From: Massalongia carnosa
Taxonomy: Eukaryota
Direction of reading: 5' to 3'
DNA: 64,000 bases
NCBI GenBank assembly: GCA_965645245.1
Contig: OZ287088.1
Location: forward strand, 806,001-870,000
In this document: positions 1 through 64,000 of the stretch, one piece after another
How positions within the stretch are numbered: the first letter of the stretch is position 1
How the letters are laid out: each line of letters opens with the position of its first letter
Translations under genes and position numbers: made by a program
Notes under the pieces: generated by a model
What the model was told of the DNA's origin: nothing
Database searches by the model: none
What the model saw: the letters and a program-made list of their open reading frames with translations, nothing else

Positions 1-2561
1 AGAATGCAGCTGTGAGTTCTGCTTTGACTCGCTTGATTATCCCACTGTCCTTTGGCGCCATAATCTTGATGTCATCTACGAAGACGCTGAGTACGGGACC
101 TTTCAGCCCTGCACCCGATACGAATATACTGTGGTCTGCGTGGATGCGTTTCAAGCCTAGTTTCTCGAGGAGGAAGGCTGAAAAGCGTTCGTACCAGAGG
201 CAGGGAGATTGTTTGAGGCCGTAGATAGCTTTCAACAGTTTGCAAACCATATTCTTTGTGGCTTCTGTCTCAGTTCCCTTTGGAATCTCCATATATATCA
301 GTTGATCAATGAGGCCATAGAGAAAAGCCGTTTTTACGTCCATCTGGTCGATGTCCAGGTCGAAGAAGGCGGCAAGGGCGAACAGGGTTCTGAAGGCCAT
401 TGGCTTCACCACGGATGCGTAGGTTTGATCGAAATCAACACCAAACTGTTGTAGGTACCCTTTGATAATCTATTTGGCTTTGAATCTAGATTACCTTGCC
501 TTCGACATCACGCTTGACCTTGTACACCCAGTTCCCCCCCAGAGGTCGATGACCTGACTCTATCTCGTTCTTTGGTATGAGAACCCAGGTCTTGTTTTCG
601 TGTAGAGAGTCTATTTCTTCTTTCATTGCCTGTGCCCACTGCGAGGCGTGGGGGCATTGCATTGCCCTGTTGTATGACTCAGGTTCTTCGACATCTAATT
701 GGGTGGCAAGGACGTAGTCTCCTTTACTTTGGGCGTTGGCCTGAATGAGCCTCGAAGTCAAGATTGTGTATGGGTCGTCGTCTGCGTCATGGCCGTCCTC
801 CTCGCATTCGATGTTTGTCAGGAACGCGTTTGCTTTTTCCTCCGAGTTGTGTTCCCAGTCAAGGTCTAGCAGCTTGCTGAGATGTACTATCAGATCTTGA
901 TCTTGAGCCTTTTGTGTAGGCCTTATCGTTCGGCCAGACCGAGACTTCCTTGTCTCCGTAGTTTCATTTGACGCTCCAGTAGTTTCATCTCTAGTAGTGA
1001 CCTTTCGGCCCTTCCTAGGGGTTACTTTGCTGGGAGTTGACTCGCTGGCACCTGTTGCATTGTTGACCTTTCGGCCTACATCCAACATCTGTGTGTCGCT
1101 CGTAGCCTCGTCATCGTCATCGGAGAGTAAGAAACCTGAGAAGGTGGGAGTGTTTTTGTATTCAGGAAGCTCGGTGGACGTCTTGGCCTCGTAGTCTTCA
1201 AAGATTCTGAGATCTTTGATGCGAATGACTTTATTCTGTTCTCGGATGTGGACTCTGTAGATTGTATGACCATCGTATCCAACAAGAATACCGTGTAAGG
1301 CTCGTGGGTTCCACTTCTCAGACTTTAAGGCTCGTTCCTCTTCGTGTAGGAGAACGTACACTGTCGAGCCTAACACTCGGAGGTGTTGGATATCTGGGTG
1401 GATTTTCTGCTGTGCATGGTAGGGGTTGTCTCCACCTAAAGCCTTCGTGGGGCGAACGTTTTTGACGTACGTCATCGCAAGAACAATTTCAGGCCATAGC
1501 TCGTCATCAAGGCTTCCCTCTAGGATTGTCGCTCTTGTCATATCCATGATGGTTCTTCCCATTCGTTCTGACACGCCGTTTTGTTCCTGAGAGTACGGTG
1601 CTGAGGGTTCAAAAGTGATGCCCTTCTTCGCAAACCATTCCTCTACCCTTTTGCTCTACAGTTCTGATTCATAATCTGAACGTAGGCGTTCGACTGGTCT
1701 CTCCTTGTGTGACCTGGTTTTGCAGAGGTTGTAGAAGGTCTTGAGACATATGAACCAATCGCATTTCCGGGCACCAGTGTACACTTCGGTATATCGCGTG
1801 AAGTCATCCGTAAATGTGAAGAATTATCTCTCGCCTCCAAGACCAACAGGGTTGATGGGACCTACTAGGTCTGTGTGTATAAACTGGTACGTCTCGCTTG
1901 CTCGTTTCTGAGGCTCGTGGCGGTTGTAGATTTTCGTGGCTTTCGCACGTTGGCAGCTGTCACACACGTACTTTTCTGAGTCGTCCACGTAGTCGATCTC
2001 CAGTTTGTGGAGATGTTGCTTCAGTGAGGGGAAGTTGAGGTGGCTGAGTCGTTTGTGCCAGGTGGTGAGAGGTAGTTTTGATGAGGTGGTGGTCCTGTAG
2101 GCGTGTGGTGGCCACTCGTACGTGTTGTCGTCGATCTGCTTTAGATGAGTTGCAGAGACAGAGAGGTTGAGAGGGTGAAGAAGGAAGCTGGTCCTCCACC
2201 TTTCGGCGTAAGCCAGGGTTTCCTTTGTTCTTCTATCATAGAGTGTCTCGTTCTCATTATCATAGAAAATTCCATGAATGTTAAGAAGGCCGAGGCTGAC
2301 AAGATTAGAAGAACTGTGGGGAAGGAAAAACACGTTGTTCAGGTTCAGGATCACTCCTTCGCGACCGTCTTTCAGGCTGAGGCGAAGGCGCACCTTTCCA
2401 CAGCCTGGTGAAACCCCATCTGCAGTTGAGCCTCCGATCCGGGTAGGCTTTTTGTGGTACTCAGTCATCAAGCTTCGATCATTGCACACGTGCACGTCCG
2501 CCGCGCTGTCAACCAGCCAGGAAGCGTCTCTCGGCCCTTTGACCGCTAGCACCTTTGGTTG
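1..2561 (-). pseudogene. copia Pol (PR-IN-RT) with nonsense mutations
   Basis: ORF-track pieces 1824-2552 and 486-1574 are in the same frame and separated by point stops (GGER*FFTFTDD; SEL*SKRVEEWF). Confidence 0.9.
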
Positions 2562-3518
2562 TCAACTTTCGCGGGACAGGGTCTCGGAAGGGCTCTCTGT
2601 CTGGCTTTGGAGGTTTTGCCTAGAGCCTTTTGTTCTCATCTGGTGCAGCGAGTGTTTTGGCCGAAGTTCGGGGTATCTCAGGAAACAACGGTCTGTGTAG
2701 TGCTGTGTATTTCCCTTCTTGATGCAATCTGGGTTTGTGCAGGTCCCCGGGGGTGCTCGATTACTAGGCTTTGGTGGTTTGGAGGTGAAGAGTGCCGATT
2801 GTTTGGGTGTGCCGGATTGTCCTGGAGTTTGGTCGTTCTCTTTCCTGATTTCTGCAAACCGGATAAGCTTTTTAGTGCTCTCGGCGATGTTTGTGTTCCC
2901 CATTTTCCACTCTGTCTCCATCATGGAGACGATCCCCGAGTATTCGTTTCCCATTCCAGTGAGCAGTCCTGCCTGCAGGAGTACCTCGGCTCCTTTTGCG
3001 GGGATCTCGGAATCAGTGGGAATGAGGCCGCACACAGTGTCGTAGGCCTCTTGGTATTTGCTGCAATATTCGTGAATGTCTGTGCAGTCCGATAGTCGTA
3101 ATTTGGTGGTCTCCAGGATGAGTCGCGAGATGCTCATTGGAGAGATGTGCTGAAATTTCGTTTGTAGGGTTTCCCACATTTCCTTGGCTTCTTTGCCCTC
3201 GATAGCTGCTTGGTGTTTGGAGGCTACCGAGTTTTTGATGATGCCCTCCGCTTTGCTCAGAGAGGCTCGGTGCTCTTTAATTTCGGTGGAGAGGGCAGTC
3301 CAGAGTGCTTGGGCCGTCATTTCGGTGGGTTTGAAGCCCATGGCTATGATGTCCGATCTGACGGACTCCTTCGTTGGCTCTGGCTTTCCGGTGACTGCCC
3401 AGGCGCAGTTCTTCTGCTTGAGCTCTCCCAGAATGTAGGATCGCCATAATGTATAGTTCTCGGAGCCTTGGAGAATGATGCGGGGAGCCTTCTCCTGCTC
3501 TTCTCGTCGGTCTGACAT
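2562..3518 (-). CDS. copia Gag (likely start MSDRREEQEK)
   Basis: ATG at 3518 just downstream of the tandem array; LQGSENYTLW, MWETLQTKF, zinc-knuckle-like CTNPDC...HYTDRC; ends in TGA in frame with pol. Confidence 0.8.
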   Translation of the reverse strand: MSDRREEQEKAPRIILQGSENYTLWRSYILGELKQKNCAWAVTGKPEPTKESVRSDIIAMGFKPTEMTAQALWTALSTEIKEHRASLSKAEGIIKNSVASKHQAAIEGKEAKEMWETLQTKFQHISPMSISRLILETTKLRLSDCTDIHEYCSKYQEAYDTVCGLIPTDSEIPAKGAEVLLQAGLLTGMGNEYSGIVSMMETEWKMGNTNIAESTKKLIRFAEIRKENDQTPGQSGTPKQSALFTSKPPKPSNRAPPGTCTNPDCIKKGNTQHYTDRCFLRYPELRPKHSLHQMRTKGSRQNLQSQTESPSETLSRES

Positions 3519-3591
3519 TTTGTGGTTTTTTGGGCGAAGAGTTCTCAACGCCTTTGGGTTGTAGAAAGGTGGGTTGCCTTGTAGCTGTTGT

Positions 3592-4020
3592 GGTATGCGA
3601 GCGTCTTCGCTTCGTAACCTTTGGTATATGAGCAAGTTCTCCGCCTCGTAGCCTTCGGTATGTGAGCGTTCTGCTTCGTATGAGCGTCTTCGCCTCGTAG
3701 CCGTCTGGTATGTGAGCGTCTTCGCTTCGTAACCTTTGGTATATGAGCAAGTTCTCCGCCTCGTAGCCTTCGGTATGTGAGCGTTCTGCTTCGTATGAGC
3801 GTCTTCGCCTCGTAGCCGTCTGGTATGTGAGCGTCTTCGCTTCGTAACCTTTGGTATATGAGCAAGTTCTCCGCCTCGTAGCCTTCGGTATGTGAGCGTT
3901 CTGCTTCGTATGAGCGTCTTCGCCTCGTAGCCGTCTGGTATGTGAGCGTCTTCGCTTCGTAACCTTTGGTATATGAGCAAGTTCTCCGCCTCGTAGCCTT
4001 CGGTATGTGAGCGTTCTTCT
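3592..4020. repeat. 115-bp tandem array (about 3.7 copies) in the copia 5' leader
   Basis: GCGTCTTCGCTTCGTAACC recurs at 3601, 3716, 3831 and 3946; each unit is built from related ~30-bp subunits. Confidence 0.95.
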
Positions 4021-4272
4021 TCGTATCCTTTCAGTATGTAGGCGTAGCACTTCTTCCTATCTATTGTGGTAGGTGGTCAGGCGCATTGGCTTGATTCCAC
4101 ACCGCCATTTCAGAATTGGCTCCTTTTGGTAGCCAAGTGGTCTTAACCCTCCTGCCTCACACCATTCCTCCTTTTCGGGTAGGAAGTTCTTCGTTCTAGG
4201 TGCTTTGCTCTGGGGGGTGTGGGGTATTTGTGGCCTGTCGCTAGCGAAGATTAATGAGCTTATGCGCTGGCC

Positions 4273-4284
4273 GGGCTCATAACC
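4273..4284 (-). promoter_or_regulatory. Primer-binding site (internal tRNA-iMet type)
   Basis: Minus strand reads GGTTATGAGCCC immediately after the LTR end, the PBS type of Ty5/copia-like elements. Confidence 0.85.
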
Positions 4285-4447
4285 TGTAGAAGTATGAGGT
4301 TATTCATTGTTGTTATATTTATGATTCTATGACTCTACTTCTAAGGTCTGAAATCCTCCTAGTCCAGGATGCGTGCCGCATACCGGAATAGGTCTACTGT
4401 TACACGTGACCATAATAATGTCTAGCGCCATAGGTTGGTATCCAACA
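4285..4447 (-). repeat. 5' LTR of the copia element (163 bp)
   Basis: TG...CA termini (TGTAGA...CCAACA), adjacent to the PBS; patatin coding sequence begins at 4448. Confidence 0.85.
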
Positions 4448-7400
4448 CTGATGGAGATCATCAATCCGGATGCGCCGCCGAAGCCATGCGAGTATTTCGA
4501 CATGATCGGAGGGACAAGTACCGGTGGATTGATTGCTATCATGCTGGGTCGATTTGAGATGAACATTGATGAATGTATCGATGCTTATGTCGCATTGTTC
4601 GATCAAGTGTTTCAAAAAAAGTGGCATCGTGTCACAATAAACGGACAAGTACAAGGGAGATTCGACACAGAAGAGCTGGAACGGTCAATTCGAGAAATCG
4701 TAAAGCGGAAGGACAAGGCAGGCGAAAATGCTCTCCTCAAAGGATCGGAGAATCAGCAGTGCAAAGTGTCAGTGCTTTGGAAGTTGCATTCACACGTACT
4801 ATTCTAGTGATATTAACGAAGGCTAGATTTGTATGCGCTCTGAGCAAAGAGACTGCCGACACAGTCCTTTTCACATCGTATCCTTCTCGAGGATCCTCAG
4901 ATATGTACCACAAGACACGAATTTGGGAGGCAGCTCGAGCCACATCTGCCGCATCATCCTTCTTTGATCCAATCAGAATTGGCCAGTTTGAAGAAGAATT
5001 TGTCGATGGGGCTGTTGGGGCTAACAATCCTGTCGCACAGGTTTGGAACGAGGCCAAAAGTGTGTGGTCAGATGAAGCGCTTGAGGGAAACATTAAATGC
5101 CTGATATCTATCGGTACCGGTGTTCCATCCTTGGATTCTTATGGCTCAAGCCTCTTCGAGATTGCAAAAACATTGAAAGATATTGCAACAGAGACAGAAA
5201 AAACAGCGGAGTCTTTCCATCGAGCACATTCAGATCTCGACGATGGGAATCGCTATTTTCGTTTCAATGTTTCTCATGGGCTTGAGAGTATTGGAATCGA
5301 AGATGGAGCACAGAAGAACAAGATTATGGCCGCCACAACCCGCTATGTGGCTTTAGAAAGCATCATGAAACAAATGAAGCTCTGCGGAAATAATATTTCC
5401 ACACGAGAATGTACGTTAATGTTTCCTTGATAATCTTTGATTTACTTAATCTTTGAATAGATTCTGGTCCATACAAAGTGCCATTCAGTTTGAAAGGCCT
5501 ACCCTGTGTACCCAAATTCGTAGCTCGTGATCAGGAAATGAATGATCTTAAGGAAAACCTTTTCCCCAAGCCAACTCGTGAGACTCGCCGGAAGGTGTTC
5601 GTTTTGCACGGACTTGGCGGCTCCGGCAAGACTCAGCTAGCAATCGAGTTCGCTCAAAGATCACAGAAGATTTTCAGTTCAATTTTTTGGCTTAACGGCG
5701 ATAGTAAGGAAAGTGTACGTCAAAGTCTTGCTCAGATTGGTCGAAAATTGCCCAAAGATCAAGTTCCGGATTTATGTAGAAGATTCTTCAAAACATCCCC
5801 TGACGAGCTAGATGAAATCATCAATAATACTCTAATTTGGTTCAATCAACCCGAAAACAACCGATGGCTTCTCATTTTCGATAACATCGATCGTGATAAT
5901 TCGCCTGAGGATGATCCTCAATCGTATGATGTAGAACAATTTTTCCCAGAAGCCAATCACGGCTCTATTTTAATCACAAGCCGATTACGACAGCTGCGAC
6001 AACATGGGCATGACCGGCAACTTGGGAGAATGAGCGGTCTACAAGGAGTAGAAGTATTACGATACAGGATAGGACGATCAATCGAAGGTAATGAAAACCA
6101 AGCAACAGTCTTAGTCCAATTCACTAAGCAAGCATTATATAGGCCTTGACAGGATCGTCGAGAAAGTGGGTGGTCTCCCACTTGCACTTGCTCATGCAGG
6201 CTCCTATATTCACGGAACGGCTACAAGTGTGAACGACTATATTCGATACTACGAAGAGACTTGGGAGAAGCTTCACGACAACAAAATGACGCGATTAAAA
6301 GATTATCCCCGTAACATTTTGTCTACGTACACCATTTCTTACGAATATGTGCGACGCAATGACTCGAGCGCTGCAAAGTTGCTTGATCTGTTTGCATATC
6401 TCAATCACTCAGATTTATGGTATTCTTTATTCACGCCTGTAATTCACGAAAGCATTGTCCCAAAAGAGACATTACCTACCTGGTTTTCATGTAGCATGAA
6501 AACGGAGTTTGACTTTACACAGAAGATTCAAATACTGCTGGACTACTCTTTGATAGAAACACAATATGAGATCTCATCGTATGCGATTCATCCAATTATA
6601 CATGACTGGTGTTTTCACATGAGTCGGACCTCTAAGGACGATATAGCTTCTTTAGCAGTTTCTGTAATCGGTTCGGCATGTTATTCCACTGACAGTTCAG
6701 CAAACTGGCTGCATCGAAAACGACTGCTTGATCATTGTAGCCATGTTCACTTCTGCATTGGGAAAAGAACTCAAAACCTTGAAAGCAATGAGAGATGGGA
6801 ACAAGTGTTATATTTTTCATATCATGCTATTGGTGATTTTTCAAGAGAACAAGGCAAGATGAAAGAAGCCGAAGACATGTACTTGCGAGCATTGACAGGA
6901 TACGAAAAGGCCTGGGGTCCTGAGCACACATCGACACTCAATACAGTCAACAATCTGGGACTTCTGTACTCGGATCAAGGCAAGATGAGAGAAGCCGAAG
7001 ACATGTACTTGCGAGCATTGACAGGATACGAAAAGGCCTGGGGTCCTGAGCACACATCGACACTCAATACAGTCAACAATCTGGGACTTCTGTACTCGGA
7101 TCAAGGCAAGATGAGAGAAGCCGAAGACATGTACTTGCGAGCATTGACAGGAAAGGAAAAGGCCTGGGGTCATGAGCACACATCGACACTCATGACAGTC
7201 AACAATCTGGGACTTCTGTACTCGGATCAAGGCAAGATGAAAGAAGCCGAAAACATGTACTTGCGAGCATTGACAGGATACGAAAAGGCCTGGGGTCCTG
7301 AGCACACATCGACACTCGATACAGTCAACAATCTGGGACTTCTGTACTCGGATCAAGGCAAGATGAAAGAAGCCGAAGACATGTACTTGCGAGCATTGAC

Positions 7401-8400
7401 AGAATACGAAAAGGCCTGGGGTCCTGAGCACACATCGACACTCAATACAGTCAACAATCTGGGAGCTCTGTACTTGGATCAAGGCAAGATGAAAGAAGCT
7501 GAAGACATGTTCTTGCGAGCATTGACAGGAAAGGAAAAGGCCTGGGGTCCTGAGCACACATCGACACTCGATACAGTCAACAATCTGGGAGCTCTGTACT
7601 CGGATAAAGGCAAGATGAAAGAAGCTGAAGACATGTACTTGCGAGCATTGACAGGAAAGAAAAAGGCCTGGGGTCCTGAGCACACATCGACACTCGATAC
7701 AGTCAACAATCTGGGACTTCTGTACTCGGATCAAGGCAAGATGAAAGAAGCCGAAGACATGTACTTGCGAGCATTGACAGGATACGAAAAGGCCTGGGGT
7801 CCTGAGCACACATCGACACTCAATACAGTCAACAATCTGGGACTTCTGTACTCGGATCAAGGCAAGATGAAAGAAGCCGAAGACATGTACTTGCGAGCAT
7901 TGACAGGAAACGAAAAGGCCTGGGGTCCTGAGCACACATCGACACTCGATACAGTCAACAATCTGGGAAATTTGTACAAGAATCAAGGCAAGATGAAAGA
8001 AGCCGAAGACATGTACTTGCGAGCATTGACAGGAAAGGAAAAGGCCTGGGGTCTTGAGCACACATCGACACTCAATACAATCAACAATCTGGGAGCTCTG
8101 TACTTGGATCAAGGCAAGATGAAAGAAGCTGAAGACATGTTCTTGCGAGCATTGACAGGATACGAAAAGGCCTGGGGTCCTGAGCACACATCGACACTCG
8201 ATACAGTCAACAATCTGGGAGCTCTGTATTCGGATCAAGGCAAGATGAAAGAAGCCGAAGACATGTACTTGCGAGCATTGACAGGAAAGGAAAAGACCTG
8301 GGGTCATTAGCACACATCGACACTCGATACAGTCAACAATCTGGGAAATCTGTACAAGAATCAAGGCAAGATGAAAGAAGCCGAAGACATGTACTTGCGA
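4448..8400 (+). pseudogene. Fungal NLR: patatin-like phospholipase + NB-ARC + TPR repeats; first ~27 codons separated by the copia insertion, stop in repeat 12, truncated at 8400
   Basis: Predicted exons 4448-4767, 4827-5410, 5461-6087, 6143-8310 join in frame across GT-AG introns. Patatin GTSTG and DGA motifs, Walker A GLGGSGKT, Walker B LLIFDNID, GLPLAL, then 42-aa TPR repeats. Confidence 0.92.
6848..8400 (+). repeat. High-identity 126-bp TPR-coding tandem repeats (12 full + 1 partial)
   Basis: (C/A)AAGGCAAGATGA recurs every 126 bp from 6850 to 8362. Confidence 0.97.
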
Positions 8401-9009
8401 TGCTTCTTGAAGAGTTAGAGATCAAGGTATGTTCCTTTACTCCGAAACATATAATTTCTATCACTAAACTCTTCTTATAATAGATTGTAGAAGCACCGTA
8501 ATGAAGAGTAACGTACTTTGTTTGTGCCTAGTGCGAGTTAACCAAAAAACGAAATTATCTTTTCATCTACCGTTACTCAGGTAACACCCTCGATTTCGGA
8601 ATCAGTGACCATTCTTTGCCTTGCACAAATTCAGGAGGAGTTCCTAGAAATGCTTGATAGTTTTACATCTATTGGTCCGATCTCCTCAGAAGTCTCTTCC
8701 CCTTCAGGCCTTACGAATCCAGACTTACTCTTATCCGACCCACCTTCTCAAGCCGAACTTCTGACAACCGCAACCTCCTCTCCTTCAACAAGCACTTCCC
8801 AAGATCGAAAACCCACAATATCTCCTCACACACCTCCCAATCCTTCTCCCATAGTACACCAAAGTCATACTATGACTTGACATAAGGAGAACCCATCTGG
8901 CAATCAATCTGTCAACCAAGTAATTTCGGGTAAATGGTTTTACCGAGGGACTCGGCGGGGGTAGACTCGATAGATTTTTCTCATCTTTTTCTGAGAACGA
9001 TAATCCATC

Positions 9010-10051
9010 TCTCGTGTGGAAATATTATTTCCGCAGAGCTTCATTTGTTTCATGATGCTTTCTAAAGCCACATAGCGGGTTGTGGCGGCCATAATCTTGT
9101 TCTTCTGTGCTCCATCTTCGATTCCAATACTCTCAAGCCCATGAGAAACATTGAAACGAAAATAGCGATTCCCATCGTCGAGATCTGAATGTGCTCGATG
9201 GAAAGACTCCGCTGTTTTTTCTGTCTCTGTTGCAATATCTTTCAATGTTTTTGCAATCTCGAAGAGGCTTGAGCCATAAGAATCCAAGGATGGAACACCG
9301 GTACCGATAGATATCAGGCATTTAATGTTTCCCTCAAGCGCTTCATCTGACCACACACTTTTGGCCTCGTTCCAAACCTGTGCGACAGGATTGTTAGCCC
9401 CAACAGCCCCATCGACAAATTCTTCTTCAAACTGGCCAATTCTGATTGGATCAAAGAAGGATGATGCGGCAGATGTGGCTCGAGCTGCCTCCCAAATTCG
9501 TGTCTTGTGGTACATATCTGAGGATCCTCGAGAAGGATACGATGTGAAAAGGACTGTGTCGGCAGTCTCTTTGCTCAGAGCGCATACAAATCTAGCCTTC
9601 GTTAATATCACTAGAATAGTACGTGTGAATGCAACTTCCAAAGCACTGACACTTTGCACTGCTGATTCTCCGATCCTTTGAGGAGAGCATTTTCGCCTGC
9701 CTTGTCCTTCCGCTTTACGATTTCTCGAATTGACCGTTCCAGCTCTTCTGTGTCGAATCTCCCTTGTACTTGTCCGTTTATTGTGACACGATGCCACTTT
9801 TTTTGAAACACTTGATCGAACAATGCGACATAAGCATCGATACATTCATCAATGTTCATCTCAAATCGACCCAGCATGATAGCAATCAATCCACCGGTAC
9901 TTGTCCCTCCGATCATGTCGAAATACTAGCATGGCTTCGGCGGCGCATCCGGATTGATGATCTCCATCAGTCGCTTGAGGATTGCGAGTGACGATAGCCC
10001 TCGCACTCCACCTCCATCGAGAGATAATAGGCATAAGTCTTTATCTGGCAT
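9010..10051 (-). pseudogene. Inverted duplicate of the patatin effector domain, including the native N-terminus, with one nonsense codon
   Basis: ATG at 10051 gives MPDKDLCLLSLDGGGVRGLSSLAILKRLMEIINPDAPPKPC*YFD. 9010-9970 is the reverse complement of 4448-5408; TAG here versus GAG in the other copy. Confidence 0.93.
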
Positions 10052-10575
10052 GACAGAAGGTCCTGAACTTCTTATATTTATACAGCTAGCCTGTGCAGAA
10101 GTCGTATCACGTAGTGGGCTATGTGAAGAATGGGTGCAAAAAGGTGTGTATTTGTTGTGGTCTAGGCTAGCTATCTATATGGCAGGGCGGGGGTGACAAA
10201 ATAAGTGGCAGTTATGTAAGCTAGGTTTCCACCAAAAATATGGAGTTTTGATAGTGTTAGAATGTACAAATCAGGCTACTTCATTTCGGCCGCACTCACC
10301 TTCTAGAAGATTTCCCGAGAAAATGCCGCGCCCGGCGAAATGCCGCACTTTACAATTCTGCATAAGAATATTGTTTTCGTCGTTAATCAACAACTACAAC
10401 GATTAATGGAATGTGTATTAAATATAGTATAAATAGAAAGTATATACACGATATCCGACCCTAAAAACCTTACTAAATCACAATCTTCATTGTTGAATCG
10501 AACAGTCGCGCATTTCTGTATCAATATTATGATATCGTAAATCACGAATAGCGACGATTTTGATACGTTCAAGAT

Positions 10576-13500
10576 TGTAAGGAAGCTGTCGTCGATTCTA
10601 ATCAACCGCTATTAAACCAAAATTTATCTATAAAGAAGAATAGAATCATTGTGCGCGACTCGCTAGGAATATCTGCACCGAGTGTCGCGCTAGCCTCGCG
10701 TGCTCCCGTGATCCCCCTTTCCATCTCAGCCTTATGTCAGGCTAGGACCCTGACACTATCCCCCCCTTCTATTGGCGAGGTCTCCGAAGCGCTAAGTGGC
10801 AGTCGCCCTGCCAGCTAGCCTGATTCTTGATTATCGTCTATTTTTGTTAGATCATCTGATGGTTTGGGTTTCTGTGGATGTTCTCGATGGTATTGGAGAA
10901 TTTTGTCCTTTGAATTCTTGAAGTCTGTCCATGGTTGCCAGTAAGGGTTCGCGTTCCATTCATCCCAATTTCCAATGAATGTTGCTTTGTACTGCACGCC
11001 GAACTTTCTTGTTTCGCGGCAGTCTATTATTTCGAGGACTTCCCATTCTTCGTGGGCCTCCTCTTTATCGTTTTCGGTTATGGCTATGGGCGGTCCAGAC
11101 GGTAAGACTTGTCCTAGGAATGGGTTGGAAGGTGCGAGATGTAGCTTCCACGGATGAAAATGGGAGTAAGCCCGACCTTCTTTAACCGATCCGGGATCTC
11201 TAATTCGTATGCTTTATTGTTGATAATTCTTATTATCTTCCATGGTCCTGGGTTCTTGAACCTTAATGATCTGCTGGGTCTTTCTGGAGCAAAGTGCTTG
11301 GCGTTTACATAAACCATGTCCCCGATTTTGTATTCGGGGTGAGGTTGACGGCCTTTGTTTGCTTGTCGTGTTTGTTCTTCCTGAGCCCAGGCTAATTGAT
11401 CTCGGAGCCAGGTTCGCATGGCTTCTTGCCGTTCTATGATTTTGTCAGCATGCAGTATCTCTGCTTTTCCTTTTCCTTCGTATGTGCCTGGTGGTTCGAT
11501 GCCACAGCGTGGGTGGAAGCCATGGTCTGCGAAGAATGGAGTCATTCCCGTTGATACTTTTAAATGATTGTTGGCGGCAAACTCGGCGCCCGAGAGATAA
11601 TCCACCCAATTGTCTTGTGTATAACTTACGTATGCTCGAAGGTAGTTCTTCATTACCTTGTTGGCGTTTTCGGTTTGACCGTCTGTTTCGGGGTGATGTG
11701 CGGAAGAGAACTTTATTTTAACACCGTATCTTTCGCAAACTCTTTTCCAAAGGTGAGCGGTTAGTTGACTACCGCGATCATTGACTGTTGATATAGGAAA
11801 TCCGTAGGAGGAGAATAATCTTCTGGACATTGCGTCCATCAGTTCGTCCATGGAGAGAGAGGTTAGTGGTTCGTATAATCGTCTTTTCGTTAAACGATCT
11901 ACTTTCACTAATATGTGTTGATAGACTCTGTTTCGTCTTCGGCATTCTGGTAGAAATTCAACGAAGTCCAACGATACGTCCATCCATTTTCTGTTCGGGA
12001 TCGGAAGAGGGTTCAAGAGACCTTGCTTTTTGTCGTTGTATGCTTTTGATCTTCGACATACGGAACAGTTCACTGCGTATCTCTTGCAATGCTCTTTCAT
12101 TTCGAACCAGAAGTAATTTTCTCTTATTGTTTGATACATACTCTTGTATCCTGGATGGCCCTGTAATGGTGGTTCGTCGTGCTTTTGCAGTAAATGTAGC
12201 TGCAGTGTCTCGTGATTTGGTACGTATAGTCTTCCTTTGACATACAACTTGCCGTTTTCTATTTTGAGGTCCCCCATTGCTAACTTTAGTCCTCTTTTGA
12301 TGAGGTTCAATGGGAGTTTTCTCAGTTCCTTTTTCTTTGCCGCTATTATGTCTTGTACCGTTTCATCTCTTTCGTAAGCTTCTTCGATTAGCTCCTTCCA
12401 AGTCTTCGTTATCGGGTTCTCGGTCTCATCGGTCCCTGATATATGTTCTGCATTGGGTTCTTCTGATTCCGTTGCGTCTTTCTCAGTGATTTTGCTTCGA
12501 TCGTCTTGATCGTTATCGTGATCGTCGTCGCCTGCTGTGTTCGCGCAGAACACAACTGTTAATGCTTTACGTATATCGTCATCTAATTGATGCTCCTACA
12601 ACAACGTTTGAAATTGATGTTGTTCTTTGATATCTTCGAATCCCTTCGGGAGATCTTGAGAGCGTTGGGTCAGCGTGTCCGGTTTCTCTCCTTGCTTCCC
12701 CGGTCGATACATTATCTTGAAATTAAATTCGGAGAGAAATTCGGCCCATCTGGCTTGTCTTCTGTTCAGCTGCTTCGTGGTCATGAAATGCTCTAAGTTC
12801 TTGTGATCGGTGTATACTTTGACAGGTTTATCAGGAGCAGCACTTGCAACCTCGGGGCGCCAGACTTCGAAGCTCTTTACAATAGCGAGGAGTTCCTTAT
12901 CATAAATCATATAGTTACTGTCGGACTAACGGCAGAGATTATGTAACAAGCGAGACAAGCTCATATAAAATTCTCTTCTTGTAAATTTAGGCTTAGAGGA
13001 TTCATCATAAATCAATCAATAAATCAATCATCTATTTCACTATCAAGAGATGTTCTTTTGACGTAAATATAAATTCATCATAGAGCTCATTGTTATCATA
13101 CATTCAGCTCAACAGTTACACTCGGCAGGGGTCATCTTCTTGGAAAAATAGGCTACCGGTTTCAGTACTCCATCGTGCATTTGAGAGAGAACTCCGGCGC
13201 TGACGAAATCTGAAGAGTCAGTCTCGACCCATGTTAGGGGCGGATCGTAATGTGCTAAGACGGGAGCGGTGGTGAACGCAATTTTTAAATCTTCGAAGGC
13301 CTTTTGACAATCTTCAGATCAGACGAACGAATTATACTTGGTTCGTTTCTTTCCTGATTTAGTCGTTATTTGTTCGCCCTTTGTTAACTCTGTTAACGAT
13401 CTCGTCCATTGCGAAAATCTCGATATAAATCGTCGATAAAAATTCGCAAAGCCTAAATATGCTTGCACGTCTTTTACGGAGCCTGGGGTCTCCCATTTCA

Positions 13501-15878
13501 GAATCGCCTCGATTTTCTCCGAGTCCATTTTTATTCCATCGGCGGTGACTATCAATCCAAGATACTTTACCTCCGCCACAGAGAATTCGCATTTGTCTCT
13601 GTCCACTTGCAGTCCTTTCTCTTTCAATCGAGTTAGGACTTTTAGCACTTGTTCGGAATGCTCTTCTTCGTTTTCGCTGTAAATTAGGACGTTGTCTAAA
13701 TACGCCGTGTAGAAAACGTCTAAGTATTCTCTGACTGTGTCGTTAATGAAATTCCTGGAGCGTTGCAAAGGCCGAATGGCATCACCAGATATTCGAACTG
13801 ACCATATCTAGGATTGAAAGCCGTGAGCCACTCGTGACCTTCTTTCATTCTCATACGATTGAACGCGGTAATCACATCGAGTTTCGTGAACTTCTTGGCC
13901 TGTGATAGTTTTCCCAATGTTTCATTTATCAACGGTATTGGATATCTGTTCTTGATCGTGATGGAGTTCAAGGCTCTATAATCCTTGCAGAATCTTAGAC
14001 CACCCCCTGGTTTTCTAACTAGAAGAACGGGGACTGCTGCGCTTCAAGAACTTGGACGAATGAAGCCCTTTCCCAGATGCTCGTCAATGTATTTCTTAAC
14101 CGCTTCCAATTATTGTTCTGACATGGGTTTATAGTTCCTTACGTACGGAACTTCTTTTCCTGCCTCGAGGTTTATCTGATGATCTTCCTTCCGATGTTCA
14201 GGCAGTTCATCTGCCTTGTGCTTCATGAAAACATCTATTACGCTATGATAAGCTGCAAGGACTCTCTTCAACAACTCTCGGGTGTATTCCGGTTTTCCCT
14301 TCATGAAATTGTCGTAATCTCCCGATGTCACTGCTCCGGTGGTAGTTGCGCAGAAGGCCTTCTTTGTTTCTCGAGGAATCCATAGATAGCCGTCGTGATC
14401 CTTCTTTCCGGCCATTCGAAAGAAGTGTTTTGCGTTGACTGGAAGAACTTCGATGTCTTCCTTAGGCTCGATCCTATTCTTAACCTTGCTTCCCACAGCG
14501 AATTCGATGCAAGTTATCCCTCGTGTAAGACATCCTTTTTCAAGACGTTCTGATGAGTTGAACTTCATCGTTCTCTCTTTCCAATTGATCATTGGGTTGT
14601 GCGTTTGCAGCCATCCATCCCCTAAAATGACTGCATACGCTTCTAGTTTTGCCAAATAACATAAGACATGCTCTTCGTGATCTCCGATTTTCACGTCGAT
14701 CAAGCGGCCTTCGAGAGGAGCTGTAACACCTCTCCATTTCTCAAAGTAAGTTTCACCTTCTTATCCAGTTTGAAGGTGTTCAATTTGTGTTTACGCACAA
14801 AGGATTCGTCAATGAGTTCAGCTTCACATCCATTATCGATAAGTAAACGGGTTTTAATTCCAGCTATGCTAGTCTTAAAAACTAAATGCTTGCCCTCGAT
14901 TTTCTTTTCAGTATCGCGGACAGCACAAGTAGAGACCCTAACCAATTTCGTTTCAGTGTCACCGTTACCATTAACAACCTCCTTGTTTGTACGCCCTTGA
15001 TCGCGATTTCGATCAAGGACTAGGCTTTTCCCGCCTCAGATTCCGCTCCCGAATCTGTTTCTACTGTCCTCATGGTGCTCAAGTTCTTGTCCCTGTATTG
15101 AGGACAAATGGTATTGTTTCCTCGATGTCCTGATCCCCTGCATGCCCAGCATCGGCGTTGACGGGAGAGGGACTCGCGCTCGTCATCCTTCAGCTTCCTT
15201 GGGCTTGGGTGTGGATCATGCCAGGTGCCTACCCAACCAGCCGGTTTGACTATCGTTGGCATCAGCTTCGCATTCGGCCGATCCTCAGATTTCTTGGAGC
15301 TGGTTTGATTGATGGAGGATGAGGCGGACTTCCCGTCGGAGGACTGGTTTGAGGATTGTCCGCCGGAGAAGTTGCTTCGTTGGCTGGAGTTCTTCGTTGC
15401 GGCTGCTTTATCGGGACGAGGAAATTGGTGCGCCACATCTTTGCGGCGGTCTTCGATTCTTCGTGCTTCGTCAAGTAAAGGGCGGAAATCAGTAAAGACT
15501 GAACCCATAAGAGAGTTGGAGATGCTAGGCTTTAACGTCACGAGGAACTTCTCAATTCGCTCGTCAACGGGAGTTTTGGCTTTCTGCCATAGCTTGAAGA
15601 TCCAGTGATAATACTCGCTGACGCTTTCGCCCCCTTTCATGATGACGGTAAGGAGCTCTTTCTTGGCGTCGCGGCTCTGAAGGTGAATGCCCATGTAATG
15701 CTCTATCTCTTCGAACTAAGCGTCGGCCGATAGTGAGTCTCCCATATCCGCTACCCAAGAGTGCATAGCCCCGAAGATCGGCGCTTCCATTTGAGACAGC
15801 GCGTAACCGACCTTTTCGCTCTCATTGGCGTAGAGGGGTGCGTCTGTCTTCAGTTTGTTGCGGACGGAGTACGCCCAA
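10576..15878 (-). mobile_element. Ty3/gypsy chromovirus-type LTR retrotransposon, decayed and 5'-truncated
   Basis: gag with CWACRGSGHRGNNTIC knuckle, protease LLIDNGC, RT ([22 protein letters not shown]), RNase H ([10 protein letters not shown]), integrase (HPETDGQTE), chromodomain at about 10830-11070, polypurine tract at about 10761-10770, LTR edge TGTCA at 10755. Left LTR boundary is approximate. Confidence 0.93.
12919..13114. mobile_element. Solo LTR (196 bp) inserted in the gypsy RNase H
   Basis: TG...CA ends, 5-bp TSD GTTAC on both sides; splits [13 protein letters not shown]. Confidence 0.9.
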
Positions 15879-15880
15879 GG

Positions 15881-18800
15881 CGAGAAGACTCGGGACAGTC
15901 CCCTCCCACCTTCCCCCAGCGAAAAGCATTCCAAATTAGGACTAGCTACAAGCCACCTCCCCGTTATCACTATGATAGGTAGACCGCACTTCTTATCTTT
16001 TTCTTTGCTATGGCCCTCACATCAACGTCCCTGGATACACGTTTGCAAAGGGCTATAGCGATTTTACCGTCGTCTCATCGTCTTCCTCCGAGTGAGAGTG
16101 AAATCTTTATCTCCTGGGAGGAGGGAAAAACCCGCCTTCAGAATTATGCCTTTACTCAAGGCTTTACATTGGTCACAGAGACTAATGATAAGAAGAATCA
16201 TCTCGTTATACTAGATTGCACCCGTCATCACAAAAGAGAAAGAAACACTAGAAAGCTAGAGGAGAAGGACCGCGTACGAAAAAACACGAAATTCTCGTTC
16301 AACGAGTGCAAATATCGACTAAGACTGAAGCAAGATAAAGACGAATCGTGGAGATTAATCGTCACCAATCCTGATCACAATCACGAGATGGCTACAGACC
16401 CCTTTCGGTTTCATAGAGCATCGTAGCCAAGACCTCGATCGAGCAACTGCCCTAGATCAAGCAAGAAGTCTCCGTGATGCATCAACTAGATACGGTCAAG
16501 TATCTCGCGTTTTGGGAATGACTGGCCTGCGCCTTTCGAAGAAGGACTATTACAACCTGGCTCGATCCCAGGGCAAACATACACCTGAAGAAGAGTTGAC
16601 CTATGCACTTGGATTTCTAGAAGAAGAAGGGTTTCATGTACTGACTTTGGAGAAATATCTCGTTGAAAACAATACTCCCCGAAGACGTGTTGTTGAACAT
16701 TTCTTTTTCTGTAACGCTGAACAGATCCGACTGACTAGACGATTCGTCAGTGGATTTTTGATAGAAACGGATGCTACGTTCAATACAAATCAGTTGAACT
16801 TACCTCTATCGGTGTTGGTTGGCATCACCAACACAAATCAGACTTTCCCCGCGGCCTATTGTTATATAACTTCTGAATCGGCTGAGTGCTTTACGTTTCT
16901 ATTTGATTGTATGAAAGATCTCTTTTTTCATGATACATGTCCTGGTCCTAGGGTCATCCTCGGAGACTTCGCCGCTGGATTGACTGCAGCGATGCATAAA
17001 AAACGGGCTAAGGAAATAAACCCGGATGCAGCAATGACCGATGCATGGCAAGTCGCCCAATCAATACACGAAACCGACCCTGATTGTGTGTTGCAATTAT
17101 GCACGTGGCACGCAGCGGAGGCAATCAAGAAACGCCTGATCAGGGCGGGTTCATATCCTTTAGAAGTACGGAAAGAGCTGCATGAATTGATATGGGAGTG
17201 GATCAAAACTCCTACCGTTGAACAGCTGGATGAGAAGAGAAACGCGTTGATATTGAAGCTTCATGCTTCAGAAAAGGTATGAAGCCATCAAAAAACGTTA
17301 ATAAGGGCTAACTCACTCCTATTTCCAGGAGTATTTTACTAGCTATTATCAACGTCAGCAGTGTCAGTTTGTTTCCGCATACACCAGAAAGTTCCCTAAT
17401 TTAGGTGCACATAGCACACAAAGGGTGGAAGGGTTGGTAAAGAATGTGACAAATAGGCATACACCTATTAAGGACTCGGTGCGGAAAATATGCGAAACAG
17501 TGCAAAGGGTTCAGGTTGACTACGAAATATCATCCAATCATAAACGAATCAACAACGCCCGGCTAATGGATAGAAGTGCGTTCAAAGACCTTATAGGTTT
17601 AATAACTTAGCATGCTATTGACCTCATATCTAGAGAGTTGGATGCAGCTAAACTTTTAGCCAAAGATTTCAATCAACAGGTTTCTTTTGGAGTTGAAGGG
17701 ACTGCATTAATCGAACCAACCGGTGAGGACTGTGTGTATGATTGTGATTTGCCTCCACGATACGGTCTTCCGTGCAGATGCTGGTTGTATCGTTGCGTCA
17801 TTGATGTTATCCCCATACCTATCTCTCTCATTCATCCCGCTGGTTTTTCGATGGCCCGCCTTTTGTGGTCTTGTGGAGAATAGTTTTCGACCCCACCATA
17901 AATTTCGCTGAGATGTTTCGGAGAGCAGCTCACAGGAAGACCACAGAAGAGCAGGATGAGGAGGCGGATGAGGGGGGGCATGCTCAACAAAGACAAGAAT
18001 CTGAGCCGGAAGAGGAGATCGAGAAGGCAGTTGACAATAATACTGGGGATAGATTTCGGCGCGGGGGTGTTGATTTGCGCATGCGGCCGCACATCAATCT
18101 ATTGATTTTCATAAATCAATAGAAAATGTGCATAGAAGGGAGGGATACGCTCGTGAATTCGCCAAATTCACTGCTATTTTCAATAAAAAATGGCAGGATA
18201 AGGAGCTGGCGAGGCCACTTATCCCTACAACTTTCCCCGACGAAATCCAACCGAAGGACAACCTCATGTATAAAAAGAGTGGGAGTCGCCGGCGGGCTTA
18301 CACTGGCCGTGAGGCAGCTGAGGCAGATGAAGCTAAGCAGCGACGTGCTAAACGTAAGGGCTCGATTGAAGAAGGGAGAAGAAGAAGGCATGAAGATGAA
18401 TTGCGGGCAGGCGGTGAAGACAAGGGTATGATTGATGATAAAAAACCCATGATATCAGCAAATCGATCGATGTAGCGCGGCTAATATTCGGTATAGATTC
18501 CGGAGATGCTATCATCGTATCTGACGACGATGACCTGCAATATATTGCGGGCAGGCGGTGAAGACAAGGGTATGATTGATGATAAAAAACCCACTATATC
18601 AGCAAATCGATCGATGTAGCGCGGCTAATATTCGGTATAGATTCCGGAGATGCTATCATCGTATCTGACGACGATGACCTGCAATATATAGCAACTCAGC
18701 CTACCCCCGATCCTCCACTGTCTCTGAATGAGAATGATGATTTTATCCCTCCATCCCCGGCATCTTCTTCCGATTTCATTTGAAGATATTGATGAAGTGC

Positions 18801-19320
18801 TGGCGAAACATAGCCAAAAGGCTCTTTCCCAAACGGTTCCCTCTCCAAAAGCTCCTTCCCTTTATAGCCTCAGTCAAAAAAACATCCGCGCTAGCCAGCT
18901 ACCATCCACATCGTCTGCAACAACAACACGAGGGTCACGGGGTGTGGTAGCCAAAAAATCGAAGGCTCAGTTAGAGTTAGAGTCTCAGCAGAGGGCCGAC
19001 CAAGCGGCCAAACAAGCAAGTGCTGAGGAGAGGAAAAACGCAGCTGCAAGAAAGGTTGCTAAGACTATGAAGCCTAGAAAGGATGATGTTTCGCAATTGA
19101 GGGATGCATTTTCGGAATTGAGATCATCGCAATGAGTGGTAGGAGTAGTAGTAGATGAGGATTTTTCAGAATGCGGGGCTAAGCTAAATCAGCTAGAGGA
19201 AGCTTGTGGAGAGTCGGTGGACGTGCACATATTTAGTATGGGAAGGTGGCTTGTAGCTAGTCCTAATTTGGAATGATTTTCGCTGGGGGGACGGTGGGGG
19301 GACTGTCCCGAGTCTTCTCG
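15881..19320 (+). mobile_element. Mutator/MULE DNA transposon with decayed transposase
   Basis: ~75-bp TIRs (CGAGAAGACTCGGGACAGTCCCC... / ...GGGGACTGTCCCGAGTCTTCTCG); FAR1-like N-terminus (HNHEM), MULE core DATFNTN, LQLCTWH, SWIM-like YGLPC; frameshifted pieces 16010-19135. Confidence 0.9.
18400..18687 (+). repeat. ~144-bp direct tandem duplication inside the MULE
   Basis: ATTGCGGGCAGGCGGTGAAGACAAGGG... starts at about 18400 and again at about 18544. Confidence 0.9.
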
Positions 19321-19399
19321 GAAGGTTACCTCCGACTGAATCTCTATCTACACTGCGGACCTGCCTCCATACACAAGGTCTAGACTACAAGGTCAAGTA

Positions 19400-21108
19400 C
19401 GGAGGATGACACAAAAAGTCCTTGGATGCGCTAAGAATGGCACTAAGGATTTAGCGCTGCATCACCGCCCCTTTTCCATATTTGATTTATCATCTTTATT
19501 TTTCACATCAACCTTATTTTCAAACGATATAATGCATTAAAAATCAGGTCTATATGCAGACTTATGACATGATCAGTCTACATCACTTCTATCAGATATA
19601 ATGTCTTTGCGAATGCGACGATCTTCGGAATTATATGGCCGAATCACGCCATTGTCTCGACCCTCTCGATACTCGTTTCCTCCATTCAAAGCGATGACTT
19701 CTTCTATATGTCATGGAATTCGTTCTATCCATTGCAGAATTAATTTTTTGTTTCAGAGTTTTTGTCCAGCACCGAGTCCATGCTTTGATAGCCGTAATGC
19801 TATTTCGAGGTGCTCCTTTTCGTGTGGTTTGCCTTTTCATCCAAGGCCAACATTGCTCGATCATGTTCAAATCAGGAGAATTACCCGGCCACAATAAACG
19901 CAAGACTTCTGCATCCATAAAGACGAGGTCTTGATATTTGGAAGCATGACTAGGGGCTCTGTTCTCCTGCACAACAGTATCGGGACGATCTTTTATACAA
20001 TCTTTTATACAATCTTTTGCAAACGGAAGAAGTTTAGGAAGAAGAACAGTTTTTTGATAACGATACCAGTCGATGCCCCCTTTGCCTTTTCGAGCCACTT
20101 TTCCATGCTTTTCATCCCATTTCCAGACCGGTTTTCGACCTCCTTTGGTACGCAGTCCCATTCGTTTCATGCCTATTTCCAATTCCCAATTTTCTTTCGC
20201 TAGAGGCTCCAATGCCTCATTGATTTTGTCGATTTCTCCTTGAGCGGCACGTTTTTCTGCCGCTGTCTCCGGCTTCCATATATGAAAAGGACCTTTCTTT
20301 TCATACGAAAAACAACCCCAAAACATGAATTCGGAACATCCTTTCCATCTACGTCGAATGCACGTTTGAGCATATTTTTCTTTTGGAGTTCGCCACTGAA
20401 GTCTTCGTCCTCTTCGAGAGCCTAACACAACACTAGTTTCATCGCTCCATAAAATATTCTTCCAGTCAACGAGAGTCCAATGACGATAACGCAAACAGAA
20501 TTGCAATCGAGCCTCTTTCATTGCTGATTCAAGGCCTGGTTTCATGGTAGATTTGCAGGGACGAAAGTTATTGCGTCGAAGAACATTGAGATAGTTGTAG
20601 ATGAGACTCCGTGCTCATATCCCAAAACGGCTGAGGATTTTTCTCTACAATTTCGATCATGACGAACGTTGTCTAAAACGGTCTGTTCTACCTCAGACGT
20701 CACTTTAGGAAGACGTCCTGAACGACATGCATCTTCTACGTATTCTACCTTCAATATTCGCGAAACAGTGGGATCATATCCTCGATCTCGTGCCTTGCGT
20801 TTGAGATAGCTGATAGACTGAGTAGAGACTCCGATGACTGCTTGAACGACTTCGGCTGTTATGTCGTGTTCAATCAAAGATAATGCTTTTAACTTTTGAC
20901 CAATGGTCAGACTATTGTTCTGAGTTCGTGATGTCATGATATGAAGCATATAAAATTTTACATGATAATATTTGATAAATAAAAGATGCTGCACAGGTTA
21001 AAATGTACAATATCTATAAAAACCCCTATTTAATTTTTTGTGTTCTTTCTTCACGACGCTAAAAATGCACTAATACACGCTACCAAGGACTTTTTGTGTC
21101 ATCCTCAG
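19400..21108 (-). mobile_element. Tc1/mariner transposon, frameshifted transposase (19631-20937)
   Basis: 26-bp TIRs CGGAGGATGACACAAAAAGTCCTTGG / CCAAGGACTTTTTGTGTCATCCTCAG, TA on both sides; WSDET, WPGNSPDLNMIE motifs. Confidence 0.93.
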
Positions 21109-22006
21109 TAGGTTCATTCAGCCGACATCACTACCAACGTAGCAATAATGGTTGAAGCTGAAGTTTACACCGGGGAGGCCGAGCTCAAGCTGCGTCCAGT
21201 TAGCCGTGCCTCCTGCTACAACTCTTGATCCATCAAGAGATCGAGTAGCTCCGAGTAGGCCAATAGATTCCATAAACAGTTCACGGCTAGTGTCCACAGG
21301 AGTTCGCCTTACTACATGGCAATCTACCACCGCGGCCTCGACAGGTGTTTGATCTGTAAGCAGTCAAGAACGTTGTAACAACTAATTCAGAGTTGTGTGG
21401 CAAGGTGGCGTCGTGTCAGCCTCGACGGCTATGCGACTAAGTACGAAGAATGACGCCGAAAGTCCTTGTTAACGTTAAATATGCAGCTAAAAAAAAGCCA
21501 CTTTACATGGGTATATTTGCATGGATAGATATTTATAAAATATCTATTTATCGAACAATCGCATGAAGCTATTCAGAATTATCAGCATCATCATCTTTAT
21601 CACTTACACTAATCGCTATCAGTGCTTTCTCGTTTGAGATGAGCGCGATGATATCGAACACGGCGATCTTCTTTATTATACGGTCGTACGACTCCGATCT
21701 CTCTACCTTCTCTATACTCGTTACCTCCGTCTAAAAATATCATCTCGTCAGCATGTCGCTTTATACGTCAACTCCTCCGTCCAGCACTTTGTCCAGGCCT
21801 TTTCAGCCTCAATACGAGTCCGCGGAGCACCTAATCGAGTGGTTCTTCGATTCATCTAGAACCAGCAAGGCTCGATCATGTTCAGATCAGGAGAATTTCC
21901 AGGCCATAATAGATGCATGACGTTGAAATCCATAAAGATCGGATTTTGATGTTTGGATGCGTGACTGGGGGCCTTGTCTTCCTGTACGATAGTGTTTGGT
22001 CGATCT

Positions 22007-22176
22007 TGTGACGAAGCGAGATAGTGAATAGATTTCTACCATTGCGCCACCTGTCCTCCCGACCAAAAGGCACAATACTTAGTCCGCAGACCAAGCTCTA
22101 TTCTACTATAACTGGGAATCCTGCTATATTCGCTGTAGGTCCTGCCGTCCGCACCACGCTTGGTCGAACCGTTACA
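22007..22176 (+). mobile_element. Solo LTR, 170-bp family (copy 1)
   Basis: TGTGACG...CGTTACA with TSD GATCT. Confidence 0.9.
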
Positions 22177-22345
22177 GATCTATCGTATATTCTTTTGCAA
22201 ACGGAAGAAGCTTAGGAATTAAGACGAGTTTTTGATAACGATACCAGTCCACTACTCCCTTGCTATCTCGAACGACCTTACCGTGTGTTTTATCCTATTC
22301 CAGATAGGTTTTCGACCTCCTGGATTAAGTAGCTTTATTCGTCTC

Positions 22346-22516
22346 TGTGACGAAGCGAGATAGTGAATAGATTTCTACCATTGCGCCACCTGTCCCTCCC
22401 GACCAAAAGGCACAATACTTAGTCCGCAGACCAAGCTCTATTCTACTATAATTGGGACTCCTGCTATGTTCCCTGTAGGTTCTGCCGTCCGCACCACGCA
22501 TAGTCGAACCGTTACA
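22346..22516 (+). mobile_element. Solo LTR, 170-bp family (copy 2)
   Basis: Same sequence family, with a different TSD (GTCTC). Confidence 0.9.
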
Positions 22517-22948
22517 GTCTCATGCTGGTTTCTAACTCCCAATTCTATTTAGCTTCTGATTCTAAAGTCTCATTGAATTTATCTAACTCAATTTGTGCCT
22601 CTGTTTTCTCTTTTGCGGTCTCTGTTTTCCAGATATGAAAAGGTCCTTTCTTATCGTACGAAAAACAGCCCCAAAACAAAAACTCAGAGCATCCTTTCTA
22701 TCTACGTCGAATACACGTTTTAGCATACATTTCTTTCGAGGTACGCCACTGAAGTCTTCTTCCACGTCTAGAACCCAATATAATGCTTGTTTCTTCAGTA
22801 CATATAACGTTCTTCCAATCATCAATAGTCCAGTGCTGATATCGCAAACAAAAGTGCAGACGAGCCTCTTTTATGATCGAATCTAGACCTGCCTTTTTCG
22901 TGCTTTTACAGGGGCAAAACCCATTCTGTTTAATCGTAAGAAGTATAG

Positions 22949-23282
22949 TGTGGTGGGGCGACATGTGTCATCTACGGTCAGGTGACATGGCAGGCCTGTG
23001 TGGGGATAAAACGGGTTTTTTGCTGGCGTTTTCTTCATCATCTCCTGAAATCATCTTCTATCGCCTACGCTGTCATCATCATCGTCGTGTCACATAGTCA
23101 TCGACACACGTTTATTTCGTGTATCAACTAGTCGTTCAGTCGTTCAGTCGTCGAGTTCTTTTCAGCTCTATGCAGTCGTAGGTCTATTCAGACGTTTGTG
23201 TGTGTTTGTGTTCACTGCTCAGTACGCCATCTATCATGACGTACCACTACCTTCCAATAGCACGCACGACTACCCTTCTTCA
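22949..23282. mobile_element. Probable solo LTR (~334 bp)
   Basis: TG...CA, flanked by ATAG(T) duplication; interrupts the transposase between SPT and ILLTIKQNGF. Confidence 0.7.
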
Positions 23283-23881
23283 ATAGTAGGGGAGGAGAGT
23301 TTATTATTAAACCCAATAATAGCTGATGGTTTTTCTCTGCTATTTCGCTCTTGCACTACATTTTTCAATATAGCTTGCTCTACCTCCGGTGTAACCTTTT
23401 TAGGTCGTCCTGAACGAGGTGCATCTTCTACACATTCTAATTCTAAAACACGAGATACAGCTGGATCATATCCACGCTGTCGTGCTTTGATTTTGAGAGC
23501 TGAAATCGATCTTGTGGAGACTCCAGTCACTGCTTGCACGATTTTTGCCGCAATTCCGTGTTCTACAAGCGCTAAAGCCTGTATTCTTTGTGCAGTCGTG
23601 AGACTATCGCTCTGCGCATTGGGCATGATAATGATGATAATTAAAACCTTCTACTGAATATCAGATGTAGTATAATAATTCGTGATTTTCTACACTATTT
23701 TAGTACTATATTCCCCTTATAAGCTAATAAACACTAATGCACGTCTCATGTACGCTAGCAAGGACTTTCAGAGTCATCATTCTTACTACAGCTTGGCTCA
23801 TACTAGTTTATCCCGCAACCGTCGTAGGCGATCACGTATCCCTCTAGCGCCATTCTTATTATATTTTCTTTTCCTATCACT

Positions 23882-24044
23882 TGTCACCCCCTTCTAAACG
23901 AGGTGATCTTATCTTATCGTGGGACTAAGCCTAATGCGGCATCTAATGTTTCCGTAGATGATCTGTCTATCTAGGGCAGCCGTAGGTGCTATGTTTATTG
24001 TACTGATAGGTGTTCATTGTGCTGGTAGGAATTTGATCTTCAAC
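23882..24044. repeat. ~160-bp LTR-like repeat (second copy at about 39646-39808)
   Basis: TGTCACCCC...TTCAACA; closely similar sequence at 39646-39808 and a diverged inverted relative near 33654-33765. Confidence 0.7.
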
Positions 24045-24207
24045 AAGATAACAATAATATCAAGATTGTTGTTTTTGTGAAGTTGTTCCTTTTTTGACTG
24101 GGTTTGTTACTGAAATATTGTTGACTTTAGAAATATTGATATTCGATAAATCAGAAGCAGAGTCGAATTTAATATCAAATGAGAAAGACAAGAGCGAAGT
24201 GATAATT

Positions 24208-24359
24208 TACGTCGCGGAACGGGTTAGGTTTTCGACACAAAATTGCTTTTTCGCCACCGGGGTTTTCTCTGAAAACTCAACCCGGACACCAAAAATCATA
24301 GGGTTCGCCACAAACGGGTTGGGTTTTCAGTAGAGAAGCCCGACCAGTTGCGCGGCGTA
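24208..24359 (-). mobile_element. hAT-type MITE (152 bp)
   Basis: Termini TACG(T/C)CGCG...CGCGGCGTA with an imperfect 8-bp TSD; same family as 38891-39037 and the ends of 62424-63889. Confidence 0.75.
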
Positions 24360-24480
24360 TGTAAATTCATATTTGAAATGAGTGCGAGTTAAATGGGTAA
24401 GATAAGATGAAACCGAAATTTTTTTCAAGAAAGATATTACTTCATGAAACACACAATAACTCAAAATTCTCCGCTTGCTA

Positions 24481-24775
24481 TCAGGAATTCGACTCGTTAG
24501 ATACAAAAACCGTTAGAACCACCGCATAAGCCGCGGACGTCACCATGGTCTCGTAATTGGAAACTTTGGAAAGAATCGAAAGCAGGAAACAAAAGATGGA
24601 AACAAATATAACCACCACGACCAAACAACTTTCCTGCGACTTCTGATAGGATAAAACGATCAGAGGAACGATGAGTATAGTTCCTGCAATTGCCGCTATC
24701 ACGAATCGAGTCACAGCCTCGGGGACTCGTGTAGTGTTCTGATAAGCCGAGAAATGGCTGTTTACTAGCAAACAT
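24481..24775 (-). pseudogene. C-terminal fragment of a DUF6594-like multi-TM protein
   Basis: Three hydrophobic segments ending SAAYAVVLTVFVSN, as I recall typical of DUF6594; 5' part replaced by a MULE-like TIR fragment at about 24784-24826. Confidence 0.65.
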
Positions 24776-25453
24776 TTACACAGGGAGGGGGACGGTCGGG
24801 GGGGGACTGTCCCTAAGCACCTCGCCGGTTAAAGAGATTACATCACAAGAAACAAAACTAGTTGTCTAACTTATACGCAATGAAATTGAAGCTATCGTCT
24901 AGTTGTATGTAATGGGCTACGAGACCAGTAAGCTTATCACGAGCGACACTGATCTCGAAAGGGGAAATGCTCAGCGTGAGAGGTGGAAGATAGCTACTAC
25001 GTGCTGGTCTCCGAGAGTATACGTGATCCAAAGAACTAATGGATGTGGAAGTGCTTAGACCTAGAGATCTCGTCCGAGACCCAAACGTAGTTTGTTCATA
25101 GAATAAAGACTAATTGCTATCGAATAATACATGATTCGTTCTGGTATTTATCATACTCACCCCAGGCCTATAGCCTTGGGAGCCTTGGAACCTTAGGAGC
25201 CTTGCAACCCACTTCTGACCTTATCGCCTTACATCCACCATCCCTCAGGATCCATCTACGAACTCGGCGTTCGCTGGATCATCTAGTCAGTCTCGAGCAG
25301 CCTTCTAGACCTTTCCTTGCAAGGTAGAACACTTCTACCTCCGGCTAGATCCCTCACTACATTGCTAGCCTGCCTCTAAACATAAAGTCTAGACGCCGAG
25401 GCTATGTAGCTTCATTTCGCCGTCACCACTACCAACGTAGCGATGGAAGGTTA

Positions 25454-26791
25454 CAGTCCCGTGCCAAAAGTCTGCGGCCCAACCCGTTATTTTCGAGATT
25501 TCGCGTTTTCAACTCATCAACCCCCTATCTTCCACCTCATCATTTCACCATGCTTCGTGCTTCTTTGACCCCCATAAGTGGTAATCGGCCTCGTAACTCT
25601 GAATTGACGCCATATCAACGTGGTATGATTGTTGGGGCCCAGGCGTTGGGGCACACACCGACCGAGATTGGGAAGACTCTTAATTTCACTAAATCGGCCT
25701 TGCAGAGCACCATTCAGAAGCACTCAATTCGCAACGACGGCGTGTCTAAATCACGTTCTGGACGGCCTGAAGTGCTGTCAGAACGCGATCGACGTTATAT
25801 CATCAAGCATGCACGAATCAATCCACGAATCACTTATGCACAAATAAAACTAGAAGTGGGGCTCGGCTGCAGTCGTACGACTATTTATCGGGCACTCAAA
25901 CTGTATGGTTTAACCAACTGGGTGGCTAAAAAACGTCCTTTATTGACGCCTGAGGTGGCCAAGAAACGATTGGATTGGTGCTTGCTGCGGCGTGAGTGGA
26001 CTTTTGAGCAGAGGTCAAGAGTTATATGGTCAGATAAGTGCTCGGTGGAAAAGGGGTCAGGAAAACAGCGTGAGTGGGTGTTCAGATTGCCGAAAGAAAA
26101 ATGGAATAAAGAGATGATACAACCTGTCCCCAAAGGCAAAGGAGTCAGTGTCATGGTCTGGGCAGCTTTTTAGGGAGATGACAGGCCAGATCTTTACAAA
26201 TTGGCTCGTGATTTTGCTGCGAAGAAGATGGGGTACTCGGCGAACTCAAATATGGAATTATTGAACGATAATCTGCTTGGAATTTGGCAACTGGGCCTCA
26301 TTTTCATGCAGGATAACGCACCTATACATAAGGCTAAAAGGGTGATGGAATGATTCAATGAGAACGGCATAGAGGTCATCGATTGGCCCCCCTATTCACC
26401 TGATTTAAATCCCATCGAGCACGTTTGGTATGTGCTCAAAAAGCTCGTCTATCAAGTCAACCTGAACATAGATTTGGTGATCGGCAGTGATGAAACTCTT
26501 CGTGAGGTACTTTGGAAAGGGTTAGAAGAAGCCTAGACGTTGATAGATGTGAAAATGATGAGGAGATTAATAGAGAGCATGAATAGGAGGATAAAAGCGT
26601 GTATAGCGTCGGAAAGATGGTATACTAAATATTAAAAATTAAATTTTGGGGGAATTCTTGTTTAGTATATATGTAATCATTATGTAAAGTTTCAAGACAT
26701 TTCAGCAATCGTGACGTGGTTGATTGTTGATTGAATAGAATGATTGAAATGTTGGTGGGGTGCGGGGCCGCAGACTTTTGGCCTAGTACTG
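25454..26791 (+). mobile_element. Tc1/mariner transposon; transposase 25550-26635 with in-frame stops
   Basis: TIRs CAGTCCCGTGCCAAAAGTCTGCGGCCC / GGGCCGCAGACTTTTGGCCTAGTACTG, TA flanks; WSD, FMQDNAPIH, WPPYSPDLNPIE. Confidence 0.93.
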
Positions 26792-27131
26792 TACCTCCCA
26801 CTGAATCTCTATCTACACTGCGGACCTGCCTCTAGACACAAGGTCTAGACCACAAGGCCATGTAGGTTCATTCAGCCGACATCACTACCAACGTAGCAAT
26901 AAAGGTGGAAGCTGAAGTTTACACCGGGGAGGCCGAGCTCAAGCTGCGTCCAGCTAGCCGTGCCTCCTGCTACAACTCTAGATCCATCAAGAGATCGAGT
27001 AGCTCCGAGTAGGCCAGTAGATTCCATATAGAGTTCACGGCTTCTCTACAGGAGTTCGCCTTACTCCATGGCAATCTACCACCACGGCCTCGACAGGTGT
27101 TTGATCTGTAAGCAGTCTAGAACGTAGTAAC

Positions 27132-27427
27132 TGTCAGGACAGCTTTCTATAAGACAGGAAGCGGTCGCACACTTCTGCAGGGGGTGCGCGGGAAGACACC
27201 CATGCGATAGTCTCAACCGGTCCATTCATGTAATAGCAATTAGTTTGACGAACGTGGTCTGATCAAGGTGGGGCTATAGGATAAACAGCCCTTCGCCCAC
27301 CTCTTTCGGAGGGCCACTGATCAATCTATTGATTACACTCCACCTACTGCTGTTCCATAGCGACCCCTATTATATTGTCCTACTACTGTAGAGCCATATA
27401 GTCACACTGTTCGTACTTCGCCTCACA
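27132..27427. mobile_element. Solo LTR (296 bp)
   Basis: TG...CA with TSD GTAAC. Confidence 0.88.
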
Positions 27428-29005
27428 GTAACAACTAATTCGGAGTTGTGTGGCAAGGTGGCGTCGTTTCAGCCTCGACGGCTATGGGACTAAGTACTAC
27501 GGCCTGGCTCATGCTAGTTAATCCCGCAACCGCCGTAGCCGATCACGTATCCTTCTAGCGCCATCCGAATTACATGTTAACGAATCCATAATCCTAAATC
27601 TAGGTTGGGAAAATGAAAGATGAACATCTTCTGTCTTGCCACTTTCGGCCTTTGACCTATCCGTTGATGATACTATCAAAGATTCAGATTGGGATCGAGA
27701 TGGATCACGTCTCAAGGAATTCAATATCTCGCATCACGGACTGGGTTCGACGAAACGTTTGTTTAATCACAGCGCTGATAATTCAAGTTCGCAGAGAAAT
27801 AAATTCACCAATAAGCATAATACTAATGAGCAGGACTCACAAGATACTGCAAAAATCTCTATGAAGCTATCCAAGTTGGAATATAATTATCTAAAGATTT
27901 TATTACAGCTAAAGACAAGGTCCATTTCTCATGAGCAATTGCTTATGGGGGCTAACCATCAGTAATCAATATTCTGTCACTCCTTATGAGGTGAACTGAT
28001 CATTTGGTGCATAAAACGAATATTTGGAAGGGAATAGTTTCGATCATTATCTATCGTGGGTGTTTTATGAACACCTACCGGCTAAACTGTTGGATTGTGA
28101 GACTATTTCCAGTGGTGAACCCTTCGAGCTGCACCCAATACGAAAAGAGATACAAACCAAGACTCCTAAGTCCTCTGTCACTCTTGATCGTTCCATTAAT
28201 CTAGAATACTGTCCGCGAGCTATAGAACCCCGTTGGAACGCTACCATGCCCTACCTGGTTCACCAGGAACGCCTTTCTTGGAAAGATTTCATTGCGATAT
28301 TTATCAAAAAGCTCCCCTTATACCTTGACATACGACGTTAACGATTCTAAAAAGGCGTTACTATTCGTAATAGGCTCGGACGTTCTAGCAGTCTGTTTGC
28401 GTGCGATCTTTTTGAATTTCAGCTTTCCGACTATACGAATCGAGCCCAATATACGTATCTATAGCCTTGTACAAGGTTTTCCTCATTAAAGTCATCACCC
28501 CCGTACCTCCCTTGCAAAAAACCCATATTGTTTAAGGGGGGGTAGTAGGCATGTGGAGCTTGACATAGATGCGGATTATGATTTGGCGAACTTTTCCATT
28601 CGCGATTTCTTGGCAGATTCGTTCGTTCGTTCGTGGGAGCAATCCTTCCAGCATCTACCCAGCATTCATCTATCCAGCTTCTATCTAGCATCTATCCAGT
28701 ACTCACTCTATCCTTATATCTAGGATTAGCATCTATCCATCTTTCTATCTATCATGATAAACATCTTACCAGTTAACAATAAGCCGAAAAGCACCATGAG
28801 TCAAGTAACAGAGGGAATGCAGTTGACGTACGAAATGCCCGTTATTTAGCTAGACTACGCAAGAGCATGCGGTTTTAGGGCAAGCCTAAACTAGAATGTG
28901 TTAGGCGGTTCCTGACTGCTCGGTTAAGCTGAGCGTTTATTATGGAGTGGGTAAAATCTCTTAAACTAATAAATTACCACTTCTACCTAAATATTTTTTG
29001 ATATA

Positions 29006-32000
29006 CAGTGCACCCTAGATATAATGATTATGATTATCCATGAGGTCAAATCGTTATAAGGAGAATATCGTTATACCTAAAGAAAGCTTGAATTCCCCCC
29101 ATTTACTATGTAAAATAGCTATCAATTATGGTTTATTTAAGCCCTTGCTTGGTCCTTTGTCCGATAACCCTTTCATGTCGATTTATACGTGAAATGAGCA
29201 CACTATTACCTTCATCCTGCTGTTCTTCATACAAACGGAGGGTTTGTAGAGCCAAAATAGCCTCATTTTGACGAATTCGAAGCATGATTACATCCTCCTC
29301 ATTGGTCTCATAAGCTCTTTCCTCCCTGCTGTACGAATTGACGATATCGTCGATCAAGACTTCCTCGGTGTCATAAAAATCCTCCTCTTGTAGATATAAA
29401 AACTGAGTAATAGACATCGCCTTTGCGATTCTATCCTGATAAACTAGATAATGTATATGTTGAGCCATACTAGAAATGACAGCGTAATATGAAGAATTAT
29501 CCTCCTTTACCTCTTGATGCTAGCCCATATTCTCCGCCTCCTCTCTGTTCATTGGACCATATTTAGCACTCGACACCCGAGATTTCACCCAGCAATTATT
29601 GATTGTCGTCTCAGGAACGTCCTGCTCCTATGCGTCAATCCCCCAACGAATAGCTTGTAAAACGTTCATTATTTTAGTGGGATCAGTATCTTTTTCGTAT
29701 TCAGAACAAATATAACGCAGCCATCTTCTTCGATAACGAGCTTTCCAGGCATGAATAATGCCTTGATCGAGAGGTTGACATAGAGAGGTTGCATTCGCAG
29801 GAAGGAAAAGGATTTTCGTGTTTGTAAGGCCAGCGGGAAAGTCTTCATACAAGAAATCGATGCCTGTTAACTCAATGAGTGAATGAATTTTTCAAATCGC
29901 GTTATAGCTGAATCACCTGCTTTATGAGCTGAAAATCTATCTATCAAAAGAATTACCTTTCGTTCAGTAATTCGATTATCAAACCAAAGCAAATCTTCTT
30001 TGAAAATTCGTCTAGTCATCCAGGCCTTTTGATTGAAACGCCAGCCCAATCGGAAATTGTGGATGTTAATGCCAGATCGTCCAAAACAGCGAAGATTTGC
30101 GGCTTTTCTAATAAAAAATAGAAGAAGTTTGTCCGTGCCGGTCACATTTATAGCGAAATTGACAGATATTCTGGCTTTTTCGTGTTTACCTCCAGGTGTT
30201 TGCTGAGTGGCAAGCGTACCATCCGGGCTCATCTTCCAAAAAAGACCTATCTCATCAAGATTGAAAATATCGCGATTATCATGTCCTTTGAGATGATCAC
30301 GTATATTCTTCAGCTCAGTCTATACGACTACATTATCAACAGTACCGACCTCGCCATATCTTCTATATTTTCTCATCCGATGTCGATTTTTTAAGCCATC
30401 CAGCAAGCCAGTAGAGAATTTGGGCAGTTCTTCGTTTTAATACGGATTGCGCTAGAGGGATACGTGATCGCCTATGGCGGTTGCGGGATTAACTAGCGTG
30501 GACCATGCCGTAGTACGAAGTCGCAGAAGCCGTCGAGGCTGACACACTGCCATCTTGCCCCGAAACTTCGGAGTTATTGTTATCACGTTCTTGACTACTT
30601 ACAGATCAAACACCTGTCGAGGCCGTGGTGGTAGATTGCCATGGAGTGTAAGGCGGACTCCTGTGGAGACGACAAGGAACTCTATATGGGATCTACTGGC
30701 CTACTCGGAGCTACTGGATCTCTTGATGGTTCAAGAGAGGTAGCAGGAGGCACGGCTCGCTGGACGCAGCTTGAGCTAGGCTCCCCGGTGTAAACTTCAG
30801 CTTCAACCTTTATTACTACGTTGGTAGTGATGTCGGCTGAATGAACCTACATGACCTCGTTGTCTAGACCTTGTGTCTAGAGGCAGGTCCGCAGTGTAGC
30901 GAGGTATTCAGTCGGAGGTAACCTTCCATCACTAGGTAGTGGTGACGGCGAAATGAAGCTACATAGCCTGAGGCATGTAGTGAGGGATCTAGCCGGGGGT
31001 AGAATTGTTCTACCTTGCAAGGGAAGATCTAGAAGGCTGCTCGAGGCTGACTAGATGATCCAGCGAACGCCGAGTTCGTGGATGGATCCTGAGGGATGGT
31101 TGGATGTAATGCGATAAAGTCGGATGTGGATTGCAAGGCTGTAATGCTCGCAAGACTCCCAAGGCTTGCAAGGCTCCTAAGGTTCCAAGGCTCCAAGGCT
31201 ATAGGCTTAGGGTGAGTAGGATAAATATCAGAACGAATCTTATAGTATTCGTTAGCAATTAGTCTTTATTCTATGAACAACCTACGTTTGGGTCTCGGAC
31301 GAGATCTCCAGGTCTAAGCACTTCCACATCCATTAGTTCTTTGGATCACGTATACTCTCGGAGACTAGCACGTAGTAGCTATCTTCCTCCTCTCACGCTG
31401 AGCATTTCCCCTTTCGAGATCAGTGTCGCTCGTGATAAGCTTACTGGTCTCGTAGCCCATTACATTCGTCAGCATATTAAGGAAGCTTACTCCAAAAGAT
31501 AGCGGCTATCTCTTTAAGAGTTTCTCCTGTTATTGTAGTTTCTTTTCACATCATTCGTTGCTGCCACTGGAATAAAGCGTCTTCGAGATCTGGCCATTGT
31601 GCTGCACGGTTTTTTCTGACCTCTAAACGCTACACTTTATTGTCTAAGTGAGCGAAAGTGGAAGAAAGTGACTCGGATATGGTCGATTGAGAGGGAAAAT
31701 GATAAAACTGCTGCTCGAACCACTGACGAAGTTGTTTATGGGGAGGTTCTACCATGTGATTAATCAAAATAGTAATCACGAGGAGCTTTTCGGCCCGCAT
31801 CGGTGATAGCGCGACGTCTTTTACGAAGTGGAGGAGGTGAAATGGAGGCCCTGAGGCCATTACTGGCTGATATTGAGGTAGACGAGGACATTTTGATTGG
31901 ATAAAAATAGTTCTGGTTATAATGATGCACACCAAAAAAATCCGAGAAGTGCTAACGATATCGGAACAAAGAAGTTATTGTTATTTGTCTAACAAAATAA

Positions 32001-32073
32001 TCGATTCCACAAGGTCAAATCGCTATAACCAGATTAACGTTATAACTAAGATCGTTATAGCTAGGGTGCACTG
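29006..32073 (-). mobile_element. pogo/Tigger (CENP-B-like, DDE_1) transposon, decayed, split by a 1-kb LTR
   Basis: TIRs CAGTGCACCCTAG.TATAA.GAT at both ends with TA flanks; KAWMT, LLIDRFSAH, FLPANATSLCQPLDQGII. Confidence 0.9.
30436..31464 (-). mobile_element. ~1-kb solo LTR, inverted copy
   Basis: Reverse complement of the 62449-63476 family; TSD TTCGT on both sides. Confidence 0.9.
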
Positions 32074-32075
32074 TA

Positions 32076-32845
32076 CCCAAATTATGGTTTACAATGGATG
32101 AATTGTCCTGCATGAACGTGAGACCCGATTCCCAAATTCCTCGAAGATTTTCGTCCAAAATTTGCAGATAGGAGTTAGCGGAGTTACCTCGCTGTGCAGT
32201 TGAATCACAAGACAATTTCACTAAATTAGAGCGACTATTCCCCCAAAAGGCAGCCCAAACCATGACGCTGACATCTTTTCCTTTCTTGTAAGGCTGAATC
32301 ATCTCTCAATTGCTACATTTTCCTCTGCCTCGCTCTACCAAATATTAACTTCTATTCGTCTTAAGTCCAGTCCCGTCGGTCCTAGCACCATGCATATCTT
32401 TTCCCCGCTTTTTTGCCAGCCAATTGATTATGCTATAGTTACTCTTTGAGGACTCGATAGATCGTTTTACAATGAAATTTGACCCCAGTCATTTCTATCA
32501 GCTCCCTGTTGGTTATTTTGGGCTCGAGGCGTGTAGTTATTATTATATGACGTTCATCGCGGTCACTGATTGATTTGGGACGACCGGATTTCTTACGTGA
32601 TAAGGCCTGAGCGAGAATGTACCTGACTGTTGATTCACGAACTCCAGAGGCTCCCAAACTAGCTGCTCCCACCAAAGTTCCTCTTTGATAAGGAGTCAGT
32701 CTTGGGAACACGATTTGCAGATATGGTAGCTAAAGGTGTTCGTACCATGGTAGTAGGATTTTTACAAATGAATTGGTAGATGAAATTGCGACACGAAAAT
32801 TAGGAAATTTCGCTTAATCGCGTAAACTTTTGTCCGTGTATCACC
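32076..32845 (-). mobile_element. Tc1/mariner remnant
   Basis: LTPYQRG, SGRPKSISDRDER, SVMVWAAFWG and FMQDN fragments, homologous to the 25550 transposase. Confidence 0.8.
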
Positions 32846-33269
32846 TTACTTGTTCCAGTAATAGAAAAAGACTGCTGCATAGCAACTCTTCATCCTTAAC
32901 ATTATGGTCATACATATCTTTATTGCTACATAGCCATATAGCCATAGCCATAGCCATATACCTATTCAAAAAAGGTATATCAAGTGCTAAACATACCTCT
33001 ATCGCGTTTCAAGAAAAGATTATATGATATTAATATTATAAATTCTCAGCTTTCTTGACTGACATATTTTCATTCAAGTCCATGTCTATAACCTTTAACA
33101 TCTGTATTGTTTTTCATCCTCTAATTTTATTTTGCTAGTCATGTTTTTCCAATTCTTCTATTTCGTGTTGGTGAGAACATAATCGCCTTATGATATCTCT
33201 GATACCATAATCGGACCTACGAATATAAATATAACACAAGAAAAATTGCGGGAACTTGTAGTTGGTCGG

Positions 33270-33660
33270 ATACACCCTTGCCATAGGTACAGAGATGTCT
33301 ATCTTTTTAACAGGAGCCGTATTCGGGGTTTTTCTCGTCGCATCTTCTCTTTTTCAGGTGACAACAATTATCACATGCCTAAGACGATAAGTAAATAATT
33401 TTCATTGATCAATCTATCAGAACGTACCTCTGCTTTGTTCGCGTTATAATTCGTCGCTTCGCAGGTTTTAATTGTCTAGAGAAGGTGGTTGTACTTATAG
33501 ATGATTTAATAGGGGCGGTGGGAGTGTTGTTGGGTTGTGCGTTATCATAGAAGAAAATTCCCGTGTAATCATCATTGAAGAGTTGTTGTGAACACGAAAG
33601 TTTCAATTCATTACCGGCGAAATAGTTCCAAGATGGGTAAGACATGTGCTGAATGTTCAA
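33270..33660 (-). pseudogene. Degenerate Zn(II)2Cys6 transcription factor fragment
   Basis: After an intron-like GTACGT...TAG, 33378-33280 reads ACDNCCHLKKRRCDEKNPEYGSC*KDRHLCTYG: binuclear-cluster spacing with one C>Y change and one stop. Confidence 0.7.
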
Positions 33661-35787
33661 CTTCTACCAGCACTGCCTAGCCGATAGATTAGATAGGATC
33701 AGATCTTATCTAATCGCATAGAGGCTCGGATAAACTATTATCATCTCGCTTAGCAGAGGTGACCAAGATAAAATGAATAGATTGCTCTGCACTCCGTAGC
33801 AACTTTGCATCCTTAACATCATAGTCATACAGGCCCCTATCTTTGTATAGTTATATAGTCATAGTTATAGACCTATTCAACAACATAGAAGCGTAAGTGT
33901 TTTCATGCCCGAATCATGAAGACTTAGGTCGTAGCTTTCCTGTCTTAATATATAGGTACGTAAAATAGGGAATCAATATCGCTACACCACTTTGTTATAC
34001 TGCATCTCCAACTCCCATCCTCCCAAGAAGAAAAGGGGAAAAGATAGTTTCAGCTTTGACATGTAGACAGCAATTATACTTTTACAAAGTGTGGTTTTAT
34101 TGGTCAGAAACCCTGATAAACAAGCTGAAACGTAGTTATCATATCCCGAGTGGCTTTACCCCTACGGGAATCCTTCACAACTTGGCCACTCGCCTTTTGC
34201 AACAGAGACACGAAACATATTGGAATAAACGTCCGATGAAACAAAGAACAATGGGAAGGAGATTGATTGTTAAGATTAGAGATTTGAAATATCTGATTGG
34301 TAGAAGAGTTTTCGAAGGCAGTTGGCAGTCACATATTGTTGATCTATCCTGGAGGCTCTAAGCTTCGAATCAAATATTTCAACCATGTATCATATTAAAT
34401 ATTGAGGCTACCATCAATATTGTCACGGTACGAGGTCAGGTAGAAATTCAGATGGTGCAAACGTATTACTTGATTGTCTAGCTAGGTGGACAAGACGTTC
34501 GACAAGGAGAAAAGAAACAGAAAATCTAACGTGGGCGAGTATAAGACTCTGGTGAACGGAACTAGTCCCAATCAAGCCGTTGATCCAATTTCCCAAGTCC
34601 CTGGCAGGAAACTATCGCCATGACACTATTGACAGTCCGAACACTTACCTTTGCCCTGACTGAACCGAATTAAGCTTAGCTCCTTTCGGATCGGCTAGCC
34701 GGCTAGTGCTTCGTTGAAGCAGCTAGTGTTGAGGTTGATTCAATGAACTAACTGGCAGGTGCCCAGTCACTCCATGACAGATCTAGGCATTGTCAAGGAC
34801 TGGGTTAGGGATTGAACTAATGTTCCTAAGACTGGGATTGGGTGATCAAGATATCTTTATTAATGAAGCTATAGCTATGGGATGGTTTGCTATACAAGAC
34901 GTTGGACGAGGAGTCAACTATCTACAGGATATGTCCTCTTTTTATACCTGAGCCAGCCCCTTCTTTCTCATGTTTTACCTTCACCCTAGATGAGAGATTT
35001 TGGTGATGGTGGTGGCGATAAGGTGGAGCGATAAGTGGGCCCGTGGATGTAATCGTTCTAGCGATAAGAGGTTATAGTGGAGTGAGGAGATTTGTGGAGT
35101 AGAGTAAGGGGTTTATTCAGACTCATACCGAGGATGAATCTGAATAGGCTTTCAGGTGGCTTTTACCTCGATCGCCGCTTGACGGTTCGGTAGTCATTAG
35201 GTTTTAACTCAAACTTTATTTCATGACAGGCATCCATCGTGAGTCCCGCGGATGCCTGCCAGGCACCTATAAGAGGTACCTAATAGGCAGCTATGGGAGG
35301 CCGACAGCATCACTGTTATGTGACTACTATAAAAGCAGGTAGATAGCCCACATAGATAATTACCTTCAATGACAATCATGCTATTATACCTACACGTGAA
35401 TTTTACTATTCATCATATCAGTAGCCAATCAACAGATTTTTCAACAGCAATTAGCTTGCATGCTTTAACTTATGTTACGTTATAAGTACCCGAGAGTAGA
35501 TATAATAGTCATATTCCCATAATTTTTGAGTCGTTTTGCCGTAGTAAAATTAAGCGTGTTGCAAATAGAGATAAATACGAGTATCATCTATTTATCCGCC
35601 AGCGCTGACATCACAGGATGTGGTATCGTACAGCTTGAGAATCCTCGTGTAGTGCTTGTCCTTCTCTGTTAATCTATCGATCCCGATTCTACCCCTTGAT
35701 TCCCTTTGAGAAACAATATCATTTAGGCCTAGAGGGCATAGTAAAAACAATACATGTCATCCGGGACAAGTGTTTGGAGTTAGATGC

Positions 35788-36445
35788 TGTTAGGGGGTCC
35801 GTACCCCTTATATGATACAATATAAGGGAAAGATAAAGTTATTAAGAACTAATTTTTTGGAGAATATATTCAGGAGATTAGCGGTCACATGACCCGCCAT
35901 GGGTCACATGACCCACGAACCCCTATTAGATAAATCCCTCAGTTAGCTAGCCTAGGCCTCCTATATATCAATACAAACCACTCTTTTTCACCCATACTCT
36001 AAATTAGCCCATATTCCTTGATTGTTATGAGCCCCATGAGCATAGAAGCTTCAAATTCCTACTCGTTGATCTAGTTGAATAAATCTCTATTCCCAAAAAG
36101 CTCTAACAAAACGATCAAATTGGAGGAGACAAACAAAGCAACGATGATCGCCCTAACTCCCAAGAATTATCATCTATGGATTAGGGAATTACAAGGAATA
36201 TCCGAGAAAGCGAATATGGCAATATATGGACCCCAATGGTTCGAAACCGGAGCCTGAAGAGGGAGAATATCCGGAAGTTTAACAATATCAAGTCACTATT
36301 CAAGCATAGCCAGCAGGTGGAATTGCTTACCCTATTATAGAAGGTTGAGTTGTAATAGCCACGAAATCGGCTGAGAAATACGGCGATTTATTGGCTGAGT
36401 AAAAGGAGGACTATAAAATGGAGAAATCAGCCTATAAGATGAAGG
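35788..36445 (+). mobile_element. 5' remnant of a second copia element (LTR, PBS, start of gag)
   Basis: TGTTAG start, GTTATGAGCCC PBS at 36024-36034, gag-like LTPKNYHLWIREL. Confidence 0.65.
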
Positions 36446-36449
36446 AAAA

Positions 36450-37590
36450 ACAGGTGGTTATAGAAACCTCTTTACCTTGGGCTAGACCCAGTAAGTACGC
36501 CAAACCCTTTTGGAATAATAAATGCAGTGTGATCACGAAAGAAACTCGTAGGCTCAGACTTGTCTGGTCCAATTCCAGAGACATTTCTGATTGGATAACA
36601 TATACAAAATCCAATCACAGAAAACAAAAAATCATTGAAAAGGCTAAAAGACTGTCGTTCCGCAAGGAAATAGAAAAAGCAACCGAATCGCCTACCTGTC
36701 TCTAGCGACTAGCCAAATGGGCGAAAGACAAAAGTGACAAGACAAGAGAAATTTCCAAAATGCCCAATCTCGTTCAAGACGACCAAATAGCCGAGACGTT
36801 CGAGGAGAAATCGGACATGCTAAAACAGAAATTCTTTCCACCCTCCCCTCCGGCCGACCTCAGCGACATAGAGGGTTCATTATACCCCAGCCCGCCACAA
36901 TGTCCAATGATTATAACCAAACTAGAGGTGACGGAAGCCATAGGCCGACTCAAGCGCGATACTGCCCCGGGTCCGGGCGGAACAGCCAACAGAATTGTAG
37001 AGGCATGCTCGGAAAAGCTAGTCGAAATTGCTCGGAAAAGCTAGTCGAAATTACTCACCCCACTGTTTTAAGCATGTGTAGAACAAGCATATCATCCTCG
37101 TGCATTCAAACCCGCTAACACAATCACGCTCAAGAAAACAGGCAAGGATGACTGTTCGACCCCGAAGGCCTATCGACCCATAGCACTCCTAAACACGCTT
37201 GGATAATTAATTGAATCCATTATTTCACAAAAAAAAACCCATCTAGCGGAAACCCACCGACTCCTGTCTGACACCTGGATGGGCGCTAGACGAGGAAGAT
37301 CAACATAATCTGCACTAGAATTGTTGACTGAACAAACTCATACAGTGTGGGGCCAAGGCATCGACAAAGTAGCCATATTATTTAGCATGGACGTAGTAGG
37401 AGCCTATGACTCGGTGACATATCGAAGACTGATTCACAATCTTCGCAAAAGAAAAATCCCAAAATGGATCACTGACTGGGTATACAGTTTTCTGAATGAA
37501 AGAAGCACTACCCTGGCGATTCACAGCCGAGTCACGGGCATATTCGATATAAAAACCGGAATCCCACAAGGCTCCCCTATTTCTCCTATT
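36450..37590 (+). mobile_element. Non-LTR retrotransposon (Tad1-like LINE) RT fragment, decayed
   Basis: KPFWN, FFPPSPPADLSDI, APGPGG, YRPIALLNT, GIPQGSPISP, with stops and frameshifts. Confidence 0.88.
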
Positions 37591-38890
37591 CCTAATAAAT
37601 TTATTGATTTACAACTCTCTATTCGTACATTTATCATGAATCTATATAGTAGTCACGCCGTTATACTTGACCCCTAGGTAGTCAGTAGATGATGATGCAG
37701 GTAGAGATATAGGTGATGAACAGTTTGATTTTAGATGTTTTGAAGCTAGAAAATAAGCGATCGGAACTACCGAGGGTTCAGACAGCTATGCCTGATTTGT
37801 CCAACCCTCTCGGACGCCGACGGATATATCGGACATCCAAGTTTGTCCGAAACCCGGCCCGATTGCCAGCCTACTCATGTTTACTATAATATCAGAAAAA
37901 TAAGACAAATTGTTAGATGAGACAGCTATCCAATGTGCTCTGCCAGACGGCAATATAACGGCACGTCTCAAGTCATCCGCACACGGCTAGCTAATAAGGT
38001 AGTACGGTAGGGAGATTCAAGGTAAACCTGCCCTGCCGCTGTGCCTGCTCTCTATCTTATTTATCTCTTATCTATCTAGCTATATAGACATAGTAGATGT
38101 CACGGACAATGTCTAGATAGGGAGATATGCAAGAGTTACTATTAGAAAGCTAGGTCTAGGGATAGTATACATGACGTCCGACGAAGAGCTCCAAACACCT
38201 GAGAAACCACATAGGTTTTATAGCCATTGCTTCCAACTCCCCTATTCTTGACTTGCCCTCATCTCTGTTCCTGTTCTAATTTCCTAACCATGATCGCTTT
38301 GACCTATTCCGCCTTTCTCCATGCCGAAGCAATTTCTCTCTGCTGGGCAATCCCAGTCGTAGGCTTGGATAGTGGAGACGTTGATATTGGATTCGGGATA
38401 TAGGAGTTTGGGAGTGCACTAAAGGCAGCAGAAGAACGTCTGAACACATAGGATGGGATTTCAGAATAGTTTGGAATAACGGGCCACGGTTCTATTTAAC
38501 ATGCAGGGCAGGTTTCACGGCAAGAGAGCCTGTTAAATTCTAACCCGATCAGGAAACGTGGGAGGGTGCGAGGTAATTCCATGACAGTAGATAGTAATCT
38601 AGATAGAATAATCAATCCTTCCTATAAATACTATTACCTGCCTATTTAACTCAACACAAGTGTGATTTCAATTGACAAGTTTAATAAACTCAAGAATGTA
38701 ATGAATCTAATAATTATTTATGAGTATCTATTTTATTGTTTTACAGATATCGAGATTGTATTCGCAATAAAATGGTTCAAAGACTCCATGATTATTTCAT
38801 CGATTATAAATCTACTTTCTAATACTTCAATAAAAATTCTAATGAGCAGTTCTTCTTAAAATCAGTTCTACACTATATTAAGATCATGCA

Positions 38891-39037
38891 TACGCCGCGC
38901 AACGAGTCAGATTTGTCTACTCAAAACACAGTTCGTTTGTGACGAATTCTATGATTTTTGATATTCGGATTGAGTTTTGAAAATAAAATTCGATAACGAA
39001 AGAGCAATTTTGTGACGAAAATTCAATCTGCGGCGTA
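38891..39037 (+). mobile_element. hAT-type MITE, hypermutated copy
   Basis: TACGCCGCGC...GCGGCGTA, TSD ATCATGCA/ATAATGCA; aligns with the reverse complement of 24208-24359. Confidence 0.8.
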
Positions 39038-40216
39038 ATAATGCAAAATTAAAACAAGAAAAGATAATTCATGATCAACAACGTTGATGTTTTCGATTAT
39101 GATAAAAGATTTACATTTTTTAGAATTAATAGAATAAACTCTTTAATATCTAATGAAATTTGAATTTTATTATTCTTTATATATCGAATTCGAAACTCTG
39201 CTTCATCAAAATTTTTAATTTCTTGTGAACGAGTTATTATCAATTCTATAAGAATTCGCTAATATCGAGCAAATCATGATTTCTCATACAACTTTTGAGT
39301 CGCAGTATATCGAACAATTATCAACGATTCAATTTTGATTTTATGCAAATCATTGTCTTTTTATTACTATTTAAATCCAGACAAACTTGAATCATTAAAC
39401 TTTACATTTTTAACTCGTTTCGGAATCTTAATGACAATAAAAATCACTTTAGAAGTAAATTGAATATTGTACGCAATTAGAAATCAAATAAATTCTCGAA
39501 GAATTCTGATTTGATTTTTGTTGAAATAGTATATGTTGAAATAGGTATATTACTATGGCTATATGGCTATGTAATAATAACGGTATGTATGACCGTGATG
39601 TTAAGGATAAAGTGTTGCTAGGCAGCAATCTTTTCCTATTACTGGTTACCCCCTTCTAAGCGAGGTGATCTTATCTTATCTTAGGACTAAGCCTAATGCG
39701 GCATCTACGGTTTCCGTAGATAATCTGTCCATCTAGGGCAGCCGTAGGTGCTATGTTTATTGTACTGATAGGTGTTTATTGTGCTAGTAGGAATTGGATA
39801 TTCAACAGTTTTTGTTCAATATTTTGTTCTGTTCTTTAATTTTCTTTAACGACGTTTTTTCAAGTTGAATTGAATTGTAAAAAATGATATCGACGAGAGT
39901 AAAGATTCGAACAACACAATCGATGTTTTTCTTGAGATTTTTTCTTAAAAACTACTTAGCATTTTGAACGCGCGTTGCAAAAGAATTATTTATTTTAATA
40001 AGATTCTTATTAACGATTGTAGATTGCGATCGAGAAGTGTCACAAAAAGCTGCAAAATAAGTGATAAAATGAGTGAATTTGGGACAAATCCTGAAATTGA
40101 AACTACGCTTGCCTACGCAGACCGCTTTCCCCAACTAGAGGTGGTACACCTCGTATTGAGGCAGCTAAGAGAGGTCGACGATTATCTATTTATTAACATG
40201 ATTACTCGTCGAGAAC

Positions 40217-41083
40217 CTAACCTTTGTCCGCCGCGATTTCGAAGATTTCCTAAACCTATCAACATGAATTCATCCAGACACAAATAGGACAAGCAGCGTA
40301 CTTCGACTCTACTCTTAAGATATACATAAATATCATCCAGCGGTCCCTCGCAATCTACCTAATAACTGTAAGTAACCGACATCTAGAAACCGGGACTCAT
40401 GAAAATACATCAACAACCTTATCGCCAAACAAGCGAACAATGCTCGGAATGTCTTCGAGATGAGCCTTGTATCTCCTACGAAAGACGTCCGGGTTGTCGT
40501 CCACTCTCCCGGATGTTTTTGCTCTCATCAACATGCGCGCGAGCATGACGTTTTCCGAGCAGTGGAAATGCAGAACCGCCCGGATCTTCCACCCCTACCA
40601 CCAGAATCAGCGTTGCAGAACGCCGCGAAACCTGACCTTTACAGGTGCGCGCGCACTTACATGACGTTCAAAGTACTGCGCCTGCTCCAAGCTCCTGGGA
40701 AAGCCGTCGATGAGGAACTTCGATTGCCCGTTCTGTAGATGCCGGATAAGGCAGCGCTGCAGCACGTCGTGAACGCGAGTATGGGGGACCAGAGACCCGT
40801 TGCGCATGATTGCGTGGATGTCGATTCCTTCTTGTCCATCGGGTGGGTTTTCGGCTTCGGCTCGAAGGAGATCGCCCACTGATACGTGCACCAATCTTAA
40901 ATCTCTGGCCAGTCGCGCACATTGAGTTCCTTTCCCGACCCCTGGGCCGCCTGCGTGGTGCGGCTGTTAATCCTTGAGGTTTCGATATGAGCAAGCGCTT
41001 GCGCTCTCCGAGGGGAGCTTACCGATGACGTAGACGATAGTAATTTTGTTAAAGTCTATGGATTGATCTGTGGATGTATTCAT
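40217..41083 (-). CDS. UMP-CMP kinase (adenylate kinase family, URA6/CMPK1-like), about 208 aa, 5 predicted exons
   Basis: Exons 41083-41023, 40950-40661, 40594-40409, 40358-40302, 40249-40217 join in frame without stops: P-loop VIGGPGVGKGTQC, HVSVGDLLRAE, FLIDGFPR, short LID KTSGRVDDN. The last exon is the least certain. Confidence 0.9.
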
Positions 41084-41519
41084 CTTGGATCTTGCAGCAG
41101 TATTTCTGAACTATATGACACGCTACATATCGTGAGGCTATTGATGTTCTTTTCTTCTATGTGAAGTAGCCAATATTAGACTGCAGGGACTGTACTCTGT
41201 GAGCAAACGGACTTTTCAACTCTGCCTAGTTCTATGCAGAAGCATGGGCAGCCGCATTAGTCGCCTCTACCTTCTCCGCACTAGATAAGCAGAATCAGTA
41301 CTGATAGTAATCCCATTCGCCTCTGCCACTTCATGGAAAGCAGTACTTCGTATATGATGCTGTCTGTGGCCCCCCACTTTTGCTTAGTTGGCCTCGCTTA
41401 CCGACCGAACAAAGTGCGGGCTAAGTATACAGGATTCTTTCTGTTATTCACAGCATCCAGCAGTCGAACCGCATTGAACGGCTTTCGTTCATATCGAGCA
41501 TTCAGCCTTCATCGTCGAA
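41084..41519. promoter_or_regulatory. Putative bidirectional promoter region between kinase and viperin
   Basis: 436 bp between two divergent ATGs with no recognisable TE; inferred from geometry only. Confidence 0.6.
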
Positions 41520-42583
41520 ATGATTCGATTGGACATGTTCCACGCATTTAACATTCATTACATTTGTTTCTTTGCTGGACTACTGGGGTTGCTTGTTGTA
41601 GTCCGCCTGCATGACCGTTTCAGAGCCACTCCCAAGAAAATCCCCATTTCCGTGAATTATTTCATCACGCGAGTGTGCAATTACTCCTGCGGTATGGCGA
41701 TTGCGAGCTTCTTCCATCACACGCGCGATGAGTCACGGCTGACTTGGCGGCAGGATTCTGCTTTCACACGGCCAAGACATCGCACATTGAAACCCTGCCC
41801 AACGCCAAAAAAGGCATGGCGCTCCTTAAAGCGGCGGGCATGAAGAAGATCAATTTTGCGGGCGGCGAGCCCTTTATGAACGCTGAGTTCCTCGGCCAGC
41901 TCGTCCAGTACTGCAAAGAAACCCTGCGACTCGAATCCGTGTCCGTGGTCACCAACGGCAGCAAGGTGACCCGCAGATGGCTGGCCAAGTACGGCAAGTA
42001 CCTCGATATCATGGCCGTCTCGTGCGACTCCTTCGATGACGAGACCAACATCAAGATCGGGCGAGGCACCGGCAACCACCTGAAAACGTTCATGGACTTG
42101 TGCGAAATGTGCAAGGAGCACAGCGTCATGCTCAAAGTCAACACCGTCGTCAACCGGTACAATTTCCAAGAAGACATGAACGCGGCCATCGAACGGATCC
42201 AGCCGTTCCGCTGGAAGGTCTTCCAGGTGCTCATCGTGCCCGAGGAAAACGGCACCGAGTACACGCTCCGCGACGCGCGGCGCTTCCTCATCACCGACGA
42301 GGAATGGCGCCTGTTTTGCGACAAACACCAACATCAGAAATGCTTCGTCCCCGAAGGCAACGATGTCATGGCCAGCTCGTACTTGCTGCTGGACGAGAAC
42401 TTGTGTTTTCTCAACAAGGGCGTCGCCGAGCCGACGAGGAGTATCTTGGAAGTGGGTGTCGTCGAGGCGCTGAAGAATGTGTACTGGGATGAGGAGGGGT
42501 TTCACAAGAGAGGTGGCGTGTACGACTGGTCCAAGAAGGATGAAGCGGAACAACATTCCACTTCTCCGGAGCTTGAGTGGTAG
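41520..42583 (+). CDS. RSAD2: Viperin (RSAD2-like radical SAM ddhNTP synthase), 333 aa, 2 exons
   Basis: Exons 41520-41691 and 41754-42583; the intron (GTATGG...GCTGAC...CAG) splits the motif. Spliced: [78 protein letters not shown]. Hydrophobic N-terminal segment. Confidence 0.96.
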
Positions 42584-43001
42584 ACCATGCTGTGCCAGAT
42601 ACAATGTACGAGCAGTGAGCAGGCTTTTTTCTCACTGCGAGGAGAAATCATCTACCGTCTAACAATTTCAAGTGACACACAGAAATGATGATTGTTTGTC
42701 AAGCTTGACGAAATTGTTTTAAGTTTCGAGGCGAAGTTTTTTGTTTTGTTTTTTTTTGAAGAGGAGGGAGTATATTTATGAATCATCAAAAAACAGATCG
42801 AGTCGAGCGGAAAATTAGTCAACAGTTCGATTTGAAATCGTATCTATTGAATAAATTGTAAGTTGAAAACAGAACTTTTTATAATCGTTATCGTCATTTA
42901 TCTTTATTTGATTTTTCTTGTTCTGAAGAAAAGAAAAAGAATAATCTCATTCTTCGAATTCTATTTTACATAAACAAAAACATACATATCAAAATCTTTT
43001 C

Positions 43002-43172
43002 TGCATCGGTTCGACCAGGCGTGGTCCGGACGATACGGTCTACTGTGAACATAACGCGAACTACTATCTATAGTAGAATAGAGTTTAATCTGCGAACTAA
43101 GTATTGTGCCTTTGGGTCGGGAGGCCAGGTAGCGCAATAATAAAAATCTATTCACTATCTCGCTTCGTCACA
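43002..43172 (-). mobile_element. Solo LTR, 170-bp family (diverged inverted copy)
   Basis: Reverse complement of 22007-22176. Confidence 0.8.
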
Positions 43173-43176
43173 TTTC

Positions 43177-45790
43177 CTATTTTAGAACCACATGTTCGAT
43201 TCCGTTCTCAATTAACAGCTCTTGTGCTCCAAATTTTATGCCGCTTATGTCTCCAAATCGGGCGGCAACGTGAACAGAGGACCCCCCAGGCCCGTCACTA
43301 GCTGGATCCGCGACTAGAGCAGAATCCCCATTTTTTGAAAGCAACAAAGCCACGTTTCGCGTTTTGTCCTGCCAAGCAGCCATGGATAAAGCAGTTTCTT
43401 TAAATCAGTAATGCCATCGACGTCTTTTGCAAAGTCCTCATCGAGCAAGTATTTGAGCGCGGAGTCATCTTCAAGAACGGCTGCGAGGTGGAGCACGGTG
43501 ATTCTTTCTCGGCGCTCTCCCACGATCATTGTGTTTGCTTTGGCGTTCCAGTCTATACCTTTGTCTCTCAGGGCATATAAGACATTTTGGTGGCCAGAGG
43601 TACGTGCGTAATGTGGCATAGTGCGGCCATCATGATCTTATAACCTTTGCGTCACTTCCGTGAGAAAGTAGTGATTCGACCATATCGATGCTCCCAACGA
43701 GAGCGGCAAACATTAATGCTGTCTCGCCACGAAGAGAGAGGCCATTTTGATCGAGTCCAGCCTCTAGTAGATCTAATAGAGCTTCATAGTTCTTCTCGCT
43801 GCCTTGCCGGCAAGCCTCTGGTACAAGGTCGGCGCCCAATGCTTTATCCGATAAAGCATTCGACCTTTCCAGCAGTTTTCTGAGAAGTGTACGGCTGCAG
43901 CCAATCTGGCAAGTACCTCGGATTGGAGAGTTGTTGCTCTCATCAATGATCTTGTCAACATCCGGAGAATGATCGAGCAGCTTATACACTAGCTGATCGT
44001 TCGAGACTTTGACCGCCGATAGGAGTAGGCCTGGTTCGGCACAGATCTCGTGCAGAGGCCCTCGAGAAGGAATGTGCTCCAAGGCGGCCAGCACCATCTT
44101 GGATGACATAATGCTAGAACTAACAGGTAGCTGTTGAAAACATTTCTTTTGAGCACTCGCTTTGCCATACGGCCAACAGAGCTTCTAAAGCTGTTTGCCC
44201 TGTATTTGACCTGCTCATAAGGTCCGCACCATTTTCGAGCAAAGTTTTCAACCCGGTCAAGAGCAATGTTGAATGTTGAGATGGTTGAAGCTGGCATATC
44301 ACGTTCAGAGTCTGCTTAAGGTCCTCTTGCTTGCCTCGAAATGAATCTGGTAGGCTAGCAAGTCTTCGAAAAGCTTTCTCTCTTACCAAGTCGTTTGCGC
44401 TGTTGATCCCATCACCCATGAGAAGGAGCATTGACGTAATTCCATCCTTACAACCCATGAAAGGATTCACTCCATCATCAAGTAGGACTTCAATGGTCAT
44501 GTCAAGACCTGCACTATTACCATGACTGCATAATGAATTGTGCTTGAGCCATCATGCGTCTTTGCGCTAGGATCTAAACCTTGAGAAACCAGAAGCCGAA
44601 CCACTTTCGACGATCCGGCCTTTACGCCATGATGTAACTAGTGCAGTGCATCCATCAAGATCTAAGTCGTAAGCGCTACAACCAACATCAAGCAAAAGCG
44701 ATACGACTTCTGCGAAACCACTTTGCGAAGCGCAGAAGATCAAGAATCTTTCTTTGCTCCCTTTAAGCTCGTTAAGCGATTTTATCGATGTGACGTCGCT
44801 GAGTAAAATATTCAGGGTTTCTACATTACTTTCCAGTGCGGCCAAATGCCATACCGTCAGGTTTTCATTATCGGTAACGTCTAGACCTTGTTTCAAGAAG
44901 TACGAGAGACAACGAGATTGTTCCCCCTTGACACAATAGTGAAGCGCAGTTTTCCCAAAGCAGCCAACTTTGCTATTACTTGCTCTACGCTCTAATAGAA
45001 CGTGGGCAACTTCCAATTGATCTTTCATCGATGCATAATAAAGTGCAGTTAAGAGTGTGTTTTCTTGTGCTGCGTCTGCATCAACGCCATGATCATCTAG
45101 TAATCGTAAAACTGCCTTGACCTGACAATACTCTGCGGCAGTACGTAAGGAAGCTTCGCTGTGTCTATTCCGATCATGCTTATCTTCATCTGAGCGAGCG
45201 CTCAGTAAAAATAGCCTGATGACACCCGAATTTTGCGTTTTTAGAGCATATTGCAGAGCTTGAGCACGAGTCCCTTCTCCCAGGGAAGAATTTTTGACAT
45301 GTTCCGAGGTATTTTGAAGATTGTCCCAGGCTTCATTATTTCCGGCGCGCTCAATAAGTAGGTTCACGATTCGATCATCGACTATAGCGCCCTTCTGAAG
45401 AAGTCGCCGCGTTGTTACTAGGTCTTTGTCATATACGGGCAAGAAAGAGGGGAGATAATTCACCAGAAGTGCTATGATAATTGGTGTTCGGATCAGCACC
45501 AGCATTTAATAAAAGATCGATAGTTTCCAATTCTCTGCCAGTCTTATCATATATGTCGTTTTCTAGGCTGCTGTAAAAAGGCCAATGGAAAGTTCTATAC
45601 GATCGTTGAGCACAATGGAGTGCGGTGCCGAAAGCAGACCTTCAATTGACGTCACATCCGTTCTCAATGAGTCATTTGCACAAGTGGAGAGACTAAACAT
45701 AGCAGCATAATGTAGCGGGATCGCTTCTTTAATTACAATTGATGGTGACAAGGATGTCTTCATTTGAATAGTCATAAAAGGCTGCCATTC
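43177..45790 (-). pseudogene. Ankyrin-repeat protein remnant (probably the C-terminus of a NACHT-ANK gene)
   Basis: PLHYAA, LTALYYAS, KTALHYCV, LTVWHLAA, GETALMFAA, TVLHLAA, SSVHVAARFG spread over several frames with stops. Confidence 0.85.
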
Positions 45791-48700
45791 GGTGAAAAAA
45801 CCATTTTGAAAAGCCAAATACCCCGAAATCCCACCTTCATATCTGCGCACTTCACATAACGTTCCGGTGGTTGGATTCCAAAGTTCAATCCTTGCAGCTA
45901 GCGATCCAGCGGCCAGAAGGCGATCGTTTGGCGAAAAGGCTACTGTATTAATAAATATCGAGTGACGCTCAAGTACGCGGCATAACCCCCCCCCCCGTGA
46001 TTGAATTCCAGATTTTGACAATACGGTCATTGGATCCGGAGGCAAGAAATCGACTGTCTGATGAAAATGTCACCGCGTTGCCTGTATCGTTAACATCATG
46101 ACCTTGGATCGACAAAGTCCTGACTCCGGTGACTGGATTCCAGACTTCAATCTTACCTCCCAGTGATCCAGAGGCAAGGAGGCGGCCGTCTGGTGAAAAC
46201 GCCAATACATTGATATTATGTAGGGGCTCAGAATTTGTTCGCAAGGATTTTGTGGCAGGATTCCAGAGCCTAACGATACCATCGTTCGCTCCAGAGGCAA
46301 GAAGACGGCCGTTAGGTGAAAAGCTCAATGTTTCAATTGAACCTGTATGACCTTCAAGCAATCCAATCAACACTCTTCTAATTGGATCCCACAATCTGAT
46401 AATACTATCACTCGATCCGGAAGCAAGAAGACAGCTGTCTGATGAAAATTCTATCACCGAAAATCCGATTAAACGACTCCTGTAACAATTGCTGTCGCCG
46501 AGCCTTCCACACCACGCCCCTGTAGCTGGATCCCATAGATCAAGACCCATAGATCAAGACTCTGACATCCTATCGAGGCAAGCAAACTACTGTCGGGGGA
46601 AAACTTGATACTCCAAATAAAGCCATCAATAACTTTATTCCCCTCACGCCCCGCCCCTGTAACTACTTCCCAAAGCCAAACTCTACCATCGAAACACCCT
46701 GAGGCAATAGAGCGGCCGTTTGGTGAAAAAGCAATGGACATCACAAGATTCTCATGACCTTCAAGCACTTTAAGCATTTGTCCTCTAGTTGGATCCCACA
46801 GTCTCACGGTGTGATCATCGGATCCTGAGGCAAGCAGGGAGCCGTCTGGTGAAAAAGCAATGACCTTCACCTTATCCTTATGGCCTTCAAGAACTTTAAG
46901 CAACTGTCCTCTAGCTGGATCCCAGAGTCTCACGGTGTGATCAGATGATCCTGAGGCAAGCAGCCAGCCATCTGGTGAGAAGGAAACCATAAAAATCGTA
47001 TCTGAATGACCCCCAAGGATTTGAAGCACTGCTCCTGTAGCGGAATGCCAGAGTCTCACAGTGTGATCATTCGACCCGGAGGCAAGAAGGCGGTTGAGTG
47101 GGGAAAATGCTATCGTCTGAATACTACTCGAATGACCTCTAAGAACTTCAAGTGTTGCTCCTATAGCTGAATCCCAGAGGCTGATAGTATAGCCATGTGA
47201 TGCAGAGGCAAGAAGACGGCTGTCTGGAGAAAAAGCAATTTGAGGAATGCCCGATGTACGGCCCTCAAGAATCTGTAAAGAGAGATTCCAATCTTGATCA
47301 AGTACTGATACGGCTTTTATCCATTTCGGTGATTGAATCACAAACTGGTTTCTTACTGTGCTATTTTCAGGACTGAATACAATGGCGGAGTAGTAAATCA
47401 GGAGAGGTGCTATTTCGATAACTGATCTATTGATAGAAATGAACCTATTGGCGTCGTTAATCATAGCAAAAAGATGAACTCATTTCTCCCGATGTGTCTT
47501 AACTAAATCATGAGGCCCATAGGACACTATTATAGAAGCTAGTTTCCTAATCGCAATAACCCCAGCTGTTATACTCCCTATTAAACTCAGAGCTTCAAGC
47601 CAGTTAAGAAAGTGCTTCTGAAGGAATCCACAAATGTTGTCATCGTCACAGAAGTCGACATAGCCTCGCTCAAGATGGTCAACCCACAAGCGGCATGCGT
47701 ATAGAAAATGTGGAGGGAAGTTTTTCTCCAACCTAATTTTCTCTACCTCGTTCGCAAGAAAGCCTGGTACTTTCAGGTTGCACATGTTGCGTTTAAGATG
47801 ACTTGACATTAGCTGCAGGCATCTTTTANNNNNNNNNNNNNNNNNNNNNNNNNNNNNNNNNNNNNNNNNNNNNNNNNNNNNNNNNNNNNNNNNNNNNNNN
47901 NNNNNNNNNNNNNNNNNNNNNNNNNNNNNNNNNNNNNNNNNNNNNNNNNNNNNNNNNNNNNNNNNNNNNNNNNNNNNNNNNNNNNNNNNNNNNNNNNNNN
48001 NNNNNNNNNNNNNNNNNNNNNNNNNNNNCTGAATCGATCTCTTTTCCACATCAAGCATCTTGGAAAGAGCAGCTGGTAAAGGGTTCAAATACGACGGCAA
48101 TCGGTCCAACAACCTTTTTGAATCGTTGAATTAGTTCCTCTTTGTCTCGACCATTATGTCCTCCAACAACCGAATAGCTCAAGATACCTTTGTACATATG
48201 TTCAAGCTTATCAGGATTTCGTTTCTAAGAAGATGACGGAGAACCTCCATCGATCAAGAGCAGGAGGGGGAGTCGTTTCATCGGGTCAAACCTCTTATCG
48301 CCTATAAAAAGGCATGCTGTCGCAGCATAGATAAACAACCCCTCAGCTCTCTGAACGAGAAGATCGATCTTCTCCACACCAGGCCAGGCATCAGGTAGCT
48401 CAAACTCACGCGTCTTCCGAATTTTTTGTAGTTCATACTTAATGAATATCTCAATATCGATAGACTTTAGGTCAGGCAAGAGGACGAATATTCTCGCGGC
48501 CTCAACATTGCCGGACACCTCTAGCCTACTAGTGATAAATACTCGTAGCCTAATCCCCTTCAGAGGTTTTGTCTCACTCAAAGTTTTTAGAATCAATCCA
48601 ATATCATTTGCGCTCTCGCACTCGTCCACAGCATCAATCACAAAGATTAAGCTTTGCGGTTGAAATGCTTCACTATCACCCAGGCGATCCAGAGGACCCA

Positions 48701-50400
48701 GAATAAGATGCTTCCACTGCTCGCGGAATCTTTGTTGAAGAATACGAGAGTTATTGGCTGCTATGGCTCTGCTGATGTCACGTTTGAGGCTAGGTACCGT
48801 GGTTGCTAGCTCACGGGCGAAAGTGGTAATGAGTTTATTGGCATGGTGAAGATCGACCTGATTCCTGGAAAACAAGAAACTCGCCCCCAGTAGTTTCTCC
48901 TTACTAAAAGAGTGGCCAACAGTGCGAGAAACGGTGGATTTTCTGGTTCCAGCCATCCCCTTCAGCCAATAAATTGTTTCACCATTAGGATCGTTGCTCC
49001 ACTCCATGATCTGGCGGAGGAGATCCACTCGAGTGTTTGCTAGGCATTGAGGAGCAGGCTGTCAAAGTATGGAATCGAGAGCAGCACCCTCAGCATACGG
49101 TAGCTGGGCCATGTATGGGTCTATGGTAAGTGATATTCGGCGGTGGGAGGTACCGACAATGTCTTTAATCTCACTTCGTACACGGACAAAGTTTGGATGA
49201 TCGGGACCGACAAACTTGTTAAGATGGAAATGATCAGAGGCGAGGCCGTACCTAGGTGGTCTATCTAAAAGCAAGCTGAGCACTCGTCTACCATTAATTC
49301 CTTGTGTATATAGTCATAGTAAGTTCGTTACGCGAGTCGCCGTCAGGGGATTACACACCCGGTAAGATAGCCAGCGTAGAAACCATGGTCTATGGTCTGA
49401 TCACCGCAGTAATATCTGTGGAATGTTGCTCGAAGAAACAACAGAGCGAAATGCCACTGTCTTCAACAACACGCTTGAACTCGGGCACCATATCTTCTAT
49501 TATATCCGATCCCTCCTGTACCACGGCTAGAAGCCTACTTTTGTGCCTAACACCCGCCATCGCCGCAATCATTGCAATTATCTCCGCTTTGTGTTGCGAG
49601 TGAGAGCCGCGATGGGGTGTTCCAAGAAAGATAACTCCAGCGGTATAATTCTTAAGATCGGGAGATAAAAGCAGAGCCTTGAGAAAGGCAAAGTCAATAT
49701 ATATCACGTTAAAGCTCTCTCGTGAGGAATGCGTACCTTTTCGATAACGAGACCTCCAAAGCAGTGCCCTATGAATACCACTGGTCGTTCCGGATAATGC
49801 TAAAAGGAGCTATGGTAAATACCAATCAAAGGAAACCTACCCTACGAACGGACCTTTCTTCTCTCAGCAAGCTGGGACAGAAGCTGCTCTCCAATTAACG
49901 AGAGTCTTTGCTTGACAAAATTACCCCCAAGCCATTTAGATTCGTATGCGAATCGCGTTATTCGAGTATTTGGAACCGCTTGAGGAAGCATGTCTAAGTC
50001 TTTAAGCCAATTGACTTGGATGGGTGGGTTCCCGGGTAGCTTGGCGACCCATGTCCAATCCGGATCAGCTGCGATACCATGCACCGCAACAATGCTGATT
50101 AATTCGTTAGCATGAGTCGGGGAAGAGCATTGTTATCGACGATTGCTTTTACATTAAGTGCGGATCGTTCATATTGAACATCGGCCATGGACCCACAGGT
50201 TACTCAGGTTGCAAGAAGGGTGGAGGACTTACTCGGCTTCCACGTCTTGTCCTTCATAAAGCGTGAGGAGACCGATTTTACTTTCGGGCTGCGAAGCCCA
50301 GTTTTGCTATCGAGCTGCTTTCTTTGATATGCGCACCATACTCCAAATGCCGTAAGAGCCATGAGAGATGAAACCAGCCATTTTTGGATCTCCCTGTCGG
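45790..50400 (-). pseudogene. Fungal NLR: SesB-like alpha/beta hydrolase + NACHT + WD40, inactivated
   Basis: DIVAVHGI, VNWLKD..LP, RPVVFIGHCFGGLVIEK, IFLGTPHRGS; NACHT WLKGMAGTRKST and IFVIDAVDEC; HFLNWLEALSL; at least 10 WD40 repeats. Stop at 49062, 14-bp duplication at 46533-46560 and a C11 tract near 45990 break the frame. 5' end approximate. Confidence 0.9.
47829..48028. other. Assembly gap (200 N)
   Basis: Run of N inside the NLR gene. Confidence 1.
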
Positions 50401-50770
50401 CCAGGATCTCGCGAAAGACCGACTGCGAATCGTTGCTCTACTATTTGTCAGCCGGATCGTTGCTATCGACGTTGCGATCTCGCAGCTCACCAATGTAGCT
50501 GAGCTCATTATCTAGTGGATGTCTTGTAGAATGTGTCCAGCAGATGATAGGGATAGTGGAGCGTACCTATACGGTGACACTTGTAGCTTAGGACGACAAG
50601 ATGAGGGTTATGTTTTCGTTAGGCTCGATGCTCCAGCACGCGAGTGAGGCTGAGCGGGGTGGGCTAATACATACGTAGCAGCGTAGGGCATACAAGCTTC
50701 AGGAGAACGTTTGATTTCATATTTTTATTTTCTCATGCTTCTTCATGTGACGCTTAAACACCATCTGTGA

Positions 50771-51700
50771 CACCATGGCGAAACCCCCAGTGTCGATGTA
50801 CGTCTCACCAAGCCAGGAAAAAACGCCGAGTTTCGCGTTTGCAATCCCCCCTTTGCCCAAGACGTCGAATTAACTTCCGACTCCGATGCCACCGTTCCCG
50901 GACAGCCGTCGATTCCGCTCGCCCAGGAATGCGTGGCGCGTTTTCTTCGCGATGAACTCTCGGTGGAGCGTCTGGACAGCAGGTACTGGATGTTACGGCT
51001 CGTGTCCAAACGGGACAACATCAGCCCCTTGCACCACCAAGCCCTCAAGGGCCGCCAGATCAAGATCACCGAAAGACCGGATCTTCACCTGGTCTGGTAC
51101 TACGACCAAATCTTCATCAAGCCGATTCCTCGCTGCCTGCTCAACCATGCGTTCTACCGCGCCTACGTGTCACCGGATCCGCAGTTGCGGTTGCTGGCGA
51201 ACGGATTCCTGAGAACGTACGCGAAGCTGATTGTTCACGAGTCGGATTTCGACGTCGCCGTTGCGAAGAGGTTAATACCGCAGGAAGTTACCTGGGCCGG
51301 GTGGTGCTACTTCGTGCAGGGGTTCGCCTATGTGAAGTGCGCCGAGGTGGCGAACCGCTATCATTACGGGGCATTGCGGCTCGCTCGCCTGAATCTGTAT
51401 AGCAAATTGTTTTTCTACGAGTGGAGTTACTTTGAAACCTACACGCAATATACGCGGTACTTTGCGAGATTCTTAAAGTCTTATATTTTTGTGTTCGGTG
51501 GCATCACGGTCGTCCTGACGGCAATGCAGGCTGCTATCACGGCGGATCCCGAAAGCGTCTATAGGGAGGCCGTCTATGGGTTTTCGTCGTTCAGCATCTA
51601 TCTTACAGGCTTTGGATTGGCGTTTTTTCCGCTCATGTATTTCTTTTTCCAGTTTAGGGAACTTGCGTTGTACGTATGTTGTCACCAGAAAGCGGATTAA
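50771..51700 (+). CDS. DUF6601-like protein with two C-terminal TM segments; start exon unresolved
   Basis: Frame open from 50771: PPFAQD..VPGQP..FLRDEL, PLHHQ..KGRQIKITERPDLHLVW...IFIKPIP, RYHYGALRLARLN, VVLTAMQ. No in-frame ATG in the N-terminal part, so an upstream exon or a frameshift is needed. Confidence 0.75.
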   Translation, partial: HHGETPSVDVRLTKPGKNAEFRVCNPPFAQDVELTSDSDATVPGQPSIPLAQECVARFLRDELSVERLDSRYWMLRLVSKRDNISPLHHQALKGRQIKITERPDLHLVWYYDQIFIKPIPRCLLNHAFYRAYVSPDPQLRLLANGFLRTYAKLIVHESDFDVAVAKRLIPQEVTWAGWCYFVQGFAYVKCAEVANRYHYGALRLARLNLYSKLFFYEWSYFETYTQYTRYFARFLKSYIFVFGGITVVLTAMQAAITADPESVYREAVYGFSSFSIYLTGFGLAFFPLMYFFFQFRELALYVCCHQKAD

Positions 51701-54700
51701 ATGCTCTCACACGTTTGATGACGTTGTTTCATCTTTTACAATTTTCTTATGAAGACTTCATCATCATCATATCATCTCAACTGCACATCTTTATCAACAC
51801 ATGTTCGCATTCAAGATTTCAAATTCTTCTCTAACCGCATTGCATCATAGCTTATATTTTCAAGCAATTCTACGTTATAGCGCAGCGAGGAGATCACAGT
51901 TCAATGAAGTCACATCTCATCCCCCTAGAAAAATGAGCGCATTTAGACCCTCTAGTGCAGTTATTACATATAATTAACGTCAAAGCAGCGCGCGCATAAC
52001 TAGATAAGATAGATTTTCTGTTCAGAATTAGCTGGAGTCGATGAATCAGACAAGCTCGACTTAATCACAACATCGAATTTTTCCCTTTGGAGTTGTGATA
52101 AATTACAGAAACACGAGACATGAAGAACTAAGTCTAGACTCCATTAACTTGTATGACTCGGTTTTATTAACTGTCATCTAGCTCGTATTCTCGGTATACA
52201 TAACAACTCCTCTTCCCTTCTCCGCCACATTAGCAATGATCTATGAAGCATAATCAAAACTATTCAGCATTTTCAAAAAAACACGTCCTCGGGCATCCTT
52301 TCCCTTCTTGCGACTACATTTATTTATCTACTTCTCACGCGTCGCTTCTGATTTTCGCAAAAGGACAGTAAGAGCTGACAACAGCACCCCATTTCTTGAC
52401 GAACGAGACCCGCTAGCCATCCCATGATCCTCCAACTAGTCGCGTAGTTGTTCAAATCTAGAGGCGTAGCGTCTGGGAGAGCATGGCGGGAACGGAGCGG
52501 CTAAGTTGCGACGACGGTAGGGTCTCTCTTGCCGGGCGATCCACCATCATGGGGGTTCGTAGATATCACACCGGTGAGCAGAGTGCTGATGCCGCTGCCC
52601 AAACCGCCGCCCAGAAAATATTGACGACGGACGAGCTAGGAAGCCGGGATAATCGGATTAGTCGACTGCTGACTTGAGAGGGATGAAGGACGAGGAAGGG
52701 GAAGGGAGATGAGAATAGATAGTACCGATTGGCGCTGCATTAGCAGATAACGAGGAGCAGACGAGGAGAAGGACGAAAGCGCCGGGGAGTTGCATCGTTT
52801 TGCTGATGCTTGACGAGATGTGTTGAAAAGCGAAGTTTTCTACTTGCGAAAGGCTTGAATCGTCGTCGCAGAAGGATCATGAGATGGCTTATCTAAAAGA
52901 AATGAAAGAAGGAAGGAAGAAAAAATGATGAAGCCGGCTTTTTCGAGAGATTTCTCATTCTCATGCCTCCCTTATCAAACCCATGACTAGTTAGGTACCT
53001 GTTTCGGAAGTGCAACATGGCGTGCATGGATAATCGTCTTCTTTCGTGCGGGAACGCCGAGAGACAAGGTCAGGGAGCGAGTGATTTTGCACTACGTCAT
53101 GTCTCAGATCAGCACCGACATATGTCCGCCATCTAGGGGATGGGTACGAGTATCTATGCCGGGGGGGGGCCAAGACCGATGCCAATATTTCCAGATTCGG
53201 TTTCGATTTTTACTCTAGTGTTGTAACATCCCATCGGTAGAGAAACATGCACAGTTTACGAAAGGGAACCATCGATTGAACCAGAAACGGCTAGTTACGT
53301 GATGCAAACTGCCAATACACTTCCAAGATGACCAATCTTTACTCAAAAGAATCCCTTCTCTGTACATCTCCCGCCTCAATCTAATCGTTACTGATGTGAA
53401 GTCATCATTCAAAGAACGTCCTCGAGAAATCTCTTACCCACAAAGACTTCGTTCCTTGCTGGTAATCCATGCAACCCGTTCCTGCTGGCCTCACTTATCT
53501 GGAACTTCTCCCATCATTCATCATTGCGTCAAGGTAGCAGAGGTAGCATACTGATATTAACGCTTAATTCCTTTCCCCACAAGAAACCAGCTTATAGTTG
53601 TTGAACAAAAAATCAACCAGGCATACGGCAGCGGGATGCAGGAGAAGAGGGTCTAGGGCTATCAAGGATAGGCAAAGAGAAGTGCTTGGCAAACGTGATG
53701 CAGGTACTCTGTATTTCCAGTGAAGATACTCCAAATTTAGCTATCTGCTGAACTGAATTCTGAACGACTGAATAGCTAAATTACATGAGGAATCATCGTC
53801 TCTTTATACTGCTTGAGGGCCTCCATCTCGGCCTATATCAAATGCATGAACCTGCTTCCTTTGAACCTTTTCAGCTGGGCAAAATACACCTCGTTGCTGA
53901 CCGGAGACACCGAGACACTCAGTGATCATGAACAGCTGAATTGCCTCCGAAATGTAGCATTATTGCTGCATACCTTTGCCTCCTCGTAGTTGCCGAAGTC
54001 GTGCCGATATCTGAAGCTTTTCGCATATATGATTGCCTAATCTGGAAATTAGTAAGCAGGAGGCAAAAGAACCTCGGTCGCAAATATTCAGGTATCTCGG
54101 CAAATTCCAATAATAGTAACCAAACAATCCTGTCGGCGTATCATCCCTGTGTAGCTAGTTGCGTGATCGTCGCGGTAGGTACGAGCCGAGCTCTGCATGC
54201 CCTGCCGAGGGGAGAACTGCTCCTCCGCGTGCCATGCCGCATGATTCATGAACGGCGCTTCTTGCCGAGTGATCGAGGAACGGGAAGTGCGAATAACGAG
54301 CAAAGGTAATGGAAAGACGATAGTTGTGCAGTTAAGAGCTGCGACGCAATGGCGAGTGAGCGCAGTTGTGTAAGCATAGCAAGATCTCGACTGATGTTCA
54401 ACTTATCATACTGGACCGACAGCTTCATCCTCAATATATACAATGGGTATCGGGCCTTTTCCATCCATGAAGACGGTCCCTTTCTCTGGAAAAGTTGGGC
54501 TGCTGACAGCAGATTGCAGCTTGAATTTATCAGTGGCATCCTTTCGGTCCTCCAGTCCCATGTCAGCCAACTTTCTGTCGATAACTAACTTCTGTCCCTC
54601 TTTGCATGTGCAAGAACTCGTTTGTCGAACTAGTCATGTCAATTGCCCAGTGCTACCATTCCGCCTGTTGCAGTCAAGTCACAATTCCAACACGTTCAAA

Positions 54701-54844
54701 GCCGGATGCTGCTTACTGAAAATCGAGAACTGCAGGACATTGTTGAAGAGTCCATGATAGATCCACCAGCGAGGTATCATAAAAAAGACTCCTGTTGTTT
54801 CTTCGTTCGCGCATATCTGTAGAGCACGGAGTACATGTTGAATC

Positions 54845-54845
<1 letters not shown>

Positions 54846-54882
<37 letters not shown>
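54846..54882. repeat. (AC)n microsatellite
   Basis: About 18 perfect AC units. Confidence 0.97.
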
Positions 54883-54884
<2 letters not shown>

Positions 54885-55677
54885 TACATCAACATCATCT
54901 CAAAATTCTATAAAATCTCATAAATAACTCTCGAATTCACAGCATCTTTCTCTCCTTTCTCCACCCTCTTCACCCTTTGATCCTCCACGCTCCACGTTCC
55001 ATGTTCTATTCCTCTTTCTCTCCATCCTCCTAATCCTCTCCTCCACTCTCCACCCTCCTTCCTCCACCCTCCACCAAAACCTCCCCTTCCCCCAAAAAGC
55101 CCACTTCGCCTCGCCCTCCAACCTCAACCCTAAATTCAACATCAACATCAACATCAGCACTAGCTCTCCTCATCAATACCTTCCCTCTCGGTTCTTCCCC
55201 CCATAACCCGCGACACGCGATAATTAACTCGCAAGCAAGCACAAACACTTTCCTGTACCTCTGTAAATATCTCCCTTCCTCATCCAGGCCTGGTTACCTA
55301 TTTATCTATCCATCTAACCGACCACACCCATCCTCGCGAACTAATCACCTCACCCCTTGCCTCGCGTTGCCTTGTCTTATTTTATCTTATCTTAGCTTGC
55401 CTGATCTTTCCCGTCAGTCATCACTCATTTCTTGTTTCGTCCGCGCTCAACTTCCCCGTTTCGAAACCGAAAGAGGGAGAAATCATCGTTATAATCCACT
55501 TCTCTATTCTTCTTTCACGTCCGCTTCCCTCATTTCATTTCACTTCATTCTATTCCAGATTTCGATGCCCGATAATCGAAAACTTCTCTCTCTTTTTTCG
55601 TCTCGTCTCGTCTTAGCATCGCTTGTGTTGTGTTGTATTGTACTTCGTATTGTATTAAACCCTTTCGGCTAAACGAC

Positions 55678-57048
55678 TAAGCCTAGGAAAGTAGCGCTAG
55701 ATATTTCAACCTAGCGATATATATCATTTAGCGCTATATATCGCTATATATCAATCATTTTTATACACAACACCCTGTAGATGATCAAGATTTCTTTCTG
55801 TATAATATTAATAGTATTGATGCAGCTATTCTACGTTCCTTTATTAACTTTTGTCACCTTCTTGTCATCAATTTATTGTCGTTGTCAATAAATGATGCTT
55901 GCCTATTATTTTTTACACCCAGACGCGGGCGGGCCGAGCCCAAAAAATCTCGGTAAGTTTTTACTTGATTGTAGACGACCCCAAGGCAATACATAGATGA
56001 TTATATGTCATCTACTATTAATTTGACAGAAAATTCTTAAATCAAATTACGGGAAACATCAAAGGCCCCGTCCACGAGCAGTTCACCACCGAAGTCAATG
56101 AGCTAGGTGCCTTTAAAACCACCCGCGTACGATGCAAACACTGCGGCCATTCCCTCGTTGAGCAAGCAAATTGTCAAAGTGGTCATTACTGAGCGAGCTT
56201 GGCCCTCAGCCCTGTCACTCTGTATATAGTCATCTCCCTTTTCTGTAGTAGCAAGCAAGGTCTTCGCCTATCATCATCTATCTGATACAAATAGAATGAC
56301 AAACCATCTCGAGAAATATCTTCCGTATAGCCAGTCTTTAGCAAGAAAAACAAGACTACGTATATCAGCGCAAACGTTCATAAGTGTGGACCGATCGAGC
56401 AATAGAGGTTGGACAAGCTGGTAGGCAATCTTGGCTGGAGGACTTCCATTCAGTACTCTTGATAATGGGATCAAGCCTGATATGTGGGAATTCATTCATG
56501 CATTGAACACAGCATATAAAGTTCCTAATCGCCAGCGTATTGCTGAGGAACTGCTTCCTCAATGTTATAAGCTGTTTTGGCAGCATTGCAAGTCAATTTC
56601 ACCTTTGCTAGGTCAATTTGCGCATCGTATCTTTTCGACACCTGCCAACTCGGTGCCAAGTGAACGTTCTTTTTCCGCTATGAACTACATCATTAATAAG
56701 TTCAGGACGAGTATGGAGATGGAAAGGGGCAATCAGGCCACTTATATCTACATGAATAGTAGGGAACTCCGACGGGCCAAAAAGTCAGCTAATGGATAGT
56801 ATCACCTGAATAATGCTGAGGAGCAGGCTTTAGAGGATGATATTGTCGCAATGAAGGAAGCAAAAGAAGAGATGGGATCCGATGAAATAGGGATGGGCGA
56901 GATGACTGAATTAGTCTTGTAGGCAGAAAAATTCCTCGAAATAGGTATAATCTATTTATAGGAATGATTTTTATTCTCAAACCTAGCGATATATATCCGC
57001 TACATATCGCGAGGCGATAGTAGCGCTACTTTAGCCGTCCCAGGCCTA
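55678..57048 (+). mobile_element. Internally deleted hAT transposon
   Basis: Imperfect TIRs TAAGCCTAGG...AAAGTAGCGCTA / TAGCGCTACTTT...CCAGGCCTA; BED-like VRCKHCG near 56130; hAT dimerisation motif FW...PANSVPSERSFS. Confidence 0.82.
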
Positions 57049-58073
57049 ATCACGACAGATTGAGTCTGGTCCAGTCGGCAGCAGTGCGCATGTCTCTCTT
57101 TCTTTCTTTCTTGAGTTTCTCTCTCATTTTCTCTTTCACGACGCGTTGTGGGGGTCGAGGCTGAGATTTACGCCTGCTGTCAAGTTTTGAAGAAGACGAA
57201 GTTGAAGAAGACGAAGACGAAGAAAATATGCGGCTTTCCCGCAAACTTGTTTTCGTAATTGGTTGAACGGAAACGGGTAAGCGATTCGTCGGGGGGTGGA
57301 GAGAAGGAGGACTGAGGCTGTTATATAACATATTTGAATGTTTTGGTTGTTTGGGTGTTCGACTCTTTTGTTAATGACTTCAAGTTAGATGCATGGGAAC
57401 GAAGAAGTTCAACGATTTGATGATTTTATAACGCTGATTTTTGATTTTTGATTTTGATTTTATTTCTGGATTTGGTATGATACGATCAAGATACAGAGGG
57501 TACTAGATGGGTGGTCGGAAGGCGTGTTGGACGGATAAAGAATAGAGTAGAGTGGTATAGGAGGAGAGGGGTGGAGATGGAGATGGAGATGGACTGGAAA
57601 ATATACCGCAGCGGTAGGAAGCAGGGACGTGTGCGTAGTAGTAGTAGCAGTAAAACCTAACTATCGCCTCGAACGAGAGAAAAACATAACGCAACGATAA
57701 TGAAATTAATCGACCGCTTGCAACCGCTTGCAGAGAAATCCACTCTACTTTACCGACAGCACCTATGTACTTTTCGATACCTACTAAGAGTGGCCGTAAA
57801 GCCATACCTAGGTAAAAAGCTAGCAAAGCCCGGATATCGTCTAGAAGAGAGATCCTGTTCGGATCCAATGAGGGACTGGACTGGACTGAACTGAACGACT
57901 AGAAATCGTACCTAGCTATGGCCATCTCTAGCAGATTCGGGAGCTTGTTGGTAGCTCCTTTATGGAGACTTTAAGCCCCAGCGCCCACGTCAAGGCCAAG
58001 CTCGTGTTGGAGTTAAGATCGCGAAAAAATGTGAGAAGCCAATATGGCGTGACTGCGTTAGATGGTAGTAATA

Positions 58074-59582
58074 TTAGTCAAAAAAATCGGATGGGAGGGG
58101 ACTCATCTCTTCGGTATTGCTGCAAGCAGACGTTAGCATAATTATACATCGACTAGTAGTGCAGTATACGTACTTCTTATTTCGGGACCGAGGCCCGCTC
58201 TCTTTCTTCGTTTGCCTCTTTCTCTGCTTGTCGAAGGCGCCCTTGGCCTTTTCCAAATCCCGTTCCAACTGCGGCACTTGCTGTGCAAATAGTGTCTTTG
58301 CGTGTGAGGGTGACATCCTAGTGAGTTGGTCTGCTAAAATGTGTAGCCTCTCGACGAGGCTGCCTAATTTCGAGTGGTCGTTGTCAGAGAGGTGATTTTC
58401 CACGGCCTTCACCTTTTCATTCCCATAGTCGAGGCCACAGACTGCTTTGATCCGAGGTTGACCAGGCGGCTGCTCTTTAGCAGGCCGCTTGGTGCCTCGT
58501 GCTTCCGCGATGGTGCTTCGGCGGAAATCTGCGCGACTGAAAGAAACCGAAAGTGAAGGGGGACCCTCAAGGCCTGTTGGTCGGAATCTCCCCATCTCTA
58601 GGCTCGCACGGAGAGCTGGCTCACTCAGAGGCACGAACCGATGTGATACCTCTTCTTCCCGAGGGGCTTGACGTTGGCCCCAGTTACCATCATCGTCCTT
58701 GCATATACGATAGTCCCTAGAAAGCAAATGAGCCTCCTATACTTACCGACCAGTGGCTTTTCCTGATCCGGAAGCAAACTCTCGAGATAGTTTTCATCCA
58801 TATCCAGGCATTCAGCTAGTTCAGCGTACTTCCCAGATTTGAACAGGTCGAAAGTCCTTCCGTGGAATAAGGAATTCCTCCTAGCGTAGGTCCTTGCAGC
58901 AAACAGGGCTAGGTCAATGTCCAGATCCGTCAAGCCGTTGGCGACAAGACTTACGACACGGACATCCAAAGCATCCATATACGGAGTTTGAGGTCGTGGA
59001 AGATCCGCACTGCTGGCCTCCCAGGCAGTAAGACGTCTCTCCTCGTCGTTCAGCTTCGGCAGGAGAATGGTCCATGGTTGCTTCAAGTAAGGGGGCGCAT
59101 CAGCTTCTCTCAGAGAATCGCACAACACCTGAGCATAATCACCAATTGCCGCGTGGAACCGATATAGTTCCGCGTCTCCAGTCATTATCGCAAGGTCACG
59201 ACTTACTGCGTTGATATCCAAGGCGGTCTCCATTACATAACGGTCGATGCACTGGATAGCGTCCGATGCATCTTCCGTTGTAAATGAATGCGGGTCGGAT
59301 CCAGACGCAAAGCCGGCTAATCGAGCAAACAGCCGGTACAGCTCCCGCGTGCTCCCTGGCAGATCCTGATGTCCGACGCAGGCTGTGTATCTTGACTGGA
59401 CATTTAGCATCTCACTGACATGATTTGCACCTAGAGACGATCCGGGTTGTCCGGAAGACTGATTGGCTGGAGACTCGGGCACTATACGGTCTCGCGGAAG
59501 GGCGGGACATGAAAAAGCATGGCTCCTCGAGACTGGTACCAGTCTTGAAGAGATAGGTTCCTCGCGGAGGTCTTCGATGATT
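58074..59582 (-). pseudogene. Uncharacterised protein gene, apparently frameshifted
   Basis: Long overlapping ORFs 58625-59482 and 58074-58727 with protein-like composition switch frame near 58725; no recognised domain. Confidence 0.5.
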
Positions 59583-60143
59583 ATTCATTTTATCCAATGT
59601 TGAGCGTTCAAAAGAAAAGAAAAAAAAGTGAAATGCTCGTTGGAAGGAAGAAAGAAAGCCGGCGGGGTGGAAAAGGTAAACAAACAACAAGATTAAGCTT
59701 TAGGCTTCGTTGGAATAACAACCAAATAAAAACAACAATACACGAAACGTGGATAAGCTCTTTGTGTCCTTGTCATGATGTTTAAACAGAACCAGGATGC
59801 AAGCTACATCAAGTGCAGTCGAAGATACATGTGAAAGCTTTTTCTCTGTACTCTGTACGGAGTACTCTACATACACTATCTTTGTGAAATCAACTTTCAC
59901 ATGCACGCTTAGACGGTGGCTGATCAGACTGGCTTAGTCTAATTTCTGCACCTAACCTGTTCCAATGTCAATCCTTTTCGTGTGATCCCGGTTACAAAAC
60001 ATGTCTTATTCATCTTCTCGTACTTCCGTACTCAATCCTCAGCTGCCCCGCTGTTCATATTCCTATATCGTTAAACGGTGCTCCCTTTTTATTATTCCGA
60101 TACCAGCCTCGACAAGCGATCTAGACAATCTTGAGTCGTTCCG

Positions 60144-61100
60144 ATGGACGCTTTGAAATGTGGATTCCTTCGGCTTCCGCTAGAGCTACGGCACCAGATA
60201 TACGAGATGTGCTTTAACGAATACTTTGAGCCAAGCATACTCTGCGTCAACAGTCTAGTTCACGACGAGTTGATGCACTTCCTTCGAAAACGTCAGCAGA
60301 CATTCTCGTTCAACATATCTGGAAAAGGAGTCGGCTTCGACGCCTTCTCTCAATGGTGCTTTCGAATCAAGCGTCACACGCCAAAGCCTAGCCGGATGAG
60401 ACATCTTATCCTGAACATTTATCCCCCAGACCCCGAAAAGCCCATTGAAATGTGGTACGTCTGGAAACATGTACAGCGCTTTTGCGAGGATCTCGCCGCT
60501 TACCAGTGTATTCCGCGACTAACTGTACAATTCATCGAGAGTGACGGAGCGAGATGGGCGACCAACGGCGTGTCTCACACCACCATGAACCTCCCCTATG
60601 AGAAAGGAGACTTTAGCGGGTGTGATGTCGGCCAGATACTCACTACGTTGGGTCGATTCGTTGACAACGTTGAGAAACCTAGACTGATTCTTCCCCGCTC
60701 ATACATTGATTCATATAGTAGCAACGATAAGCTGCAACGCTGGGCTGATCACATTGAGAAATTATTGACAGGCCGATGGGAGGGCGAGGATATAATCAAC
60801 GAGTTTGAATTGATGGAATATTATATCGAAGGGGAAATCCCGCAGATCGAACGGGCGACGGGAAGAAAATCAAAAGCCCTGTTCGAGAGAAAATACGGTC
60901 GAGTAGCGATTTTCCAGCACGATCATCTCGACGCCGTCAAGCGTCAATGGCCCTTCATGGACGATCTGCCGGAATGGGAGCGTCCGCGTTGCAGGATGGC
61001 ATGCATGGTGTATGATTGCATGTGCGGTGAGTCCTACATCGAGGTCTCCATGCCTGATGCCGCCTGGGGGCCTTTGGACTGGGAACGAGCTCGAAAATGA
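60144..61100 (+). CDS. Hypothetical protein with F-box-like N-terminal motif, 318 aa
   Basis: Uninterrupted ATG-TGA ORF starting GFLRLPLELRHQIY. Confidence 0.75.
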   Translation: MDALKCGFLRLPLELRHQIYEMCFNEYFEPSILCVNSLVHDELMHFLRKRQQTFSFNISGKGVGFDAFSQWCFRIKRHTPKPSRMRHLILNIYPPDPEKPIEMWYVWKHVQRFCEDLAAYQCIPRLTVQFIESDGARWATNGVSHTTMNLPYEKGDFSGCDVGQILTTLGRFVDNVEKPRLILPRSYIDSYSSNDKLQRWADHIEKLLTGRWEGEDIINEFELMEYYIEGEIPQIERATGRKSKALFERKYGRVAIFQHDHLDAVKRQWPFMDDLPEWERPRCRMACMVYDCMCGESYIEVSMPDAAWGPLDWERARK

Positions 61101-62423
61101 CAGTCAGAGATGATGGAGACGAAGTGTGATGATACGTGTCCGTGGATGCGCGCAGAAAATTACACCTCCGGATGACAGGATTCCCATGTCAGCTGGACCG
61201 TCGCAGGAATCGTCGCCTAACATGCGGGGCAAACGCTGTAGCCTCCGTCGTGGTGGTGGTGCGTACATCTTCCGTACTGACTCAAAGCCGCTTCTGACAT
61301 ACGCTGCGATAGAAGGCATGAAGCACCATCCGGAAGCACGTGTGGTTCAAACCATCCAGGGACGTTATACAGGTTTGGCCGAAATCTCGAAAACCCAAAG
61401 GCTGAAGGTCGATGTCGCTGCATGAGATCTAAAGACGCATTTCGGCGAGAGGAAGCGCAGCGGACCTTTTGGAGGGAATGTCCCAATCGAGATTCTGCAA
61501 CTAGTAAAACGCAGCCACCTTGTGTTTATTGCTATTCTAGTATTTGGGCAAAGTCCTGACCCTAGGGTGTGGCATGACACCGTTCGTGCGCCGTCCGCGC
61601 CGGGTACGGAGCCGCAACGGGTAGGCTACGGGGTCCATAGACGCTGTAGATGCGAACCCTGGGGTCAAGACATACTCCATCTATCTAAGCGACAGACTGT
61701 GTAGGAGAGGGCGGGTGGGAGAAACAGCGAAACACGATTTTTGATGAATGTTGATAAGGAAAGAGAGTTTTCCACCTCCCTGCTAGCGTCCGGCCCTATC
61801 CCGCTTACACGCCTGGTGCCGTCCGTCACGGTGACAACTTCACTAGCCCCCAGCAAGCTGGTGCGTTCTATGTGACTAGCTGAGATAACGTCAGCACGAG
61901 ATGAGTCGTCGTGTGGGAGACTGCTCTCAGGAGCGTCGATAACGGCATCTGATCGTTGCCTTGATGAATGATATATGATGGTTTTGAATATCAAGCCTTT
62001 GTTAACGTCGCAGGTGATACGAATGTTTACGGATTCGATCTTATTTGATATCTGAGTCCGTGTCAAGACGACCAACTGACTCAGCACGAGTCAAAATCTA
62101 TTTCCTACGGCTGGCCCTAGACACAACATTTCAGATTGCATGCGGGTGTCAAGTTTCTCCGCCCTATGCAGACGATGAATGGAAGATGTTGTGTTCGGTT
62201 AGACTGCGAGCTTACCGAGTAGGATCTAGTTTTTATTCCGGAATAATAGAACATTCCTGTTGATATTGAATGCTTTCGATCTATTATGCGGGGTCAGAAG
62301 TGTCCGGATAGGCGATAATTTTTTTAGTTTTGAAAAATAAACTATCATCTTTCAATTCATAATGTCATCATAACATAATTTTCAACAATTCAAAATTACG
62401 CAAAAAAAAGTGTTTGTCATATT

Positions 62424-63889
62424 TACGCCGCGCAACGGGTTGTGTTAATGTAATGGGGTACGAGACCAGTAAGCTTATCACGAGCGACACTGATCTCGAA
62501 AGGGGAAATGCTCAGCGTGAGAGGTGGAAGATAGCTACTACGTGCTGGTCTCCGAGAGTATACGTGATCCAAAGAACTAATGGATGTGAAAGTGCTTAGA
62601 CCAAGAGATCTCGTCCGAGACCCAAACGTAGGTTGTTCATAGAATAAAGACTAATTGCTAACGAATACTACAGGATTCGTTCTAGTATTTATCCTACTCA
62701 CCCCAAGCCTATAGCCTTGGGAGCCTTGGAACCTTAGGAGCCTTGCAACCCACTTCTGACCTTATCGCCTTACATCTAACCATCCCTCAGGATCCATCTA
62801 CGAACTCGGCATTCGCTGGATCATCTAGTCAGCCTCGAGCAGCCTTCTAGACCTTCCCTTGCAAGGTAGAAAACTTCTACCTCCGGCTAGATCACTCACT
62901 ACATTGCTAGCCTGCCTCTAAACATAAAGTCTAGACGCCGAGGCTATGTAGCTTCATTTCGCCGTCACCACTACCAACGTAGCGATGGAAGGTTACCTCC
63001 GACTGAATCTCTGTCTACACTGCGGACCTGCCTCTAGACACAAGGTCTAGACCACAAGGTCATGTTAGGTTCATTCAGCCGACATCACTACCAGCGTAGC
63101 AATAAAGGTGGAAGCTGAAATTTACACCGGGGAGGCCGAGCTTAAGCTGCGTCCAGCTAGCCGTGCCTCCTGCTACAACTCTTGATCCATCAAGAGATCG
63201 AGTAGCTCCGAGTAGGCCAGTAGATTCCATATAGAGTTCACGGCTTCTCCACAGGAGTTCGCCTTACTCCATGGCAATCTACCACCACGGCCTCGACAGG
63301 TGTTTGATCTGTAAGCAGTCTAGAACGTAGTAACAACTAATTCGGAGTTGTGTGGCAAGGTGGCGTCGTGTCAGCCTCGACGGCTATGCGACTAAGTACT
63401 ACGGCCTGGCTCATGCTAGTTAATCCCGCGACCGCCATAGGCGATCACGTATCCATCTAGCGCCATCCGTATTACAGTTAAACCCGTCGAGTTACTCAAC
63501 CCGTCGGGTTTGGGTCGGGTTTTGGGGTCGGGTTGGACTCCCTCGAATGCGACCCGACGGGTTCGGGTTTTTTATGCGAGTTTCCGGGTTAAACCGTTCA
63601 ACCCGGTCGGTTTATTCTGCGAATTAAATATCAAAATTCGACGAAAACATAACGTTTAAATTGATAAATTTTTTGCTTACTAATCATCATTTCTTGATGA
63701 CTAATTTTCACAATTCCCAGAATTTTCAAATGTGTTTAAAACGTCTAAAAATCACGTTTACAATTGACAAAAAAAATCTACCGGGTCGAACGGGTCAAAC
63801 GGGCTAACCCGGGAACGATTCCCCAACCCGGTAGCCGGTCGGGTTCGACTAGTCAAAACCCGACTCAACCCGACCCGCTGCGCGGCGTA
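62424..63889. mobile_element. hAT-type non-autonomous element with a nested solo LTR
   Basis: TIRs TACGCCGCGCAACGGGT / ACCCGCTGCGCGGCGTA, perfect 8-bp TSD GTCATATT, many subterminal ACCCG/CGGGT motifs. Confidence 0.92.
62449..63476 (+). mobile_element. Complete solo LTR, 1028 bp (reference copy of the family)
   Basis: TGTAAT...ATTACA termini with TSD GTTAA. Confidence 0.93.
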
Positions 63890-64000
63890 GTCATATTCAG
63901 AGTTAAAAGGTACGATATAAATCTTGTCGACGTTTTCGTTAATATTATTCCCGAAAATTTTTAATAATGAAATCGTTCTATCATAAAGATCATTTTGAAA

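Follow-up and report, generated by a model that had tools for sequence, protein, structure and literature searches.

In vertebrates, the viperin gene RSAD2 and CMPK2 are arranged head-to-head. This neighboring nucleotide kinase is thought to feed viperin its substrate (Shomar et al., bioRxiv 10.1101/2023.09.13.557418). Fungal viperins are genetically linked to an NMP kinase of a different type, CMPK1, and for fungal viperins that prefer UTP this CMPK1-like kinase is proposed as the source of pyrimidine nucleotides, a solution convergent with CMPK2 (Shomar et al.). In that survey, linkage means an NMP kinase within three genes of viperin; viperin-kinase linkage is found in 12% of bacterial viperins (Shomar et al.). 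The fungal viperins of Trichoderma virens and an Aspergillus form chiefly ddhUTP, and Arg257 of the T. virens enzyme is said to select UTP.

The locus described here follows the fungal pattern. Its kinase is the immediate neighbor of viperin and is of the CMPK1 rather than the CMPK2 type; as in the fungal pair of Shomar et al., an adenylate-kinase-family enzyme lies directly beside viperin, here in a Lecanoromycete-like genome. Unlike vertebrate CMPK2, which is thymidylate-kinase-like (PF02223), the present kinase has an adenylate-kinase fold (PF00406). Prokaryotic viperins (pVips) likewise adjoin nucleotide kinases, but the two genes considered here are separate, intron-bearing eukaryotic genes with a presumed divergent promoter rather than an operon. 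Both the pairing and the way it is interpreted are in print, so the present locus adds only another example, with no difference in kind, in a lichen-type fungus.

The pair occupies positions 40217-42583 of the 64-kb stretch of DNA analyzed here (the window): both genes are intact, diverge with 436 bp between their ATGs, and lie exactly where the initial annotation placed them. Splice sites in both genes are predicted from the sequence and from intron positions common to related loci. Viperin is encoded on the plus strand by two exons (333 aa; ATG at 41520, stop at 42581-42583):

41520-41691, plus strand: viperin exon 1, with the N-terminal tail, which is hydrophobic, and the first two of the three Cys in CxxxCxxC
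41692-41753, plus strand: viperin intron, 62 nt, GT..AG, phase 1
41754-42583, plus strand: viperin exon 2, with the radical-SAM core, the beta-8 loop FLNK, the RGGVY clamp motif, the terminal LEW and the stop

Exon 1 contains an additional in-frame ATG at 41535. Joining exons 1 and 2 restores CNYSCGFC, the complete CxxxCxxC motif that had been claimed for this gene; the motif takes the same form in the full-length viperin relatives of the alignment, and hydrophobic N-terminal tails are also present in aligned fungal relatives. Exon 2 alone scores 211.2 bits against NF038283, above the cutoff of 180, and 342.7 bits against TIGR04278 (E 2e-102; cutoff 450), the latter with a query that lacks the first 58 residues. 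Matches to solved fungal viperin chains (E 1e-102 to 3e-104) extend over the whole core and the C-terminal extension, and chains 5vsl and 6q2p are matched at E 3e-89; 6Q2P is mouse viperin (Shomar et al.). The present viperin keeps all 77 columns that are invariant in an alignment of 20 fungal viperins, of which it is itself one row. RGGVY fits the RxxxY clamp and the C-terminal LEW fits the [LIM]-[DES]-[WF] tripeptide, both of which are described as viperin features in the literature. The closest named relatives come from lichen-forming Lecanoromycetes (Lepraria finkii, 85%). The family matches are much stronger than chance would give, and at the level of sequence these observations establish the gene as a genuine member of the viperin family.

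The ddhUTP-forming viperin of T. virens (PDB 6B4C, 7N7I) is matched over the whole core at E of about 1e-102 and ends in the same LEW, but the beta-8 loop reads FLDR in T. virens and FLNK here. By residue mapping, the present viperin would thus carry Lys where the UTP-selecting Arg257 sits in the T. virens enzyme. Most of the aligned fungal viperins, 18 of 20, have Lys at the mapped position.

The kinase gene lies on the minus strand. It encodes 208 aa in five exons, as first read, and every intron is bounded by GT..AG:

41083-41023, minus strand: kinase exon 1, with the ATG at 41083 and the strand running into the P-loop
40950-40661, minus strand: kinase exon 2, with the P-loop GGPGVGKGT, the NMP-binding SVGDLLR, and DGFPR
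40594-40409, minus strand: kinase exon 3, with the short LID RAKTSGRVDDN, and RRRY
40358-40302, minus strand: kinase exon 4, with VDCEGPLDDIY
40249-40217, minus strand: kinase exon 5 and stop, the least certain exon, placed by GT..AG sites and an open frame only

The exon 4 segment has aligned counterparts in relatives and in canonical URA6, and its match in one related locus (L004) also follows an intron; the exon 5 tail has no conserved match in the same alignment. Exon 2 matches PF00406 (ADK; E 2.6e-23, 83 bits), and PF02223 (thymidylate kinase) has no match in the kinase at E up to 0.01. Among solved structures, yeast uridylate kinase (1UKY) ranks first for both large exons; yeast URA6 (PDB 1UKY/1UKZ) and the present kinase have in common the short LID, the P-loop, DLLR, DGFPR and SGRxDD. 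The named protein matches are uridylate kinases at 48-51% identity, in a search with the exon-2 ORF that covers proteins of 65-209 aa, a range below the longer URA6 forms of Lecanoromycetes. A separate search for longer proteins yields mainly multi-domain adenylate-kinase proteins and no single-domain relatives.

Among 80 metagenome loci surveyed around viperin relatives, 20 have the kinase upstream of viperin on the opposite strand; where the upstream sequence extends for 1.5 kb or more (30 loci), the same kinase is found in this arrangement in 18. The L. finkii genes carry consecutive locus tags (viperin ABVK25_002429, kinase ABVK25_002430) on a contig of the same size, and 12 further pairs of viperin and kinase matches come from contigs of equal size. 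The pairwise distances among the kinases correlate with those among the viperins (Mantel r 0.74, reached by 0 of 5000 permutations). The recurrent linked loci contradict the idea that this fungus built the pair independently: the pairing is inherited across many fungal lineages. Thymidylate-kinase-type genes are also found as neighbors of viperin, next to more distant viperins in two loci (L056 and L065). Nucleotide similarity between the present locus and its relatives (blastn) is limited to the two genes; because only viperin and the kinase are conserved, the two act as one unit amid changing surroundings. No extra copy of the pair is present within the 64-kb window. The comparison of loci thus demonstrates, as far as sequence can, that viperin and the NMP kinase of adenylate-kinase fold form a real, conserved head-to-head unit.

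If its nearest solved structure is yeast URA6 and its named matches are uridylate kinases, could the kinase simply be the housekeeping URA6, placed beside viperin by chance and without any dedicated partnership? We consider this very improbable: 20 loci, as well as L. finkii, have the same adjacency and orientation, and three further lines of evidence set the kinase apart. First, in a tree of 55 rows (a quick method, with some long branches and no AK1 outgroup), canonical URA6 proteins from chytrids to Sordariomycetes form a tight clade (99% SH-aLRT) that excludes all linked kinases, the present one lying outside on long branches. Second, canonical URA6 proteins score 231.5 and 232.9 bits against TIGR01359, above its cutoff of 207.6, whereas full-length proteins of the linked clade reach 142 (P0252), 134 (P0265) and 178 (P0308); the exons of the present kinase, taken separately, score 76.6 and 43.2 bits, and its whole-protein comparison is made via these clade members. 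Third, the mean pairwise distance is 0.63 for the kinase and 0.42 for viperin: the kinase is diverging faster than its partner, unlike an essential housekeeping enzyme. Clade-wide substitutions in the linked kinases include A45V and K107S, each in 12 of 14 rows of the alignment. Of the earlier description as an adenylate-kinase-family UMP-CMP kinase, distinct from CMPK2, the fold and the distinction stand (ADK match, no PF02223); the kinase is not, however, a standard URA6 (tree, TIGR01359 scores). The linked kinase is probably a dedicated paralogue from a fast-evolving clade outside canonical URA6. One kinase of the linked clade scores slightly higher with the AK1 model than with TIGR01359.

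Many related loci have a third gene. A thiamine-triphosphatase-like CYTH (triphosphate-tunnel) gene is present in 15 of the 20 kinase-bearing loci, the closest relatives included, and 23 of all 80 loci contain it according to a profile built from 16 CYTH-like proteins. The 64-kb window has no CYTH gene (best profile E 5.4, with tblastn in agreement). Two other loci, L007 and L017, likewise have intact viperin-kinase pairs without CYTH. In the literature searched, no paper links viperin to a neighboring CYTH gene; the only related statement is in Shomar et al., who mention four cases of viperin fused to a “triphosphatase or cyclase” domain.

Between and around the two genes, the window contains the following:

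41084-41519, no strand: divergent intergenic region of 436 bp, shared by both genes, presumed bidirectional promoter
29870-30319, left flank: DDE_1 ORF fragment
31633-31974, left flank: HTH_ABP1_N ORF fragment
37309-37674, left flank: RVT_1 ORF fragment
43180-49809, right flank: ankyrin and NACHT-WD40 ORFs (NLR-like), split over overlapping frames

The intergenic region has no nucleotide conservation with related loci (blastn), and a search for a shared promoter motif across 13 intergenic regions gave nothing convincing, the best 8-mer occurring in 6 of 13 against a shuffle maximum of 5. The initial annotation's picture of TE debris and broken genes around the pair agrees in part with the transposase and RT fragments on the left and the split ORFs on the right. 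The immediate flanks have 34-35% GC, and their dinucleotide indices (TpA/ApT 0.78-0.83; (CpA+TpG)/(ApC+GpT) 1.05-1.21) do not reach the usual thresholds for RIP. Comparison of 13 neighboring ORFs with related loci gave no match except for WD40 repeats in L060, and Rfam and tRNA scans of the 64-kb window found nothing. AT-rich stretches and transposon fragments around the pair make a decaying locus possible, with frames still open but silent or heading for loss, and the NLR-like ORFs split among frames and the absent CYTH gene fit this picture. Both frames are open nonetheless, over 333 and 208 codons without stops or frameshifts; the conserved catalytic motifs are all present; and the pairs of L007 and L017 are intact though they too lack CYTH. 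Decay is accordingly an extremely unlikely account of the locus.

We think it likely that viperin and the kinase constitute a two-gene module for nucleotide analogues in a lichen-type ascomycete, with a ddhNTP-forming viperin served by a dedicated, substrate-feeding kinase. Viperin, a predicted radical-SAM enzyme whose N-terminal tail is of membrane type, would convert a pyrimidine NTP into a chain-terminating 3'-deoxy-3',4'-didehydro nucleotide; its family and the loop residue point to ddhUTP as the probable main product, accompanied by some ddhCTP. The kinase, apparently a viperin-dedicated, fast-evolving offshoot of the URA6/CMPK1 branch with an adenylate-kinase fold, likely phosphorylates UMP and CMP and would thereby feed the substrate pool of viperin. 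Both genes may be co-regulated from the one shared 436-bp promoter region. The locus would represent a reduced form of the fungal pairing of viperin with a CMPK1-type kinase, without the CYTH gene usual in related loci. The substrates, the co-regulation and an antiviral role, for which the initial annotation named mycoviruses or retroelements as plausible targets, are predicted ones.

The module could also be functional without being antiviral, its ddh-nucleotide or a nucleoside derived from it acting, for example, as a metabolic regulator or as an antimetabolite secreted within the lichen consortium. We found no induction or virus data on fungal viperins in the literature consulted, the publications that name both viperin and mycovirus include no title on a fungal viperin, as far as their titles tell, and the triphosphatase-like gene of related loci could process the product. 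Yet viperins across life retain an immune function via chain-terminating nucleotide analogues (Shomar et al.), the N-terminal membrane tail fits the eukaryotic antiviral form, and RNA viruses are known in lichen fungi, judging by the titles of the reports. We regard a non-antiviral function as quite unlikely and retain the antiviral nucleotide-analogue module as the working interpretation.

A broader proposal is more tentative, and we rate it at somewhat short of an even chance. The ancestral fungal unit may have comprised three genes, in which viperin was joined by a dedicated kinase derived from URA6 and by a thiamine-triphosphatase-like triphosphate-tunnel enzyme that processed or policed the ddh-nucleotide; the present locus would be a two-gene derivative from which the third gene was lost or relocated, and the speed of kinase evolution would reflect viral conflict, not relaxed constraint. 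If this is true, the CYTH enzyme could hydrolyze ddhUTP for self-protection or serve as a step toward the ddh-nucleoside. The linked-kinase clade scores below the curated UMP-CMP-kinase threshold, and its true substrates may include ddh-nucleotides. Because CYTH is linked in most related loci but not here, this locus offers a natural comparison, with and without, for the role of the third enzyme.

The two genes lie head-to-head at 40217-42583, with 436 bp between their start codons, and their structures were predicted from the sequence as follows:

41520 (ATG), plus strand: viperin exon 1, 172 nt, ending ...CNYSCG
41692-41753, plus strand: viperin intron, 62 nt, GT..AG
to 42581-42583 (stop), plus strand: viperin exon 2, 830 nt
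41083-41023, 40950-40661, 40594-40409, 40358-40302, 40249-40217, minus strand: kinase exons

The predicted spliced viperin has 333 aa, and its radical-SAM motif, CNYSCGFC, straddles the exon junction; splicing forms the full CxxxCxxC that the initial annotation had reported. The kinase gene begins with an ATG at 41083 and has five exons, every intron being GT..AG, with a predicted product of 208 aa. The positions of its introns 1 and 2 and of the intron after exon 3 are matched in related loci, where read-through translations break; the final small exon (40249-40217) is the least certain part of the predicted model. Both open frames were recovered, and the description of two intact divergent genes, the kinase with five exons, stands.

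Exon 2 alone identifies the viperin, matching TIGR04278 (342.7 bits, E 2e-102) and NF038283 (211.2 bits, above the cutoff of 180). Among solved structures, this exon matches fungal viperins (E 1e-102 to 3e-104) and 5vsl/6q2p (E 3e-89), 6Q2P being described as mouse viperin (Shomar et al., bioRxiv 10.1101/2023.09.13.557418). A 20-sequence fungal alignment that includes the window viperin has 77 invariant columns. Its C-terminus contains RGGVY, which fits the published RxxxY clamp (bioRxiv 10.64898/2026.09.10.750538), and ends in LEW, which fits the terminal [LIM]-[DES]-[WF] tripeptide (bioRxiv 10.1101/2023.05.19.541488); its N-terminus is hydrophobic, as is typical of most eukaryotic viperins (bioRxiv 10.1101/2023.09.13.557418). 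The best named matches, Lepraria finkii (85%), Lambiella insularis (78%) and Xanthoria calcicola (76%), are all lichen-forming Lecanoromycetes.

Is the kinase simply the housekeeping URA6? Its assignment to the adenylate kinase family held: the exons match Pfam ADK (exon 2 at 83 bits), yeast uridylate kinase 1UKY is the top solved match to each of the two large exons, and the P-loop, GDLLR, DGFPR and a short LID, SGRVDDN, are kept. Residues 35, 45, 69, 74, 107, 155 and 159 have non-canonical states common to most viperin-linked kinases. Indirect evidence, namely clade placement, TIGR01359 scores, shared substitutions and faster divergence, suggests that it is not the housekeeping enzyme. A 55-row tree, built by a quick method with no AK1 outgroup, groups the canonical uridylate kinases of chytrids, Mucoromycota, yeasts and Sordariomycetes in one tight clade (99% SH-aLRT). 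The window kinase and every linked kinase fall outside this clade, on long branches. Two canonical proteins exceed the TIGR01359 cutoff of 207.6 bits (231.5 and 232.9); three full-length proteins of the linked clade stay below it (142, 134 and 178), and one of these three scores slightly higher on the AK1 model. Linked kinases depart from the canonical consensus at A45V, K107S, I74L and I155F (each in 12/14 rows) and at I69M and V35A (each in 11/14); A45V falls within SxGDLLR and K107S follows DGFPR, and such substitutions could signal an altered substrate or altered regulation. The linked kinases also diverge faster than the viperins (mean distance 0.63 vs 0.42).

The linkage is conserved in other fungi, as a survey of gene neighbourhoods revealed. 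Consecutive locus tags in L. finkii mark the viperin (ABVK25_002429) and the top named kinase match (ABVK25_002430), whose contigs are equal in length; 12 further kinase matches lie on contigs equal in size to those of viperin matches, indirect evidence of the same linkage. A viperin alignment recovered 80 metagenome loci, 20 of which contain a kinase homologue by tblastn with the spliced kinase as query: 19 reach E 1e-3 or better, and L030 has a fragment at a contig end. The homologue is always upstream of viperin and on the opposite strand; several of these loci are near-duplicates, leaving ~13 distinct lineages. Where the contig reaches 1,500 bp or more upstream of viperin (n=30), 18 loci have the kinase and tblastn found none in the other 12 (L022, L025, L037, L039, L046, L054, L056, L060, L065, L069, L071 and L072), whose viperins are at most 52.5% identical to that of the window; the kinase is present in all 14 loci whose viperin is at least 53% identical, a cut chosen post hoc. 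Pairwise distances of the two proteins correlate across 14 loci (Mantel r 0.74, reached by 0/5000 permutations). The correlation fits co-inheritance but is expected for any two vertically inherited genes.

A Pfam scan of 134 ORFs in ten of the 12 kinase-less loci (near-copies L039 and L072 were omitted) revealed CYTH-domain ORFs adjoining viperins and, in two loci whose viperins are less close (45-47% identity), ORFs of the thymidylate-kinase (CMPK2-like) type in place of the adenylate-kinase-fold type:

L056:376-1926, minus strand: thymidylate-kinase-type ORF near viperin
L065:7192-8163, minus strand: thymidylate-kinase-type ORF beyond a CYTH gene head-to-head with viperin

Searching the 80 loci by tblastn and with a profile of 16 CYTH-like proteins placed a CYTH-like gene within a few kb of viperin in 23, including 15 of the 20 with the kinase; where both flanks reach at least 3 kb (n=19), 13 loci have the kinase, 14 CYTH and 12 both. 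L001-L006, the closest relatives, have the CYTH gene on the strand opposite viperin, 419-580 bp downstream of it; other loci have the gene past the kinase, or adjoining viperin in direct head-to-head orientation. Examples are:

L001:11241-12050, minus strand: CYTH-like gene
L003:11259-11972, minus strand: CYTH-like gene
L004:11393-12031, minus strand: CYTH-like gene
L008:6973-7575, minus strand: CYTH-like gene
L012:1-642, minus strand: CYTH-like gene
L015:6303-7007, minus strand: CYTH-like gene
L060:2929-3828, minus strand: CYTH-like gene
L065:8655-9773, minus strand: CYTH-like gene

The close-relative proteins have no Pfam CYTH match at E 0.01 and keep the ExExK signature. A predicted model of the L004 protein (pLDDT 94.1), nearest to mouse and human thiamine triphosphatase (TM 0.73, E 3.8e-12), confirmed a thiamine-triphosphatase-like CYTH (triphosphate-tunnel) fold. 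The window has no CYTH gene (best profile E 5.4 across 64 kb; tblastn agrees), nor do L007 and L017 by the same searches, though their flanks are long. Four viperins carry a fused “triphosphatase or cyclase” domain (Shomar et al., bioRxiv 10.1101/2023.09.13.557418); the literature searched contained no paper linking viperin to a neighbouring CYTH gene.

Only the two coding regions of the 64-kb window resemble the related loci at the nucleotide level, and flank comparison found no neighbouring ORF of the window shared with those loci. Neighbours of the pair include:

29870-30319, minus strand: pogo-like transposase fragment (DDE_1)
31633-31974, minus strand: pogo-like transposase fragment (HTH_ABP1_N)
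37309-37674, plus strand: reverse transcriptase fragment (RVT_1)
43317-45505, minus strand: ankyrin-repeat ORFs
45566-47479, minus strand: WD40 ORFs
48228-49061, minus strand: NACHT ORF (NACHT/NPHP3_N)

The initial annotation placed the pair amid transposon debris and broken genes. The debris is there on the left, as transposase and reverse-transcriptase fragments, and GC falls to 29% in a block at 39-40 kb; on the right, the ankyrin, WD40 and NACHT ORFs (43180-49809, minus strand), split among overlapping frames 0.6-7 kb downstream of viperin, together represent one or two NLR-like genes that are only possibly broken, and flank comparison found no such neighbours in related loci. Further right, an open 309-aa frame (50771-51697, plus strand) strongly matches DUF6601 (259 bits). 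Just past the kinase 3' end, ~79 bases (40106-40184) are covered by very short contigs in all four runs, at depths up to ~18,500 that far exceed those of the adjoining genes; this sequence occurs once within the window, has no Rfam or tRNA match and may be a high-copy repeat or shared element.

What would the viperin make? Lys319 and Cys314 select CTP in mouse viperin and Arg257 selects UTP in that of T. virens, which, like an Aspergillus viperin, makes mainly ddhUTP (Shomar et al., bioRxiv 10.1101/2023.09.13.557418). Where the T. virens chain reads FLDR, the window viperin differs, reading FLNK; if the Arg of FLDR is Arg257, as chain lengths suggest, the window enzyme would have Lys at the UTP-selecting site. 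That position is Lys in 18 of 20 aligned fungal viperins, Arg in one and Gln in one. We would expect ddhUTP plus some ddhCTP.

The interpretation of the pair in the initial annotation is already in print: fungal viperin-linked kinases have been described as CMPK1-type, of distinct origin and convergent, which has been connected with fungal viperins preferring UTP (Shomar et al., bioRxiv 10.1101/2023.09.13.557418). While vertebrate CMPK2 is of the thymidylate-kinase kind, the window kinase has the adenylate-kinase fold. The viperin-kinase unit at this locus is genuine, intact and conserved, and belongs to a kind already described; it would act as family membership and the published enzymology of its relatives suggest.
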